Source: Escherichia coli
GTDB lineage: Bacteria > Pseudomonadota > Gammaproteobacteria > Enterobacterales > Enterobacteriaceae
Reading direction: 5' to 3' (one strand)
Assembly: GCF_003334405.1 (NCBI RefSeq)
Contig: NZ_QOWM01000003.1
DNA length: 64,000 nt
In this document: positions 1 through 64,000 of the stretch, piece by piece
How positions within the stretch are numbered: the stretch's first letter is position 1
Layout: each line of letters begins with the position of its first letter
Program-made: the position numbers and the translations under genes
Notes under the pieces: model-generated
The model's database searches: none
What the model saw: the letters and a program-made list of their open reading frames with translations, nothing else
What the model was told of the DNA's origin: nothing

Positions 1-8474: not shown

Positions 8475-10781
8475 ATGTTTAAGGCCAGGAATTGCGGCTG
8501 GATACGTTTACTGCCCCTGTTTATGCTGAGTCTACCAGTACAGGCGGAACTTCGATGTGTTGCAAATGCAGTTGATATTGAATCATTTTTTTCTGCGGCT
8601 ACCGCTGAAGATAAACAACAAGTTGAACAAGCTATCAACAGTAGCGTGAATCTTGTCCCCTTCGGTTTATCTGCATCGAACTGGAAAGTGCATCGTGGCG
8701 ATTTAGTGGTAGAAGGTAATATAGAGAGTAATCAAAAATTGATTGTTCTTGGGAATTTGACAGTCAAAGGTAATATTTCCACTTTCTCTCTTTCTAATCC
8801 ATGGGTTATTCTCGGTAACGTGACGGCAACGAATATAGTTGCGGATTCACCACTGTTAATTACCGGTTCGATAAATGCAAGTGGACTGGTATTTATCGAC
8901 TCATATTACGATAATCCGTCTACGATTAAGGGGAGTATTAATGCGCGTGGGATATTTATCAATGACATAATTGCACCTGTTGTTGCGTCTTCGACAAATA
9001 GTGAATTCATGGTCCGTGCGAGTGACAAACATGACACTGAAAATGTCAAAAAAGCGCTGATGATAATAAATCCTGATGCATATTATTGGGGGCTAATTAA
9101 TGATGAAGATGCTCTGAAAGAAATTTTTAAGCGAAGCAATATTCGCATGGCAGGGAATGTCTGTAATCAGATGAAAAAAGAAGCGCTGTTTCGCCCTAAG
9201 CCTTCTCCTGAGTTAGTGCAAGAATTGCAAATGCTGGATGAAGGCAAAGTTGCTGCATTTGAAGGACGAGACATTGCGACATTTGATCTTGCCGTAATGC
9301 GAACTCTCCCAAGGCTTAAAGGAATTTCAGCTAACCTACGCAAACAACTTATTAATAGCAATGATGAACAAACGATTGAAAGTATGGCGAGATATATGCC
9401 TGACAATGAGATTCTGGAGTTGACCGATCAGCAATTGGGTTACCAGCCTGTTGTTCTGGGGTTGCTCGACCGTGAACCGCTCTCTGTCGAAATAATGACG
9501 CGAATGAGTCGTCTACCTGATGGTGTCGGTCCGTTGAATCTTGCGCTACGTGAAAATCTCCCTCTGGATATCGTCATGACTCTGGCGAAAAGAGATTGGG
9601 ATATGATCATTCAGGAGCTTTATAAAGATGCGTGGTTATTGCCTGAATCCATTATTGATGGCTATATCCGCAGTGATGATTCCTCTATTCGTCAGGTCGG
9701 TGCTGGAGGACAACTCACCTACAATCAGGCAATGCAGTTGGCGAACGATTCATCAAACAATGTTGTCACAAGCTTAGCGTTCAAGCTGGCAGAGATGAAA
9801 CACCATGGTCAATTGTTGCGGATGACGCCACAAGAGAGTGACAAAGTTGCAGGCTATTTATACCAAAAATTCGAGAATGACGATGATCTAATACGTGTGT
9901 TATTTTTAGCATTGCCAGATAACTTACAGTTTAATTTTGTTAAAAGGATGGAGAAAAAATCCCCGGCCTACTTTTGCTGTCGGGATATGCAGGTAATTCA
10001 CTCTGACGCTGCTTTACAACGGTTATTGACACGTTTCAACGATCCTGAAGGGTGGAGTAATCTGGCGAAAAATCAGTATCTGAGCACGTCGATGAAACAA
10101 AAAATTTGGCAACGTGCTTTATCGCATCGGAAAAATAATCCGAAAGCAGATTCAGATGCATATGAAACCAGCGCTGATATGATTTTGTCTGAGCTGATTA
10201 GCCACGGCGAAGTTGATGACCAGATGCTATTAAATGCCACCGCCCTGATACGTTCGGACGACTGGGACTTTTTAGAGAGTGCATTAATTAGTTGGGATAA
10301 TTTACCCGCTGTTGTTCTCAAGGAATTACAGCAAAACACGCCACGCAATGATATTTGGGCGAAGTTTTTTCTGAGGCAGGAAAACAGTTCCCGTGCGCAG
10401 GTTGACGAAGCGTTACGTGTTTATTATGCACTAGACCCCGATGCGTTAGCACAACTGGATGTACTGGCAAAACAACCGGATCGTATATGGTGGAGTACAC
10501 TGGCGAAAAGCAATCTCACATTTTTCAAGTTCGGCGCACTTAACAACCGCCACACACCGCCTGCAGTACTGGCGGCAGAAATTGATCCCGAGTGGTGGAT
10601 TGTGGCGATGAATAATCCCCGTTTTCCAGTTGATGTATTAAAGGCGAGGCTGAAACGTGATCCTTTGCTGGCGTTAGAGCTTGTTAACCCTGAACTGGAT
10701 TTAGTCCGCCAGCTGGCGCTTAACGGTAAGACGCGCGCAATACGGGAACAAGCGATGAGAAAACTTGATGAGTTGTATTGA
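8475..10781 (+). CDS. ydbD: Large secreted protein of unknown function (N-terminal signal, beta-helix-like repeat region, alpha-helical C-terminal part)
   Basis: ORF track (GTG at 8469, ATG at 8475); signal-like N-terminus LLPLFMLSLPVQA; repeated motifs of the form GN-hydrophobic-x-hydrophobic. Confidence 0.8.
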   Translation: MFKARNCGWIRLLPLFMLSLPVQAELRCVANAVDIESFFSAATAEDKQQVEQAINSSVNLVPFGLSASNWKVHRGDLVVEGNIESNQKLIVLGNLTVKGNISTFSLSNPWVILGNVTATNIVADSPLLITGSINASGLVFIDSYYDNPSTIKGSINARGIFINDIIAPVVASSTNSEFMVRASDKHDTENVKKALMIINPDAYYWGLINDEDALKEIFKRSNIRMAGNVCNQMKKEALFRPKPSPELVQELQMLDEGKVAAFEGRDIATFDLAVMRTLPRLKGISANLRKQLINSNDEQTIESMARYMPDNEILELTDQQLGYQPVVLGLLDREPLSVEIMTRMSRLPDGVGPLNLALRENLPLDIVMTLAKRDWDMIIQELYKDAWLLPESIIDGYIRSDDSSIRQVGAGGQLTYNQAMQLANDSSNNVVTSLAFKLAEMKHHGQLLRMTPQESDKVAGYLYQKFENDDDLIRVLFLALPDNLQFNFVKRMEKKSPAYFCCRDMQVIHSDAALQRLLTRFNDPEGWSNLAKNQYLSTSMKQKIWQRALSHRKNNPKADSDAYETSADMILSELISHGEVDDQMLLNATALIRSDDWDFLESALISWDNLPAVVLKELQQNTPRNDIWAKFFLRQENSSRAQVDEALRVYYALDPDALAQLDVLAKQPDRIWWSTLAKSNLTFFKFGALNNRHTPPAVLAAEIDPEWWIVAMNNPRFPVDVLKARLKRDPLLALELVNPELDLVRQLALNGKTRAIREQAMRKLDELY

Positions 10782-10951
10782 TCCACAACGTAATGTTTTT
10801 TAACTATCTGATTAATTGGGGATAATCATTCCTGACAGTGAGTCCCCAATACCTTGATATATTCTGAATTTTTAATGAAACGGCGTGTTGCGATATCTCC
10901 GTCAGGGGAATTGATGCACCATAGCGCAAACCGAATTATCAAGGATTGATA

Positions 10952-11557
10952 ATGACGCTCTACCAGATAAAACCGCTCTTTCAGTCGCTGTTAAGGCCGA
11001 CGATGTTTTGGCTTTATAAGCACCACGTTACAGCGAATCACATCACTCTTGCTGCACTGGCGCTTTCTCTTCTTACCGGATTGCTGTTGATGTTGGCGGC
11101 ACAACCCATCCTCTTTTTGCTATTGCCCATCGTGCTTTTTATCCGTATGGCGCTCAATGCGCTGGATGGCATGTTGGCGCGTGAGTGCAACCAGCAAACA
11201 CGTCTGGGGGCGATTTTGAATGAGACTGGCGATGTTATTTCCGAAATTGCGCTCTATTTACCATTTTTATTTTTACCGGAAAGTAACGCATCACTCGTGA
11301 TACTCATGTTATTTTGCACCATATTGACCGAGTTTTGCGGTTTACTCGCGCAGACGATTAACGGTGTTCGCAGTTATGCCGGTCCATTTGGCAAAAGCGA
11401 TCGCGCGTTAATATTTGGTCTGTGGGGTCTGGCCGTTGCCATTTATCCACAGTGGATGCAGTGGAATAATCTTTTATGGAGCATTGCTTCAATTCTGCTT
11501 CTCTGGACTGCGATTAATCGTTGTCGGAGTGTGCTTCTTATGAGCGCTGAAATATAA
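10952..11557 (+). CDS. ynbA: CDP-alcohol phosphatidyltransferase family membrane protein
   Basis: ATG at 10952 preceded by aagga; multi-pass hydrophobic protein; stop overlaps ynbB start (TAATG). Confidence 0.8.
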   Translation: MTLYQIKPLFQSLLRPTMFWLYKHHVTANHITLAALALSLLTGLLLMLAAQPILFLLLPIVLFIRMALNALDGMLARECNQQTRLGAILNETGDVISEIALYLPFLFLPESNASLVILMLFCTILTEFCGLLAQTINGVRSYAGPFGKSDRALIFGLWGLAVAIYPQWMQWNNLLWSIASILLLWTAINRCRSVLLMSAEI

Positions 11558-12453
11558 TGCTGGAAAAATCTCTGGCAACACTTTTCGCGTTGTTAATTTT
11601 AGCAACGCTGATAAACCGTTTTCTGCTATGGCGGTTACCGGAGAGAAAAGGGGGTGAGGTTACATTACGTATTCGTACCTGGTGGGGCATCGTCATTTGT
11701 TTTTCAATGGTGATTTCAGGTCCACGCTGGATGACGTTGACGTTTTTTGCGCTGATAAGTTTTCTGGCATTGAAAGAATATTGTACGCTTATATCTGTAC
11801 ATTTTCCGCGTTGGTTATATTGGGGTATTCCTCTTAACTATTTGCTTATCGGTTTTAATTGCTTTGAGCTGTTTCTGTTATTTATACCTTTGGCTGGGTT
11901 TCTGATATTAGCCACCGGGCAAGTTTTAGTGGGTGACCCCTCTGGTTTTCTGCATACCGTGAGCGCCATTTTTTGGGGCTGGATAATGACCGTTTTCGCC
12001 TTGAGTCATGCCGCCTGGTTATTAATGTTGCCAACCACAAATATCCAGGGCGGGGCGTTACTGGTGTTATTTCTTTTGGCATTAACCGAGTCAAACGATA
12101 TTGCACAGTATTTATGGGGAAAATCCTGCGGCAGAAGAAAAGTGGTCCCTAAAGTCAGCCCGGGAAAAACATTGGAAGGTCTGATGGGCGGCGTCATCAC
12201 CATCATGATTGCGTCACTGATTATCGGACCGTTACTGACACCGCTAAATACATTACAGGCATTATTAGCGGGTTTGTTAATTGGTATTAGTGGTTTTTGC
12301 GGCGATGTCGTGATGTCAGCCATCAAACGAGATATTGGTGTTAAAGATAGCGGAAAACTATTGCCAGGACATGGCGGACTCCTTGACAGGATTGACTCAT
12401 TAATTTTCACCGCTCCGGTATTTTTTTATTTTATACGCTACTGCTGTTACTGA
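11557..12453 (+). CDS. ynbB: CdsA-like CTP:phosphatidate cytidylyltransferase paralogue
   Basis: 298 aa membrane ORF; C-terminal region resembles the CdsA signature region; translationally coupled to ynbA. Confidence 0.85.
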   Translation: MLEKSLATLFALLILATLINRFLLWRLPERKGGEVTLRIRTWWGIVICFSMVISGPRWMTLTFFALISFLALKEYCTLISVHFPRWLYWGIPLNYLLIGFNCFELFLLFIPLAGFLILATGQVLVGDPSGFLHTVSAIFWGWIMTVFALSHAAWLLMLPTTNIQGGALLVLFLLALTESNDIAQYLWGKSCGRRKVVPKVSPGKTLEGLMGGVITIMIASLIIGPLLTPLNTLQALLAGLLIGISGFCGDVVMSAIKRDIGVKDSGKLLPGHGGLLDRIDSLIFTAPVFFYFIRYCCY

Positions 12454-12468
12454 AGGAAAATAGAGAAA

Positions 12469-15532
<3,064 letters not shown>

Positions 15533-15541
15533 GTGGATTGA

Positions 15542-15571
15542 GATGTGGACTGAATATCTACAGTCCACATC
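15542..15571. terminator. Perfect 11-bp-stem hairpin between convergent ynbD and azoR (no clear U-tract)
   Basis: gatgtggactg-aatatcta-cagtccacatc. Confidence 0.35.
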
Positions 15572-15585
15572 AAGACCGTGTCCGG

Positions 15586-16200
<615 letters not shown>

Positions 16201-16391
16201 TTATAGATGTTTGAATGGGCGATGCCCCGTTGCTTGTTGACACTTTATTCACAATCCTGCCACAGAGATAGCGCAATAAATCGAAGCCTATGTTCGAATT
16301 TATTGAACAACGCATAGAAAGCCGCGATGTGGTACTCTATATCTATCATTTAAAAGAAAATTAATCAGGCAGACTACTGCCCACTAACGTT

Positions 16392-19300
16392 ATGACAGAA
16401 CAACAAAAATTGACCTTTACGGCCTTGCAGCAGCGGCTGGATTCGCTGATGCTGCGTGACAGACTGCGTTTTTCTCGCCGTCTGCACGGCGTGAAGAAGG
16501 TTAAAAATCCTGATGCACAACAGGCCATTTTCCAGGAGATGGCGAAAGAGATTGACCAGGCGGCAGGGAAAGTCCTGCTGCGTGAAGCGGCACGACCGGA
16601 AATTACTTATCCTGACAATTTACCGGTTAGTCAGAAAAAACAGGACATTCTCGAAGCGATTCGTGATCACCAGGTGGTGATCGTCGCCGGGGAAACGGGT
16701 TCTGGTAAAACGACTCAGTTACCGAAAATCTGTATGGAGCTGGGGCGCGGGATTAAAGGACTGATCGGCCATACCCAGCCGCGTCGTCTGGCGGCAAGAA
16801 CAGTGGCGAACCGTATTGCGGAAGAGCTGAAAACGGAGCCGGGCGGTTGCATCGGTTACAAAGTGCGTTTCAGCGATCACGTAAGTGATAACACGATGGT
16901 CAAGCTGATGACCGACGGTATCCTGCTGGCGGAGATCCAGCAAGACCGCCTGCTGATGCAGTACGACACTATCATTATTGACGAAGCGCACGAACGCAGC
17001 CTGAATATCGATTTTTTGCTCGGCTATTTGAAAGAGTTGCTGCCGCGGCGTCCTGACCTAAAAATCATTATCACTTCCGCGACTATCGACCCGGAACGCT
17101 TTTCGCGCCACTTTAATAATGCGCCGATTATTGAAGTCTCCGGTCGGACCTATCCGGTGGAAGTGCGCTATCGCCCGATTGTTGAAGAAGCCGATGACAC
17201 CGAGCGCGATCAGTTGCAGGCGATTTTTGACGCCGTAGACGAACTGAGTCAGGAAAGCCATGGCGACATTCTGATCTTTATGAGCGGCGAGCGGGAAATC
17301 CGCGATACCGCCGATGCGCTGAACAAGCTGAACTTACGCCATACCGAAATCTTGCCGCTTTATGCGCGGCTTTCGAACAGCGAACAAAATAGGGTATTCC
17401 AGTCGCACAGCGGACGGCGCATTGTGCTGGCGACCAACGTCGCGGAAACGTCGCTGACCGTACCGGGGATTAAATACGTTATCGACCCCGGTACAGCGCG
17501 TATCAGCCGCTACAGCTATCGCACCAAAGTGCAGCGTTTGCCGATTGAGCCGATTTCCCAGGCGTCTGCCAATCAGCGTAAAGGCCGCTGTGGTCGTGTG
17601 TCCGAAGGGATCTGTATTCGTCTCTATTCCGAAGACGATTTCCTCTCGCGCCCGGAGTTTACCGATCCGGAGATTCTGCGTACCAACCTGGCCTCGGTTA
17701 TTTTGCAGATGACCGCGCTGGGGCTGGGCGATATCGCTGCGTTCCCGTTTGTCGAAGCACCGGATAAACGCAATATCCAGGATGGCGTGCGTCTGCTCGA
17801 AGAGCTGGGCGCGATCACCACTGATGAACAGGCCAGCGCCTATAAACTGACGCCGCTCGGTCGCCAGCTCTCGCAGTTGCCTGTCGACCCACGTCTGGCG
17901 CGTATGGTGCTGGAAGCGCAAAAACATGGCTGCGTGCGTGAGGCGATGATTATCACGTCCGCGCTCTCCATTCAGGATCCGCGCGAACGTCCGATGGACA
18001 AACAGCAGGCATCGGACGAAAAACATCGTCGCTTCCACGACAAAGAGTCTGACTTTCTCGCGTTTGTGAATCTGTGGAATTATCTTGGCGAGCAGCAAAA
18101 GGCGCTTTCTTCCAACGCCTTCCATCGCCTGTGTCGTACCGATTATCTCAACTATCTGCGCGTGCGCGAATGGCAGGATATCTACACCCAGTTGCGTCAG
18201 GTGGTGAAAGAACTTGGCATTCCGGTTAACAGCGAACCGGCGGAGTATCGCGAAATTCACATTGCGTTGCTGACCGGTTTACTTTCCCATATCGGCATGA
18301 AAGATGCCGATAAACAAGAATATACCGGCGCACGTAACGCGCGTTTCTCCATCTTCCCCGGTTCTGGTTTATTCAAAAAACCGCCTAAATGGGTAATGGT
18401 GGCGGAACTGGTAGAAACCAGCCGCCTGTGGGGGCGCATTGCTGCGCGTATCGACCCGGAATGGGTGGAGCCAGTTGCTCAGCATTTGATTAAACGCACC
18501 TACAGCGAACCGCACTGGGAACGGGCGCAGGGCGCGGTGATGGCAACGGAAAAAGTCACTGTTTATGGTTTGCCGATTGTTGCCGCGCGCAAGGTCAACT
18601 ACAGCCAGATCGATCCGGCGTTATGTCGTGAACTCTTTATTCGCCACGCGCTGGTGGAAGGTGACTGGCAGACGCGTCACGCATTCTTCCGTGAAAACCT
18701 GAAACTACGGGCGGAAGTAGAAGAGCTGGAACACAAATCACGTCGCCGCGATATTCTGGTTGATGACGAAACGTTGTTTGAGTTCTACGACCAGCGCATC
18801 AGCCACGATGTAATCTCCGCTCGCCACTTCGACAGCTGGTGGAAAAAAGTCAGCCGCGAAACGCCTGATTTGCTCAACTTTGAAAAAAGCATGTTGATCA
18901 AAGAGGGCGCAGAAAAAATCAGCAAGCTGGATTACCCGAACTTCTGGCATCAGGGCAATCTCAAGCTGCGTTTGAGCTATCAGTTTGAGCCCGGCGCGGA
19001 TGCTGACGGTGTGACCGTACATATTCCGCTGCCGTTACTTAACCAGGTTGAGGAAAGCGGGTTTGAATGGCAGATCCCCGGTCTGCGCCGCGAACTGGTG
19101 ATTGCTCTGATTAAATCGTTGCCGAAACCGGTACGCCGTAATTTTGTACCCGCGCCAAACTATGCCGAAGCGTTTTTAGGCCGCGTCAAACCGCTGGAGT
19201 TACCGTTGCTCGACAGCCTTGAGCGCGAGTTACGGCGGATGACCGGCGTTACCGTTGACCGCGAAGACTGGCACTGGGATCAGGTGCCCGATCACCTGAA

Positions 19301-20294
19301 AATTACCTTCCGCGTGGTGGATGACAAAAACAAGAAGCTAAAAGAAGGGCGCTCGCTACAAGATCTGAAAGATGCGCTGAAAGGCAAAGTGCAGGAAACG
19401 CTATCTGCGGTGGCGGATGACGGTATCGAGCAGAGCGGCTTACATATCTGGAGTTTTGGTCAGCTGCCGGAAAGCTACGAACAGAAGCGTGGCAACTACA
19501 AAGTGAAGGCGTGGCCGGCGCTGGTGGATGAGCGCGACAGTGTGGCGATCAAACTGTTTGATAACCCGCTGGAGCAAAAGCAGGCAATGTGGAACGGTCT
19601 TCGCCGTCTACTGCTGCTGAATATTCCATCGCCAATCAAATATTTACATGAAAAGTTACCGAACAAAGCCAAGCTGGGACTGTACTTTAACCCGTATGGC
19701 AAAGTGCTGGAGCTGATCGACGACTGTATCTCCTGCGGTGTGGATAAATTGATCGACGCCAATGGTGGCCCGGTCTGGACGGAAGAAGGCTTTGCTGCGC
19801 TGCATGAAAAAGTGCGTGCCGAACTGAACGACACGGTGGTGGATATTGCGAAGCAGGTCGAGCAAATCCTTACGGCAGTGTTCAATATCAACAAACGTCT
19901 GAAAGGGCGGGTGGATATGACCATGGCGCTGGGGCTTTCTGACATTAAAGCGCAGATGGGCGGGTTGGTATATCGCGGTTTTGTCACTGGTAACGGCTTC
20001 AAACGGCTGGGCGACACGCTGCGATATTTGCAGGCGATTGAAAAACGGCTGGAAAAACTGGCGGTTGATCCACATCGCGACCGTGCGCAGATGCTGAAAG
20101 TCGAAAACGTCCAGCAGGCGTGGCAGCAATGGATCAACAAACTGCCGCCCGCACGTCGTGAGGATGAAGACGTGAAAGAGATCCGTTGGATGATAGAAGA
20201 GTTGCGCGTTAGTTACTTCGCTCAACAACTTGGTACGCCTTATCCGATTTCAGATAAGCGTATTTTGCAGGCGATGGAGCAGATTAGCGGTTAA
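16392..20294 (+). CDS. hrpA: ATP-dependent DEAH-box RNA helicase HrpA
   Basis: 1300 aa ORF; Walker A GETGSGKT, DEAH box IIIDEAHERS. Confidence 0.95.
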   Translation: MTEQQKLTFTALQQRLDSLMLRDRLRFSRRLHGVKKVKNPDAQQAIFQEMAKEIDQAAGKVLLREAARPEITYPDNLPVSQKKQDILEAIRDHQVVIVAGETGSGKTTQLPKICMELGRGIKGLIGHTQPRRLAARTVANRIAEELKTEPGGCIGYKVRFSDHVSDNTMVKLMTDGILLAEIQQDRLLMQYDTIIIDEAHERSLNIDFLLGYLKELLPRRPDLKIIITSATIDPERFSRHFNNAPIIEVSGRTYPVEVRYRPIVEEADDTERDQLQAIFDAVDELSQESHGDILIFMSGEREIRDTADALNKLNLRHTEILPLYARLSNSEQNRVFQSHSGRRIVLATNVAETSLTVPGIKYVIDPGTARISRYSYRTKVQRLPIEPISQASANQRKGRCGRVSEGICIRLYSEDDFLSRPEFTDPEILRTNLASVILQMTALGLGDIAAFPFVEAPDKRNIQDGVRLLEELGAITTDEQASAYKLTPLGRQLSQLPVDPRLARMVLEAQKHGCVREAMIITSALSIQDPRERPMDKQQASDEKHRRFHDKESDFLAFVNLWNYLGEQQKALSSNAFHRLCRTDYLNYLRVREWQDIYTQLRQVVKELGIPVNSEPAEYREIHIALLTGLLSHIGMKDADKQEYTGARNARFSIFPGSGLFKKPPKWVMVAELVETSRLWGRIAARIDPEWVEPVAQHLIKRTYSEPHWERAQGAVMATEKVTVYGLPIVAARKVNYSQIDPALCRELFIRHALVEGDWQTRHAFFRENLKLRAEVEELEHKSRRRDILVDDETLFEFYDQRISHDVISARHFDSWWKKVSRETPDLLNFEKSMLIKEGAEKISKLDYPNFWHQGNLKLRLSYQFEPGADADGVTVHIPLPLLNQVEESGFEWQIPGLRRELVIALIKSLPKPVRRNFVPAPNYAEAFLGRVKPLELPLLDSLERELRRMTGVTVDREDWHWDQVPDHLKITFRVVDDKNKKLKEGRSLQDLKDALKGKVQETLSAVADDGIEQSGLHIWSFGQLPESYEQKRGNYKVKAWPALVDERDSVAIKLFDNPLEQKQAMWNGLRRLLLLNIPSPIKYLHEKLPNKAKLGLYFNPYGKVLELIDDCISCGVDKLIDANGGPVWTEEGFAALHEKVRAELNDTVVDIAKQVEQILTAVFNINKRLKGRVDMTMALGLSDIKAQMGGLVYRGFVTGNGFKRLGDTLRYLQAIEKRLEKLAVDPHRDRAQMLKVENVQQAWQQWINKLPPARREDEDVKEIRWMIEELRVSYFAQQLGTPYPISDKRILQAMEQISG

Positions 20295-20317
20295 CCCTGC
20301 TATTTGCCTGATAAAGA

Positions 20318-20351
20318 AAAAACCCGGTAAGCATTTAGCGCCGGGTTTTTT
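20318..20351 (+). terminator. Rho-independent terminator of hrpA
   Basis: Stem aacccgg / ccgggtt followed by a T run. Confidence 0.6.
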
Positions 20352-20565
20352 ATTAATTCTAAAACGGTAAGGGTAAAAATTCAGGAATTCAGAAAAATAC
20401 AATTCTCTGCTGCAAGATGAATAATGTTTATCTACAGCATTTCCTTAAAAGATATGTCAGGCTTGCGGAGTGGCGGTTAAGGACATACGATTTCCTCCTT
20501 TCAGAGTGCTCCGCTTCTCACTATTATCTCACGCAGTATTCTTAAGGGAACGATAAGGAGGAACC

Positions 20566-21366
20566 ATGAACATTACCCCGTTTCCGACGCTTTCGCCGGC
20601 AACTATAGATGCCATAAATGTTATCGGACAGTGGCTGGCGCAGGATGATTTCTCCGGTGAGGTGCCGTATCAGGCCGATTGCGTGATCCTTGCAGGCAAT
20701 GCGGTTATGCCGACTATCGATGCGGCATGTAAGATTGCCCGCGATCAGCAAATTCCTTTACTGATTAGTGGTGGTATCGGTCACTCGACAACTTTTTTGT
20801 ATAGCGCCATCGCACAGCATCCGCACTACAACACTATCCGCACCACTGGCAGAGCAGAAGCGACCATCCTGGCGGATATCGCTCATCAGTTCTGGCACAT
20901 TCCGCATGAAAAAATCTGGATTGAAGACCAGTCAACAAACTGCGGTGAAAACGCACGCTTTAGCATCGCGCTATTGAATCAGGCCGTAGAACGAGTTCAT
21001 ACGGCTATCGTTGTTCAGGACCCCACCATGCAGCGGCGCACGATGGCGACGTTCCGCCGTATGACTGGGGACAATCCCGATGCACCACGCTGGTTAAGTT
21101 ATCCCGGATTCGTTCCTCAGTTAGGAAATAACGCAGACAGTGTAATCTTTATTAATCAGTTACAAGGATTATGGCCAGTTGAGCGTTATCTCTCACTACT
21201 CACTGGCGAGCTGCCGCGTTTACGCGATGATAGCGATGGCTACGGTCCCCGCGGGCGAGATTTTATCGTTCACGTTGATTTTCCGGCAGAAGTCATCCAT
21301 GCATGGCAAACGCTGAAACATGATGCGGTGCTCATCGAGGCGATGGAAAGTCGCTCGTTACGTTAA
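20566..21366 (+). CDS. ydcF: DUF218-family protein
   Basis: 266 aa ORF with RBS aaggagg before the ATG. Confidence 0.85.
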
Positions 21367-21562
21367 AAATTGCCCGTTTGTGAACCACTTATTTGCAAAC
21401 GGGCATGACTCCTGACTTTTATTTCTGCCTTTTATTCCTTTTACACTTGTTTTTATGAAGCCCTTCACAGAATTGTCCTTTCACGATGCCGTCTCTCTGA
21501 TGATTGATGTTAATTAACAATGTATTCACCGAAAACAAACATATAAATCACAGGAGTCGCCC

Positions 21563-23002
21563 ATGTCAGTACCCGTTCAACATCCTATGTATATCGATGG
21601 ACAGTTTGTTACCTGGCGTGGAGACGCATGGATTGATGTGGTAAACCCTGCTACAGAGGCTGTCATTTCCCGCATACCCGATGGTCAGGCCGAGGATGCC
21701 CGTAAGGCAATCGATGCAGCAGAACGTGCACAACCAGAATGGGAAGCGTTGCCTGCTATTGAACGCGCCAGTTGGTTGCGCAAAATCTCCGCCGGGATCC
21801 GCGAACGCGCCAGTGAAATCAGTGCGCTGATTGTTGAAGAAGGGGGCAAGATCCAGCAGCTGGCTGAAGTCGAAGTGGCTTTTACTGCCGACTATATCGA
21901 TTACATGGCGGAGTGGGCACGGCGTTACGAGGGCGAGATTATTCAAAGCGATCGTCCAGGAGAAAATATTCTTTTGTTTAAACGTGCGCTTGGTGTGACT
22001 ACCGGCATTCTGCCGTGGAACTTCCCGTTCTTCCTCATTGCCCGCAAAATGGCTCCCGCTCTTTTGACCGGTAATACCATCGTCATTAAACCTAGTGAAT
22101 TTACGCCAAACAATGCGATTGCATTCGCCAAAATCGTCGATGAAATAGGCCTTCCGCGCGGCGTGTTTAACCTTGTACTGGGGCGTGGTGAAACCGTTGG
22201 GCAAGAACTGGCGGGTAACCCAAAGGTCGCAATGGTCAGTATGACAGGCAGCGTCTCTGCAGGTGAGAAGATCATGGCGACTGCGGCAAAAAACATCACC
22301 AAAGTGTGTCTGGAATTGGGGGGTAAAGCACCAGCTATCGTAATGGACGATGCCGATCTTGAACTGGCAGTCAAAGCCATCGTTGATTCACGCGTCATTA
22401 ATAGTGGGCAAGTGTGTAACTGTGCAGAACGTGTTTATGTACAGAAAGGCATTTATGATCAGTTCGTCAATCGGCTGGGTGAAGCGATGCAGGCGGTTCA
22501 ATTTGGTAACCCCGCTGAACGCAACGACATTGCGATGGGGCCGTTGATTAACGCCGCGGCGCTGGAAAGGGTCGAGCAAAAAGTGGCGCGCGCAGTAGAA
22601 GAAGGGGCGAGAGTGGCGTTCGGTGGCAAAGCGGTAGAGGGGAAAGGATATTATTATCCGCCGACATTGCTGCTGGATGTTCGCCAGGAAATGTCGATTA
22701 TGCATGAGGAAACCTTTGGCCCGGTGCTGCCAGTTGTCGCATTTGACACGCTGGAAGATGCTATCTCAATGGCTAATGACAGTGATTACGGCCTGACCTC
22801 ATCAATCTATACCCAAAATCTGAACGTCGCGATGAAAGCCATTAAAGGGCTGAAGTTTGGTGAAACTTACATCAACCGTGAAAACTTCGAAGCTATGCAA
22901 GGCTTCCACGCCGGATGGCGTAAATCCGGTATTGGCGGCGCAGATGGTAAACATGGCTTGCATGAATATCTGCAGACCCAGGTGGTTTATTTACAGTCTT
23001 AA
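21563..23002 (+). CDS. aldA: Lactaldehyde / glycolaldehyde dehydrogenase A
   Basis: 479 aa aldehyde dehydrogenase; catalytic Cys region VCNCAERV, ELGGKAP motif. Confidence 0.95.
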   Translation: MSVPVQHPMYIDGQFVTWRGDAWIDVVNPATEAVISRIPDGQAEDARKAIDAAERAQPEWEALPAIERASWLRKISAGIRERASEISALIVEEGGKIQQLAEVEVAFTADYIDYMAEWARRYEGEIIQSDRPGENILLFKRALGVTTGILPWNFPFFLIARKMAPALLTGNTIVIKPSEFTPNNAIAFAKIVDEIGLPRGVFNLVLGRGETVGQELAGNPKVAMVSMTGSVSAGEKIMATAAKNITKVCLELGGKAPAIVMDDADLELAVKAIVDSRVINSGQVCNCAERVYVQKGIYDQFVNRLGEAMQAVQFGNPAERNDIAMGPLINAAALERVEQKVARAVEEGARVAFGGKAVEGKGYYYPPTLLLDVRQEMSIMHEETFGPVLPVVAFDTLEDAISMANDSDYGLTSSIYTQNLNVAMKAIKGLKFGETYINRENFEAMQGFHAGWRKSGIGGADGKHGLHEYLQTQVVYLQS

Positions 23003-23012
23003 TGAGTGAAAG

Positions 23013-23036
23013 AGGCGGAGGTTTTTTCCTCCGCCT
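23013..23036. terminator. Bidirectional terminator between convergent aldA and gapC
   Basis: Stem aggcggagg / cctccgcct with loop tttttt. Confidence 0.7.
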
Positions 23037-23043
23037 GTGCGCG

Positions 23044-24056
<1,013 letters not shown>

Positions 24057-24232
24057 TCAGGAACGTTCGGATGAAAATTGATCCTTTCCAGGCTTAGACC
24101 AGGATGGCGGGATGGGCAATCTCCATTCTCACAGTGAAACGTAACGTACTGAAAACGGGTGAACAATATTTAATGAAATTTTGAGAAAAGCCCGTTATGT
24201 TAACGGAAAATTATGTTAAAGCAGGAAATGTT

Positions 24233-24763
24233 ATGGAAAATAAATATTCAAGGTTACAAATCAGCATTCACTGGCTGGTCTTTTTACTGGTTATCGCAGC
24301 GTATTGCGCAATGGAGTTTCGTGGTTTCTTCCCACGTAGCGATCGGCCACTCATCAACATGATTCATGTTTCCTGTGGCATCTCAATTCTCGTGCTGATG
24401 GTCGTTCGTCTTTTGTTAAGGCTGAAATACCCAACCCCGCCGATTATACCTAAGCCAAAACCGATGATGACGGGACTGGCGCATTTGGGACATTTGGTGA
24501 TTTATCTCCTGTTTATTGCGCTGCCAGTGATTGGTTTGGTGATGATGTATAACCGGGGCAACCCGTGGTTTGCGTTTGGTTTGACGATGCCTTACGCTTC
24601 AGAGGCCAATTTCGAACGGGTAGATAGCTTAAAGTCGTGGCATGAAACGCTGGCGAATCTGGGATATTTTGTCATCGGGTTGCACGCTGCGGCTGCACTG
24701 GCACACCACTATTTCTGGAAGGACAACACACTTCTACGCATGATGCCGCGTAAACGTTCCTGA
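24233..24763 (+). CDS. cybB: Cytochrome b561
   Basis: ATG at 24233 preceded by aggaaa; multi-helix membrane protein with conserved His. Confidence 0.9.
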   Translation: MENKYSRLQISIHWLVFLLVIAAYCAMEFRGFFPRSDRPLINMIHVSCGISILVLMVVRLLLRLKYPTPPIIPKPKPMMTGLAHLGHLVIYLLFIALPVIGLVMMYNRGNPWFAFGLTMPYASEANFERVDSLKSWHETLANLGYFVIGLHAAAALAHHYFWKDNTLLRMMPRKRS

Positions 24764-24773
24764 AGGATATTTA

Positions 24774-24837
24774 AAGAAAACGCCTGTACTAAAACCGACC
24801 CGTGGTACAGGCGAAGAATACGGGTCTACATCGGAAG
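24774..24837 (-). ncRNA. rydC: Hfq-dependent small RNA RydC
   Basis: Minus-strand sequence CTTCCGATGTAGACCCGTATTCTTCGCCTGTACCACGGGTCGGTTTTAGTACAGGCGTTTTCTT matches RydC as I recall it; 3' hairpin cgcctgtac / gtacaggcg followed by UUUUCUU is visible directly. Confidence 0.7.
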
Positions 24838-25007
24838 CGCCTATTATATTTATTTGTATGATAAATAAAACCATAATCCTTGCCCATACGTCCATCTGGC
24901 TTATTTTTAATCAATTCACCCGATCTTTGATCTCATCAACGGTATCAAAATAAACCAGCGTATAACGTTCAAATCGAACATAAGATTCGATAAACCATGG
25001 AGGTTAT

Positions 25008-25181
25008 ATGAAAAAACTGGCACTTATTTTGTTTATGGGAACGCTTGTTTCCTTTTATGCCGATGCCGGGCGCAAACCCTGTTCTGGTTCGAAAGGGGGG
25101 ATCTCACACTGTACGGCAGGCGGCAAATTTGTCTGTAATGATGGTTCTATTAGTGCATCGAAAAAAACATGCACTAACTGA
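25008..25181 (+). CDS. ydcA: Small secreted, Cys-containing protein (57 aa)
   Basis: ATG with ggagg RBS; signal-peptide-like N-terminus MKKLALILFMGTLVSFYADA. Confidence 0.7.
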   Translation: MKKLALILFMGTLVSFYADAGRKPCSGSKGGISHCTAGGKFVCNDGSISASKKTCTN

Positions 25182-25252
25182 AGTGTAAAAGGGGTGCCAT
25201 GAGAAAATGAATCTGCTAGTCAAATGCGCGGGGAAAATCCCCGCGCTTGCCC

Positions 25253-25439
<187 letters not shown>

Positions 25440-25460
<21 letters not shown>

Positions 25461-25505
25461 TCGTTGGCCTCGGTTGATAGAAATATCGGTCGGGGCCTTC
25501 GTCTT
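25440..25505 (+). ncRNA. sokB: Putative Sok-type antisense RNA over the mokB start (boundaries approximate)
   Basis: Position antisense to the mokB initiation region; plus-strand hairpin 25466-25497 followed by U-rich tract; inferred from hok/sok architecture. Confidence 0.35.
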
Positions 25506-25734
25506 TCTGATTCCCGGTTAGCCTGAAAACAGAAAGTCTCAGGCACCCGCAGGCATCCTATGAGGTTTCCTTAGGGACGAAAATAATCACTTCACGAAAT
25601 TGCGTGCTGTTTTCCAGAATTTTTCGTCATTCGGGTTAGCCAGTTTAGCCATTCGTTACTCTCTTCATTCCAATAGCATTAATTTTCTATGCAATAATTG
25701 TTGTAAAAATGTGACGCAAAGAGGTTTTTGGTCA

Positions 25735-25761
25735 TAAGTAATTACCGTCAAGTGCCGATGA
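25735..25761 (+). promoter_or_regulatory. Candidate sigma-28 (FliA) promoter for trg
   Basis: -10-like GCCGATGA (consensus GCCGATAA) with a weaker -35-like TAAGTAAT at 11-bp spacing, about 40 bp upstream of the trg ATG. Confidence 0.4.
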
Positions 25762-25800
25762 CTTTCTATCAGGAGTAAACCTGGACGAGAGACAACGGTA

Positions 25801-27441
25801 ATGAATACAACTCCCTCACAGCGATTAGGTTTTTTGCATCACATCAGGTTGGTTCCGTTATTTGCCTGCATTCTAGGCGGTATCTTAGTTCTATTCGCAT
25901 TAAGTTCAGCCCTGGCTGGCTATTTCCTCTGGCAGGCCGATCGCGATCAGCGTGATGTTACTGCGGAGATTGAGATTCGGACCGGGTTAGCGAACAGTTC
26001 AGATTTTTTGCGTTCAGCCCGGATCAATATGATTCAGGCCGGGGCTGCGAGTCGTATTGCGGAAATGGAAGCAATGAAGCGAAATATTGCGCAAGCCGAA
26101 TCGGAGATTAAACAGTCGCAGCAAGGTTATCGTGCTTATCAGAATCGACCGGTGAAAACACCTGCTGATGAAGCCCTCGACACTGAATTAAATCAACGCT
26201 TTCAGGCTTATATCACGGGTATGCAACCTATGTTGAAATATGCCAAAAATGGCATGTTTGAAGCGATTATCAATCATGAAAGTGAGCAGATCCGACCGCT
26301 GGATAATGCTTATACCGATATTTTGAACAAAGCCGTTAAGATACGTAGCACCAGAGCCAACCAACTGGCGGAACTGGCCCATCAGCGCACCCGCCTGGGT
26401 GGGATGTTCATGATTGGCGCGTTTGTGCTTGCCCTGGTCATGACGCTGATAACATTTATGGTGCTACGTCGGATCGTCATTCGTCCACTGCAACATGCCG
26501 CACAACGGATTGAAAAAATCGCCAGTGGCGATCTGACGATGAATGATGAACCGGCGGGTCGTAATGAAATCGGTCGCTTAAGTCGTCATTTACAGCAAAT
26601 GCAGCATTCACTGGGGATGACAGTAGGGACTGTTCGACAGGGCGCGGAAGAGATTTATCGTGGCACCAGCGAAATTTCAGCTGGCAATGCGGACCTGTCA
26701 TCTCGCACCGAAGAACAAGCGGCGGCTATCGAACAAACTGCCGCCAGCATGGAGCAACTCACTGCGACGGTGAAACAGAATGCGGATAACGCGCATCATG
26801 CCAGCAAACTGGCGCAAGAGGCTTCTATTAAAGCCAGCGATGGCGGGCAGACGGTTTCCGGTGTAGTAAAAACGATGGGCGCTATCTCCACGAGTTCGAA
26901 GAAAATTTCTGAGATCACCGCCGTCATCAACAGTATTGCTTTCCAGACGAATATTCTGGCACTGAATGCTGCCGTTGAAGCCGCGCGAGCGGGTGAGCAA
27001 GGGCGTGGATTTGCCGTTGTCGCCAGCGAAGTACGGACACTCGCAAGTCGCAGCGCTCAGGCGGCGAAAGAGATTGAAGGCTTGATCAGTGAATCAGTCA
27101 GGTTAATTGACCTGGGGTCGGATGAGGTGGCAACGGCCGGGAAAACCATGAGCACTATTGTTGATGCCGTCGCGAGTGTCACACATATCATGCAGGAAAT
27201 CGCCGCCGCCTCGGATGAACAAAGTAGAGGCATAACGCAGGTTAGCCAGGCGATTTCTGAAATGGATAAGGTGACGCAACAGAATGCTTCTCTGGTAGAA
27301 GAGGCCTCAGCGGCGGCGGTGTCCCTTGAAGAACAGGCGGCACGATTAACTGAGGCGGTGGATGTATTCCGTCTGCACAAACATTCTGTGTCGGCAGAAC
27401 CTCGCGGAGCGGGTGAACCAGTTAGTTTCGCTACGGTGTGA
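25801..27441 (+). CDS. trg: Methyl-accepting chemotaxis protein III (ribose/galactose sensor)
   Basis: 546 aa; two TM segments, HAMP and the highly conserved MCP signalling domain. Confidence 0.95.
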
Positions 27442-27454
27442 AAATGTTCAAGGA

Positions 27455-27476
27455 GGGATCGACAGATCCCTTCACC
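27455..27476. terminator. Hairpin between convergent trg and ydcI
   Basis: gggatc-gaca-gatccc followed by a T-rich tract. Confidence 0.45.
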
Positions 27477-27478
27477 TT

Positions 27479-28402
27479 TCAGAACGGCATTGATTTTCGA
27501 ATAGCGTTAATCATCAACTGGCAACCAGAAGAGAACGTCGCATCTACGCGGGTCAGTATTCCAATCGGTTCGCCTGCACCATGTCCCGGAACAGGCAGGG
27601 CCACCAGCGTGGCATGACGCAGGTCGTCTTTTACAGCGCCAGAAGGGACAAACCACACGTAATCGTATTCAACCGTAAGTTGACGAGATAGCGAAGCAGA
27701 CAGCGTTTCGATACAACCCGAAGGAATTTTACAGCCCTGGCTCTGCACTAATGCATCTGAATGCTGGCGTGGCGCAGTGCCTTCTGGTGATACAACGACC
27801 GGCCATTCCAGCACCCGGCTTAGCGTTACGTTCTCCTGAAGTAGCGGGTGATTAGGGCGGACAACCAGCTTCAACGATTCAAGAAACAGCAGTTCGTAAT
27901 TAAGCCCGGTCATCAGTTCAGGATCTGACATCCGACCAATGCCGATATCGATTTCCCCGGTTTTTAAACCCGCCAGAATCATAGGGTTACTCATTGTCGC
28001 AACTTGCAAGGTCGTCTCTTTTTGTTGCTGATGAAACTGACCTATAACCGAAGGTAATATCCCCAGTGCCGCAGTAGGTAGTGCACCAACCCTGACGACA
28101 TCATTATTAAGACCTTCTTTACGATGAAGCGACCGTCCGGCAGTGTTGATGGCGTCAAGAACTCTGACTGCATGCGTTAAAAATTGTTCGCCGGGTAAGG
28201 TAAGTTGCGCCCCCTGACGACCACGCTCAAACAAGCGAGCGCCAGTCAGCTGCTCCAGTTCATTCAATGTCTTAGAGAGCGCAGGTTGACTCAAATTAAG
28301 GGTTTCAGCCGCGCGCCCCAAAGTTCCTTGTTGTGCGACAGCTACGAATGTATGAAGGTGGCGCAAACGGATGCGCTGACTAAACAGACTATTTTTTTCC
28401 AT
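27479..28402 (-). CDS. ydcI: LysR-family transcriptional regulator
   Basis: 307 aa from the internal ATG at 28402; N-terminal HTH region; the longer track ORF is rejected. Confidence 0.85.
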   Translation of the reverse strand: MEKNSLFSQRIRLRHLHTFVAVAQQGTLGRAAETLNLSQPALSKTLNELEQLTGARLFERGRQGAQLTLPGEQFLTHAVRVLDAINTAGRSLHRKEGLNNDVVRVGALPTAALGILPSVIGQFHQQQKETTLQVATMSNPMILAGLKTGEIDIGIGRMSDPELMTGLNYELLFLESLKLVVRPNHPLLQENVTLSRVLEWPVVVSPEGTAPRQHSDALVQSQGCKIPSGCIETLSASLSRQLTVEYDYVWFVPSGAVKDDLRHATLVALPVPGHGAGEPIGILTRVDATFSSGCQLMINAIRKSMPF

Positions 28403-28618
28403 AAGCGATGTTAAAAACGAAGCGGTGTCGCTGACAAGTGAAGTTGTTTGATTATGATAACTTGATTGTAAAATATTATTAACAATTAAAGCAATTATGT
28501 TACAGCAAAATGGATAATATTGATGTTTTCGCGGCGAGATCACAGTTTGTAAATTCTTCCCGCAAGAGTGAATGCGGTTACCTACACTCCAGATTACTGA
28601 CCACTGGAGGCAGACACT

Positions 28619-29962
28619 ATGGCGAACAGCATCACGGCGGATGAGATTCGGGAACAGTTTTCGCAGGCAATGTCAGCCATGTACCAGCAAGAAGTTCCGC
28701 AATATGGCACGCTGCTGGAACTGGTAGCTGATGTGAATCTGGCTGTGCTGGAAAACAATCCTCAACTGCACGAAAAAATGGTAAATGCAGACGAGCTGGC
28801 GCGACTGAATGTTGAACGTCATGGGGCGATTCGCGTTGGGACTGCACAAGAGCTTGCTACTCTTCGGCGGATGTTTGCCATTATGGGGATGTACCCGGTG
28901 AGCTATTACGATCTCTCGCAGGCAGGGGTGCCGGTACATTCGACAGCATTTCGGCCCATTGATGATGCTTCTCTGGCGCGTAATCCCTTCCGCGTTTTTA
29001 CCTCCTTACTCCGCCTTGAGCTTATCGAGAACGAAATTTTGCGCCAGAAAGCGGCGGAGATTCTGCGTCAGCGCGATATCTTCACCCCACGTTGTCGACA
29101 ACTGTTAGAGGAATATGAGCAGCAGGGCGGTTTTAACGAAACACAGGCACAGGAGTTTGTGCAGGAAGCCCTGGAAACGTTTCGCTGGCACCAGTCAGCA
29201 ACGGTAGATGAAGAAACCTATCGCGCATTGCACAACGAACATCGGTTGATTGCTGATGTGGTCTGTTTTCCTGGATGCCATATCAACCACCTGACGCCAC
29301 GTACGCTGGATATTGACCGGGTGCAGTCGATGATGCCTGAATGCGGAATTGAACCCAAAATTCTCATCGAGGGGCCGCCGCGCCGCGAGGTACCGATTTT
29401 ACTACGCCAGACCAGCTTTAAAGCACTGGAAGAGACGGTGTTGTTTGCGGGGCAGAAACAGGGCACGCATACCGCGCGCTTTGGTGAAATTGAGCAGCGT
29501 GGCGTGGCATTAACGCCGAAAGGGCGACAACTGTATGATGATCTTCTGCGTAACGCTGGAACCGGGCAGGATAATCTCACTCACCAAATGCATTTACAGG
29601 AAACCTTCCGCACTTTTCCTGACAGTGAGTTTTTAATGCGTCAGCAAGGGTTGGCATGGTTCCGGTACCGTCTGACGCCTTCGGGTGAGGCGCATCGTCA
29701 GGCGATTCATCCTGGAGACGATCCACAGCCCTTAATTGAACGTGGTTGGGTAGTGGCGCAACCCATCACCTATGAAGATTTCTTGCCCGTTAGCGCGGCG
29801 GGGATCTTCCAGTCAAATCTGGGTAATGAAACGCAGACACGCAGTCACGGTAATGCCAGTCGCGAAGCATTTGAGCAGGCGTTGGGTTGTCCGGTTTTGG
29901 ATGAGTTCCAGCTTTACCAGGAAGCGGAAGAACGCAGTAAACGTCGCTGTGGTTTGCTTTAA
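28619..29962 (+). CDS. ydcJ: DUF1338 protein (possibly a metal-dependent oxygenase family)
   Basis: 447 aa ORF divergent from ydcI. Confidence 0.8.
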   Translation: MANSITADEIREQFSQAMSAMYQQEVPQYGTLLELVADVNLAVLENNPQLHEKMVNADELARLNVERHGAIRVGTAQELATLRRMFAIMGMYPVSYYDLSQAGVPVHSTAFRPIDDASLARNPFRVFTSLLRLELIENEILRQKAAEILRQRDIFTPRCRQLLEEYEQQGGFNETQAQEFVQEALETFRWHQSATVDEETYRALHNEHRLIADVVCFPGCHINHLTPRTLDIDRVQSMMPECGIEPKILIEGPPRREVPILLRQTSFKALEETVLFAGQKQGTHTARFGEIEQRGVALTPKGRQLYDDLLRNAGTGQDNLTHQMHLQETFRTFPDSEFLMRQQGLAWFRYRLTPSGEAHRQAIHPGDDPQPLIERGWVVAQPITYEDFLPVSAAGIFQSNLGNETQTRSHGNASREAFEQALGCPVLDEFQLYQEAEERSKRRCGLL

Positions 29963-30186
29963 AATCTGACCATCCGCCTTTGCAAAAATTTGCCTGATTT
30001 TACAAACGAATCAGGCTCATCCCATCGACATAAAAAAAATGCCGATTTATGCATATTCTCTCAGTTCAACAATTGGATTATTAATAAATATTGTCTAGAG
30101 TGAGCGGTCATAAATAAGCACTTTCTTGCCGCTGAAAACGACCAGCGCGGGACCATTCACAACACCAGAAGGACTCACTTTCAGGT

Positions 30187-31842
30187 ATGGATCGTAGACG
30201 ATTTATTAAAGGTTCAATGGCTATGGCCGCCGTGTGCGGTACCAGCGGCATTGCTTCTCTTTTTTCTCAGGCGGCATTCGCGGCAGATTCTGATATTGCC
30301 GACGGGCAAACCCAGCGTTTTGACTTCTCCATTCTACAGTCAATGGCGCACGACTTAGCGCAAACAGCGTGGCGTGGTGCGCCTCGTCCGTTACCTGACA
30401 CGCTGGCGACAATGACGCCGCAGGCTTATAACAGTATTCAATACGACGCCGAAAAATCGCTCTGGCATAACGTTGAGAACCGTCAACTGGACGCTCAGTT
30501 CTTCCATATGGGAATGGGATTCCGTCGCCGCGTTCGTATGTTTTCTGTAGATCCAGCAACACATCTGGCGCGTGAAATTCACTTTCGCCCGGAGTTGTTC
30601 AAATACAACGATGCAGGTGTTGATACAAAACAATTAGAAGGGCAAAGCGATCTCGGCTTTGCCGGTTTTCGCGTGTTTAAAGCCCCCGAACTGGCGCGCC
30701 GTGATGTAGTATCATTTCTCGGCGCGAGTTATTTCCGCGCCGTTGATGATACATATCAATACGGTTTGTCGGCCCGCGGCCTGGCGATCGACACTTACAC
30801 CGACAGTAAAGAAGAGTTCCCCGACTTTACCGCCTTCTGGTTTGATACGGTAAAACCGGGGGCAACTACCTTTACCGTTTATGCGTTGCTCGATAGCGCC
30901 AGCATTACTGGTGCCTATAAGTTCACTATCCATTGTGAGAAAAGTCAGGTGATTATGGATGTGGAAAATCACCTGTATGCGCGCAAAGACATTAAACAGC
31001 TGGGCATTGCGCCGATGACCAGTATGTTCAGCTGCGGTACTAATGAACGTCGGATGTGCGATACAATTCATCCGCAAATTCATGACTCTGATCGTCTGTC
31101 CATGTGGCGGGGCAACGGCGAGTGGATTTGCCGTCCGCTGAATAATCCGCAAAAATTGCAGTTCAATGCTTACACCGACAACAACCCGAAAGGGTTTGGT
31201 TTATTGCAACTGGATCGTGACTTCTCCCATTATCAGGACATTATGGGCTGGTATAACAAACGCCCAAGTCTGTGGGTGGAACCGCGTAACAAGTGGGGTA
31301 AGGGCACCATCGGCCTGATGGAAATCCCAACAACGGGCGAAACGCTGGATAACATTGTCTGCTTCTGGCAGCCAGAAAAAGCTGTAAAAGCAGGTGATGA
31401 GTTTGCATTCCAGTATCGTCTGTACTGGAGTGCGCAACCGCCTGTTCATTGCCCATTAGCGCGCGTTATGGCGACGCGTACCGGCATGGGCGGTTTCTCG
31501 GAAGGTTGGGCGCCAGGTGAACACTATCCCGAAAAATGGGCGCGTCGTTTTGCCGTCGATTTCGTTGGTGGTGATCTGAAAGCTGCCGCGCCAAAAGGCA
31601 TTGAGCCGGTGATTACGCTTTCCAGTGGGGAAGCGAAGCAAATCGAAATTCTCTATATTGAACCCATCGATGGTTATCGTATTCAGTTTGACTGGTATCC
31701 GACTTCGGACTCCACTGATCCGGTCGATATGCGGATGTATCTACGTTGTCAGGGGGACGCTATCAGTGAAACATGGCTGTATCAGTATTTCCCGCCAGCG
31801 CCGGATAAACGTCAGTATGTTGACGACCGCGTGATGAGTTAA
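30187..31842 (+). CDS. opgD: Periplasmic glucan biosynthesis protein OpgD (MdoD), Tat-secreted
   Basis: 551 aa; twin-arginine signal MDRRRFIKG...AFA. Confidence 0.9.
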
Positions 31843-31981
31843 TCGTTTTTTCTTCGGCACCTTCTTCGGGAGGTGCCGTCTGGTTAAACACGATCCCGCT
31901 CGCATTTTTCCCTAAGTTAAATGAGTAATCTGATGGTGTGTATTTCAGATACACCTTGTCAGCCACTAACAGGGAGTGCGT

Positions 31982-32206
31982 ATGTTTCCAGAATACCGAG
32001 ATTTAATATCCCGTCTGAAAAACGAAAATCCTCGCTTTATGTCCTTGTTCGATAAACACAATAAACTTGATCATGAAATTGCCAGAAAGGAAGGTTCCGA
32101 CGGTCGAGGGTACAATGCGGAAGTGGTCCGCATGAAAAAACAAAAGCTACAGTTAAAAGATGAGATGCTCAAAATCCTGCAGCAGGAGAGCGTCAAAGAG
32201 GTGTAA
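31982..32206 (+). CDS. ydcH: DUF465 small protein
   Basis: ATG at 31982 with agggag RBS; 74 aa. Confidence 0.75.
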   Translation: MFPEYRDLISRLKNENPRFMSLFDKHNKLDHEIARKEGSDGRGYNAEVVRMKKQKLQLKDEMLKILQQESVKEV

Positions 32207-32216
32207 ACTTTCCTAA

Positions 32217-32239
32217 GCCGCCAGCCAGGCGGCTTTTTT
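32217..32239 (+). terminator. Rho-independent terminator of ydcH
   Basis: gccgcc-agcca-ggcggc followed by T6. Confidence 0.7.
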
Positions 32240-32268
32240 AACAACTGCATGGATTGACTGGAGATAAG

Positions 32269-32808
32269 ATGACTGAAACGATAAAAGTAAGCGAATCACT
32301 TGAATTACATGCTGTTGCAGAAAATCACGTCAAACCTCTTTATCAGTTAATCTGTAAAAATAAAACCTGGTTACAGCAGTCGCTAAACTGGCCGCAGTTT
32401 GTTCAAAGTGAAGAGGACACGCGAAAAACGGTGCAGGGTAATGTGATGTTGCATCAACGCGGCTATGCCAAAATGTTCATGATTTTCAAAGAAGATGAAC
32501 TTATCGGCGTTATCTCGTTTAATCGTATTGAACCACTGAATAAAACCGCTGAAATAGGCTACTGGCTGGACGAATCTCATCAGGGGCAGGGGATCATTTC
32601 TCAGGCGCTGCAGGCATTGATTCATCATTACGCCCAGTCTGGTGAACTTAGACGCTTCGTGATCAAATGTCGGGTGGACAATCCGCAAAGCAACCAGGTC
32701 GCTTTGCGCAATGGTTTTATCCTTGAAGGTTGCCTGAAACAGGCTGAGTTCCTGAATGATGCCTATGATGATGTGAACTTATACGCGCGTATTATCGATT
32801 CACAATAA
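32269..32808 (+). CDS. rimL: Ribosomal protein L7/L12 serine N-acetyltransferase
   Basis: GNAT-fold protein starting [16 protein letters not shown]. Confidence 0.85.
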
Positions 32809-33780
32809 CCCTGCCAGCGGCGTTCGCGTAATGCGCTCCTCGCCGTTAATGACTTTTGGACCACGGACATGAACCGTGTCGCCATCAAAGGCTTCAACGA
32901 CGGCGTGGTCGGTTAACTCCACATGGTTTTCAATTATCACCGCACCTGTAATACGGCTCTCACCTTGTATGACAACGTGCTCGTCGAGCAGAATCGGTCC
33001 GCCACGTACCACGGCATTTCCGCCAACCAAGACATGATGTTTTAACACACAATTACCTTCCACAATGGCATATTCCGCCACCTGCGAACTGTAATGAATC
33101 GTCGGAATGGCATCTTCTTCTATGCCAGCTTTCACCTGCGCGTGACCGTAGACTTTAGCGCAATCGCATAGCCAGACATTGTTCTCTTCATTACCTTCAA
33201 TACTGGCAAAATCAAAAACTTCGGCGCGATGTTCAATAAAAGCATACCGGACGACGGCATCGCCATAAATTTGTGCCTGGTGGACAATACGCGAGGCGCT
33301 AACCCTTGCGCGATCATAAATTTGGAGCAGGAGTTGATGGTCGGGCGTTAAGCCTTGTGCGGCGACGATCATAGAATGTTGATCAATTAAGGCGTGACCA
33401 AATATTCTACATTGCCCGTAAACTAATGAGTCATGAATGGTGACGCTGTCACTTATATATGCACCCAAGCTGATTTCACTATTATCGATCCAGACGTTAT
33501 CCGTTGCGTAAACCTCTCCCCACAGCACGCTGGTGCCGGTGATACGCGTATTACCGGAAATCACCGCTCCGCCGAACGCAATAGCATTCTGGTCGTAAAT
33601 CCAGCAATTTCCTTCTTGTGCTAACACCGTTTCGCGATCGATCCAGCCGCCAGCGGTTCCTGCTATCACATCGTTAAAATCGCTAATGGCGATAATCTGC
33701 CGTAATAACACATTTTTTTTAGTGCCATCTTCCTGATAACTAAAGGCTCGCTGTTCTTCACTTAGACGATATTTGCGCAT
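32800..33780 (-). CDS. ydcK: Hexapeptide-repeat (LpxD/LpxA-like left-handed beta-helix) protein
   Basis: 326 aa ORF; 3' end overlaps the rimL 3' end by 9 bp. Confidence 0.8.
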
Positions 33781-33903
33781 AGCGTTTTCCCACAGGTGAC
33801 TTACTATAACCGTAGCAAATTCTGCGGCTCTGGCTATGCTCGAGAAAATTCCATAAAATGCATTTCAAATATACTTTATAAATTAAACAAAATGAGTAAG
33901 AAG

Positions 33904-34896
33904 ATGCAGAGCGATAAAGTGCTCAATTTGCCGGCAGGCTACTTTGGTATTGTGTTGGGGACGATAGGGATGGGATTTGCCTGGCGCTATGCCAGCCAGG
34001 TTTGGCAGGTCAGCCACTGGTTAGGGGATGGGCTGGTGATTCTGGCGATGATCATCTGGGGATTATTGACTAGCGCATTTATTGCCCGACTCATACGCTT
34101 TCCGCATAGCGTGCTGGCGGAAGTTCGCCATCCAGTGCTGAGCAGTTTTGTGAGTTTGTTTCCGGCAACGACGATGCTGGTGGCGATTGGTTTTGTTCCG
34201 TGGTTTCGCCCACTGGCGGTGTGCCTGTTCAGTTTTGGTGTCGTGGTTCAGTTGGCTTATGCCGCCTGGCAAACTGCGGGATTATGGCGCGGATCTCACC
34301 CTGAAGAAGCTACCACGCCTGGACTGTATCTGCCGACAGTTGCCAACAACTTTATCAGCGCAATGGCCTGTGGTGCGTTGGGCTACACCGACGCCGGTCT
34401 GGTGTTTTTAGGCGCAGGCGTTTTCTCATGGCTAAGCCTTGAACCGGTGATCTTGCAGCGTCTGCGCAGTTCGGGAGAATTACCCACGGCACTGCGGACA
34501 TCACTCGGCATTCAGCTCGCTCCTGCGCTGGTGGCTTGTAGTGCCTGGCTGAGCGTCAACGGCGGCGAGGGTGACACGCTGGCGAAAATGCTTTTCGGTT
34601 ATGGACTGCTGCAACTGCTGTTTATGCTACGTCTGATGCCATGGTATCTCTCCCAGCCATTTAATGCTTCATTCTGGAGTTTCTCGTTCGGCGTATCTGC
34701 ACTGGCAACCACCGGTTTGCATCTGGGGAGTGGCAGCGATAATGGATTTTTCCATACGCTGGCGGTGCCGCTGTTTATCTTTACCAATTTTATTATTGCA
34801 ATACTGCTCATCCGTACTTTTGCGCTTCTGATGCAGGGAAAATTGTTAGTCAGAACCGAGCGCGCCGTTTTAATGAAAGCAGAGGACAAAGAATGA
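33904..34896 (+). CDS. tehA: Tellurite-resistance / C4-dicarboxylate transporter family membrane protein
   Basis: 330 aa from ATG 33904 ([19 protein letters not shown]...); multi-TM. Confidence 0.9.
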
Positions 34897-35486
34897 TCAT
34901 TCGTGACGAAAACTATTTTACTGATAAATATGAATTAACCCGCACACACTCTGAAGTACTGGAAGCGGTGAAAGTGGTTAAACCGGGTAAAACGCTGGAT
35001 CTGGGCTGTGGCAATGGTCGTAACAGTCTTTACCTGGCAGCCAATGGTTATGATGTTGACGCATGGGATAAAAATGCCATGAGTATCGCCAACGTCGAGC
35101 GCATTAAATCCATTGAAAATCTGGATAATTTACACACCCGAGTCGTTGATCTGAATAACCTCACATTTGATAGACAGTACGATTTTATTCTTTCGACTGT
35201 GGTGCTGATGTTCCTTGAGGCTAAAACCATCCCCGGGTTGATTGCCAATATGCAACGTTGCACTAAACCTGGTGGTTACAACCTGATTGTGGCGGCGATG
35301 GATACCGCTGATTATCCATGTACCGTCGGCTTCCCGTTTGCCTTCAAAGAGGGAGAATTACGTCGATATTACGAAGGCTGGGAGAGGGTGAAATACAATG
35401 AAGACGTCGGCGAGCTGCACCGCACCGACGCCAACGGTAATCGTATTAAACTGCGTTTCGCCACGATGCTGGCACGTAAAAAATGA
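34893..35486 (+). CDS. tehB: Tellurite methyltransferase (SAM-dependent)
   Basis: 197 aa; motif [15 protein letters not shown] overlap with tehA stop. Confidence 0.9.
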
Positions 35487-35787
35487 CCCGGTAAGCACAA
35501 AACGCGTGAAAATTCCCCACGCTGAGATGATTTACTGTTCTTCTTTTCGGTAAGCATATTTTTTATCGAAGGGATGTGAAATTAATCACAGTAGTCGAAG
35601 TTTTTAGCAGCTTAACTTACTGAAATTTAAGTACTGATGATTGACTTAGCCCCTTTTTCGGCATTGACTATGTCGTCTGAAAAGGGGCTGAAAAATTTAT
35701 TTTCACCAACACTTTTTTTGCCACAACACGAAGCGGCGCTTTTTGCTATAACTTAGAAAGTAATATAATCATCTCAGGAAACTATTC

Positions 35788-46147: not shown

Positions 46148-47161
46148 ATGACGTACGCAGTGGAGTTTGACAACGTCTCGCGGTTGTACGGTGACGTGCG
46201 CGCAGTAGATGGCGTCAGTATTGCGATAAAAGATGGTGAGTTCTTCTCTATGCTGGGGCCGTCCGGCTCCGGCAAAACCACCTGCCTGCGCCTGATTGCT
46301 GGCTTCGAACAGCTTTCCGGCGGGGCTATCTCTATCTTTGGTAAACCCGCCAGCAATCTGCCACCGTGGGAGCGGGACGTGAATACTGTCTTTCAGGACT
46401 ACGCGCTATTTCCGCATATGTCGATTCTTGACAATGTCGCCTATGGGCTGATGGTCAAAGGCGTGAATAAAAAGCAGCGGCACGCAATGGCGCAAGAGGC
46501 GCTGGAGAAAGTGGCGTTGGGGTTTGTACATCAACGTAAACCGTCACAACTTTCTGGTGGTCAGCGCCAGCGGGTTGCTATCGCCAGAGCATTGGTGAAT
46601 GAACCGCGCGTATTGCTGTTGGATGAACCGCTCGGCGCACTGGATCTCAAATTGCGTGAGCAGATGCAGCTGGAACTGAAAAAACTGCAACAGTCTCTCG
46701 GTATCACTTTTATCTTCGTTACCCACGATCAGGGCGAAGCGTTATCGATGTCCGATCGTGTGGCGGTTTTCAATAATGGACGCATTGAGCAGGTCGATTC
46801 CCCGCGCGATCTCTATATGCGCCCGCGCACGCCGTTTGTTGCCGGGTTCGTTGGTACATCGAATGTTTTTGATGGACTGATGGCAGAGAAACTTTGTGGC
46901 ATGACGGGAAGCTTCGCCCTGCGACCGGAACATATCCGCCTCAACACCCCTGGTGAACTGCAGGCCAATGGCACGATCCAGGCGGTGCAATATCAGGGCG
47001 CGGCAACTCGTTTTGAACTGAAATTGAACGGCGGTGAAAAACTGCTTGTGAGTCAGGCCAATATGACAGGCGAAGAACTGCCTGCCACGCTCACGCCCGG
47101 ACAACAGGTGATGGTTTCCTGGTCGCGTGATGTGATGGTGCCGCTGGTTGAGGAGAGGTGA
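46148..47161 (+). CDS. ydcT: ABC transporter ATPase
   Basis: Walker A GPSGSGKT, signature LSGGQRQR, Walker B LLLDEP. Confidence 0.9.
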   Translation: MTYAVEFDNVSRLYGDVRAVDGVSIAIKDGEFFSMLGPSGSGKTTCLRLIAGFEQLSGGAISIFGKPASNLPPWERDVNTVFQDYALFPHMSILDNVAYGLMVKGVNKKQRHAMAQEALEKVALGFVHQRKPSQLSGGQRQRVAIARALVNEPRVLLLDEPLGALDLKLREQMQLELKKLQQSLGITFIFVTHDQGEALSMSDRVAVFNNGRIEQVDSPRDLYMRPRTPFVAGFVGTSNVFDGLMAEKLCGMTGSFALRPEHIRLNTPGELQANGTIQAVQYQGAATRFELKLNGGEKLLVSQANMTGEELPATLTPGQQVMVSWSRDVMVPLVEER

Positions 47162-48103
47162 ATGGCGATGAATGTATTGCAATCACCTTCACGTCCAGGT
47201 CTGGGTAAGGTGTCCGGTTTCTTCTGGCATAATCCGGGGCTGGGGCTGTTTTTACTGCTGCTTGGCCCGCTAATGTGGTTTGGCATTGTCTATTTCGGCT
47301 CGCTGCTGACACTGTTATGGCAGGGATTTTATACTTTTGACGATTTCACCATGTCGGTAACGCCGGAACTGACGCTGGCGAATATCCGTGCGCTGTTTAA
47401 TCCGGCGAATTACGACATCATTCTCCGCACGCTGACTATGGCTGTGGCAGTCACTATCGCCAGCGCCATTCTGGCTTTTCCAATGGCGTGGTATATGGCG
47501 CGCTATACCAGCGGGAAAATGAAAGCGTTTTTTTATATTGCGGTAATGTTGCCGATGTGGGCGAGCTACATTGTTAAAGCCTATGCCTGGACGTTATTGC
47601 TGGCAAAAGATGGCGTGGCTCAGTGGTTTTTACAACATCTTGGGCTGGAACCACTGCTGACTGCGTTCCTTACATTACCTGCGGTGGGCGGAAATACGCT
47701 GTCAACTTCCGGGCTGGGGCGCTTTCTGGTGTTTCTCTATATCTGGTTGCCGTTCATGATCCTGCCCGTTCAGGCGGCGCTTGAGCGTTTGCCGCCGTCA
47801 TTGTTGCAGGCGTCGGCTGATCTCGGCGCACGTCCACGACAAACCTTTCGCTATGTGGTGCTGCCGCTGGCAATCCCGGGTATTGCCGCTGGCTCTATCT
47901 TTACCTTCTCACTCACACTGGGCGATTTTATCGTCCCGCAGCTGGTTGGTCCTCCAGGATATTTTATCGGCAATATGGTTTATTCCCAGCAGGGGGCGAT
48001 TGGCAATATGCCGATGGCGGCGGCATTCACCCTGGTGCCGATTATTCTCATCGCACTGTACCTGGCGTTCGTGAAACGTCTGGGAGCGTTCGATGCACTC
48101 TGA
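47162..48103 (+). CDS. ydcU: ABC transporter permease
   Basis: 313 aa multi-TM ORF, adjacent to ydcT stop. Confidence 0.85.
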
Positions 48104-48887
48104 ACGCGCACCGTTTTTCCTCAAACTGGCGGCCTGGGGCGGCGTTGTTTTCCTACATTTTCCCATCCTGATAATCGCCGCCTATGCGTTTAACACTGAA
48201 GATGCGGCGTTTAGTTTTCCACCGCAGGGCCTGACGCTGCGCTGGTTTAGCGTGGCAGCACAGCGTAGTGATATTCTTGATGCCGTGACACTGTCACTTA
48301 AAGTGGCGGCGCTGGCGACATTAATTGCGCTGGTGTTAGGGACGCTGGCAGCTGCCGCGCTGTGGCGACGAGACTTTTTCGGCAAAAACGCCATTTCGCT
48401 GTTACTGCTGCTGCCCATTGCGCTGCCGGGCATTGTCACTGGTCTGGCGTTATTAACCGCCTTTAAAACCATCAATCTGGAGCCGGGATTTTTCACCATC
48501 GTGGTCGGTCATGCGACTTTTTGTGTAGTTGTGGTGTTTAACAATGTCATCGCCCGTTTTCGCCGCACCTCCTGGAGTCTGGTTGAGGCGTCAATGGATC
48601 TTGGGGCCAATGGCTGGCAAACCTTCCGCTACGTAGTGTTGCCGAATCTCAGTTCGGCGTTACTGGCAGGAGGAATGCTGGCGTTTGCCTTGTCGTTCGA
48701 TGAAATCATCGTTACGACCTTTACGGCAGGTCATGAACGAACGTTACCGTTGTGGTTGCTCAATCAGCTTGGGCGACCGCGTGATGTACCGGTAACTAAC
48801 GTGGTGGCACTGCTGGTTATGTTGGTAACAACCTTGCCGATCCTGGGGGCCTGGTGGCTAACCCGCGAAGGCGACAATGGTCAATAA
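48093..48887 (+). CDS. ydcV: ABC transporter permease
   Basis: 264 aa multi-TM; overlaps ydcU by 11 nt. Confidence 0.85.
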
Positions 48888-48908
48888 CCACTGATACAGG
48901 AATATGCT

Positions 48909-50333
48909 ATGCAACATAAGTTACTGATTAACGGAGAACTGGTTAGCGGCGAAGGGGAAAAACAGCCTGTCTATAATCCGGCAACGGGGGACGTTTTACT
49001 GGAAATTGCCGAGGCATCCGCAGAGCAGGTCGATGCTGCTGTGCGCGCGGCAGATGCAGCATTTGCCGAATGGGGGCAAACCACGCCGAAAGTGCGTGCG
49101 GAATGTCTGCTGAAACTGGCTGATGTTATCGAAGAAAATGGTCAGGTTTTTGCCGAACTGGAGTCCCGTAATTGTGGCAAACCGCTGCATAGTGCGTTCA
49201 ATGATGAAATCCCGGCGATTGTCGATGTTTTTCGCTTTTTCGCGGGTGCGGCGCGCTGTCTGAATGGTCTGGCGGCAGGTGAATATCTTGAAGGTCATAC
49301 TTCGATGATCCGTCGCGATCCGTTGGGGGTCGTGGCTTCTATCGCACCGTGGAATTATCCGCTGATGATGGCCGCGTGGAAACTTGCTCCGGCGCTGGCG
49401 GCAGGGAACTGCGTAGTGCTTAAACCATCAGAAATTACCCCGCTGACCGCGTTGAAGTTGGCAGAGCTGGCGAAAGATATCTTCCCGGCAGGCGTGATTA
49501 ACATACTGTTTGGCAGAGGCAAAACGGTGGGTGATCCGCTGACCGGTCATCCCAAAGTGCGGATGGTGTCGCTGACGGGCTCTATCGCCACCGGCGAGCA
49601 CATCATCAGCCATACCGCGTCGTCCATTAAGCGTACTCATATGGAACTTGGTGGCAAAGCGCCAGTGATTGTTTTTGATGATGCGGATATTGAAGCAGTG
49701 GTCGAAGGTGTACGTACATTTGGCTATTACAATGCTGGACAGGATTGTACTGCGGCTTGTCGGATCTACGCGCAAAAAGGCATTTACGATACGCTGGTGG
49801 AAAAACTGGGTGCTGCGGTGGCAACGTTAAAATCTGGTGCGCCAGATGACGAGTCTACGGAGCTTGGACCTTTAAGCTCGCTGGCGCATCTCGAACGCGT
49901 CAGCAAGGCAGTAGAAGAGGCGAAAGCGACAGGGCACATCAAAGTGATCACTGGCGGTGAAAAGCGCAAGGGTAATGGCTATTACTATGCGCCGACGCTG
50001 CTGGCTGGCGCATTACAGGACGATGCCATCGTGCAAAAAGAGGTATTTGGTCCAGTAGTGAGTGTTACGCCCTTCGACAACGAAGAACAGGTGGTGAACT
50101 GGGCGAATGACAGCCAGTACGGACTTGCATCTTCGGTATGGACGAAAGATGTGGGCAGGGCGCATCGCGTCAGCGCACGGCTGCAATATGGTTGTACCTG
50201 GGTCAATACCCATTTCATGCTGGTAAGTGAAATGCCGCACGGTGGGCAGAAACTTTCTGGTTACGGCAAGGATATGTCACTTTATGGGCTGGAGGATTAC
50301 ACCGTCGTCCGCCACGTCATGGTTAAACATTAA
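48909..50333 (+). CDS. patD: Gamma-aminobutyraldehyde dehydrogenase
   Basis: 474 aa aldehyde dehydrogenase; catalytic Cys region [16 protein letters not shown] motif. Confidence 0.9.
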
Positions 50334-50429
50334 GGATAATATTGCAGATCGTAAGAGTATGAGATGATCTTGCGTACTGTCAGAGCACTGATTTCTCTGA
50401 CAGTACGTGCTGCGTGCAAAATCACTACA

Positions 50430-50525
50430 TCAAATAAACCAGCCAAATCTCATAGAGATAAGAGTAAACAAACCAACAGCAGCAAAGAAATTTATCAGTA
50501 CTACAGTTCTACTGGAAACATTCAT
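50430..50525 (-). CDS. yncL: 31-aa single-TM small membrane protein
   Basis: Minus-strand ORF MNVSSRTVVLINFFAAVGLFTLISMRFGWFI with aaggtgg RBS; below ORF-track cut-off. Confidence 0.55.
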   Translation of the reverse strand: MNVSSRTVVLINFFAAVGLFTLISMRFGWFI

Positions 50526-50719
50526 TTTTGCCACCTTTTATCATTGCCCCTATGTGTATAGTACGGGTTAAGAAAATCCGCAATAATACTCATTCTGAAG
50601 ATGGATAAGGGCAAGTTGCTGTTTGATGATTTTTTCTCAAACTGGTGAAAAAACTTGATGCACGTCAAAAAATGACGCATATTTGCGCGCGTTTTATTCA
50701 TCTGGTTGGACGCCCGTAC

Positions 50720-50893
50720 ATGTCTCTCTATCAACACATGCTTGTTTTTTATGCGGTTATGGCAGCAATCGCATTTCTTATCACCTGGTTTCTTTCTCAC
50801 GATAAGAAACGCATCCGTTTCTTAAGCGCCTTTCTGGTGGGGGCAACATGGCCGATGAGTTTCCCGGTGGCGCTGTTGTTTTCACTGTTTTAA
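50720..50893 (+). CDS. ortT: OrtT (GhoT-like orphan membrane toxin), 57 aa
   Basis: Internal ATG of the track ORF giving MSLYQHMLVFYAVMAAIAFLITWFLSHDKKRIRFLSAFLVGATWPMSFPVALLFSLF; two hydrophobic helices. Confidence 0.65.
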   Translation: MSLYQHMLVFYAVMAAIAFLITWFLSHDKKRIRFLSAFLVGATWPMSFPVALLFSLF

Positions 50894-50978
50894 ATCTTAC
50901 TCACTGGCTTGACGGCACCACGCAGACTTATATCATTTGGATGAATCGATAAATTTCACAAGTGGCTAAGGAGAAAGT

Positions 50979-51212
50979 ATGTCGCATCTGGATGAAGTCA
51001 TCGCGCGCGTGGATGCCGCGATTGAAGAGAGCGTCATTGCCCATATGAACGAATTATTAATCGCCCTGAGCGATGACGCGGAGTTAAGTCGGGAAGATCG
51101 CTACACCCAGCAGCAACGTCTGCGCACAGCGATCGCCCATCACGGTCGCAAGCATAAAGAAGATATGGAAGCGCGCCACGAACAGTTAACCAAAGGCGGC
51201 ACCATCCTCTGA
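50979..51212 (+). CDS. ydcY: Small DUF2526-like protein
   Basis: 77 aa ORF with RBS aaggag. Confidence 0.7.
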   Translation: MSHLDEVIARVDAAIEESVIAHMNELLIALSDDAELSREDRYTQQQRLRTAIAHHGRKHKEDMEARHEQLTKGGTIL

Positions 51213-51662
51213 TTAAAATGAGCGTCTGGCTACCAACCAGGCGCCAACCACAAGTAAAATTGCGCCACAAATTGGGCCGAACAACGCCCGTAGTGGTACG
51301 CCATGACTGCGGAAGATATCCAGCATCAGACCGCCAATCAGCTGACTGGCGACCAGTACAGCAATAGTTGTCGCCGCTCCCACATTCTGATATCCGCTGA
51401 TACTGGCGAAGACAAAAAACGATCCCAGCAAGCCAGGTATAAGTGTCCACCAGCGCACGCTGGACACCAGTTCGCCAAACCCCGCCATGCCTTGTTTAAA
51501 CCATAAAATAGAAACAAAGAGCACAATCCCCACCAGTGAGTTCAGCAACATGGCGATGAGAATGGTAGAGGAGGTCTGGGTGATGCGCACCATCAGCGTG
51601 TTCTGGACAACCAGACCAATTCCGGCGGCAATCAAAAAAGCAAGGGTGAGCGACTGATTCAT
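51213..51662 (-). CDS. ydcZ: DMT-superfamily inner-membrane protein
   Basis: 149 aa, four predicted TM segments; start overlaps mnaT stop (ATGA). Confidence 0.8.
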   Translation of the reverse strand: MNQSLTLAFLIAAGIGLVVQNTLMVRITQTSSTILIAMLLNSLVGIVLFVSILWFKQGMAGFGELVSSVRWWTLIPGLLGSFFVFASISGYQNVGAATTIAVLVASQLIGGLMLDIFRSHGVPLRALFGPICGAILLVVGAWLVARRSF

Positions 51663-52177
51663 CCAATCGCGTCCGGTTCAGTGCGCTCGTCGAGTTGCAA
51701 CTGCATAAATGTCAGATCCAGCCAACGACCAAATTTAGTGCCTACCTGCGGCATTTGCGCGGTGACGACAAATCCCAGCGACTGGTGGAGATGCAGCGAG
51801 GCCTGATTTTGCGATTCGATCCCGGCGACCATGACATGCTTCCCGCAATCCCGCGCTTCATCAATCAATCGGCTTAACAATTTACGCCCCAGACCTTTGC
51901 CCTGATGATCGGGATGGACATAAACCGAATGTTCCACGGTATGGCGAAAACCATCGAAACTACGCCAGTCGCCAAACGAGGCATATCCCGTCACTACGCC
52001 GTTTTCCTCGCTCACCAGCACTGGATAACCTGCTAAAGTCCGCGCTTCAAACCAGGCAATGCGGTTATCAGCATCCACCGTTTGGTCATTCCAGATAGCC
52101 GCCGTATACAACACGGCGTGGTTATAAATTTCCGCAATGGCAGCACAGTCGGCTTTGCGGGCAAAACGGATGGACAT
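51659..52177 (-). CDS. mnaT: GNAT-family L-amino-acid N-acyltransferase
   Basis: 172 aa from the internal ATG at 52177 (MSIRFARKADCAAIAEIYNH...); the longer track ORF is rejected. Confidence 0.85.
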   Translation of the reverse strand: MSIRFARKADCAAIAEIYNHAVLYTAAIWNDQTVDADNRIAWFEARTLAGYPVLVSEENGVVTGYASFGDWRSFDGFRHTVEHSVYVHPDHQGKGLGRKLLSRLIDEARDCGKHVMVAGIESQNQASLHLHQSLGFVVTAQMPQVGTKFGRWLDLTFMQLQLDERTEPDAIG

Positions 52178-52357
52178 GTCTGGCCTCAATAAAATAATGA
52201 TGATGATGTTATCAATACTATCGAAAACAGCCCGAAGCAACGGATTCCTCGATGAAATTATTGCGTGTTGCAGAGGGGATGTGACGGCTGCAAACAAAAC
52301 CAATCCCGTGAGCCTGCTACTATTGATGGATTCATGCCAAAAGCACAGGAGAGCATT

Positions 52358-53395
52358 ATGGGGCAACAAAAGCAGCGTAATCGACGTTGGGTTCTGGCCT
52401 CGCGTCCACATGGCGCACCTGTTCCGGAGAATTTCCGTCTTGAAGAAGATGATGTCGCCACACCGGGTGAAGGACAGGTGTTACTGCGCACAGTTTATTT
52501 GTCCCTGGACCCGTATATGCGTGGACGTATGAGCGATGAGCCATCTTATTCACCGCCTGTTGATATTGGCGGCGTGATGGTCGGCGGTACGGTGAGCCGT
52601 GTCGTGGAGTCGAATCATCCTGATTATCAGTCTGGCGACTGGGTGCTGGGCTACAGTGGATGGCAAGACTATGACATATCCAGTGGTGATGATCTGGTGA
52701 AACTTGGCGATCATCCGCAAAATCCATCGTGGTCGCTGGGTGTGCTAGGGATGCCAGGCTTTACCGCTTATATGGGCCTACTGGATATCGGTCAGCCTAA
52801 AGAGGGCGAAACGTTGGTGGTAGCTGCGGCGACAGGACCAGTGGGGGCGACGGTGGGGCAAATCGGCAAACTTAAAGGTTGCAGAGTGGTGGGGGTAGCC
52901 GGTGGCGCGGAAAAATGCCGCCATGCTACCGAGGTGTTAGGCTTCGATGTTTGTCTTGATCACCACGCGGATGATTTTGCCGAACAACTGGCGAAAGCGT
53001 GCCCAAAAGGTATTGATATCTATTATGAAAACGTGGGCGGTAAGGTATTCGATGCGGTGCTACCGTTACTTAATACATCTGCGCGCATTCCCGTCTGCGG
53101 ATTAGTGAGCAGCTATAACGCTACAGAGCTACCACCCGGTCCGGATCGTTTACCTCTGTTGATGGCTACAGTGCTGAAAAAACGTATTCGCTTGCAAGGT
53201 TTTATTATCGCTCAGGATTATGGTCACCGCATCCATGAGTTTCAGAGGGAGATGGGGCAATGGGTGAAAGAGGATAAAATCCACTACCGCGAAGAAATTA
53301 CTGACGGTTTAGAGAATGCGCCACAGACGTTTATCGGCCTGCTGAAGGGTAAAAACTTCGGCAAAGTGGTGATCCGCGTGGCGGGTGATGATTAA
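52358..53395 (+). CDS. curA: NADPH-dependent curcumin / enone reductase (MDR superfamily)
   Basis: ATG 52358 with aggagag RBS; Rossmann motif AAATGPVGATVGQIGK. Confidence 0.85.
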   Translation: MGQQKQRNRRWVLASRPHGAPVPENFRLEEDDVATPGEGQVLLRTVYLSLDPYMRGRMSDEPSYSPPVDIGGVMVGGTVSRVVESNHPDYQSGDWVLGYSGWQDYDISSGDDLVKLGDHPQNPSWSLGVLGMPGFTAYMGLLDIGQPKEGETLVVAAATGPVGATVGQIGKLKGCRVVGVAGGAEKCRHATEVLGFDVCLDHHADDFAEQLAKACPKGIDIYYENVGGKVFDAVLPLLNTSARIPVCGLVSSYNATELPPGPDRLPLLMATVLKKRIRLQGFIIAQDYGHRIHEFQREMGQWVKEDKIHYREEITDGLENAPQTFIGLLKGKNFGKVVIRVAGDD

Positions 53396-53579
53396 AGTTT
53401 CAACGGCGGCGTAAGCCGCCATAAAAATCCAGGCAAAAAGCTTATTTTCAGCTTTAATTAACTAACCACATCATTGTTCTGCTGCTAATAACAACTTATG
53501 ATTATTCACTTTAATACACCAGGTGAATTCCTTCTGCCATGCAGGCAGGGTTGGACAGAAAACACGCGAAGGAATTAAA

Positions 53580-54245
53580 ATGCCTGGAACGGGAAAAATG
53601 AAACATGTCAGTTTGACTCTGCAGGTTGAGAACGACCTGAAACATCAGCTTAGTATTGGCGCATTAAAACCTGGCGCACGCCTGATTACTAAAAATCTGG
53701 CGGAGCAATTAGGTATGAGTATTACACCTGTGCGTGAAGCATTATTACGTCTGGTTTCGGTGAATGCGCTTTCTGTCGCACCTGCACAAGCATTTACAGT
53801 TCCGGAAGTGGGGAAACGTCAATTAGACGAAATCAATCGGATCCGCTACGAACTGGAATTAATGGCAGTTGCTCTGGCTGTTGAAAACCTCACCCCGCAA
53901 GACCTTGCGGAACTCCAGGAATTGCTCGAGAAATTACAGCAGGCGCAAGAAAAGGGCGACATGGAACAAATCATTAATGTAAACAGGCTATTTCGCTTAG
54001 CGATTTATCATCGCTCAAATATGCCCATCCTGTGTGAGATGATTGAGCAACTGTGGGTCAGGATGGGGCCTGGTTTACATTATCTCTATGAAGCGATTAA
54101 TCCAGCGGAATTACGGGAGCATATAGAAAACTATCATCTGTTACTCGCTGCGTTAAAAGCAAAAGACAAAGAGGGATGCAGACATTGTCTTGCTGAAATT
54201 ATGCAACAAAATATTGCTATTTTATACCAGCAATACAATCGTTAA
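53580..54245 (+). CDS. mcbR: GntR/FadR-family regulator McbR
   Basis: 221 aa from ATG 53580 with aaggaa RBS; N-terminal winged HTH. Confidence 0.8.
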   Translation: MPGTGKMKHVSLTLQVENDLKHQLSIGALKPGARLITKNLAEQLGMSITPVREALLRLVSVNALSVAPAQAFTVPEVGKRQLDEINRIRYELELMAVALAVENLTPQDLAELQELLEKLQQAQEKGDMEQIINVNRLFRLAIYHRSNMPILCEMIEQLWVRMGPGLHYLYEAINPAELREHIENYHLLLAALKAKDKEGCRHCLAEIMQQNIAILYQQYNR

Positions 54246-54280
54246 AGTAAATGCCCGGCAAATACCGGGCATCAAGGTAA

Positions 54281-56383
54281 TTACTCAAATCTCCACGCAA
54301 TATTCATGCCGACACCATAATTTCGTCCGGGCGAAGGTTCGTAATATCGCCCGTTTGACTCATTGACAATGACAGAACCAACGTATTCTTTATCGAATAA
54401 ATTATCGACACGACCAAATAAATCCACAGTTAAATTGTGGTAATTGTATTTATACCCGGTGAATAAGCCGACGAGAGTATAAGACGGCGCTTTTGCCGTA
54501 TTTTCATCATCTGCCATAATATCGCCCATATAACGCGCTTCCGTGCCTGCATACCAACCATCTTCCGGTACATAACCTATCGACGCAAAGCCCATATTAC
54601 GGGCGATCCCTGGCATCCGATTACCGTTACAATCCTGTTCATTGCAAACATTGCTGCGATAGGTCGCATCAAGCCAGGTCCAGGACGCGTTTACGCGAAA
54701 ATCTCCTGCGAAACGTTGATCCCATGCCAGTTCAGCGCCTTGACGACGGGTCTTTCCGGCATTTTTGTAAGTCGTACGCCCACCGCTACTGCTATCGACA
54801 ACAATTTCATCATCAGTGTCGGTCTGAAACAATGCGAGACTAAGCAGCCCATCACCAATACGCGTTTTACTGCCGATCTCAATTGTATCGTTGGTGGATG
54901 GTTTTAAACCTAAGTTCATACCGCTTTGCCCATCAGCACGATAAGACAGCTCATTAATCGTCGGCGTTTCAAAACCTCGCCCGGCTGCCAGATAGATATT
55001 CCAGGCATCGGTCATTGCATATTTTAACGAACCGGCAGGTAGCCATTTATGATAACTGGCATCACCGCTGTCATCGCCGTTACCCGGAGTAACGTAATGG
55101 TCGTTGGAATCAAACCACACGGAGCTGTAGCGCACGCCAGCATCCAGCGACAGTTTTTCGCTCAGCTGCCACTGCGTCTGTAAATAGGGATCGATGTTCC
55201 ACATCAGATTGCGTTCGTCGCGACGCAACTCACCTTTTTGCCCGTACTCCGGCATGCCGCTATTCAGGCGGAAGTTATTGTAGCCCTTGCGGTTTTCACT
55301 CATGTTTTCGTAGTTCAGGCCGGTAGTGAACGTGACCGGAACGCCCAGTTCACCACGGTGTGTCCAGCGGCTGTCTATTCCCTGGTAATGGCGTTGCAGG
55401 GTAATCACGCCGCCCGCATGTGACGGGTTAAGTTGTGGTGCCATGGGTATTGACTGGTACTGGGTCGTTTCTCGCTCTCCGGCATACATCATCACACTCA
55501 TATCATCCCGCGAACTCAGGCTACGCTCATAGCGCAACCCAGCCTGAGTTTGCTTGATGGTTTTTCGCGTGTCGTACTGTTCTGCACGAGGCGCTTGTTG
55601 TGGATTTGCCTTCCATTCTGCTTTGGTTAGCCCACCTGGGTCATCTGCTTTGATATCCACACTATTGAAAATCAGACTTAATTTGCTGGCTTCATCAATG
55701 CGTACGCCCAGTTTGGCATTGGCTAAATTTTTCTGTGCGCCACTATGGTCACGATAGCCGTGGGTCGTAAAACGCGTGGTTGAGACGGTGTAATCGACAT
55801 CGCCAGGCTGTGTGCCGTCTCCCGTTGCGCCCGTTGCTTTCAGCCCATAGCGCCAGCTGCCAAAACTGCCGTAGTAACTACTGGCTTCAATGGTTGGTGG
55901 CTGTTGTCCGGTCTGGGTGGTGACATTCATTACCCCACCAGACGCGTTGCCATACAGGGCAGAGAAGGGGCCACGCAGCACTTCCACATTTTGCACACTG
56001 CTTAAATCGATGTTGGATGTTTGCCCTTGCCCGTCGGGCATGGTGGCGGGAATACCGTCCACATACAGGCGAATACCGCGAATACCGTAAGTGGAGCGGG
56101 AGCCAAATCCGCGAATCGACAGCTGTAAATCTTGCGCATAGTTCTGCCGGTTTTGTACCTGCAAACCAGGCACGCCGGTCAGTGATTCGGACAAGTTAAT
56201 GCGCGGTGTTGCCAGGCGCATCTCCTCGCCATCCACCACGCTTACTGCTGCTGGGGTATCCAGTTCTGAAACCACCTGCGGTGCGGCACTGACAATCATA
56301 GTCTGTTCATCAGCGGCAAAAACAACGGGGGAAAGGACAAGCAGTGCGGGCAAAACGGTCTGTCGGACGGAAAAAATCTTCAT
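54281..56383 (-). CDS. yncD: TonB-dependent outer-membrane receptor
   Basis: 700 aa; signal peptide, plug and barrel, C-terminal ...AWRFE. Confidence 0.9.
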   Translation of the reverse strand: MKIFSVRQTVLPALLVLSPVVFAADEQTMIVSAAPQVVSELDTPAAVSVVDGEEMRLATPRINLSESLTGVPGLQVQNRQNYAQDLQLSIRGFGSRSTYGIRGIRLYVDGIPATMPDGQGQTSNIDLSSVQNVEVLRGPFSALYGNASGGVMNVTTQTGQQPPTIEASSYYGSFGSWRYGLKATGATGDGTQPGDVDYTVSTTRFTTHGYRDHSGAQKNLANAKLGVRIDEASKLSLIFNSVDIKADDPGGLTKAEWKANPQQAPRAEQYDTRKTIKQTQAGLRYERSLSSRDDMSVMMYAGERETTQYQSIPMAPQLNPSHAGGVITLQRHYQGIDSRWTHRGELGVPVTFTTGLNYENMSENRKGYNNFRLNSGMPEYGQKGELRRDERNLMWNIDPYLQTQWQLSEKLSLDAGVRYSSVWFDSNDHYVTPGNGDDSGDASYHKWLPAGSLKYAMTDAWNIYLAAGRGFETPTINELSYRADGQSGMNLGLKPSTNDTIEIGSKTRIGDGLLSLALFQTDTDDEIVVDSSSGGRTTYKNAGKTRRQGAELAWDQRFAGDFRVNASWTWLDATYRSNVCNEQDCNGNRMPGIARNMGFASIGYVPEDGWYAGTEARYMGDIMADDENTAKAPSYTLVGLFTGYKYNYHNLTVDLFGRVDNLFDKEYVGSVIVNESNGRYYEPSPGRNYGVGMNIAWRFE

Positions 56384-56624
56384 GAAAAAAGCCAGGTTAA
56401 GAATGGGAAAACGCCGTCATGGTAATGAAATTGTAAATTTATGGAAAATGAAACGGCACAATACGTTAAGTAATTGAGAAAATTGTAGTCGTAACGGCAA
56501 GAAATGCTCCACATTTGAGAAAATAATGATTACCATTCCCATTTATAACAAGAGCGTAACGATGATTACGCTTAGCGAAGCATTGTGAAGCAGCAAAAAT
56601 ATCGGTTCATCAAAGGGAGTCGTC

Positions 56625-64000: not shown

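Follow-up and report, generated by a model that had tools for sequence, protein, structure and literature searches.

The ydbD gene of Escherichia coli, carried by the 64,000-nucleotide window analyzed here, may well encode a Sec-exported, non-enzymatic envelope protein that is composed of two repeat folds and serves as a periplasmic scaffold or adaptor. We regard this reading as roughly an even bet. Its non-enzymatic, scaffolding character is suggested by the lack of an enzyme signature together with the fusion of a beta-helix to protein-binding repeats. Once its 24-residue signal peptide has been cleaved off, mature YdbD would consist of a helical N-terminal subdomain, a beta-helix, and a solenoid of approximately 520 residues. 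The beta-helix may act as a rigid docking or self-association module, and the solenoid would expose a long surface to which an envelope protein or glycan could bind. What we say here about export, the binding role, the partner, and the oligomeric state is inferred.

The open reading frame ends at position 10781 on the + strand and could start at either 8469 (GTG) or 8475 (ATG). A Shine-Dalgarno sequence, GGAG, was read directly at 8466..8469 (+), 5 nt ahead of the ATG, and therefore supports a start at 8475 and a 768-amino-acid product. The resulting coding sequence (8475..10781, +), as given by the open reading frame and its translation, comprises 768 codons plus the stop, and its product is 100% identical to ydbD of E. 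coli strains. It is a known but uncharacterized gene, which RefSeq annotates as a "DUF2773 domain-containing bactofilin" (WP_000910026.1). Since the product already bears this name, the idea that YdbD is related to bactofilins is not new. The gene is accessory, being found in 74% of complete E. coli genomes, and its GC content is low (40 to 45%, versus approximately 52% in the flanks).

Judging by its N terminus, YdbD is probably exported. A Sec signal peptide was predicted for residues 1 to 24 (8475..8546, +), with cleavage after VQA. Read heuristically, it exhibits the tripartite pattern with small residues at positions −3 and −1: an n-region containing K4, R5, and R11, an h-region of LLPLFMLSLPV, and a c-region with VQA followed by E25. 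The same 24 residues were disordered in the full-length AlphaFold2 model, with pLDDT values below 50. Both observations agree with the signal peptide proposed in the sequence-only reading, and this predicted peptide is the sole basis for calling the protein "secreted." Using a hydrophobicity heuristic, signal peptides were detected in 22 of 37 full-length relatives. Three more were borderline as judged by eye, and a further two regained the signal peptide once the start was moved to an upstream in-frame Met. Counting the borderline and start-corrected proteins, it is kept in at least 27 of the 37. The called proteins of the other 10 contain no N-terminal hydrophobic stretch, so some family members could be cytoplasmic. 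YdbD was also considered as a lipoprotein, which was rejected because no lipobox precedes C28.

Bactofilins are typically cytoplasmic and associate with the membrane via their N terminus (PMC12448750). By analogy with these canonical proteins, YdbD could be cytoplasmic or anchored in the inner membrane, its hydrophobic N terminus representing an uncleaved anchor or membrane-targeting segment. The 10 relatives without a signal peptide in the called protein would fit such an arrangement, which we nonetheless consider improbable. The n/h/c architecture is complete, including V-Q-A before E25, and the h-region, at only about 11 residues, is too short for a transmembrane helix. Moreover, two seemingly signal-less relatives recover the peptide at the upstream start, and the membrane-targeting peptides of bactofilins are short amphipathic motifs rather than Sec-type leaders.

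The architecture of the exported form was derived from AlphaFold2 models of the full-length protein (pLDDT 88.8, pTM 0.78) and of the N-domain (pLDDT 90.1, pTM 0.87). In both, a small N-terminal subdomain comprising residues 25 to 66 (8547..8672, +), with a helix at residues 44 to 57, precedes the beta-helix. Blocks spanning residues 31 to 50 reached pLDDT values of 93 to 95 in the full model, and the subdomain was confident in the domain model, too. In these models, it may cap or pack against the beta-helix. The latter occupies residues ~67 to 185 (8673..9029, +) and is right-handed and bactofilin sized, with three strands per turn and about six turns of approximately 19 to 22 residues. Its first rung carries an H-x-G-D-L motif (residues 73 to 77; 8691..8705, +) that is conserved among relatives. 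H73, G75, D76, and L77 do not vary among 15 full-length relatives, and the G, D, and L of the motif are invariant or nearly so across 76 sequences.

The sequence-only reading had placed a repeated Gly/Asn-hydrophobic pattern, beta-helix-like or bactofilin-like, in the N-terminal 150 amino acids. The repeat block is real, as is the pattern, but its boundaries had to be shifted to residues ~67 to 185. All three peptides quoted for it occur in the translation, and G[NS][ILV] was found six times in residues 81 to 153, compared to 0.63 expected from shuffles of that region. Six occurrences were reached in none of 5,000 region shuffles and none of 2,000 whole-protein shuffles. A clean sequence periodicity was rejected, as ungapped self-comparison gave only a weak signal: the best lag, 39 residues or about two turns, was approximately 1.7 standard deviations above shuffles. 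The pattern is thus a degenerate structural repeat and not a clean sequence repeat. Because structure prediction returned a beta-helix for the N-terminal block and no characterized enzyme family was matched, the earlier interpretation of this block stands, in agreement with the RefSeq product name.

The systems closest to this block are the bactofilins (PF04519/IPR007607), such as Caulobacter BacA (PDB 2n3d), Thermus TtBac (6ria), and Helicobacter CcmA. They share with YdbD a right-handed triangular beta-helix of approximately 100 to 110 residues with about six turns and Gly-rich corners. Almost every residue of the solved bactofilins could be superimposed on the model (98 of 103 at 2.4 Å and 86 of 89 at 1.9 Å). 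The compact right-handed triangular beta-helix of approximately 110 amino acids that is described for the bactofilin fold (PMC12448750) was therefore found in the model of YdbD. In AFDB, the closest non-self folds were bactofilin-annotated proteins (E values of 5e-5 and weaker, TM-scores of 0.55 to 0.65), and generic right-handed beta-helices, namely, tapirin, autotransporter passengers, and HxuA, scored as well as bactofilins or better. At the sequence level, the Pfam Bactofilin HMM did not match full-length YdbD significantly (E = 0.05, 14.3 bits). For the isolated domain, its match was weak but the top one for the region (E = 0.009, 16.6 bits). None of the family members, in sets of 51 and 76, matched it at an E value of ≤1e-3, and a search of PDB sequences with the family profile reached BacA at an E value of only 1.3. 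A transitive link was considered as well: searched against 5.8 billion proteins, the N-domain profile reached proteins named "CcmA (bactofilin family)" by JGI at E values of about 1e-4. It was rejected, as these proteins lack a precomputed PF04519 match and their sequences look tail-fiber-like.

In characterized bactofilins, the beta-helix is flanked by disordered segments, and a short peptide at the N terminus targets the membrane (PMC12448750). YdbD does not fit this combination of unstructured termini, cytoplasmic location, and short targeting peptide. It is equipped with a Sec-type signal peptide instead, the flanks of its beta-helix are folded, and a solenoid of approximately 520 amino acids takes the place of the disordered tails. 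At 768 amino acids, it is also four to seven times the size of a bactofilin.

These differences bear on whether YdbD is a genuine, polymer-forming bactofilin operating outside the cytoplasm. The size, handedness, and geometry of the modeled beta-helix speak for it, as do the annotation of the best AFDB neighbors, the RefSeq name, and the top-ranking, albeit weak, Pfam match. There are precedents for periplasmic structural polymers. One is CrvA of Vibrio cholerae, a structural protein of the periplasm that forms filaments and is rich in coiled coils rather than built on a beta-helix. "Periskeletal" proteins, which are periplasmic shape-determining polymers, exist in Vibrio (PMC8938487). However, besides the absence of significant Bactofilin matches among relatives, both ends of the beta-helix run into regions that AlphaFold2 folds confidently, and so end-to-end stacking would probably be blocked. 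YdbD is very weakly expressed, at less than 1 ppm (bioRxiv 10.1101/038851), which is hard to square with a structural polymer. Furthermore, a natural E. coli allele (P0013) encodes 711 instead of 768 amino acids. It lacks, in frame, a 57-residue segment (residues ~100 to 156; 8772..8942, +) corresponding to about three of the six beta-helix turns, and LGNLTVKGN is directly fused to NARGIFIND at its junction. We consider the polymer unlikely.

Other small beta-helices resemble that of YdbD in shape. The MinC C-terminal domain and the FapA beta-solenoid are, like the YdbD block, small and three-sided, and these right-handed helices mediate dimerization or partner binding. The sequence echo of MinC was faint (NCBIfam NF001819, E = 0.012, 15.1 bits versus a curated cutoff of 273), and neither Pfam MinC_C (E = 2.3) nor FapA (E = 0.54) matched the YdbD domain significantly; one relative matches FapA at 8e-4. 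Unlike YdbD, MinC and FapA proteins are cytoplasmic and differ in architecture. Left-handed hexapeptide acyltransferases and the gamma-carbonic anhydrase class were rejected, since the helix of YdbD is not a left-handed hexapeptide-repeat helix. The beta-helix adhesins and passengers, i.e., tapirin (6n2b), Pet (4om9), HxuA (4i84), and EtpA (8cpk), are far longer than the YdbD helix and possess dedicated secretion domains. They share 9 to 14% sequence identity with YdbD, with no family HMM match. A scan of genomes for loci related to ydbD, based on a subfamily alignment, yielded a single partial Streptomyces locus. Distant relatives of YdbD are rare.

The beta-helix is followed by a transition region (residues 186 to 245; 9030..9209, +) with a low-confidence loop at residues 207 to 223 and a conserved L-F-R motif, in which F239 is nearly invariant and R240 is invariant among the 15 full-length relatives. 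Residues ~246 to 768 (9210..10778, +) form an alpha-solenoid of short helix pairs that is LRV/HEAT-like in relatives. The long alpha-helical region noted from the sequence was recovered in the AlphaFold2 model as 43 short helices within residues 188 to 767, starting approximately 12 to 14 residues apart. With about 25 to 28 residues per pair, their arrangement is like that of LRV- and HEAT-like solenoids (PF01816, PF25591, and PF13646). Foldseek matched the solenoid with ARM/HEAT solenoids only (importin-beta, PP2A-A, and designed ARM proteins). TM-scores to solved solenoids were low (0.1 to 0.29), implying that YdbD has the repeat type in common with them but not the overall superhelix. Among 51 relatives, LRV_2 was identified in 11, LRV in 8, and HEAT_2 in 2, and relatives display a LAxDxxxxVR signature. 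E. coli YdbD itself gave no LRV or HEAT match in Pfam, only DUF2773 (PF10971) at its C-terminal end (residues 688 to 768; 10536..10778, +; E = 2.3e-45). This match spans the full HMM, model positions 1 to 81 of 81, and covers the last three solenoid repeats. Short relatives carry this beta-helix module joined to repeats of the LRR, ankyrin, DUF285, or LRV type. These are all protein-binding repeats, and none of the fused domains is catalytic.

An enzymatic role was evaluated against the same evidence. As the sequence-only reading had stated, no catalytic motif is evident, and searches of Pfam, NCBIfam, PADLOC, and PDB sequences assigned YdbD to no enzyme family. PDB sequence searches with the single protein and with the family profile returned nothing significant, and the 15-bit MinC echo was the only match in NCBIfam and PADLOC. 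A pectate-lyase-like or CASH beta-helix enzyme was rejected, as neither a family HMM match nor the catalytic loop residues were found. For some sources, databases name YdbD a "protein involved in detoxification of methylglyoxal." This name goes back to a transposon screen (Kim et al. 2007 J Microbiol 45:339), as cited in PMC13313352. That YdbD is an enzyme, either a methylglyoxal-detoxifying protein or a beta-helix carbohydrate-active enzyme, is very improbable in our view, even though H73 and D76 are invariant. Its helix is minimal, with approximately 19 residues per turn, and is devoid of the long active-site loops of pectate-lyase-like enzymes. As a metabolite, methylglyoxal is found in the cytoplasm, while YdbD is apparently exported. 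A phenotype in a screen does not amount to a biochemical activity and may have arisen indirectly. A point against the non-enzymatic reading is that the invariant residues H73 and D76, as well as the F239-R240 pair, could mark an unrecognized functional site.

The location of ydbD between ydbC and the ynb lipid operon, as described previously, was reproduced, with pdxI (= ydbC) upstream and ynbA-D (ynbABCD) downstream. A terminator-like hairpin with a 10-bp stem and a T-run follows pdxI/ydbC at 8422..8447 (+), 28 nt upstream of the ydbD start. Neither a sigma70-like promoter between this hairpin and the ATG nor a match to the sigmaE-type pattern GAACTT-N15-18-TCNAA was found, and the intergenic regions on either side yielded nothing in an Rfam scan or on folding. 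In a single study, sigmaE overexpression induced ydbD 3.9-fold (PMC2731931). Insertions in ydbD and in neighboring ynbB reduced fitness in minimal glucose (bioRxiv 10.1101/038851), and ynbB has been linked to synthesis of the MPIase glycolipid (PMC6362211). The sigmaE induction and the fitness effect common to ydbD and ynbB are scattered hints of an envelope role. Seven neighborhoods of distant ydbD homologs have nothing in common, so context backs no partner for YdbD, and linkage to ynbABCD was seen only in Escherichia among the neighborhoods examined.

The neighborhood also includes the ydbA autotransporter gene, which adjoins ydbD. Together with the low GC content and accessory status of ydbD, this could indicate a secreted or surface-exposed adhesin or effector that would leave the cell via the periplasm and attach to host or surface targets by means of its beta-helix and its ARM/HEAT repeats, which resemble eukaryotic ones. 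We consider such a role doubtful, as YdbD itself lacks a secretion domain (beta-barrel, TPS, or other) and no dedicated secretion genes are conserved beside its homologs in the seven neighborhoods. It is similarly a long shot that YdbD and its rare relatives constitute an extracytoplasmic, "periskeletal" branch of the bactofilin superfamily, in which the beta-helices would self-assemble in the periplasm as a short stack or filament with LRV-solenoid arms that organize components of the envelope. If this were true, the arms might organize, e.g., what the neighboring ynbABCD lipid/MPIase-related genes produce.

The main contribution of this analysis is to sort what the label "bactofilin" establishes for YdbD from what it does not. 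Its practical value is modest today, as ydbD already carries this annotation, belongs to the accessory genes, and is hardly expressed. To our knowledge, every characterized bactofilin works from the cytoplasmic face of the membrane. A beta-helix of bactofilin shape, combined with a signal peptide and a long binding solenoid, would take the fold into the periplasm, and it would offer a way into one of the E. coli K-12 genes that still lack a known function.

The ydbD open reading frame (+ strand) ends at window position 10781 and begins at either GTG 8469 or ATG 8475. Because a GGAG sequence (8466 to 8469, + strand) lies 5 nt upstream of ATG 8475, the latter start and a 768-aa product are supported, in agreement with the coordinates 8475 to 10781 proposed by the sequence-only reading. 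The gene was placed between ydbC (pdxI) and ynbA-D, and the same arrangement was seen in a K-12-like chromosome. In several E. coli strains, ydbD DNA was 100% identical to the window copy. Its GC content is low, at 40 to 45% versus approximately 52% in the flanks. The ydbA autotransporter gene (1576 to 7344) is an intact 1922-aa open reading frame with long internal passenger repeats; in a K-12-like strain (L001), it is interrupted by IS2 and IS30.

A repeated Gly/Asn-hydrophobic pattern had been described near the N terminus, and all of the quoted peptide stretches were found in the YdbD translation. Six copies of G[NS][ILV] occur within residues 81 to 153, compared with 0.63 expected from regional shuffling, a number reached in 0 of 5000 regional and 0 of 2000 whole-protein shuffles. 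Ungapped periodicity was weak (best lag of 39 residues, ~1.7 sd over shuffles); the pattern is therefore a structural repeat that is degenerate in sequence and does not reflect tandem duplication of recent date. AlphaFold2 was applied to full-length YdbD with a 51-sequence alignment (pLDDT 88.8, pTM 0.78) and to the N-domain alone (residues 25 to 205) with a 76-sequence alignment (pLDDT 90.1, pTM 0.87). Following a disordered N terminus (residues 1 to 24) and a helix (residues 44 to 57) in the full model, short strands in threes at residues 70 to 181 form approximately six turns of ~19 to 22 residues, the predicted counterpart of the suggested beta-helix.

RefSeq names YdbD a "DUF2773 domain-containing bactofilin"; the idea therefore corresponds to existing annotation, and a bactofilin-like reading is already public, not new. 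At the sequence level, grounds for the name are thin. The Pfam DUF2773 match is strong (residues 688 to 768, E 2.3e-45). Pfam Bactofilin (PF04519) gave E values of 0.05 for the full protein and 0.009 for the isolated domain, and at E <= 1e-3 it matched none of 51 family members and none of 76 N-domain sequences. PF04519 membership is not demonstrable by these profile matches. In structural comparisons of the beta-helix, tapirin scored 11.9 (2.6 Å, 115 residues), the putative pectinase 3lyc 11.5 (3.1 Å, 120 residues), the Pet passenger 11.5 (3.6 Å, 121 residues), HxuA 11.3 (2.7 Å, 118 residues), and the bactofilins BacA 2n3d 10.4 (2.4 Å, 98/103 residues) and TtBac 6ria 10.2 (1.9 Å, 86/89 residues). 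In AFDB50, Foldseek ranked bactofilin-annotated "polymer-forming cytoskeletal proteins" next after E. coli self-matches (E from 5e-5, TM 0.55 to 0.65, 16 to 30% identity). As modeled, the YdbD helix has the size and shape of a bactofilin, and on these scores it is not separable from other minimal right-handed beta-helices. The name is valid for the predicted fold only, and YdbD differs from characterized bactofilins in likely compartment, flanks, and architecture. Both helix ends run into confidently modeled folded regions, so they are probably capped and end-to-end polymerization would be unlikely; a true periplasmic bactofilin polymer was likewise regarded as unlikely.

The claimed signal peptide is predicted and typical of Sec leaders, with K4/R5/R11 followed by LLPLFMLSLPV and by VQA ahead of E25. 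A simple hydrophobicity rule identified one in 22 of 37 full-length relatives, and three further borderline cases were judged positive by eye. The closest two non-Escherichia homologs (P0039 and P0041) seemingly lack a leader as called. Their called starts lie too far downstream (L002, 7923 to 8001; L003, 7947 to 8001), and upstream in-frame Met starts give both clear leaders (MLKLNILTGCIIMIGLNSFA... and MAKVGWFIPLLLTGVFIMASFSAAA...). With leaders in most relatives and restored in these two, the Sec leader appears to be a conserved family feature, in contrast to characterized bactofilins, which are cytoplasmic. That YdbD is cytoplasmic or membrane anchored seems, alongside these leaders, quite improbable.

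The long alpha-helical region comprises 43 predicted helices (residues 188 to 767) with starts 12 to 14 residues apart. Searched against the PDB with the full model, Foldseek matched nothing but ARM/HEAT solenoids (designed ARM proteins, transportin, PP2A-A, and CAND1; E ~1e-4, low TM-scores). The modeled solenoid shares its repeat type with these proteins, with no specific homolog. The sequence-only reading saw no catalytic motif, and Pfam, NCBIfam, PADLOC, and PDB sequence searches gave no enzyme match. The PADLOC and PDB sequence searches were empty, and the sole NCBIfam match was a MinC echo (15 bits versus a cutoff of 273). Database names for ydbD fragments include "polymer-forming cytoskeletal protein" and "protein involved in detoxification of methylglyoxal," a label that reportedly originated in a 2007 transposon screen. 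An enzymatic identity, the methylglyoxal idea included, was the least probable of those weighed. We also consider it very unlikely that YdbD is a secreted adhesin or effector. What the sequence-only reading observed was confirmed, and its interpretation was supported. As the best-supported reading, we give an even chance to YdbD being a Sec-exported, nonenzymatic scaffold or adaptor in which a capped bactofilin-like beta-helix is joined to a long LRV-type solenoid. The mature protein would be exported via Sec, and the solenoid would bind an envelope partner.

Within E. coli, ydbD is accessory. It was present in 3991 of 5426 complete genomes, compared with 4334 for ynbB and 5211 for the flanking pdxI. 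The ydbD-ynbAB segment (8475 to 12453) is variable: one strain (NZ_CP096976.1) carries an IS1 element in place of ydbD-ynbA-ynbB and also lacks ydbA, and another has IS5 inserted in ydbD. A natural 711-aa allele (P0013 and relatives, ~86% identical), the RefSeq product name of which omits "bactofilin," lacks exactly 57 residues in frame (8772 to 8942, residues ~100 to 156), between repeated KGN/KGS motifs. This deletion takes out approximately three of the six modeled turns.

The ydbD ATG follows a strong terminator-like hairpin with a T-run (8422 to 8447) by only 28 nt, and the interval contains no sigma70-like promoter. Transcription of ydbD would therefore depend on pdxI read-through or on a promoter lying before the hairpin, which fits the very low reported expression. 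The 164-nt ydbD-ynbA spacer (10782 to 10945) contains a hairpin without a T-run (TTGGGGA...TCCCCAA, ~10818 to 10851), and its overall fold is unremarkable (z -1.07). No terminator was called in this spacer, so ydbD may be cotranscribed with ynbABCD. For six proteins, YdbD and YnbB included, disruption lowered fitness in minimal glucose despite expression at <1 ppm (10.1101/038851). In one study, sigmaE overexpression raised ydbD 3.9-fold (PMC2731931). The gene is on the YciT ChIP-exo target list, and both ydbD and ynbC rose mildly in a hipQ strain. YnbB is a CdsA paralog able to increase MPIase glycolipid levels (PMC6362211).

A word-indexed search returned Escherichia sequences only (E. coli and E. 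albertii, 80 to 100% identity). Run exhaustively over 1.84 billion representatives, phmmer gave 157 matches, of which ~35 were full length (710 to 820 aa, 21 to 31% identity). Most of these full-length proteins are metagenomic, with others from a Pseudomonas MAG and an Undibacterium. Their consensus has W-x-x-H-x-G-D-L in the first rung, conserved Gly at turn positions, and repeated LAxDxxxxVR signatures in the C-terminal two thirds; invariant positions in a 15-sequence alignment include H73, G75, D76, L77, G93, G99, G114, and R240. Scanned singly, 51 members matched LRV_2 (11), LRV (8), DUF2773 (8), and HEAT_2 (2). The Pseudomonas MAG (JBEVDL010000099.1) encodes tandem full-length paralogs of 764 and 768 aa (5581 to 7875 and 8001 to 10307), the first with faint LRV/HEAT matches. 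The neighborhoods of seven distant homologs had nothing in common. Many relatives of 200 to 500 aa align over residues ~68 to 165 only, and in some (P0098, P0134, and P0156) the module is present twice. In these short relatives, its fusion partners are LRR (two), ankyrin (one), DUF285 (one), or LRV repeats, with no enzyme domain among them. Judged from the short relatives (P0098 to P0183), the YdbD-type beta-helix is a mobile module without a Pfam family of its own, and it seems to serve as the constant part, for docking or association, to which a variable binding module is attached.

Follow-up and report, generated by a model that had tools for sequence, protein, structure and literature searches.

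Rho-terminated mRNAs of Escherichia coli end precisely, just past stable stem-loops (Dar & Sorek 2018, NAR 46:6797, PMC6061677). These stem-loops lack U-tails and upstream A-tracts, are followed by sequence with more C than G, and shield the RNA from PNPase and RNase II (PMC6061677). For this model of 3′-end processing, Adams et al. 2021 (PMC7815308) also cite Wang et al. 2019. Two further kinds of 3′ hairpin bear on the present case: the canonical intrinsic terminator, in which a G+C-rich stem is followed by at least 4 to 5 U within 8 nt, and the bidirectional terminator (Ju et al. 2019; RNAP-collision model, bioRxiv 10.1101/2022.10.23.513370), in which an A-tract lies upstream of the hairpin and a U-tract downstream. 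Here we compare these systems with a hairpin between the convergent E. coli genes ynbD and azoR. It is most likely an ordinary element of an already described kind and not something new; on balance, we think it probable that the hairpin protects the 3′ end of an azoR mRNA whose transcription is terminated by Rho, and that it does so in the majority allele of E. coli.

The window, the whole 64-kb stretch of DNA that was analyzed, is E. coli K-12 MG1655 sequence: a comparison of 1,301 nt with NC_000913.3 showed no difference, and window coordinates equal MG1655 coordinates minus 1,466,669. On the plus strand, pdxI (7552-8412) is followed by ydbD (8469-10781), by ynbA, ynbB, and ynbC, and then by ynbD, whose TAA stop codon lies at 15530-15532. 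The azoR gene (15586-16191) runs toward it on the minus strand and ends in a TAA at 15586-15588; hrpA (16392-20294) lies beyond on the plus strand. The names ynbD and azoR are backed by the RefSeq annotation, which contains nothing in the 53-nt intergenic spacer between the two convergent stop codons. The ynbD start differs between two K-12 MG1655 records (L001 and L087), with lengths of 1317 nt in NZ_CP010440.1 and 1293 nt in NC_000913.3, and the longest ynbD open reading frame in the window begins further upstream still, at a GTG at 14141 (463 aa). An internal stop interrupts ynbD in E. coli 13E0780 (L002), where the gene carries a pseudogene annotation.

The hairpin occupies 15542-15571 within this spacer and reads GATGTGGACTG-AATATCTA-CAGTCCACATC on the plus strand, a perfect 11-bp stem closing an 8-nt loop. 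We propose that it acts on the minus strand, as an RNA element at the 3′ end of the azoR transcript, so that the arm at 15542-15552 is the 3′ arm in the azoR sense and the arm at 15561-15571 is the 5′ arm; the loop between them (15553-15560) is polymorphic. The hairpin begins 10 nt beyond the last base of the ynbD stop and is separated from azoR by a 14-nt spacer (15572-15585, minus strand), its end lying 15 nt before the azoR stop. A first-pass annotation of the window had described the stem and loop exactly as we find them, and the distances it gave, 10 from the ynbD stop and 15 from the azoR stop, match the open reading frame ends at 15532 and 15586-15588. A 50-aa open reading frame that starts within the hairpin (15543-15695, antisense to azoR) was dropped from consideration, as nothing supports it.

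The hairpin is more than a chance feature. Its predicted RNA fold is nearly equal on the two strands, at -17.6 kcal/mol (plus) and -18.1 kcal/mol (minus), with z-scores of -5.4 and -6.4, and the 11-bp stem is still predicted on both strands in an 86-nt context. The first-pass annotation had suggested the fold free energy as a check, and a value of about -18 kcal/mol on either strand, which 0 of 200 shuffles equaled, speaks for the stem. Perfect stems of at least 11 bp with loops of 3 to 12 nt number 3 in the 64-kb window, compared with 0.11 expected from first-order Markov shuffles. No further copy of the hairpin arm is found in the window, and a search of 5,426 complete E. coli genomes places the hairpin at a single locus in each of the 4,767 that carry it, the two matches per genome being the two strands of one palindrome. 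Rfam, searched at permissive thresholds, returned no family for the hairpin and chance-level eukaryotic matches alone. Because it is single copy, has no Rfam family, and lies in an unannotated spacer, we ruled out a dispersed intergenic repeat (REP/BIME, ERIC, box C, and similar).

Other perfect hairpins occur past stop codons in the window. The longest (50373-50407) has a 13-bp stem, CGTACTGTCAGAG / CTCTGACAGTACG, and a 9-nt loop and lies 40 nt past the stop of a 474-aa open reading frame (48909-50333). No T-run follows it, and it may belong, like the azoR hairpin, to the class of 3′ stem-loops that lack a U-tract. Nearby, at 1516753 (window position ~50084), the tables of Adams et al. contain a Rho region on the minus strand, "antisense patD." At 1276-1308, a perfect 11-bp stem, ATAAAGCAGAG / CTCTGCTTTAT, with an 11-nt loop lies ~30 nt past the stop of an open reading frame at 655-1245. 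Downstream of pdxI, a canonical intrinsic terminator at 8422-8447 consists of a perfect 10-bp stem, AAAAGGGAAA/TTTCCCTTTT, and a 6-nt loop, followed by TTTCTTTTTT; its sequence is unrelated both to the azoR hairpin and to the azoR terminator of strains that lack the ynb genes.

Stable as it is, the azoR hairpin does not look like an intrinsic terminator on either strand. The 8 nt past the stem contain 1 T on the plus strand (AAGACCGT) and 2 T on the minus strand (TCAATCCA), the 8 nt before the stem in the azoR sense contain 1 A (T-score, 1.12), and the immediate flanks, GGATTGA and AAGACCG, are free of A or T runs. Neither the U-rich tail of a canonical terminator nor the paired A- and U-tracts of a bidirectional one are therefore present, and a consensus terminator scan did not flag the hairpin. 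On a d'Aubenton-Carafa-type terminator score, computed with ViennaRNA energies, the K-12 hairpin scores -38 in the azoR sense and -60 in the ynbD sense, the O157 hairpin -33, and the Escherichia albertii hairpin -47, as against +48 and +59 for canonical azoR terminators. The first-pass annotation had noted that no U-tract flanks the stem on either strand and had judged the element to be something other than a classical terminator; the tails and the scores agree with it on both points.

Published data on termination place a Rho-dependent event beside the hairpin. Adams et al. 2021 (eLife, PMC7815308, Supplementary file 2) report a Rho termination region on the minus strand at MG1655 1482190, labeled "antisense ynbD," with a Rho score of 4.93 (p=3.3e-5). 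Upstream and downstream reads at this position are 43/15 without bicyclomycin and 25/43 with it (PMC7815308). The peak (window position 15521, minus strand) is 21 nt downstream of the stem in the azoR sense, an offset that is imprecise because of the low read counts and the 800-nt windows used; according to the authors, such coordinates approximate processed 3′ ends and not termination sites (PMC7815308). The RNA that would be made beyond the hairpin, antisense to the 3′ end of ynbD (15342-15541, minus strand), is C-rich and G-poor and is a candidate Rho-utilization (rut) region. The C/G ratio downstream of the hairpin in the azoR sense is 4.67 over 40 nt, 1.55 over 120 nt (the 92nd percentile of the window), and 1.70 over 200 nt, a skew consistent with a rut site; in the ynbD sense, from 15572 onward, it is about 1.0, with no enrichment of C over G. 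The earlier reading of the hairpin as an RNA-stability or processing element is strengthened, if indirectly, by the selective conservation of the stem, described below, and by the adjoining Rho region, and it needs the addition of Rho-dependent termination.

The resemblance to the stem-loops of Dar & Sorek 2018 is thus close. As in that class, the azoR hairpin has the energy and size of an intrinsic terminator (-18.1 kcal/mol, 11 pairs) with neither a U-rich tail nor an upstream A-tract, lies just past the stop codon of a modestly expressed gene, has C in excess of G directly downstream in the azoR sense, and adjoins read-through that is bicyclomycin sensitive in the published data, which are of coarse resolution and low counts. 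Members of the class have a steady-state 3′ end at the base of the stem; for azoR, there is none in the tables examined. No curated Term-seq peak falls in the ynbD-azoR spacer (Adams et al. Supplementary files 1 and 3, PMC7815308), no 3′ ends for azoR or ynbD appear in SMRT-Cappable-seq (Yan 2018) or in the Dar PLoS Genet supplements, and text searches of the literature for azoR and ynbD gave nothing relevant. The missing Term-seq 3′ end at the azoR stem may reflect low expression. Two more features set the azoR hairpin apart from the class: a convergent gene shares the stem, which is perfectly palindromic, and the species has a second, alternative 3′ end for azoR.

On this model, RNA polymerase transcribing azoR on the minus strand would make the stem-loop 14 nt past the stop codon and, because no U-tract follows, would pass it without terminating. 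The transcript would then extend into untranslated, C-rich and G-poor RNA antisense to the 3′ end of ynbD, where Rho would load and terminate transcription. The heterogeneous ends left behind would be trimmed by the 3′-to-5′ exonucleases PNPase and RNase II until the 11-bp stem blocked them at its base, and the outcome would be a defined and stabilized azoR 3′ end. Both the placing of that end exactly at the foot of the stem and the blocking of the exonucleases are inferred. The same stem may also serve the end of the ynbABCD transcript, where it can form because the E. coli stem consists entirely of Watson-Crick pairs.

Variation within E. coli spares the stem. Among twelve alleles from complete RefSeq E. 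coli genomes, the differences are confined to the flanks and to a deletion of 3 nt from the loop, which is thereby shortened to 5 nt in O157 and many other strains; the stem is the same in all twelve. To this we added a metagenome scan that was anchored on the azoR stop region alone and was therefore unbiased toward intact arms; it recovered 96 loci, 92 of them full-length alleles of the E. coli type that fall into 10 spacer haplotypes. Across these 92 loci, variable sites number 3 of 14 in the azoR-proximal spacer and 6 of 9 in the distal flank, with one indel in the loop, against 0 of 22 in the stem (10 of 31 non-stem positions or events varying versus 0 of 22; Fisher p=0.0023). Judged by this pattern, the stem is selectively conserved in E. 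coli, although its invariance could come in part from palindrome correction at the DNA level instead of selection on RNA. One metagenome locus with a different hairpin (L154) was excluded, as it encodes no azoR, ynbD, or pdxI and represents a chance 21-mer match, and another, with a right arm shortened by deletion (L183), was treated as unreliable because it lies on a 1.4-kb low-coverage contig with a frameshifted azoR. A common azoR allele (L091, L092, and ~28 metagenome loci, e.g., L097) ends in the azoR sense in ...GCTGAATAA and not in ...TCTGCATAA, which on the plus strand places TTATTCAGC where TTATGCAGA would stand; because the last codons before the stop are changed, the C-terminal residue of AzoR differs between E. 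coli lineages.

A 3′ hairpin is a general property of azoR, and its form is not. For this comparison, 80 azoR loci from other species were used. The downstream neighbor of azoR varies between genera, yet a stable hairpin (dG of -11 or lower) lies within about 45 nt of the stop codon in all 81 other azoR loci, which suggests that a 3′ stem-loop is a constant requirement of the gene. An 8-nt tail with at least 4 T follows in 52 of the 81. The common form is a G+C-rich stem 7 to 13 nt past the stop, that is, a canonical intrinsic terminator; examples from other genera are CCCTCTCACC-GCCC-GGTGGGAGGG-TTTTT, CCTCCCGC...GCGGGAGG-TTTT, and ACCCTCCTGC...GCAGGAGGGT, and these terminators show compensatory differences between genera. 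The E. coli hairpin is not among these forms: an 8-mer from the K-12 arm gave scattered chance matches alone near azoR in 80 other species, and a BLAST comparison of the K-12 spacer with azoR loci of other species found nothing meaningful.

Within E. coli itself, azoR ends in two ways. The hairpin is present in 4,767 of the 5,426 complete genomes (88%). A further 647 (12%) lack ydbD-ynbABCD, so that pdxI converges on azoR, and these strains carry a canonical azoR terminator, CCTCCCAC-TTTC-GTGGGAGG-TTTTTT. The ydbD-ynbABCD block (window 8413-15585; compare loci L005, L007, L092, and L008) is a presence/absence polymorphism. The canonical terminator, which these strains have in common with other Enterobacteriaceae, and the hairpin occupy the same position, 7 to 20 nt past the stop, with similar energies (-15 to -22 kcal/mol for the former), yet they are unrelated in sequence. 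The hairpin stem is 43% G+C, compared with 65 to 90% in the canonical stems, its 8-nt tail has 2 T compared with 4 to 8, its score is -38 compared with +48 to +59, and read-through past it is Rho dependent. On the reading that we prefer, the hairpin replaced an ancestral intrinsic terminator in the lineage leading to most E. coli and to E. albertii.

E. albertii offers a view of the hairpin separated from the ynb operon. In this species (L008 and two identical metagenome contigs, effectively one lineage), ynbABCD has been lost and ydbD kept; beyond the hairpin lie a decayed remnant of the ynbD 3′ end and then the 3′ end of ydbD. Between K-12 and E. albertii, the ynbD remnant is identical at 71 of 115 positions (62%), with 17 gap columns, and the spacer between the azoR stop and the hairpin at 9 of 14, whereas the hairpin arms are identical at 20 of 22 (about 90%; Fisher p=0.003 against the remnant). 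The homologous arms in E. albertii are 15 nt apart; because 8 of these 15 nt form additional apical pairs, the helix is longer, with a 15-bp stem and a 7-nt loop. Two of its pairs are G·U, as a consequence of which the hairpin is stable in the azoR sense alone (-22.7 kcal/mol, compared with -14.9 kcal/mol on the opposite strand). An allele of the E. albertii type was sought within E. coli, with no match.

Two further comparisons separate the hairpin from ynbD. E. coli strain U1 has lost everything between the pdxI stop and the final ~60 nt of ynbD, and the hairpin is kept beside azoR. No such hairpin follows ynbD in Citrobacter, Klebsiella, and Phytobacter, where a fifth, overlapping gene comes next; this argues that the hairpin is not an ancestral feature of ynbD. 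The start codon of this fifth gene in Citrobacter, Klebsiella spallanzanii, and Phytobacter is an ATG that overlaps the ynbD stop (ATGGCAACGGAAAGTGA), and its product, encoded between ynbD and azoR, is a hydrophobic protein of ~200 aa (loci L009, L010, L011, L014, L015, L023, L025, L034, L035, and L073, at about 3110-3830). E. coli lacks the gene, and the K-12 ynbD-azoR junction would thus be the product of a deletion. Taken together, the retention and strand asymmetry of the hairpin in E. albertii, which has no ynbABCD, and its retention in U1 indicate an azoR-linked element that acts at the RNA level, one that belongs with the azoR mRNA and is not shared evenly between the two genes. The first-pass annotation had set the hairpin between the convergent ynbD and azoR and proposed to measure both mRNAs; the same E. 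albertii observations refine this by assigning the element to azoR.

This bears directly on the alternative that the hairpin is a noncanonical bidirectional terminator or a collision-positioning hairpin, which we regard as possible but unlikely. Here the nascent stem-loop would pause polymerases arriving from both sides, and head-on and trailing collisions or weak intrinsic release would end both transcripts within the 53-nt spacer. Such a role is compatible with Rho-dependent termination of azoR, the two not being mutually exclusive. Like the described bidirectional terminators, the hairpin is symmetric, sits in a short convergent spacer, roughly central between the two stops, and as a perfect Watson-Crick palindrome folds equally in both transcripts. 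Unlike them, it has no U- or A-tract on either side (scores, -38 and -60), and it is kept, in an azoR-strand-specific form, in E. albertii, which no longer has the convergent partner. Expression of the ynb operon is weak, and collisions between ynbD and azoR polymerases should accordingly be rare. The read-through seen on the azoR strand is, moreover, bicyclomycin sensitive, and the tables of Adams et al. contain no Rho region or 3′ end on the ynbD strand at the hairpin (PMC7815308).

The perfection of the palindrome in E. coli also invites an explanation at the level of DNA, which we consider improbable as a full account: a quasi-palindrome with no selected function, left at a rearrangement-prone junction where the fifth ynb gene was lost and ynb indels occurred, and kept perfect by template-switching during replication. 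The structure of the locus is indeed unstable: E. coli has three arrangements of it, and E. albertii has a further one. The azoR terminator of other genera is unrelated. In the metagenome contig OICB01000947.1 (L105), the azoR 3′ flank has changed from TCAATC to AAGATC by three clustered substitutions that complement the proximal spacer GATCTT and extend the palindrome in one step from 11 to 17 perfect bp (-31 kcal/mol). The change is template-switch-like and appears to bear the classic signature of quasi-palindrome mutation. Against an origin without function, however, stand the arms in E. albertii, which are far better conserved than the adjoining, decaying ynbD remnant (p=0.003), and the helix there, which uses G·U pairs that are mismatched as DNA and on the other strand; a helix kept in this way fits selection on RNA and not correction of a DNA palindrome. 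A 3′ hairpin is also present in every azoR ortholog examined, and the Rho region maps at this one.

A composite of these ideas is conceivable, though we hold it to be similarly improbable. E. coli would be dimorphic in its azoR ending, with 88% of genomes relying on Rho plus a protective stem and 12% on the ancestral intrinsic terminator; the palindrome would in addition act as a two-way, U-tract-independent barrier that positions the polymerases on ynbD and azoR, and it would be kept or extended by template-switch mutation, as in the 17-bp palindrome of L105. If true, azoR would provide a tractable natural example of turnover between terminator types, in which RNA and DNA mechanisms both maintain the element.

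Far less probable is a protein-binding palindrome, the site of a dimeric transcription factor or nucleoid-associated protein, which the first-pass annotation had offered as an alternative on the strength of what are two perfect 11-bp inverted arms; it is disfavored because the spacing of the arms is not conserved (8 nt in K-12, 5 nt in O157 and many others, 15 nt in E. albertii) and a consensus scan found 0 promoter-like sites in 14800-16500, and the arms are also imperfect as DNA in E. albertii, while the element lies between convergent stops as a single copy in the genome. A loop that is free to be 8 nt, 5 nt, or longer is what an RNA helix would allow, and it does not fit the operator of a dimeric protein. 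RNase III substrates are typically roughly 20 bp long. An RNase III or RNase E processing site, or the terminator-like end of a small RNA derived from the 3′ UTR, would accommodate a stable stem in this position, but it is just as remote: the 11-bp stem is well below the typical RNase III length, there is no Rfam match and no U-tail for Hfq binding, the 14 nt of azoR 3′ UTR before the stem leave no room for a seed region, and Adams et al. report no small RNA or 3′ end at the hairpin (PMC7815308).

The reading that we prefer, a protective 3′ stem-loop on a Rho-terminated azoR mRNA, adds one unannotated example to the several hundred U-tract-less 3′ stem-loops of Rho-terminated E. coli mRNAs. 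It also carries a warning for annotators, as hairpins between convergent genes may be neither shared nor bidirectional. Beyond this, azoR lends itself to a clean natural comparison of two endings, the intrinsic terminator of other Enterobacteriaceae and of ~12% of E. coli and the Rho-associated hairpin that E. albertii shares with ~88% of E. coli. Swaps of the two azoR endings could measure the cost and benefit of each mode of termination, in terms of mRNA stability, read-through into the neighboring gene, and expression noise.

Follow-up and report, generated by a model that had tools for sequence, protein, structure and literature searches.

The perfect inverted repeat lying between ydcF and aldA in Escherichia coli is, with a probability that we place at roughly two in three, an operator for FucR that brings aldA into the fucose regulon and that also supplies the 3′ hairpin of the ydcF mRNA. 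This assignment is made because the sequence of the half-sites, the spacing of the dyad and the distance to a CRP-like site all coincide with those of the FucR sites in the fuc region. The initial annotation had named an operator for aldA regulation as one possible function of the repeat, and that suggestion is strengthened here by the invariance of the arms, by their fixed spacing and register with the CRP-like site and by the match to FucR sites, with support that is comparative in kind.

Position and conservation of the palindrome

The DNA analyzed, a stretch of 64,000 nucleotides referred to below as the window, carries the gene order hrpA-ydcF-aldA-gapC′, as read from its open-reading-frame list and from the RefSeq annotation of the same region. 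The features on which the argument draws are as follows, with positions counted in the window.

20566-21366, plus strand: ydcF coding sequence (DUF218 protein), TAA stop at 21364-21366; from the open-reading-frame list and the RefSeq annotation of MG1655 and other strains
21369-21383, minus strand: left FucR-type half-site TCACAAACGGGCAAT, with 2 mismatches in 15 positions to the FucR consensus as quoted in the literature, both at weakly conserved outer positions
21371-21405, no strand: palindrome TGCCCGTTTG-N15-CAAACGGGCA, the proposed FucR operator dyad
21371-21409, plus strand: RNA hairpin ending the ydcF transcript, plus 4 nt; the mapped end at MG1655 1488078 corresponds to 21409
21393-21407, plus strand: right FucR-type half-site TTGCAAACGGGCATG, with 1 mismatch in 15 positions to the consensus as quoted
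21410-21453, no strand: T-rich spacer from the palindrome to the CRP-like site, unconserved in sequence between genera and constant in length within 1-2 bp
21454-21469, no strand: CRP-like site TATGAAGCCCTTCACA, center at 21461.5, about −60 from the aldA start
21521-21523, plus strand: aldA transcription start, at −42 and −40 from the ATG by two sources
21563-23002, plus strand: aldA coding sequence (aldehyde / L-lactaldehyde dehydrogenase A); from the open-reading-frame list and the MG1655 annotation

Checking of the coordinates confirmed the exact 10-bp inverted repeat first described after ydcF and upstream of aldA, with the left arm at 21371-21380 and the right arm at 21396-21405, 15 nt apart. 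The repeat starts at the fifth base past the ydcF stop codon, ends 157 nt before the aldA ATG at 21563, and corresponds to 1488040-1488074 of MG1655 (NC_000913.3). One such repeat is, by itself, only moderately unlikely by chance. Perfect 10-bp inverted repeats with loops of 3-20 nt gave 15 hits at 9 distinct sites in the window versus 1.3 hits per dinucleotide shuffle. Other perfect repeats of at least 10 bp with loops in this range lie at 1276-1308, 7364-7393, 8422-8447, 15542-15571, 42185-42223, 50373-50407 (13-bp arms) and 55513-55550. A perfect 11-bp repeat just past the hrpA stop, AAAAAACCCGG...CCGGGTTTTTT at 20317-20351, is preceded by an A tract and followed by a T tract and resembles a classical bidirectional intrinsic terminator.

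What places the ydcF-aldA palindrome beyond chance is its conservation across genomes and genera. It is present in 5409 of 5426 complete E. coli genomes, in a single copy each (a median of one place per genome over 5410 genomes), and in 58 of 80 ydcF loci of other Enterobacteriaceae, which were fetched via the YdcF protein and thus blind to the palindrome. In these 58 loci the arms TGCCCGTTTGCG and CGCAAACGGGCA are nearly invariant and the loop and flanks are scrambled, with YdcF identity in the same relatives being only 55-73%. Among 53 distinct palindromes from other genera, six of the outer ten pairs never vary and the remaining four depart in just one or two sequences, none of them compensated; the two innermost pairs are variable, and the 10-nt center is both unpaired and variable. 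The 3′ terminators of aldA in the same loci served as an internal control and are unrelated hairpins from genus to genus, indicating that arms frozen in this way do not behave as an ordinary terminator does.

The palindrome also follows aldA. Where ydcF is followed by gapC instead, it is usually absent, with genus-specific hairpins in its place, and Pseudescherichia (P. vulneris), Kluyvera (K. ascorbata) and Superficieibacter have kept aldA with the palindrome lost or shortened. The ydcF-palindrome-aldA unit is intact amid differing surroundings (L030, L032 and other non-Escherichia loci), with hrpA upstream only in Escherichia, Citrobacter and some others and an MFS transporter or acetyltransferase gene elsewhere. 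No regulator gene was found next to the unit, its flanks varying by genus (MFS transporter, acetyltransferase, esterase). In Escherichia albertii (L009, about 1835-1900), aldA has been deleted and only the left arm (TGTGCCGTTTGCGAA) is left, fused to the aldA terminator hairpin (GAGGCGGAGG...). In E. coli the sequence GTGAA occurs at both of these breakpoints (compare window 21371-21385 and 23003-23040), a sign that microhomology may have mediated the deletion.

Given these conservation data, the idea that the palindrome arose by chance, or is a copy of a repetitive or mobile element of the REP/BIME kind, is refuted in practice and retains a negligible probability. Chance alone would yield about one perfect 10-bp inverted repeat in 64 kb, and the same arms do turn up at unrelated metagenome sites, both as generic terminators and in a GC-rich repeat; those unrelated matches, however, lack the conserved T...A flanks. 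Like REP/BIME palindromes, this one is intergenic and close to a gene end; unlike them, it is present in a single copy per E. coli genome, is syntenic in more than a dozen genera and has no similarity to the REP consensus, and the REP elements that follow aldA in some genera are unrelated to it. The window holds no second copy, and none was found in enterobacterial loci totaling 1.4 Mb; no Rfam covariance model gave a match overlapping 21371-21405, even at E ≤ 10. A metagenome scan with the exact arms returned at least 120 loci, with ydcF and/or aldA adjoining the palindrome in at least 90 of them; the remaining sites among the matches listed, 30 in 29 loci, are unrelated terminators or the GC-rich repeat, so that the exact matches listed give no sign of a wider regulon. 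A fully palindromic 32-mer, GCCCGTTTGCGTGGGGCCCCACGCAAACGGGC, found in GC-rich metagenome contigs unrelated to ydcF-aldA (L102, L119, L122, L139, L146, L167, L174), is probably a repeat element or a terminator of another organism.

Register with the aldA promoter and match to FucR sites

Genomes and metagenomes together provided 111 distinct ydcF-aldA sequences in which the geometry of the region was compared. The arm spacing GCCCGTTT-N16-AAACGGGC is kept in 110 of them, and the distance from the end of the palindrome to the aldA ATG is 156-163 nt, with a mode of 160. The CRP-like site is recognizable across relatives as the conserved block TTTTATGAG-N4-CTCACA, and its center lies 73-75 bp from that of the palindrome in relatives and 73.5 bp in the window. 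The distance from the ydcF stop to the palindrome is 5-8 nt in most genera and 5-17 nt overall, but 80 nt in the Klebsiella michiganensis group. In these alignments the palindrome is placed for aldA and not for ydcF, because it is usually gone when aldA is not downstream, and because its offset from the CRP-like site is fixed and its distance from the stop codon variable. The aldA start lies 42 nt upstream of the ATG according to an entry, from primer-extension-type mapping, in a table of PMC2760140 that cites Limon 1997 and Pellicer 1999; SMRT-Cappable-seq of MG1655 puts aldA's own start at 1488192, or −40 (PMC6131387, Supplementary Data 2). Counted from the aldA transcription start, the palindrome is thus centered at about −134. 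In Enterobacter, Lelliottia, Leclercia and Klebsiella, direct repeats of the type TGTTGC-N5-TGTAAT, 11 bp apart, occur 5-25 nt past the palindrome; they resemble ArcA-P boxes and are absent at this position in E. coli and Citrobacter (L030, L034, L040, L041, L045, L085, others).

Four candidate regions of MG1655 were first scanned for similar dyads. The sole suggestive match came from the fucA-fucP intergenic region, and no convincing site was found at the yqhC-yqhD, rha or glc loci. The E. coli fucA-fucP region contains two 34-bp dyads, TGACCGC-N20-ACGGTCA and TGACCGT-N20-ACGGTCA (NC_000913.3 2933879-2933912 and 2933938-2933971), along with further half-site-like sequences. The left arms of these two dyads are ccgaaaaCGGtCAtt and ttaagagCGGtCAtt, the sequences that Zhang et al. 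2024 (PMC11011485) mutated in the operators OFucR2 and OFucR3, finding that both are needed for fucose induction of PfucAO and that the CRP site at this promoter is essential. In the same terms, the palindrome in the window reads TGCCCGT-N21-ACGGGCA, with N20 in most other genera, and so shares with the validated operators the half-site AAACGG[T/G]CAT and the inverted 7-N20-7 layout of 34 bp (N20 in 110 of 111 sequences, N21 in K-12). It is also placed upstream of a CRP site as at PfucAO. The promoter-proximal fuc dyad is 74.0, 73.0 and 74.0 bp from the CRP site, center to center, in E. coli, Salmonella and Hafnia, respectively, beside 73.5 bp at aldA. The likeness extends to pathway context, with AldA consuming a product of FucA.

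The FucR consensus that Zhang et al. 2024 (PMC11011485) quote from the motif of Baumgart et al. 2021 is G(A)C(T)C(G)A(C)A(G)A(TC)A(T)CGGT(G)CAT(A)T(CG). The arms at aldA, which read aCGCAAACGGGCAtt in most genera, agree with the consensus as quoted there, including its invariant CGG and CA and the A-rich flank on one side and T on the other. When positions 2-13 of the motif are scored in each arm (24 positions in all), 28 of the 53 palindromes are free of mismatches to this consensus and 10 have one. A scan for dyads of this quoted consensus over the window and 196 kb of MG1655 DNA, 260 kb of E. coli sequence in all, returned only the aldA palindrome and the dyads of the fuc intergenic region, and shuffled sequence gave 0.06 hits per 64 kb. 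This comparison is to be read with the caveat that the consensus is degenerate and was reached after many other regulators had been considered informally. A perfect 15-nt match to the consensus as quoted, GCGAAAACGGTCATT, lies within ynbB (window 11985-11999, minus strand); it has no inverted partner and is most likely fortuitous, as 0.47 such matches are expected per window by chance.

The aldA dyad also differs from the E. coli fuc operators. It has a separate locus, 1.45 Mb away from the fuc genes; both of its arms are near consensus over 12 bp, making a perfect palindrome; it is transcribed, at the 3′ end of an upstream gene; it has N21 in K-12; and its binding by FucR is predicted. Its third position is always C/G, giving TGCCCG/CGGGCA, whereas the E. 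coli fuc dyads have A/T there, giving TGACCG/CGGTCA. This difference could be taken to mean that the palindrome is an operator for another regulator, either a DeoR-family paralogue of FucR or a postulated aldehyde-responsive factor, with FucR itself not acting at aldA, and all of the DNA-site evidence would apply equally to such a protein. However, the published FucR consensus, as quoted in PMC11011485, explicitly permits G at the variant position, and the TGCCCG variant occurs within fuc regulatory regions themselves. Both Salmonella fucP-fucA dyads (L211 1209-1242 and 1265-1298) are of the form TGCCCG...CGGGCA, as at aldA, and of the two in Hafnia (L214 1163-1196 and 1222-1255) one is TGACCG-type and the other TGCCCG-type. 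A 12-nt sequence made up of the aldA right arm and its flank, AAACGGGCATGA, also recurs exactly in the E. coli fucA-fucP region (NC_000913.3 2934004-2934015; L207 19005-19016). This copy has no recognizable partner at N20 and is possibly a further FucR half-site, going by its sequence. Nor did a second palindrome locus turn up in the 1.4 Mb of enterobacterial loci or among the metagenome matches listed outside ydcF-aldA. We therefore regard a regulator other than FucR as rather unlikely.

Several searches bear on this assignment. Among the papers searched that mention both FucR and aldA, none reports regulation of aldA by FucR; the site may already be in the data of Baumgart et al. 2021, because the minor alternatives in their consensus, as quoted, mirror the aldA arms. 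ChIP-exo supplements for uncharacterized transcription factors show nothing at the palindrome, and FucR is not among the proteins assayed there. Gao et al. 2021 list, in their supplementary file 5, a ChIP-exo peak assigned to aldA that falls within the gene itself, at about 1489340-1489386 of MG1655 (U00096.2 1487364-1487410). A literature search with the arm sequences returned only unrelated primers. In Citrobacter freundii and a Klebsiella that keep the aldA palindrome, no dyad was found within 1.5 kb upstream of fucA, which in those genomes sits in a different fuc locus of the ABC-transporter type.

Among other candidate proteins, PurR was rejected since its half-sites resemble the arms but would be in the wrong order, and CRP, CRP-S, the DnaA box, the LysR T-N11-A motif, sigma-54 enhancer sites, matS and dif were rejected on sequence or geometry. 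The layout of the dyad has counterparts among widely spaced operators of oligomeric regulators, such as GTATGA-N16-TCATAC for NikR, bioO for BirA and the 17-N16/17-17 sites of RhaS and RhaR. In these, as at aldA, half-sites are about two helical turns apart with an unconserved center; unlike the proposed FucR site, they belong to other protein families and have other sequences, and the analogy is one of geometry only.

The palindrome at the 3′ end of the ydcF transcript

Folding of the plus-strand RNA gives a 14-bp stem with a 7-nt loop (ΔG −18.6 kcal/mol, z = −5.5 versus shuffles), the stem being lengthened past the 10-bp repeat by U·G, G·U, A-U and A-U pairs, so that the loop is not, as had been supposed, long for an intrinsic terminator. 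By eye, the alignment gives the MG1655 stem one more C-G pair. Yan et al. 2018 (PMC6131387), using SMRT-Cappable-seq on MG1655, mapped a ydcF transcript that begins at 1487167 and whose 3′ end, defined statistically, is at 1488078, 4 nt past the stem. Of 60 reads starting at 1487167, 14 stop at 1488078, 12 stop within 50 bp downstream and 19 run through, with a median extension of 255 nt, and the ydcF-aldA co-transcript appears in the same list as a new operon variant (PMC6131387). In vivo, then, the 3′ end of the ydcF mRNA is marked by this hairpin, which is leaky, with about a third of transcripts reaching aldA. The end itself arises either by termination or by exonuclease trimming.

As a terminator, the E. 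coli hairpin is irregular. The displacement of the U tract noted in the initial annotation is real on the plus strand, where the tail after the stem reads UGACUCCUGACUUUUAUUU. Ahead of its first run of U stands UGACUCCUGAC, and the U tract begins 11 nt past the stem, not within the 0-2 nt usual for intrinsic terminators. A simple consensus scan for terminators and promoters called the palindrome on neither strand because no U run directly follows the stem. The suggestion of a terminator variant thus holds in that a stable GC-rich hairpin stands at the 3′ end of the transcription unit, with an in vivo end 4 nt past the stem and partial read-through; it fails in E. coli on the U tract. The Term-seq data proposed as a check differ from SMRT-Cappable-seq, as the published MG1655 tables (Adams et al. 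2021; TERMITe) contain no 3′ end at the palindrome, probably because expression is low. The supplement of Adams et al. 2021 also lists no Rho region, of the kind defined by sensitivity to bicyclomycin, at 14880xx-14881xx; under those conditions ydcF is probably expressed too weakly for this absence to weigh. A terminator on the minus strand was first suspected because AATTTTT follows the hairpin on that strand, and was rejected as this tail is unconserved in other genera. A small open reading frame encoding MTPDFYFCLLFLLHLFL (window 21405-21458), whose ATG overlaps the last base of the right arm, was likewise rejected, neither its ATG nor its frame being conserved in other genera.

These results raise the question of whether the palindrome is solely a ydcF terminator, or a hairpin that protects the ydcF 3′ end, shielding the aldA promoter from transcription that arrives from upstream, with its resemblance to FucR sites a coincidence. 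The mapped RNA end past a stable stem is what this would predict, and 49 of the 111 relatives have at least 5 T in the 8 nt after the stem, the tail of a canonical terminator, giving a U-rich tail at the palindrome in many genera. The two innermost pairs show some compensatory change, with 21 plus-strand G·U versus zero A·C pairs, and shortened hairpins survive in Superficieibacter and the locus L082. On the functional strand, the G·U and A·C pairs speak both ways: the 21 plus-strand wobbles, at the two inner pairs, stand against 3 independent minus-type changes at the outer pairs. A function in termination only, however, leaves unexplained the invariance of the 10-bp arms, given that other terminators in the same loci turn over, the fixed N16 and the 73-75-bp CRP offset alongside a variable distance from the ydcF stop, and the agreement with FucR operators on three counts, namely sequence, spacing of the dyad and distance to CRP. 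It also sits poorly with the displaced U tract and the silent terminator scan in E. coli. Compared with intrinsic terminators, then, the palindrome is alike in its GC-rich stem after a stop codon, its 3′ end a few nucleotides past the stem and its partial read-through, and unlike them in a stem that is frozen without covariation and positioned by the downstream promoter, not by the upstream stop codon. Taken as the whole function of the palindrome, termination is unlikely.

The RNA could also act as a switch for read-through from ydcF to aldA, for example if the right arm paired alternatively with a GCCCG(T)n segment farther downstream, or if a ribosome stopped 5-8 nt upstream of the stem. In the Citrobacter freundii group (L012, L016, L022, L023, L025), such a third segment, with the sequence GCCCG(T)n or CCTGCCTGTTTTTT and a T run after it, is found 10-30 nt past the palindrome; there the right arm can pair with the downstream GCCCGTTTTTT, which would give an alternative terminator of canonical form. 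Read-through is substantial in E. coli, and in most genera 5-8 nt separate the ydcF stop from the stem. The third segment, however, is confined to this one clade and is degenerate in E. coli, where its counterpart is CTCCTGACTTTT; the predicted fold always favors the 1:2 hairpin; and the stop-to-stem distance is 12-17 nt or 80 nt in several genera. As a switch of this kind would account for neither the sequence invariance nor the CRP register, we consider it very improbable.

Proposed mechanism and natural variants

Under the preferred reading of the palindrome as a FucR operator, two inverted FucR-type half-sites with the consensus ...AAACGG[T/G]CAT would form a dyad of 34-35 bp, lying about 134 bp before the aldA start and separated from the CRP site downstream of it by 74 bp, equal to 7 turns of the helix. 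FucR, the DeoR-family activator of the fucose regulon, would bind this dyad when loaded with L-fuculose-1-phosphate. By analogy with the fucAO promoter, the bound FucR and CRP (at about −60) would cooperate from the same helix face and raise aldA transcription, so that we take both the binding at aldA and activation as its direction from the fuc sites. In aerobic fucose catabolism the step directly following FucA is that of AldA, which would be made during fucose breakdown to oxidize the L-lactaldehyde that FucA releases. It is also known that lactaldehyde from rhamnose cross-induces the fuc regulon, as FucA condenses lactaldehyde and DHAP to fuculose-1-phosphate, and by this route AldA would also be made when rhamnose-derived lactaldehyde condenses back to fuculose-1-phosphate.

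We know of no regulator identified so far behind the induction of aldA by fucose, rhamnose and hydroxyaldehydes. Work by Limon and colleagues in 1997 reportedly found aldA to be induced by hydroxyaldehydes and 2-oxoglutarate through a regulator whose identity was left open, and to need sequences upstream of about −119; this could equally speak for the regulator other than FucR weighed above. A FucR dyad, together with the re-synthesis of fuculose-1-phosphate, would explain both the hydroxyaldehyde induction and the need for DNA beyond about −119. The dyad thus provides a concrete candidate regulator for aldA, one that would enlarge the small FucR regulon and, if true, would explain through fuculose-1-phosphate re-synthesis why sugars that generate lactaldehyde induce aldA. 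The enzyme handles L-lactaldehyde and glycolaldehyde and is heavily used in the engineering of ethylene glycol, glycolate and propanediol pathways. A module of FucR dyad, 74 bp and CRP site would, moreover, be common to the fucAO and aldA promoters and recur in several genera.

Because two near-consensus inverted half-sites amount to a perfect palindrome of 10-12 bp, transcripts from ydcF would fold the operator into a stable hairpin, which would form the 3′ end of most ydcF mRNAs and let about a third read through. The hairpin may have been recruited as a 3′ structure for ydcF, or may at least be tolerated there. A near-consensus palindromic operator that acts in this way as the 3′ hairpin of the gene before it calls for caution in terminator annotation. 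A further step, which we find conceivable but doubtful, is that one 34-bp sequence is used twice, as DNA for a FucR operator and as RNA for a leaky ydcF terminator, with bound FucR acting as a roadblock or altering termination. If so, fucose would set both the activity of the aldA promoter and the read-through from ydcF into aldA.

Natural variants of the region bear on the spacing between the dyad and the CRP-like site. A 13-bp tandem duplication (CTTTTATTTCTGC) in the spacer, at about 21411-21423 of the window, is carried by 540 of 5426 complete E. coli genomes (~10%), for example strain M21816 (L002 655-790), and changes the distance between dyad and CRP-like site by 1.2 helical turns. A fixed spacing is therefore not an absolute requirement, and this allele offers a ready test of its role. 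In the clinical E. coli strain 720632, an IS600 element (IS3 family; L005 2715-3871, window ~21470) is inserted between the palindrome/CRP region and aldA.

Follow-up and report, generated by a model that had tools for sequence, protein, structure and literature searches.

The small RNA gene rydC beside cybB in Escherichia coli: a conserved pseudoknot RNA with a candidate YieP operator in its promoter

RydC is a trans-acting small RNA whose stability requires both Hfq and a pseudoknot, as documented by a crystal structure showing RydC together with Hfq and by stability data obtained in vivo (PMC4337610). Hfq takes up the U-tail of the RNA at its proximal face, and its rim is contacted by the UU steps of the RNA's loops; the mutations G37C/G39C in helix 1 destabilise RydC (PMC4337610). 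The 5' end is described as the seed (PMC4337610, PMC6755755). The best established target is the long isoform of the cfa mRNA: by pairing with its 212-nt leader, the seed hides an RNase E site and so activates cfa (PMC6755755, PMC11340327). Weaker repression of trpE, pheA, csgD and yejABEF has been described as well (PMC6755755, PMC11340327). Under standard conditions rydC is nearly silent (PMC11340327). The GntR family regulator YieP represses it, and deletion of yieP raises the expression of a rydC'-lacZ fusion about 20-fold (Bianco et al. 2024, PMC11340327). On northern blots, no strain other than the yieP deletion and an ectopic-expression control gave a detectable RydC signal (PMC11340327).

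The window analysed here is a 64-kb stretch of an E. coli contig (64,000 nucleotides). Its minus strand reads CUUCCGAUGUAGACCCGUAUUCUUCGCCUGUACCACGGGUCGGUUUUAGUACAGGCGUUUUCUU at positions 24774-24837. A scan of the whole window with Rfam cmscan placed the RydC family RF00505 at 24837..24774 on the minus strand, over model positions 1-64 of 64, with 92.5 bits (gathering score 48) and an E value of 5.2e-17. This was the only RydC match in the entire 64 kb and one of two matches above the gathering score in the Rfam 15 scan. The rydC gene of K-12 MG1655 (annotated as 'ncRNA rydC, b4597, small regulatory RNA RydC' at 1491442..1491506, minus strand) has 65 nt and is exactly window 24773-24837, at 100% identity; at its 3' end, the K-12 feature extends beyond the Rfam model by one nucleotide. 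Over these 64/65 nt the two strains share the sequence and the strand of the RNA, its neighbours, pseudoknot, seed and terminator, and the -10 element. The RNA shows no difference at all. Five substitutions separate the 9 kb around the locus from MG1655, and all of them lie outside rydC and its promoter, which have none.

The preliminary description, made from the letters alone, had recognised a 64-nt minus-strand RydC at 24774-24837 and had named the lack of an Rfam or BLAST match as what would speak against it. The full-length match to RF00505 at 92.5 bits and the identity to b4597 bear the identification out, and no observation speaks against it. As the stretch is identical to an annotated and experimentally studied gene, a chance explanation is far exceeded. 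The RNA at 24774-24837, with its transcription start site at 24837, is an exact and correctly delimited rediscovery of a gene that is already known, annotated and well characterised. The present analysis covers its identity and coordinates, the conservation and covariation of its structure, the sequence matches of promoter and operator and the complementarity between seed and cfa. Hfq binding, cfa activation, repression by YieP and the mapped 3' end come from the literature on the identical sequence.

The anatomy of the RNA can be followed from its 5' end, all parts lying on the minus strand. The single-stranded seed occupies nt 1-11 (CUUCCGAUGUA, 24827..24837). The 5' arm of pseudoknot stem 1 follows at nt 12-18 (GACCCGU, 24820..24826) and pairs, in the Rfam consensus structure, with the 3' arm at nt 35-41 (ACGGGUC, 24797..24803). 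The 5' arm of stem 2, which is also the terminator hairpin, lies at nt 25-33 (CGCCUGUAC, 24805..24813) and was found in both the minimum free energy (MFE) fold and the centroid fold; its 3' arm at nt 49-57 (GUACAGGCG, 24781..24789) was supported by the fold and by pair counting. The molecule ends with the U-rich tail UUUUCUU (nt 58-64, 24774..24780), which is the U-tract of the terminator and the site bound by the proximal face of Hfq (PMC4337610). Nucleotides 7-12 (window 24826-24831) read AUG followed immediately by UAG, a minimal start-stop ORF that is probably incidental.

Taken alone, stem 1 consists of 7 bp with -10.5 kcal/mol and stem 2 of 9 bp with -13.8 kcal/mol. Because the 3' arm of stem 1 sits in the loop closed by stem 2, the helices are interleaved in an H-type pseudoknot. 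The MFE fold of RydC contains the stem 2 hairpin only, and with z = -0.48 it is no better than that of shuffled sequences; this value is expected and is no counter-evidence, since the folding program cannot predict pseudoknots. For the same reason, the pseudoknot was tested by counting pairs in an alignment of homologues.

Homologues were retrieved with a pattern made of the seed and the 5' arm of stem 1 (CTTCCGATGTNGACCCGT) from contigs representing one genome per species, which yielded 13 loci. Rfam confirmed RydC in nine of the 13, from Escherichia, Salmonella enterica arizonae and five Citrobacter. Three loci from metagenome-assembled genomes (L010, L013 and L019) were discarded as chance 17-mer matches in which Rfam found no RydC, and one Salmonella locus (L017) was cut off. 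The alignment comprised 11 sequences from three genera: eight of the nine confirmed homologues, the window and two divergent E. coli variants. The ninth homologue (L009), with an Rfam score identical to that of L008, was left out. The sample for covariation is narrow, because the pattern could pick up neither variants with GGCCCGU nor any homologues from Klebsiella or Enterobacter whose stem 1 differs. According to the literature, rydC of Klebsiella and Enterobacter aerogenes lies at another place in the genome.

In both helices, all 144 of the 144 pair cells in the 11-sequence alignment hold standard pairs (100%). When the 3' partners were moved by one to three columns as a control, 28-46% of the cells were paired. 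Four of the nine pairs of stem 2 are changed on both sides (G-C to A-U, U-A to C-G, A-U to G-C and C-G to U-A). Stem 1 varies by G-U wobbles only and shows no compensatory change in the 11 sequences; its invariance is partly imposed, because the retrieval pattern fixed the 5' arm outside E. coli. Nucleotides 1-12 are invariant throughout the alignment and the seed is unpaired in the pseudoknot, nt 1-10 being fixed by the pattern for the sequences from outside E. coli. The UU steps of both loops and the U-tail, which are the Hfq contacts, are present and conserved in the same 11 sequences. RydC of this locus is thus an H-type pseudoknot of two interleaved helices with support from covariation. 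Compared with the window, the RNAs of Salmonella and Citrobacter have the same 5' seed and stem 1, and their stem 2 is kept by compensatory changes.

The 3' ends of the transcript are known from Term-seq in MG1655, which mapped very strong primary rydC ends to 1491443 and 1491442 on the minus strand (Adams et al. 2021, PMC7815308). Their scores are 1.25e6 and 2.4e6, respectively (PMC7815308, supplementary file 1). These positions correspond to window 24774 and 24773 and define an RNA of 64 or 65 nt. The 9-bp hairpin formed by nt 25-33 and nt 49-57 is followed directly by UUUUCUU, as in a Rho-independent terminator. The terminator hairpin with a UUUUCUU tail that the preliminary description had pointed out is therefore present, and Term-seq ends fall there. 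The terminator scan missed it because its 15-nt loop exceeds the limit of the scan. An internal mini-hairpin at 24812..24798 that the scan proposed was dismissed as an artefact of the interleaved stems. Transcription from 24837 stops at the stem 2 hairpin and UUUUCUU, at 24774/24773, which is 9-10 nt short of the cybB stop codon. Downstream of the RydC 3' end by about 20 nt, and inside the end of cybB, the minus strand has a further terminator-like hairpin (24733-24754), which could serve as a back-up stop for readthrough from rydC.

Upstream of the RNA, the minus strand reads ...TTTATTTATCATACAAATAAATATAATAGGCG, after which the transcript begins with C. The sigma-70 promoter read from this sequence has a perfect -10 hexamer, TATAAT, at 24843..24848 on the minus strand (-11 to -6). 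On inspection of the sequence, the promoter contains no recognisable -35 element, in line with the published description of a perfect -10 and no obvious -35 (PMC11340327). A scan with the sigma-70 consensus misses the promoter on account of this poor -35. The scan proposed TGGGCA and TATCAT separated by 17 nt at 24886..24858, and this candidate was dropped as incompatible with the annotated transcription start site at 24837.

The spacer of the promoter contains a palindrome, ATTTGTATGATAAAT, at 24852..24866, i.e., at -15 to -29 of rydC. It is a candidate operator for YieP, a regulator of the GntR/FadR type. The motif derived for YieP by ChIP-exo is atTTGTaTGAcaAAT (Nguyen-Vo et al. 2020, PMC7642389), and the palindrome matches it at 14 of 15 positions. 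It is the sole site in the 64 kb with at most one mismatch to the motif, where 0.01 would be expected. The second-best YieP-like site (60507-60521, ATCTGTAGGACAAAT) has two mismatches and is not above chance at that stringency. The YieP operators at yohJK and ykgEFG have the same 15-bp A/T-rich palindrome with a TTGT-n3-ACAA core. In contrast to them, one half-site at 24852-24866 is imperfect in both the window strain and K-12, with GATAAAT instead of GACAAAT. The palindrome is conserved in the promoter spacer upstream of rydC in Escherichia, Salmonella and Citrobacter, mostly as a perfect ATTTGTATGACAAAT; in Salmonella and Citrobacter, TATAAT and a YieP-type palindrome stand upstream of the gene as they do in the window.

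The match at 14 of 15 positions fits the reported repression of rydC by YieP, and the palindrome at 24852-24866 is most likely a YieP operator, judging from its sequence. A combined ChIP-exo and RNA-seq analysis shortlisted rydC and ydcA as YieP targets (PMC7642389). According to the discussion in a later paper, an earlier ChIP-exo YieP regulon did not list rydC; that paper also reports that RegulonDB, when searched, had no binding site for a transcription factor in the promoter of rydC (PMC11340327). Since one ChIP-exo study thus had no rydC in its regulon, direct binding of YieP at 24852-24866 is something we infer. By occupying the promoter spacer, YieP would occlude RNA polymerase and so keep rydC normally off.

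As for the regulatory output, nt 3-11 of RydC can pair with positions -107 to -99 of the K-12 cfa leader over 9 bp, including one G-U, at -12.6 kcal/mol. This pairing is only moderately unusual, as 20 of 1000 shuffled seeds do as well. The duplex abuts the RNase E site GG|AUUAU, whose position was taken from the literature (PMC6755755). The pseudoknot leaves nt 1-11 single-stranded while the U-tail and the UU steps of the loops hold RydC on Hfq. Pairing of the seed at -107 to -99 of cfa covers the RNase E site, also counteracts Rho and raises the level of cyclopropane fatty acid synthase. The account as a whole, namely rydC with a sigma-70 promoter held by YieP, an intrinsic terminator, an Hfq-bound pseudoknot and a seed that pairs with cfa, is considered almost certainly correct.

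The neighbours of rydC are the same as in K-12. On its 3' side lies cybB (cytochrome b561 / superoxide oxidase, 24233..24763, plus strand), an exact match to K-12 b1418 that encodes an identical protein of 176 aa. On its 5' side, ydcA (25008..25181, plus strand) is divergent, with a 170-bp intergenic region in common with the rydC promoter. The stop codon of cybB, TGA, is found at 24761-24763 and the 3' end of the RNA at 24774. The two genes are therefore convergent and 10 bp apart, just as the preliminary description had it; in K-12 numbering the gap is 9 nt, because the K-12 rydC feature has 65 nt instead of 64. The 10-nt spacer that lies between the two genes (24764..24773, AGGATATTTA) holds no separate terminator for cybB.

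In Salmonella and Citrobacter, at the loci examined, cybB also lies on the 3' side of rydC as in the window, but the spacing is wider. The distance from rydC to cybB is roughly 80-1650 nt in S. enterica arizonae, Citrobacter NCU1 and C. amalonaticus. Citrobacter sp. R56, Awk4 and C. koseri differ from the window in another way: their gap measures about 48 nt and contains an intrinsic terminator dedicated to cybB. This canonical plus-strand terminator reads, for instance in sp. R56 (L007, 5745-5771), GCCCCGCATCTGCGGGGT followed by TTTTTCTTT, and it is likewise found at the other two loci (L012 and L011). All Escherichia sequences examined have a cybB-rydC gap of 9-12 nt and contain no such terminator. 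Among the loci examined, Escherichia alone combines the tight abutment with the lack of a cybB terminator. Since no terminator belongs to cybB in E. coli, the cybB mRNA probably runs into the rydC region, and most likely the transcripts continue through rydC in antisense orientation. Overlap of the cybB and rydC transcripts is thus likely from the sequence, and an overlap of their termination points is unsupported by the mapped ends.

Other readings of the stretch and of its junction with cybB were weighed. According to one of them, 24774-24837 would be part of a small protein gene (a 53-aa ORF at 24895..24734, minus strand) or a chance hairpin. Two minus-strand ORFs in the mechanical ORF listing, 24734-24895 and 24789-24914, do span the region. 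Their start codons, however, lie upstream of the transcription start site at 24837, and for this reason the coding reading of the ORFs was rejected. Moreover, the transcript ends at 24774/24773, within the ORFs, and the substitutions between genera keep base pairs, not codons. The full-length Rfam match (E = 5e-17) argues against a small protein and a chance hairpin alike, which leaves this reading with a negligible probability. The RydC hairpin has also been considered as a shared bidirectional terminator that ends both the cybB and the rydC transcripts. The idea has some appeal: the 10-nt gap contains no cybB hairpin or U-run, so that something further on must stop cybB, the 9-bp GC-rich stem forms on the plus strand too, and it has been proposed in general that collisions drive bidirectional termination at pairs of convergent E. 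coli genes (bioRxiv 10.1101/2022.10.23.513370). On the plus strand, however, the stem 2 hairpin is followed by AAGAAUAC and the stem 1 hairpin by UACAUCGG, and neither is a U-run. A bidirectional terminator has an A-tract upstream and a U-tract downstream of its hairpin, and this arrangement is not seen at the RydC hairpin. The terminator scan gave no plus-strand terminator-like sites in 24700-25010, and Term-seq under three conditions detected no plus-strand 3' end in 1491443-1491799, i.e., between cybB and ydcA (PMC7815308). Nor did mapped 3' ends of both transcripts fall in one element, the only ones being those at 24774/24773 on the minus strand. With no plus-strand U-tract or terminator and no plus-strand 3' ends, the shared terminator is unsupported and appears improbable. 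Like the collision-type terminators described by SEnd-seq, cybB/rydC is a convergent pair whose gap is very short and which has a single strong hairpin between the genes. Unlike them, it lacks a U-tract on the strand of cybB, and no 3' ends mapped for the two strands overlap, so membership in this class is unsupported; the collision paper mentions neither cybB nor rydC (bioRxiv 10.1101/2022.10.23.513370). Of the earlier suggestion that the two genes may terminate within overlapping sequence, the likely overlap of the transcripts stands, and the common site of termination finds no plus-strand U-run, terminator or 3' end in its favour.

A further reading is that the cybB mRNA of Escherichia reads through rydC, so that its 3' UTR would be a perfect 64-nt antisense of RydC and allow cis-antisense cross-talk by transcriptional interference, by RNase III cleavage or by sponging of RydC. 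In Escherichia there is no terminator for cybB ahead of rydC or within it, whereas a canonical one is kept in Citrobacter. With z = -1.8, the plus-strand fold of 24740-24870 has a modest stability advantage over its shuffles, and a U-rich stretch follows it. The only nearby plus-strand end in Term-seq is a weak one at 1491416, window 24747 (score 1024, PMC7815308). It lies inside cybB and within the 24733-24754 hairpin, and it precedes the first base of the stop codon by 14 nt and the 3' end of RydC by 26 nt. The same study reports no Rho-termination region that names cybB or rydC (PMC7815308). Against cross-talk, the papers naming both genes treat cybB and rydC as neighbours, among the matches listed. 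Since rydC is nearly silent in standard conditions and cybB 3' ends were undetected, the interplay may be negligible. Readthrough with cross-talk is on balance doubtful. Still less probable is the evolutionary version, in which a Citrobacter-type cybB terminator would have been lost in Escherichia, the cybB mRNA then running antisense through rydC or the polymerases colliding. Equally, it is unlikely that a cis-antisense interplay of cybB mRNA and RydC is functionally important. The preferred account of the locus is still that of rydC as an independent gene with its own promoter and intrinsic terminator. If the antisense reading were true, RydC abundance, and through it cfa and membrane cyclopropanation, would be tied to the expression of the superoxide oxidase CybB by way of the cybB 3' UTR.

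Some other features were observed near the locus and its relatives. The Rfam family 'sok antitoxin' (RF01794, 109.7 bits) matches 25397-25548 on the minus strand, a stretch that ends at the hokB start codon and covers the hokB/mokB mRNA leader. K-12 has its sokB annotation (window 25450-25506) on the plus strand, so that the strand of the match is at odds with the name of the family. E. coli E69 carries two tandem Rfam matches of the hok/sok type beside rydC (L009, 1742-1894 and 2238-2389), and the window has one. At about 23044-24044 on the minus strand, a glyceraldehyde-3-phosphate dehydrogenase frame is split into several ORFs. This broken frame is the known gapC pseudogene, frameshifted and with an internal stop, between aldA and cybB. 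In C. koseri (L011, 3981-4053), a fluoride riboswitch lies about 4.6 kb from rydC.

Within the species, rydC is almost universal. Of 5426 complete E. coli genomes, 5412 have a single copy of the 64-mer, and the 1.2-kb stretch around it matches 5417. It is at least 99% identical in 4064 genomes and 95-99% identical in 1346; these 1346 of the 5412, about a quarter, have one to three differences in the 64-mer. A13G is a common allele, to which some strains add A35G and changes in loop 1. Divergent alleles came from E. coli WL297, EcPF7, E9 and CRECJHTL34 (L003-L006). Both A13G and A35G affect stem 1, and the altered positions still pair, as G-U wobbles.

The preliminary description had remarked that the RNA is absent from the ORF track. 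The same holds for the RefSeq E. coli records annotated with PGAP that were inspected: among the matches listed (H9 and H13-H52), none has a feature beneath rydC, and only the curated K-12 record names the gene. A track based on ORFs or on PGAP would consequently miss a functional regulator. As a discovery the locus matters little, since rydC has stood in the K-12 annotation for some two decades and has been studied both structurally and genetically. Its value is that of an annotation check, as a gene missing from PGAP-type tracks means that a regulator of membrane lipid composition and acid resistance is overlooked. For specialists, the published YieP motif maps onto the spacer of the rydC promoter, at a palindrome that is conserved across genera.

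Follow-up and report, generated by a model that had tools for sequence, protein, structure and literature searches.

The 216-bp interval between ydcI and ydcJ of Escherichia coli looks like the control region of a LysR-type regulator and its divergent target gene. We consider it about an even bet (probability roughly 0.5) that the interval is instead a PcaQ-type control region in shrunken, residual form and not an intact switch of that kind. If so, a textbook-looking pair of LysR-type regulator and divergent target can be a deletion scar, which warns against deducing regulation merely from the way genes are arranged. The main value of the finding would be a testable lead to the ligand of YdcI.

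Organization of the ydcI-ydcJ locus

The locus lies in a stretch of 64,000 nucleotides of E. coli K-12 DNA (the window). The coordinates of ydcI and ydcJ agreed between the list of open reading frames and the RefSeq annotation of MG1655 (100% identity). An earlier sequence-only reading had described a divergent pair of a LysR gene (ydcI) and a DUF1338 gene (ydcJ) with a gap of 216 bp, and this description was confirmed; the span 28402-28619 used there corresponds to the gap and one base of each start codon.

27479..28402, minus strand: ydcI coding sequence, 307 aa, ATG at 28402..28400; open reading frame and RefSeq annotation
28403..28618, no strand assigned: intergenic region, 216 bp, 37.5% GC as against 49.4% in the window
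28619..29962, plus strand: ydcJ = hglS coding sequence, 447 aa; 2-oxoadipate dioxygenase/decarboxylase, DUF1338, VOC fold

The RefSeq annotation contains no other feature within 28403-28618, and an Rfam scan of 27300-30300 gave no match at E <= 1. The gene order in E. coli is trg-ydcI<>ydcJ-opgD, pca genes being absent at the locus, and the divergent ydcI/ydcJ arrangement was found in 5407 of 5426 complete E. coli genomes. When the intergenic region was compared with 18 type-A loci of other genera (among the matches listed), the mean identity was 0.59 and was concentrated in discrete blocks.

In its divergent orientation and the short spacer shared between the two start codons, the locus follows the classic layout. 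As in the divergent pairs CatM-catBCA, BenM-benABCDE and IlvY-ilvC, a regulator gene and an enzyme gene face away from each other across a short AT-rich spacer, and autoregulation is likely. Unlike those pairs, however, the E. coli spacer showed no recognisable T-N11-A dyad upstream of the ydcJ promoter. The search for a T-N11-A LysR box proposed by the earlier reading was carried out and was uninformative: 21 occurrences were observed as against 20.0 +/- 3.2 in shuffles, which is the chance frequency in an AT-rich spacer, and the count was dropped as evidence either way. The best dyad, with 6 of 8 positions paired, was matched by 28% of shuffles and none stood out, and a search for inverted and direct repeats gave just two short AT-rich pairs.

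YdcJ is an HglS enzyme

Against the NCBIfam HglS equivalog model NF049974, YdcJ scored 743.4 bits over residues 5-444 (cut-off, 550 bits) and is thus an HglS equivalog. PF07063 (DUF1338) was present in YdcJ and all close homologues. PDB entry 2RJB, a near-identical YdcJ from Shigella flexneri, matched over the full length, and the HglS structure 6W1G matched YdcJ at 1e-157. The earlier expectation that this family includes metal-dependent oxygenases was borne out, as DUF1338 proteins act on a 2-oxo acid with a metal. Furthermore, the assay with 2-oxo acids proposed for YdcJ has already been published: Thompson et al. reported that purified E. coli YdcJ converts 2-oxoadipate to D-2-hydroxyglutarate in vitro.

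Since the initial search yielded nothing beyond near-identical E. coli proteins, diverse homologues were drawn from a representative search. Among 31 diverse homologues (41-59% identity), H68, H224 and E292 were invariant and R72 was at least 90% conserved; with the two-residue offset between YdcJ and HglS, R72 corresponds to Arg74 of HglS. YdcJ thus carries the His-His-Glu metal triad and the specificity arginine, and Thompson et al. described the same motif as that of HglS in 2RJB. H68, H224 and E292 are, judging from this conservation, the presumed metal ligands.

HglS (PP_5260) of Pseudomonas putida, which belongs to the catabolism of D-lysine and 2-aminoadipate, resembles YdcJ as an equivalog with the same in vitro reaction and a solved structure. 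The genomic contexts are different: non-enteric hglS genes have a 2-aminoadipate transaminase, a YdiJ-type D-2-hydroxyglutarate dehydrogenase and AmaA/AmaB as neighbours, whereas enteric hglS has none of these lysine-context genes next to it and adjoins ydcI together with, in certain genera, pcaHG or a PcaK-like gene. Because the enteric genomic and regulatory context differs from that of lysine-catabolic hglS (Pseudomonas, Rhizobium, Halomonas), the role in E. coli may also differ.

YdcI and the PcaQ lineage

YdcI, named 'LysR substrate-binding domain-containing protein' in RefSeq, has the N-terminal winged helix-turn-helix, the C-terminal substrate-binding domain and the length (~300 aa) of a LysR-type protein, and 53 NCBIfam LTTR models matched it, many across residues 9-303. 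The top family was TIGR02424 (PcaQ), which matched over the full length at 287.0 bits as against 136 bits for the next-best family. The score is below the equivalog cut-off of 303.8 bits, and the YdcI orthologues, including those linked to pcaHG, scored 283.6-299.5 bits. Since the score is near the cut-off and far above those of other families, YdcI belongs to the same lineage, not as a certified equivalog; by sequence, it is a member of the PcaQ lineage of LysR regulators. E. coli YdcI is 80% identical to a pcaHG-linked orthologue of Pseudocitrobacter, and residues 1-60 (the DNA-binding domain) differ at 2 positions. The nearest solved structures were CatM (1e-28) and BenM (3e-21), both matching over the full length. 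CatM and BenM are muconate sensors.

PcaQ of Agrobacterium tumefaciens, Sinorhizobium meliloti and Burkholderia xenovorans is an activator of protocatechuate genes and responds to carboxymuconate-type intermediates. Apart from the family match, it shares with enterobacterial YdcI orthologues the adjacency to pcaHG and a box known from Burkholderiales, of which exact copies occur in the control regions of these orthologues. E. coli YdcI differs from PcaQ in that its score is below the cut-off, its locus has neither pca genes nor the box, and it has been reported to act on genes of central metabolism and pH. The view of YdcI as a generic LysR-type regulator with an open ligand had to be narrowed, as TIGR02424 is the top match and relatives adjoin pcaHG or a PcaK-like transporter gene. 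On account of this lineage and these neighbours, the ancestral signal was more likely a metabolite of the protocatechuate pathway than the substrate of YdcJ.

Gene order at hglS loci

The hglS loci were sampled from the matches listed, with Salmonella and Klebsiella left out. A YdcI orthologue (65-97% identity) was located upstream of and divergent from hglS at 29 of 31 enterobacterial loci among the matches listed, and tblastn found none beside hglS at the 48 non-enteric loci among them. In Enterobacterales, the pair persisted while both outer flanks varied (trg, a ydeP-like gene, a gcd-like gene or smrA at one end; opgD or an esterase gene at the other), which supports the earlier reading of ydcI and ydcJ as a pair. 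Common ancestry, and not selection, may account for part of this persistence.

In Pseudocitrobacter and Kluyvera, pcaHG is placed between ydcI and ydcJ; the inserted PcaH and PcaG scored 365 bits (cut-off, 296) and 265 bits (cut-off, 126), respectively. The order in the pcaHG-bearing enterics is pcaH-pcaG-ydcI on one strand, and ydcI is not divergent from pcaH. In Pantoea, a gene for an AAHS/PcaK-like MFS transporter lies between ydcI and ydcJ. A linkage to pca genes like that of PcaQ was thus observed at the pcaHG-bearing loci L005, L007, L009 and L020 and, loosely, in Pantoea, and was absent from the E. coli locus.

A LysR regulator was also found beside hglS at 13 of the 48 non-enteric loci among the matches listed (Rhizobium, Ralstonia and some Halomonadaceae). 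These regulators follow the same pair logic and are often divergent, but they are members of the GcvA subfamily (GcvA score, 276 bits), are not YdcI orthologues (<33% identity or no tblastn hit) and are encoded inside lysine-catabolic clusters.

The PcaQ box

The consensus of the PcaQ box in Burkholderiales is ATAAC-N5-GTTAT (PMC3572157). A box with at most one mismatch, a match reached by 1.65% of shuffles, was found at 13 of 28 ydcI-bearing loci among the matches listed. It was perfect at all 3 full pcaHG-bearing loci, 2 Cedecea-like loci and 1 Pantoea locus, and had one mismatch at 7 further loci among the matches listed; the perfect box in the Cedecea neteri spacer is ATAACGCAGTGTTAT. In these relatives, the box was conserved and its flanks were not, and it sits in the control region facing ydcJ. 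The best match in the E. coli spacer had 3 mismatches, which was reached by 80% of shuffles; the best match also had 3 mismatches in E. albertii, the E. cloacae complex and Citrobacter. The region that holds the box in relatives corresponds in E. coli to the following segment.

28488..28537, no strand assigned: poorly conserved 50-bp segment; relatives have 85-210 bp here, with the PcaQ box; E. coli has no box

The control of a divergent target that had been read from the layout is not supported at this point: the box of the lineage is located upstream of ydcJ in many relatives and is missing in E. coli. In some genera without pcaHG, ydcJ is still preceded by the box and by sequence from the pcaH promoter side. 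The pcaH-promoter-side motif GTTAATTT.AAGTGAA was kept without pcaHG at L015 and L024/25; this resemblance, a short motif at three loci, suggests that pcaHG was lost and not gained. A box with one mismatch within the ydcI coding sequence (28044) was attributed to chance, as ~2 matches are expected in 64 kb under a uniform-base approximation and 2 were seen.

Elements next to ydcI

The elements assigned from sequence to the ydcI side of the spacer are as follows.

28408..28437, minus strand: candidate ydcI promoter, TTGTCA (28437..28432), 18 nt, TAACAT (28413..28408); promoter scan and conservation
28443..28486, no strand assigned: most conserved ydcI-proximal block, GTTGTT-N7-GATAAC (28443-28461) and AAATATTATTAACAAT (28471-28486); identity 0.84-0.87
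28453..28459, both strands: overlapping divergent -10 hexamers, TATGAT (plus, 28453-28458) and TATCAT (minus, 28459..28454); promoter scan
28431-28436, plus strand, and 28482..28477, minus strand: their -35 partners CTGACA and TTAATA, respectively; promoter scan

Both hexamers of the candidate ydcI promoter lie within conserved blocks (28408-28416, identity 0.93; 28432-28441, identity 0.81), which stay with ydcI when other genes part it from ydcJ. Transcription from this promoter would begin at the ATG or beside it, and no Shine-Dalgarno sequence was found at the ydcI start. The block at 28443-28486 travels with ydcI in types B-D and carries the PcaQ half-site ATAAC, and its GATAAC is fixed at 40 nt from the ydcI start at 23 of 28 loci among the matches listed. 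It is therefore a candidate autoregulatory site to which YdcI may bind. GTTATC-N7-GATAAC was rejected as a defined operator; it was perfect at 4 of 28 loci among the matches listed, and most, including E. coli, have GTTGTT.

Shimada et al. (2014) predicted the same TATGAT/TATCAT hexamers, and their genomic SELEX with RpoD holoenzyme gave a peak in the ydcI-ydcJ spacer in vitro, with an H-NS flag. Base 28454 is A in E. coli and T at 17 of 18 non-Escherichia type-A loci among the matches listed, so that both overlapping -10 hexamers would be without a key base at the latter.

Elements next to ydcJ

On the ydcJ side, another set of elements was distinguished, again from sequence.

28538..28558, plus strand: ydcJ-proximal conserved element, invariant GATCACA (28538-28544, identity 1.00) and GTAAATTCTT (28549-28558, identity 0.86)
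28583..28588, plus strand: likely -10 of the ydcJ-proximal promoter, TACACT; conservation
28587..28610, plus strand: inverted repeat CTCCAG (28587-28592)/CTGGAG (28604-28609), including the ydcJ Shine-Dalgarno sequence GGAGG (28606-28610)

GATCACA was observed ~81 nt upstream of the ydcJ ATG at nearly all of the 31 enterobacterial loci among the matches listed; two Citrobacter loci have GGTCACA in its place. Readings of the GATCACA...AAATTCTTC block as a CRP, ArgR, FNR or Cra site were considered by eye, and none fits across genera. At the same 31 loci among the matches listed, the -10 hexamer varied as TACACT, TACGCT, TACCCT, TAAACT, TACATT and TACAGT: T1, A2 and T6 were invariant, the middle varied and the distance to the ATG was fixed. 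This pattern suggests that TACACT is likely the -10 hexamer of a ydcJ-proximal promoter.

The inverted repeat is predicted to form a hairpin of -8.4 kcal/mol in E. coli, and most Enterobacteriaceae have a predicted counterpart. Siccibacter has CTCGTG/CACGAG with two compensatory pairs and a shorter loop, and the hairpin is lost in Pantoea and L013. The hairpin is relevant only to transcripts starting upstream of 28587; a single transcript could not use TACACT as its -10 hexamer and also fold these bases into the hairpin.

Where other genes lie between the pair, blocks 1-3 remain beside ydcI and blocks 5-6 beside ydcJ. Blocks 5-6 also survive in a Lelliottia locus without ydcI (L006), and an Erwinia locus without ydcI (L033) keeps GATCACA at a shifted position. 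The spacer had been taken for a shared control region, a view that is not supported by the ydcJ-proximal module, which is retained where ydcI is missing from the genome. In this independence of the promoter module from the regulator, too, the locus differs from the classic divergent pairs.

Reported targets and expression

The main text of the YdcI ChIP-exo study (Gao et al. 2018) gives gltA, nhaA, dtpA, lldP, gltP and yobA as targets, and ydcJ is not mentioned in that main text. The distant targets gadBC and iraP have also been published. Our literature search found no report linking ydcI to the regulation of ydcJ or to protocatechuate. In O157:H7, ydcI and ydcJ both rise at the entry into stationary phase, and ydcI is among the top seven genes induced by vanillin; the joint rise and the vanillin induction lend weak support to the reading of the interval as a PcaQ-type remnant. 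The vanillin induction is also the only hint of a co-inducer from the protocatechuate pathway.

Origin of the interval and alternative explanations

In the reading that we favour, an ancestral YdcI would have acted through the box, to which it bound, on ydcJ and on pcaHG or the transporter gene, its signal being a dicarboxylate of the protocatechuate pathway. In the Escherichia lineage, deletions would then have fused the ydcI promoter and autoregulatory block (28408-28486) to the ydcJ promoter module (28538-28610), so that the box-bearing segment between the two pieces is missing. The ydcJ module would be self-contained and independent of ydcI, and any influence that YdcI retains over ydcJ in E. 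coli would need to pass through the ydcI-proximal block. As this block overlaps the back-to-back -10 hexamers (TATGATA, 28453-28459), bound YdcI would repress its own and the upstream ydcJ promoters together. In other respects, YdcI acts in E. coli as a regulator of distant genes (gltA and proton transporters).

A second possibility, to which we give rather less than even odds, is that no regulatory link is left in E. coli and the adjacency is mere inheritance, with an autoregulated ydcI promoter, an independent ydcJ promoter and YdcI acting solely on distant targets. The absence of the PcaQ box from the spacer, the conservation of the ydcJ-proximal module without ydcI, the target lists without ydcJ in the published main text, the chance frequency of T-N11-A and the in vitro selection of the spacer by RNA polymerase holoenzyme alone, with its H-NS flag, all agree with it. 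However, the pair has been kept through several rearrangements of its flanks, and both genes are induced together at stationary-phase entry. In addition, the upstream promoter predicted for ydcJ shares sequence with the most conserved block on the ydcI side, and YdcI bound there would therefore affect that promoter. The model of the sequence-only reading, a small catabolic switch in which a dedicated activator, YdcI, turns on ydcJ in response to an effector, appears improbable when the ligand is taken to be the substrate or product of YdcJ (2-oxoadipate, 2-aminoadipate or D-2-hydroxyglutarate). It has in its favour the divergent layout, the induction of HglS by lysine and 2-aminoadipate in P. 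putida, and the LysR genes beside hglS at the 13 of 48 non-enteric loci among the matches listed, which indicate that such control of hglS is common. Those regulators are of the GcvA subfamily, however, and not YdcI orthologues, whereas YdcI is of the PcaQ type and keeps company with pcaHG or a PcaK-like gene, not with lysine genes; moreover, enteric loci have no 2-aminoadipate transaminase, AmaA/AmaB or YdiJ neighbours, and no LysR-type box is present in front of E. coli ydcJ.

Post-initiation control of ydcJ, with a leader of ~154 nt from the upstream promoter, a Shine-Dalgarno sequence hidden by CTCCAG/CTGGAG and YdcI irrelevant, seems very improbable. The hairpin predicted in most Enterobacteriaceae, its two compensatory pairs in Siccibacter and the conserved blocks between the upstream promoter and the ATG would suit such a leader, but the Rfam scan gave no match, Pantoea and L013 have lost the hairpin, and the TAnnnT pattern at 28583-28588 favours a transcription start within it.

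YdcI as a possible orphaned sensor

As a tentative extension of the remnant reading, which we hold to be possible though doubtful, YdcI may be an orphaned PcaQ-type sensor that lost its protocatechuate operon and the box at ydcJ, whose pocket still accommodates an aromatic-derived or related dicarboxylate and which was then co-opted for central metabolism, pH homeostasis and persistence. The dicarboxylate would be carboxymuconate-like, or the pocket would have been re-tuned to 2-oxoadipate or 2-hydroxyglutarate, and the co-opted roles would be those seen in gltA, the proton transporters and the HipQ phenotype. The trigger of YdcI would then be a diet- or plant-derived aromatic-acid metabolite. 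Taken together, the PcaQ lineage, the candidate box and the ligand class would turn the published question of the trigger and regulon of YdcI into a few simple experiments. The gene recurs in studies of E. coli evolution and tolerance, namely as the HipQ high-persister allele, through repeated loss in long-term starvation, and in acetate adaptation and acid survival.

Layout of the locus and the enzyme YdcJ

The sequence-only reading had described ydcI and ydcJ as a divergent pair separated by a 216-bp control region. This arrangement was borne out by the open reading frames and the annotation, and the ends given for the gap were correct to within one base each. The features are as follows.

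27479-28402, - strand: ydcI, 307 aa, ATG at 28402..28400
28403-28618: ydcI-ydcJ gap, 216 bp
28619-29962, + strand: ydcJ, now named hglS in RefSeq, 447 aa

The region 27400-30100 was 100% identical to MG1655 and was found in 5407 of 5426 complete E. coli genomes. The pair is flanked by trg and opgD, and the gap is AT-rich (37.5% GC vs 49.4% for the window), with no annotated feature in RefSeq and no match in Rfam. The trg and ydcI genes converge with their stop codons 37 bp apart (27442-27478), and ExcludonFinder describes them as a convergent excludon, i.e. with overlapping transcripts. In one E. coli strain (NZ_CP061530.1), the match to the locus was split into two pieces and hglS bore an additional 'family protein' annotation, so this copy may be disrupted or carry an insertion. 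YdcJ also exists as a 479-aa variant extended at its N-terminus (protein P0001).

The interpretation built on this layout was supported in part. It treated YdcJ as an uncharacterised member of its family. YdcJ contains the PF07063 domain and scored 743 bits against the HglS equivalog model (cut-off 550); among its relatives, structures have been solved for the near-identical YdcJ of Shigella flexneri (2RJB) and for HglS of P. putida (6W1G). Across 31 diverse HglS homologues that we aligned, H68, H224, and E292 were invariant and R72 was nearly so, showing that the catalytic pattern is conserved. Furthermore, Thompson et al. reported conversion of 2-oxoadipate to 2-hydroxyglutarate by purified E. 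coli YdcJ. Taken together, the score, the residues, and the assay identify YdcJ as a characterised enzyme. Both genes, the enzyme activity, and the layout of a LysR-type regulator (LTTR) beside its neighbour are already known, and the pair, taken alone, is annotated and unremarkable.

Distribution of the pair and four enteric locus types

Using the HglS alignment, we fetched at least 80 hglS loci from species-representative genomes (numbered with L, coordinates within each locus) and sought YdcI orthologues in them by tblastn with YdcI. Among the loci listed, an orthologue with 65-97% identity lay upstream and divergent of hglS in 29 of 31 Enterobacterales loci, the exceptions being Lelliottia (L006) and Erwinia mallotivora (L033), and beside hglS in 0 of 48 non-enteric loci. 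The pair persisted, among the loci listed, with trg, ydeP-like, gcd-like or smrA genes on one side and opgD or a carboxylesterase-like gene on the other. The latter (about 502 aa, GESAG motif) lies directly 3' of ydcJ in most non-Escherichia genera listed (about 5360-6900 in L004, L005, L010, L012-L014, L016, L020-L022, L024-L027, and others); E. coli has opgD there instead. Four locus types were distinguished.

Type A: direct divergence with a gap of 216-378 bp; at least 20 loci, including Escherichia, Enterobacter, Cedecea, Siccibacter, and Mangrovibacter
Type B: an inserted Mn-dependent pyrophosphatase-like gene; Citrobacter
Type C: pcaH-pcaG-ydcI on one strand, facing ydcJ; Pseudocitrobacter, Kluyvera, and one further Enterobacteriaceae isolate
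Type D: ydcI facing an aromatic-acid/H+ symporter gene, followed by ydcJ; Pantoea

The genes inserted in type C exceeded their equivalog cut-offs (PcaH, 365 vs 296 bits; PcaG, 265 vs 126), and PcaK was the best match of the type D transporter.

Relationship of YdcI to PcaQ

YdcI matched the LysR-type regulators over its full length. Its best family was PcaQ (TIGR02424), the activator of protocatechuate genes, at 287 bits, slightly below the cut-off of 303.8, and the second-best family reached 136 bits. The closest solved structures were those of the muconate sensors CatM and BenM. The orthologues adjoining pcaHG scored 299.5 bits on the PcaQ model and shared 80% identity with E. coli YdcI, from which they differed at only two positions within residues 1-60; hence, the two should have a common DNA specificity. 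This near-identical DNA-binding domain, together with the reported YdcI motif, an AT-rich inverted repeat with 7-nt spacing, makes it likely that YdcI acts on DNA as PcaQ-type LTTRs do. Since E. coli YdcI scored below the cut-off, has no pca linkage, and faces no PcaQ box, we do not claim PcaQ equivalog membership for it.

Previous studies implicated ydcI in acid survival and gadBC expression, in persistence (the HipQ allele), and in long-term starvation adaptation and acetate growth. ChIP-exo gave 18 YdcI sites, of which the text of that study names gltA, nhaA, dtpA, lldP, gltP, and yobA; authors of earlier studies called the trigger and targets unclear. Jennings et al. (2011) reportedly found that Salmonella YdcI autoregulates by binding its own promoter. 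In E. coli exposed to vanillin, ydcI was among the seven most-induced genes (PMC5291986), a single RNA-seq observation that is noteworthy given the PcaQ-like ancestry of YdcI. The literature searched contained no link of ydcI with protocatechuate.

The PcaQ box upstream of ydcJ

The PcaQ recognition consensus is ATAAC-N5-GTTAT (PMC3572157). Among the loci listed, we observed an exact box between pcaH and ydcJ in all three complete type C loci and upstream of ydcJ in two Cedecea-like type A loci, and ATAAT-N5-GTTAT in six type A loci. Pantoea had one perfect box and one with a single mismatch between ydcI and the transporter gene. In enterobacterial type A and type C loci, the box centre lay 35-50 nt upstream of an invariant GATCACA, and the alignment showed that the box was kept and its flanks were not. 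One mismatch or fewer occurred in 1.65% of shuffles of the 216-nt spacer. In E. coli K-12, a second E. coli lineage, E. albertii, the E. cloacae complex, and Citrobacter, the best match had three mismatches, a level attained by 80% of shuffles. In the literature searched, three points appear unreported: the PcaQ lineage of YdcI, with the orthologous locus of relatives containing pcaHG or a PcaK-like gene, the canonical box facing ydcJ in many genera, and its loss in E. coli.

Conserved blocks and candidate promoters

Footprinting of the E. coli spacer against 18 type A loci of other genera gave discrete conserved blocks.

28408-28416: ydcI-proximal, ATGTTAAAA
28432-28441: ydcI-proximal, TGACAAGTGA
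28443-28486: ydcI-proximal 44-bp block, GTTGTT-N7-GATAAC and AAATATTATTAACAAT
28538-28544: ydcJ-proximal, GATCACA, invariant
28549-28558: ydcJ-proximal, GTAAATTCTT
28584-28590: ydcJ-proximal, ACACTCC

Where genes intervene, the first three blocks remained with ydcI and the last three kept about 81 nt upstream of the ydcJ ATG. The ydcJ-proximal blocks were still present in Lelliottia, which lacks ydcI, and GATCACA was displaced in Erwinia L033. The segment 28488-28537 was unconserved, its counterpart in relatives being much longer and box-bearing. Three type A loci among those listed retained the pcaH-promoter-side motif GTTAATTT.AAGTGAA beside the box, which indicates that pcaHG was probably lost from an ancestral type C-like arrangement. 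The E. coli spacer looks as if two deletions had shaped it, first of pcaHG and then of the box region. The element formed by GATCACA, with its Dam GATC site, and the subsequent AAATTCTTC (28538-28558) occurs about 81 nt before the ydcJ ATG in nearly all 31 enterobacterial loci listed; two Citrobacter loci have GGTCACA, and no known regulator consensus compared by eye fitted the element.

All promoter assignments were inferred from sequence. A candidate ydcI promoter on the - strand, TTGTCA(28437..28432)-18-TAACAT(28413..28408), falls wholly within conserved blocks and would put the transcription start on or right beside the ATG, so the mRNA may be leaderless. No Shine-Dalgarno sequence was found before ydcI in any genus compared, which fits the translational regulation of YdcI under acid stress reported by ribosome profiling. 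For ydcJ, the hexamer at 28583-28588 was TACACT, TACGCT, TACCCT, TAAACT, TACATT or TACAGT in 31 of the loci listed; the invariant T1, A2, and T6 are the signature of a putative -10 element.

Shimada et al. reported an RpoD-holoenzyme SELEX peak in the spacer, flagged H-NS, and predicted TTAATA-17-TATCAT for ydcI and CTGACA-16-TATGAT for ydcJ. Our promoter scan recovered both sites, which overlap at TATGATA (28453-28459). Base 28454 supplies both A2 of TATGAT (+) and T6 of TATCAT (-); it is A in Escherichia and one Enterobacter and T in 17 of 18 non-Escherichia type A loci. Hence, the overlapping divergent promoters seem to be a gain specific to the lineage, made within the conserved block next to ydcI.

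Possible control of ydcJ

We give a probability of about 0.5 to the following reading. An ancestral PcaQ-type YdcI would have bound ATAAC-N5-GTTAT and controlled ydcJ plus pcaHG or the transporter gene. E. coli retains neither operon nor box, and what is left would be an autoregulated ydcI promoter region joined to a ydcJ promoter independent of YdcI. If any coupling remains, it would arise from YdcI bound at 28443-28486, across the overlapping -10s, and would repress both genes together. A complete lack of any ydcI-ydcJ link in E. coli is a possible but less likely alternative. The literature searched held no report of ydcJ regulation by YdcI. In O157:H7, both genes rise on stationary-phase entry, a weak co-expression.

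The switch proposed from the sequence, with YdcI as a dedicated 2-oxoadipate-responsive activator of ydcJ, seems improbable. It keeps its divergent pair, but the spacer has no PcaQ box, and T-N11-A, suggested as a LysR box, occurred there at chance frequency (21 vs 20.0 +/- 3.2). Mainly post-transcriptional control by the ydcJ leader is very improbable. A predicted hairpin at 28587-28610, formed by the inverted repeat CTCCAG (28587-28592)/CTGGAG (28604-28609), covers the ydcJ Shine-Dalgarno sequence and would hide it in transcripts starting further upstream; Siccibacter (L022) has CTCGTG/CACGAG, with two compensatory pairs and a shorter loop. A CATG....CATG mini-hairpin lies across the start codon in many genera. 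The comparative result opens an inexpensive and concrete way to find the effector of YdcI and its core binding site; YdcI is a regulator recurring in persistence and experimental-evolution studies.

hglS loci outside the Enterobacterales

Unlike the enteric loci, non-enteric hglS neighbours 2-aminoadipate transaminase, YdiJ-type D-2-hydroxyglutarate dehydrogenase, and AmaB and AmaA-like genes. A GcvA-subfamily LysR (276 bits to GcvA), not orthologous to YdcI, adjoined hglS in 13 of 48 non-enteric loci among those listed (just upstream of 4001 in L034, L057, L060, L061-L067, L071, and others), often divergently and within 2-aminoadipate and pipecolate catabolic clusters. In most of the Halomonadaceae loci L047, L048, L050, L051, L054, L055, L058, and L070, a type II 3-dehydroquinate dehydratase gene (aroQ) and/or the gene of a PcaR/PcaU/PobR-family IclR regulator (301 bits, cut-off 285) comes after hglS, at about 5400-6700. 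Here, hglS is associated with regulators of the beta-ketoadipate pathway for a second time, and independently.

Follow-up and report, generated by a model that had tools for sequence, protein, structure and literature searches.

Convergent gene pairs whose coding sequences share their 3' ends are well described in Escherichia coli. Lillo and Krakauer (2007, PMC2174442) counted 58 convergent CDS overlaps, predicted a rho-independent terminator in 23 of the 116 genes taking part in them (about 20%), and found the in-register phase (123:321) in 33% of the convergent overlaps of at least 5 nt. Huvet and Stumpf (2014, PMC4161906) counted 75 convergent overlapping pairs. At the level of transcripts, Sanmartin et al. 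(NAR 2025, PMC12288877) listed 165 convergent excludons of MG1655 in their Table 1, rimL-ydcK being one of them, using ExcludonFinder and requiring that the boundaries of the two transcripts overlap in 50% or more of the 58 transcriptomes. Synteny was higher for excludon pairs taken as a class, and the authors could not validate the convergent ones with p19 data (PMC12288877). Here we describe how the rimL-ydcK junction compares with these systems.

The window, that is, the whole 64,000-nt stretch of E. coli DNA analyzed here, was collinear with MG1655 over positions 3847-61222 with 99.95% identity and an offset of 1466669, as determined by blastn. The gene order around position 32800 was opgD-ydcH-rimL><ydcK-tehA-tehB. 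The gene rimL (32269-32808, plus strand, annotated start ATG at 32269) codes for the ribosomal protein L7/L12-serine N-acetyltransferase of 179 aa, and ydcK (32800-33780, minus strand) codes for a left-handed beta-helix putative acyltransferase of 326 aa. The sequence and the ORF list placed the end of the rimL ORF at the TAA at 32806-32808 and the end of the ydcK ORF at the TGA on the complement of 32800-32802. The two genes consequently share a tail-to-tail overlap of 9 bp in codon register (32800-32808, TCACAATAA), read directly from the sequence. Within this stretch, TCA-CAA-TAA of rimL (Ser178-Gln179-stop) lies opposite TTA-TTG-TGA of ydcK (Leu325-Leu326-stop) on the other strand, such that the rimL stop TAA complements the penultimate ydcK codon TTA (Leu325) and the ydcK stop TGA complements the penultimate rimL codon TCA (Ser178). 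The same 9-bp overlap is present in the MG1655 annotation (rimL, 1498938-1499477, plus strand; ydcK, 1499469-1500449, minus strand). The sequence-only reading, which had reported the two gene names, their coordinates and the 9-bp 3' overlap, was correct to the base, with the sequence, the ORF list and the MG1655 annotation in agreement.

RimL matched the NCBIfam equivalog model NF007539 over residues 1-179 of 179 with 369.6 bits (cut-off 184), and YdcK matched NF040481 over residues 1-326 of 326 with 557 bits (cut-off 350). The Salmonella structures 1z9u/1s7k matched RimL (E about 1e-80) and 2f9c/2pig matched YdcK (E = 2.7e-141), in both cases with equal length. rimL and ydcK are thus both true protein-coding genes, encoded on opposite strands, and each stop lies inside the partner's frame with no earlier stop. 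Alternative stop usage, named beforehand as the observation that would undo the overlap, was not seen, as neither frame stops earlier and the family profiles end at these very residues; both stops are those typical of the families. The locus was found in 5404 of 5426 complete E. coli genomes, and a 51-nt query spanning the junction matched 3368 of the 5426, a figure that is no measure of invariance as short megablast queries miss polymorphic copies. In E. coli TUM12357 (NZ_CP134370.1), ydcK was interrupted by IS1A, so that the gene is dispensable in that strain.

In the MG1655 annotation of the same 64 kb, 3 of about 13 convergent pairs overlap. Apart from rimL-ydcK, tail-to-tail contacts were annotated for yncP-hokB (overlap of 23 bp, window 25207-25402), for ydcY-ydcZ (abutting without spacer, window 51212-51213) and for ydcD-yncO (overlap of 86 bp, window 63253-63835), the last of which lies past the collinear part and may not apply to this strain. 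The pair trg-ydcI of the same window, with a 37-bp gap, is also among the published convergent excludons (PMC12288877). The blastn blocks revealed several differences from MG1655 far from the junction. In MG1655 the autotransporter gene ydbA is split by IS2D and IS30C; the segment 1-3850 contained neither insertion, so that this strain probably has an intact ydbA. Collinearity ended at 61222, the start of the rhsE pseudogene, and the last 2.8 kb (61222-64000) was unlike K-12. A 13-nt indel relative to MG1655 was located at about 53496 in the curA-mcbR intergenic spacer.

The junction was then compared across species by a YdcK scan with one genome per species, which gave 39 loci, and rimL and both stops were located in each. 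rimL faced ydcK in 36 of the 37 species loci with enough flanking sequence, which was every locus holding a rimL match. Among the 35 species loci keeping rimL, a sample of phylogenetically non-independent species from roughly 8-10 genera, 31 had an in-register overlap of exactly 9 bp. The 9-bp group included Escherichia, Citrobacter, Enterobacter, Pluralibacter, Yokenella, Trabulsiella and Superficieibacter electus, with YdcK identity down to 54%. The stops abutted (0 bp) in Cedecea and Dryocola and overlapped by 4 bp in Enterobacteriaceae RIT693, and gaps of 3 bp and 22 bp separated them in one Superficieibacter and in Buttiauxella, respectively. As the junctions ranged from the 9-bp overlap to the 22-bp gap, none of the relatives offers the space that a hairpin terminator between the genes would need. 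The Salmonella locus, fetched with the exact sequence of the crystallized YdcK, had a 4-bp TTAA overlap (positions 2978-2981 of locus L044), and its RimL ended with ...IIDAD*. An M42 peptidase gene was located beyond rimL in Salmonella in place of ydcH/opgD. Since the junction is kept there while the gene beyond rimL is a different one, the rimL-ydcK junction is older than the surrounding synteny. The tight tail-to-tail arrangement is old, and its conservation over many enterobacterial genera is what is new here. Two records looked like contamination or mislabelling in public assemblies: a 237-bp contig with coverage of 1.4 in the Bacillota assembly of Alkalicoccobacillus porphyridii (L041), carrying a ydcK fragment 100% identical to that of E. 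coli, and a record titled Chryseobacterium sp. 18061 (L024), containing an enterobacterial rimL-ydcK locus.

Among the loci with the 9-bp overlap, a rimL stop of TAA, TAG or TGA was mirrored by TTA, CTA or TCA, respectively, at codon 325 of ydcK. This codon was always one of the three stop complements wherever rimL stops at that position, whereas TTA, CTA and TCA together accounted for only 14.7% of the codons for Leu and Ser at the other positions of the ydcK orthologues. The rimL residues directly upstream of the overlap, outside ydcK, were variable in both sequence and number (D, DGS, DNA, DSV and others). In Salmonella, where the rimL stop is one frame off, codon 325 was TCC, and it was TCG in a Pluralibacter MAG in which ydcK faces hrpA without rimL. 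The gap between ydcK and hrpA in this MAG was 9 bp (positions 3979-3993 of locus L040), and the arrangement stems either from a genomic rearrangement or from misassembly of the MAG. These natural controls (n = 2, one of them a MAG) fit a codon constraint that would vanish where rimL stops elsewhere or is missing.

Without its stop, rimL of E. coli would be 36 codons longer up to the next in-frame stop, and ydcK would be 7 codons longer. Among 37-38 orthologues, the final 40 codons of the two genes showed no additional synonymous constraint: conservation at synonymous sites was 0.42-0.55 in this part of ydcK against 0.43-0.57 in the rest, and 0.50-0.52 in that of rimL against 0.46-0.55 in the rest. 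From these comparisons we infer that the junction pattern reflects purifying selection on the lengths of both proteins together with phylogenetic inertia, with no need for selection on the overlap itself.

The ends of the transcripts were examined with published data. Adams et al. (2021, PMC7815308, supplementary file 2) reported a Rho termination region on the plus strand with a peak at MG1655 1499587, designated 'antisense ydcK', with a Rho score of 4.31 and p = 1.5e-8 by DirectRNA-seq with and without bicyclomycin (BCM). This peak corresponds to window position 32918, inside ydcK and 110 nt past the rimL stop. In 800-nt windows, 82 reads upstream and 20 downstream were reported without BCM; in its presence the counts were 137 and 144, respectively (PMC7815308). 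Read-through thus increased under bicyclomycin in these published data, and the rimL side behaves as a typical Rho-dependent 3' end. The resulting 3' untranslated extension of rimL (32809-32918, plus strand), placed by a method of coarse resolution, covers the final ~37 codons of ydcK in antisense orientation. Past the rimL stop, the C/G ratio was 1.0-1.35 over the first 120 nt (1.35 for the first 80 nt) and rose to 1.5-2.45 between 100 and 280 nt; this C>G bias is a modest, supportive feature for Rho loading. Linking the published region to the 3' end of rimL is a small addition made here.

For the opposite transcript, the supplements of Adams et al. (2021, PMC7815308) contained no rimL or opgD entry for a ydcK 3' end or a minus-strand Rho region, maybe because of low coverage. 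Term-seq across the junction had been proposed as a check of the sequence-only reading, and the published data gave the plus-strand Rho region but no discrete 3' end there. The claim that both transcripts end inside the partner gene thus held in part: each stop lies within the other CDS, and a Rho region is published for the rimL side, whereas for ydcK we infer such an end. The sole Term-seq 3' end nearby was at MG1655 1498877 on the plus strand, designated 'primary ydcH' (PMC7815308). It corresponds to window position 32208, just 2 nt past the end of ydcH and 61 nt short of the rimL start codon; no hairpin is obvious there, and the site bears on possible ydcH-rimL co-transcription.

Antisense RNA exists over both rimL and ydcK. 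In the wild type, sense and antisense reads were 35.9 and 9.2 RPM for rimL and 66.1 and 5.0 RPM for ydcK (Huang et al. 2020, PMC7373196, Table S1b and S1c), the antisense reads over rimL being relatively high for the neighborhood. The p19-captured dsRNA in four data sets amounted to 133-221 RPM for ydcK versus 17-39 RPM for rimL, and the two gene names were absent among the dsRNA cluster entries listed (PMC7373196). In two rnc mutants, antisense reads over rimL and ydcK were not above those of the wild type (PMC7373196). The listing in PMC12288877, the Rho region and these antisense reads, all published data, agree that the two transcripts overlap in vivo.

The reading that best accounts for these results, to which we assign a probability of roughly 0.85, is that rimL and ydcK, both real genes, overlap at their tails in an ancient and ordinary way, a by-product of the stop positions kept by purifying selection. 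Selection on both C-termini would keep the arrangement, and loss of either stop would bring the extensions given above. There has never been room at the junction for an intergenic hairpin terminator, so that each transcript would enter the partner gene as untranslated antisense RNA and be ended by factor-dependent termination. For the rimL transcript this is Rho termination about 110 nt past the stop, according to the published data, and for the ydcK transcript it may be Rho or diffuse termination in or beyond rimL. The resulting antisense overlap of the two 3' ends, some 120 nt at the least, is real, but its regulatory effect is most likely small since both genes are weakly transcribed. At such weak expression, RNA polymerases should seldom meet within a zone of a few hundred bases, and mutual interference, raised as a possibility by the sequence-only reading, is probably weak. 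Three points weigh against a purely passive overlap: the place of the pair in the published 'excludome', which makes a regulatory role possible; the antisense reads over rimL relative to its sense reads together with the dsRNA in ydcK; and the near-universal lack of a spacer across genera, which could mean selection for overlap instead of inertia.

These same points are the ground for regarding the pair as a functional convergent excludon, in which the 3' overlap is selected and polymerase collision and/or RNase III cleavage renders RimL and YdcK mutually exclusive. The presence of the pair among the 165 convergent excludons (PMC12288877) speaks for it, but any pair with overlapping CDSs enters such a list by default as soon as its two genes are transcribed. 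The dsRNA reads in ydcK and the antisense reads over rimL (PMC7373196) also agree with it, although the p19 data could not validate convergent excludons as such (PMC12288877) and the rnc mutants showed no antisense rise over either gene. The zero-spacer architecture conserved across Enterobacteriaceae and the higher synteny of excludon pairs as a class are compatible with a selected overlap; the overlapped 3' regions carry no extra synonymous constraint, and the antisense extension of rimL is curtailed by Rho. Reciprocal expression of rimL and ydcK is unreported, and polymerase encounters should be rare with sense reads as low as 36 and 66 RPM in the wild type. We therefore regard this explanation as unlikely. 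A narrower form of it, that the spacer-free junction itself, from Cedecea to Escherichia and mostly of 9 bp, was selected as an excludon for mutual exclusion of RimL and YdcK, appears less probable still. If true, it would hint at a link of L12 acetylation or microcin C detoxification with the unknown activity of YdcK.

A bidirectional intrinsic terminator within the coding sequence near the junction, ending both transcripts, would take the form of a G+C-rich hairpin between an A-tract and a U-tract at the point of convergence. About 20% of the genes in E. coli convergent overlaps are predicted to have a rho-independent terminator inside the partner (PMC2174442), and for the excludons taken as a class, TransTermHP predicts terminators that overlap in 146 of 165 (PMC12288877). 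A perfect hairpin with an 11-bp stem was indeed present on both strands inside rimL at 32688-32712, about 100 nt upstream of the stop (CGCAAAGCAAC-CAG-GTCGCTTTGCG), but it had no U-tract on the strand of the ydcK transcript and was not conserved outside E. coli. A role of this hairpin as a 3'-end stabilizer of ydcK read-through was also considered and dropped, as it was absent in Citrobacter and other genera. A consensus scan of 31800-34200 for intrinsic terminators detected none near the junction, with no hairpin followed by a T-run on the relevant strands. The sole terminator-like site in this region was inside ydcK on the sense strand, against 2.7 sites expected by chance from shuffles. The folding energies of the two junction strands (32780-32940, plus strand, z = -0.59; 32660-32830, minus strand, z = -0.56) were indistinguishable from those of shuffles. 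Neither the absence of a Term-seq 3' end at the junction nor the bicyclomycin-sensitive drop of plus-strand reads (Adams et al. 2021) is consistent with such an element, and this alternative is largely refuted, leaving it a very small probability. A promoter scan of 31800-34200 gave nothing relevant and an Rfam search of 31500-34500 with E up to 1 gave no match. As the terminator scan, Rfam, folding and synonymous sites were all negative, no conserved RNA element seems to be embedded at the junction. An annotation artefact, in which one gene ends earlier or is not real and the overlap is untrue, found no supporting point and was ruled out by the end-to-end matches to curated equivalog models up to the last residue and the crystal structures of equal-length orthologues, along with the lack of an earlier in-frame stop in either sequence and C-terminal tails conserved in more than 35 species.

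The passive overlap of two genuine genes is already known from the reference annotation and from the published list of overlapping transcripts; it is of an ordinary kind and represents no new regulatory device. The small additions made here are the conservation of the 9 bp, the mirroring of stops and codons, the constraint lost without the rimL stop, and the Rho region tied to rimL. The pair is a tidy textbook example of mutual constraint between overlapping frames that opens no new question.

Compared with the known systems, the rimL-side Rho region is one of the many 'antisense' regions of Adams et al. (2021, PMC7815308), abundant in E. coli, where an entry exists for the rimL side and none for the ydcK side. 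The pair itself is listed among the convergent excludons of ExcludonFinder (PMC12288877) as neighbors with overlapping transcripts. Classical excludons combine overlap through long UTRs with reciprocal expression, whereas the transcript overlap of rimL-ydcK arises from CDS geometry, with a short, Rho-limited antisense RNA. The closest likeness is to the convergent overlapping gene pairs (PMC2174442, PMC4161906), a well-described class to which rimL-ydcK belongs and in which its overlap is statistically ordinary. These pairs are likewise two real CDSs on opposite strands with short common 3' ends, each stop complements a sense codon of the partner, and an intergenic terminator is impossible; their known origin is stop-codon displacement (PMC2174442, PMC4161906), and rimL-ydcK shows no essential difference from them. 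What this pair has beyond the class is an overlap that stays at the same 9 bp in many genera, with the more common 4-bp TTAA type in Salmonella.

Follow-up and report, generated by a model that had tools for sequence, protein, structure and literature searches.

Downstream of patD in Escherichia coli lie two very small genes, yncL and ortT (also designated ydcX), the second of which encodes a membrane toxin. Both had been picked out by an earlier note on a 64,000 nt stretch of E. coli DNA, hereafter termed the window. They raise the question of whether such short frames represent genuine and correctly delimited genes, whether they function as a pair, and what restrains the output of a toxin gene that would have neither a protein nor an RNA antitoxin.

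[quoted passage not shown] The K-12 protein, which has the same sequence as that encoded in the window, is toxic as a protein, arrests growth, causes membrane damage and loss of ATP, and responds to stringent-response conditions, with serine hydroxamate, mupirocin, trimethoprim and heat as its inducers (PMC4344625). YncL is described, in a passage of PMC12542507 citing Hemm 2008 and 2010, as a membrane protein induced in stationary phase or by stress, with levels that rise on heat shock and during growth in minimal medium; its production leads to sublethal partial depolarisation and nucleoid condensation (PMC12542507). The protein undergoes RseP-dependent cleavage in vivo (PMC10470546), and its mRNA has been captured with the small RNA KilS by RIL-seq (PMC8175672). 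The Salmonella orthologue (STnc1110/STM14_1932), first catalogued as the small RNA STnc1110, needs sigma-S for its expression (PMC5437024).

Identity of the locus

The window is part of an E. coli chromosome, positions 46331-54318 of which align to 1,513,000-1,521,000 of K-12 MG1655 with two substitutions and one 13 nt gap. The yncL-ortT region is 99.8% identical to that of K-12, and both coding sequences are the same as their K-12 counterparts. The strain itself is not K-12, since single-base differences are found at 50706 (T for the K-12 C, lying in the leader of ortT beside the weak GGA, at a distance of 14 nt from the ATG) and at 49902 (A for the K-12 G, inside patD). When a 701 bp query around yncL-ortT was used with a threshold of at least 95% identity, the region was found in 5406 of 5426 complete E. 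coli genomes, and the matching genomes are annotated with the gene order patD, yncL, ortT, ydcY. RefSeq coordinates transferred to the window (Table 1) agree to the base with those that the earlier note had proposed for a 31 aa yncL and a 57 aa ortT following patD.

Short open reading frames are uninformative here, as 74 of at least 20 aa overlap the surrounding 4 kb. The two genes are instead accepted as real because of their matches to family profiles, the RefSeq coordinates, their near-constant presence in E. coli and their conservation across genera, which holds for both. No evidence contradicting either gene's identity was encountered. It is very probable (around 0.9) that yncL and ortT are two independent, divergently transcribed and already described genes for small membrane proteins, belonging to the core genome of E. 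coli. Their novelty is nil, both being annotated and experimentally characterised in dedicated papers, and the one shortfall of the earlier note is that it recovered textbook annotation rather than a discovery; in practice it is useful for confirming that raw sequence suffices to recognise short genes, including the internal start of ortT.

The 13 nt gap relative to K-12 lies at 53495, in the curA-mcbR spacer, where the window lacks AAAGGTGAGTGGT, a sequence present in K-12 and in strain FORC 064. Across this position 3898 of 4089 matching E. coli genomes align at 90-95%, with the hits listed showing 92.5%, as expected when the 13 nt are present, so that the deletion is shared by few other genomes, if any. 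The 13 bases make up, in K-12, a Shine-Dalgarno-like AAGGTGAG located six bases ahead of an unannotated frame of 27 codons that begins with ATG.

Table 1. Features of the yncL-ortT locus in window coordinates, with related genes at loci of other species in the coordinates of those loci
Feature	Position	Strand	Details
patD, gamma-aminobutyraldehyde dehydrogenase	48909..50333	+	474 aa ORF; RefSeq; upstream neighbour, context only
Hairpin between convergent patD and yncL	50374..50406	both	12 bp perfect stem, 9 nt loop; from folding, z -3.3 on minus strand
yncL coding sequence, 31 aa	50430..50525	-	MNVSSRTVVLINFFAAVGLFTLISMRFGWFI; ATG 50525, stop 50430; RefSeq; NCBIfam NF000537
yncL Shine-Dalgarno sequence	50531..50537	-	AAGGTGG, 5 nt before ATG; strong, conserved
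Putative yncL promoter	50555..50583	-	-35 TTGCGG (50583-50578), 17 bp spacer, -10 TATACA (50560-50555), C at -13; block conserved in 28 species
In-frame extension upstream of ortT	50645..50719	+	GTG 50645 and ATG 50672, giving 82 aa and 73 aa ORFs; judged non-coding
FNR box	50655..50668	+	TTGATGCACGTCAA; 9 of 10 positions of TTGAT-N4-ATCAA
Putative ortT core promoter	50655..50683	+	-35 TTGATG (50655-50660), 17 bp spacer, -10 CATATT (50678-50683); from conservation
ortT Shine-Dalgarno element	50708..50710	+	GGA, 9 nt before ATG; weak, sole anti-Shine-Dalgarno complement
ortT (ydcX) coding sequence, 57 aa	50720..50893	+	ATG 50720; GhoT/OrtT-family two-helix membrane toxin; PF10753; RefSeq
ydcY, DUF2526, 77 aa	50979..51212	+	ORF list and RefSeq; downstream neighbour
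Second GhoT/OrtT-family gene	~4260-4470		Loci L027, L029, L035, L046, L049, L051, L063, L069, L072, L073, L078, L082
Second GhoT/OrtT-family gene	~3056-3233		Loci L042, L043

Products and expression signals of the two genes

The expectations of the earlier note for the gene products, namely a single transmembrane helix in YncL, two in OrtT and a resemblance of the latter to GhoT, were all borne out. YncL matches NCBIfam NF000537 with 68.6 bits (cut-off 35), residues 1-30 covering positions 1-30 of the 30 in the model, and displays the pattern of its family: a length of 30-31 aa, an N-terminal M(N/D/E)VSS(R/K)TV, one hydrophobic helix and a C-terminal RFGWF. Hydropathy places the single hydrophobic stretch at approximately residues 7-24. 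The protein is conserved in 28 species, and its orthologues bear the label PF28073 in precomputed Pfam assignments; the copy of Pfam-A searched contained no YncL model. Only 49 YncL-like clusters were recovered at E <= 0.001 in a profile search of 1.84 billion representative proteins.

OrtT matches Pfam PF10753 (Toxin_GhoT_OrtT) with an E value of 9.2e-28 and 96.7 bits, residues 4-57 aligning with positions 1-55 of the 55 in the model, and can be aligned over its full length and without gaps to K-12 GhoT, to which 36 of its 57 residues (63%) are identical. No matching model was found when NCBIfam was searched with OrtT, and the anti-phage defence models of PADLOC matched none of OrtT, YncL and YdcY. 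Hydrophobic stretches at approximately residues 7-25 and 34-57 flank a basic loop, SHDKKRIR, and AlphaFold2 places helices at 3-27 and 29-56 with a mean pLDDT of 71.6, such that the two methods agree on a predicted two-helix hairpin. The translation contains F38, and the substitution F38R is known to weaken the toxicity of both GhoT and OrtT (PMC4344625). OrtT is best pictured as a 57-residue helical hairpin which, when made, damages the inner membrane, lowers ATP and slows growth. A second gene of the GhoT/OrtT family, 58-66% identical to OrtT, adjoins ortT in Kosakonia, Phytobacter and some Enterobacter-like species, lying either 90-220 bp downstream or ~770 bp upstream of it, with GhoS absent.

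The strength of the ribosome-binding sites of both genes was judged by eye from the sequence, and the original assessment of a strong site for yncL and a weak one for ortT stands. That of yncL takes the form (A/G)AGGTGG or GGGTGG in all 25 close orthologues and GAGGATG in three distant ones; the GTG start of a listed 34 aa frame falls within it. At a similar distance from the ortT ATG, most species have GGA, AGGA or GGG. The arrangement of the putative yncL promoter, as assigned from its conserved hexamers, appears sigma-S-like, in agreement with the sigma-S dependence of the Salmonella orthologue. The gene specifies an inner-membrane protein of 31 residues that spans the bilayer once; its promoter would be of the sigma-S type, and its short leader contains a strong Shine-Dalgarno sequence. 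At the other end of yncL, its 3' end and that of patD overlap, the two genes being listed as a convergent transcriptional overlap (PMC12288877). The hairpin between them has no U-tract on either strand and may be a processing or pause site for these overlapping 3' ends.

A conserved FNR box at the putative ortT promoter

From Escherichia to Pantoea, ortT is preceded by a block of the form AAAACTTGAT-N4-ATCAA-N8-GCATATTGCGCGCG, fixed at 61-67 nt from the ATG. The majority-base fraction is at least 0.9 within this block, as against 0.61 at the third codon positions of ortT and ~0.4 in the neighbouring spacer. It includes a match to the consensus binding site of FNR, TTGAT-N4-ATCAA (PMC3688515); 37 of 77 species agree with this consensus at every position and 28 more at all but one, such that 65 of the 77 deviate at no more than one position; the box is also visible in an alignment of 14 genera. 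The pattern is not rare alone, with seven occurrences at one mismatch or fewer in the window against 3.1 expected, and the weight of the box comes from its conservation and from published experiment, not from the pattern. In genera without yncL the box is still present, with its spacing from the ortT ATG fixed, and it therefore belongs to ortT. An FNR operator thus appears, on comparative grounds, to have been kept at the ortT promoter across the Enterobacteriaceae.

The same block would provide the core promoter of ortT. The 18 nt gap between TTGAT and CATAT is fixed in 71 of 80 species, and the only variants of the -10 hexamer, CATAAT and CATAGT, differ at position 5, which is the least constrained position of a -10 element. 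Transcription is predicted to start near 50690. The FNR box overlaps the putative -35 hexamer and spacer, and with this assignment of the hexamers its centre would lie near -28.5, where bound FNR would be expected to occlude RNA polymerase. A simple promoter and terminator scan gave hits at chance level and missed both conserved promoters, those of yncL and ortT. Directly after the ortT -10 is a G+C-rich stretch, TGCGCGCG, at 50684-50691. A stretch of this kind usually accompanies negative stringent control, and its presence here sits awkwardly with the published induction of the gene by serine hydroxamate.

Two independent ChIP studies found FNR bound in vivo at this motif (PMC1802558 Table 2; PMC3688515 Tables S5-S7). 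Myers et al. 2013 recorded the yncL/ydcX spacer as containing an FNR site with a high score, together with a strong ChIP-seq peak (PMC3688515 Tables S5, S6), the target of which was given as indistinguishable between the two genes, and found that expression of these genes in glucose minimal medium did not change with FNR (PMC3688515 Table S9). Similarly, ydcX is listed by Grainger et al. as having escaped identification in transcriptome analysis (PMC1802558). The yncL-ortT spacer also contains a SELEX peak for RNA polymerase with sigma-S (PMC5493296), and ydcX was up 11.85-fold in anaerobic, nitrate-grown, NO-accumulating CFT073, together with cyoABCD and sdhD (PMC5320621).

From these observations a means of restraint can be proposed, in which the output of ortT would be held low by its transcription and translation signals and not by an antitoxin, these signals being the weak ribosome-binding site and a promoter in which the conserved FNR box would lie over the -35 and spacer. 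Active, anaerobic FNR would repress the gene, and oxygen or nitric oxide would relieve this repression. That FNR directly gates ortT in this manner, keeping it silent in anaerobiosis until released by oxygen or NO and so replacing the missing antitoxin with a redox regulator, is put forward tentatively, at somewhat less than even odds.

FNR could alternatively be a class II activator of ortT, with the box at -41.5, a start near 50703 and a -10 in the T-rich 50692-50697. Such a position would be typical, since 19 of 23 FNR-activated promoters with a known start have their site at -41.5 +/- 4 (PMC3688515), and a T-rich segment follows GCGCGCG in most species; the increase of ydcX in anaerobic nitrate cultures, moreover, occurred alongside that of fdnG, which is activated by FNR and NarL (PMC5320621). 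However, the candidate -10, TTTTAT in E. coli and GTTATT, ATTTTA or TTTGTT elsewhere, is poorly conserved and without an A at position 2, and the arrangement leaves unexplained both the near-invariant GCATATTGCG and its variation at position 5 only. There is also no conserved upstream site for a co-activator, conservation being ~0.4 upstream of AAAAC, and FNR did not activate the gene in glucose minimal medium (PMC3688515 Table S9). Class II activation is consequently considered unlikely.

The FNR ChIP data and the literature on the OrtT toxin have so far been unconnected. FNR goes unmentioned in the paper describing OrtT (PMC4344625), and no link between FNR and ortT regulation was found in the literature searched, in which one Pantoea fitness paper contains both terms. 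Were repression by FNR to prove correct, it would explain the tolerance of a toxin gene without an antitoxin, and one of the strongest of the 'silent' FNR ChIP peaks of E. coli would then have an output.

The adjacency of yncL and ortT

A different form of restraint would be a functional pairing in which YncL modulates or neutralises OrtT, which would explain why the two genes have been retained head to head. Their divergent arrangement, with starts ~190 bp apart, is retained, amid changing flanks on both sides, in Escherichia, Salmonella, Citrobacter, Intestinirhabdus and Pluralibacter, and the published antitoxin tests cloned only the spacer and not the yncL coding sequence, with the genomic library providing ~3-fold coverage in inserts averaging 622 bp (PMC4344625). 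Divergent yncL is, however, found beside ortT only in the first four of these genera, with a diverged form in Pluralibacter and its relatives, and most genera, for instance Enterobacter, Lelliottia, Leclercia, Kosakonia, Phytobacter and Pantoea, have ortT without it. Conversely, YncL-family genes occur at unrelated places, such as beside thrS or a GGDEF/EAL gene pair, and in Lelliottia sp. WAP21 the YncL-like gene (locus L095) is ~540 kb from ortT (locus L047) on the same contig. YncL furthermore depolarises the membrane itself, the opposite of what an antidote would do (PMC12542507), and a functional pair is judged highly unlikely. Given that most ortT genera lack a neighbouring yncL and that YncL-like genes are found elsewhere, the adjacency of the two is a lineage-specific arrangement and not evidence of a toxin and its partner.

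The surroundings of both genes vary between species. The upstream neighbour of ortT is patD in the majority of the 80 species compared. In Salmonella, Citrobacter, Intestinirhabdus and Kosakonia (loci L004-L008 and L011) convergent srfC/srfB-like genes (Virul_Fac, SrfB) follow ortT in place of ydcY-ydcZ, and at one of these loci (L008) the gene called as srfC-like extends ~70 nt into the 3' end of ortT. In Enterobacter hormaechei (locus L050, 2864-3757), two paralogous minus-strand frames of 108 and 122 aa, with the common motif TRSTPFWNKE.AP, lie between patD and ortT, at the place occupied by yncL in Escherichia. In other Enterobacterales, diverged YncL-family genes (L093, 2501-2799; L094 and L095, 1635-2593) adjoin further tiny membrane-protein genes, these being a YniD-like gene of 35 aa, a YoaK gene of 32 aa and a Transgly_assoc gene, which suggests that small membrane-protein genes tend to cluster.

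The search for an antitoxin

The earlier note had reported no cognate antitoxin gene near ortT, and wider searches upheld this. No GhoS was detected by tblastn in the 64 kb window (best E value 3.9), nor at E <= 1e-3 within 4 kb of ortT in 80 species, and the adjacent, co-transcribed ghoS characteristic of a type V system is missing at ortT. Published experiments found that none of YdcY, GhoS, the flanking RNA and a genomic library neutralises OrtT, with co-production of YdcY leaving its toxicity unrelieved (PMC4344625). Among the 80 species, ydcY is present only in Escherichia loci. GhoS and YdcY were both discarded as candidates for a conserved OrtT partner, the former being absent from every one of the 80 species' loci and the latter restricted to Escherichia.

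RNA-based control was considered likewise. An Rfam scan of 49800-51400 at E <= 1 gave no match. The E. coli ortT leader folds worse than shuffled sequence (z +1.44), and no consensus fold was found for it across 12 species; a leader structure hiding the ortT start was rejected on these two grounds. It is most improbable that ortT is a type I toxin gene whose antisense RNA antitoxin, encoded in the flanking DNA, has been overlooked, a proposal invited by the small size and hydrophobicity that OrtT shares with Hok, TisB and Ibs and by a terminator-like site that the simple scan flagged at 50692-50675 of the minus strand: the number of hits in that scan is the chance expectation, the Rfam and leader results offer no candidate RNA or conserved structure, and the cloned flanking spacers left toxicity undiminished (PMC4344625).

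The start codon of ortT

In the window, the ATG of ortT is internal to a listed 82 aa frame that begins at GTG 50645, and the choice of this internal codon by the earlier note was examined in 81 sequences, comprising the window and the orthologous locus from one genome of each of 80 species. The homologous ATG is kept in all 81, and in seven species is immediately preceded by a stop codon. Upstream of it the frame remains open for anything from 0 to 64 codons, and the extension between 50645 and 50719 contains indels of 1-2 nt between genera. Amino acid conservation begins sharply at the first methionine, with M-S/T-L-Y/F-Q. The 57 aa call is correct in the light of the invariant ATG, the variable extent of the open frame, the seven stops, the indels and this abrupt onset. 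The extension instead holds the conserved promoter and FNR box, and the position of both upstream starts, either upstream of or inside that promoter, is a further argument against the long frame.

A genuine 73 or 82 aa isoform starting at ATG 50672 or GTG 50645 can hardly be credited, despite 30 open codons ahead of the ATG in the present strain and public gene callers that often give products of 60-97 aa, in the face of the evidence above and of the end-to-end alignment of GhoT at 57 aa. Public records of OrtT orthologues range from 53 to 97 aa, as gene callers choose different in-frame starts upstream, and the start of ortT is hence wrong in many of them, the called products running from 57 to 97 aa. 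Some of these records are also misnamed, for instance as '4-hydroxybenzoate polyprenyltransferase'.

Comparison with known systems

The closest relative of OrtT among described systems is GhoT (b4559), the toxin of the E. coli type V GhoT/GhoS system, which is likewise of 57 aa and belongs to PF10753. The C-terminal halves of the two are almost identical, conforming to LSAFLVG.TWPMS.PVALLFSLF, and both proteins damage the membrane and lower ATP (PMC4344625). They differ in their genetic setting: ghoT lies 27 bp 3' of ghoS in one operon, whereas a separate promoter is assigned to ortT, and no ghoS-like gene adjoins it in any of the 81 genomes examined.

Type I toxins such as Hok, TisB, Ibs and Ldr are likewise small hydrophobic inner-membrane peptides that collapse the membrane potential. 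In contrast to these, the Rfam scan and the folding of the leader gave no sign of an antisense RNA partner or of a long structured leader at ortT, and the flanking spacers are short (PMC4344625).

YncL, for its part, resembles YohP and other stress-induced, single-pass small membrane proteins in being ~30 aa long, in having one helix and in its induction by stress or in stationary phase. The production of YohP, like that of YncL, results in sublethal depolarisation and nucleoid condensation (PMC12542507). YncL nevertheless has no sequence relationship to proteins of this type, and forms its own small family, NF000537.

With respect to its regulation, the yncL/ydcX spacer in glucose minimal medium is in the same state as the sites of Category 5 of Myers et al. 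2013, which are bound by FNR and have no known output. In contrast to that listing, in which the target was indistinguishable between the two genes, the box is here assigned to ortT and not to yncL.
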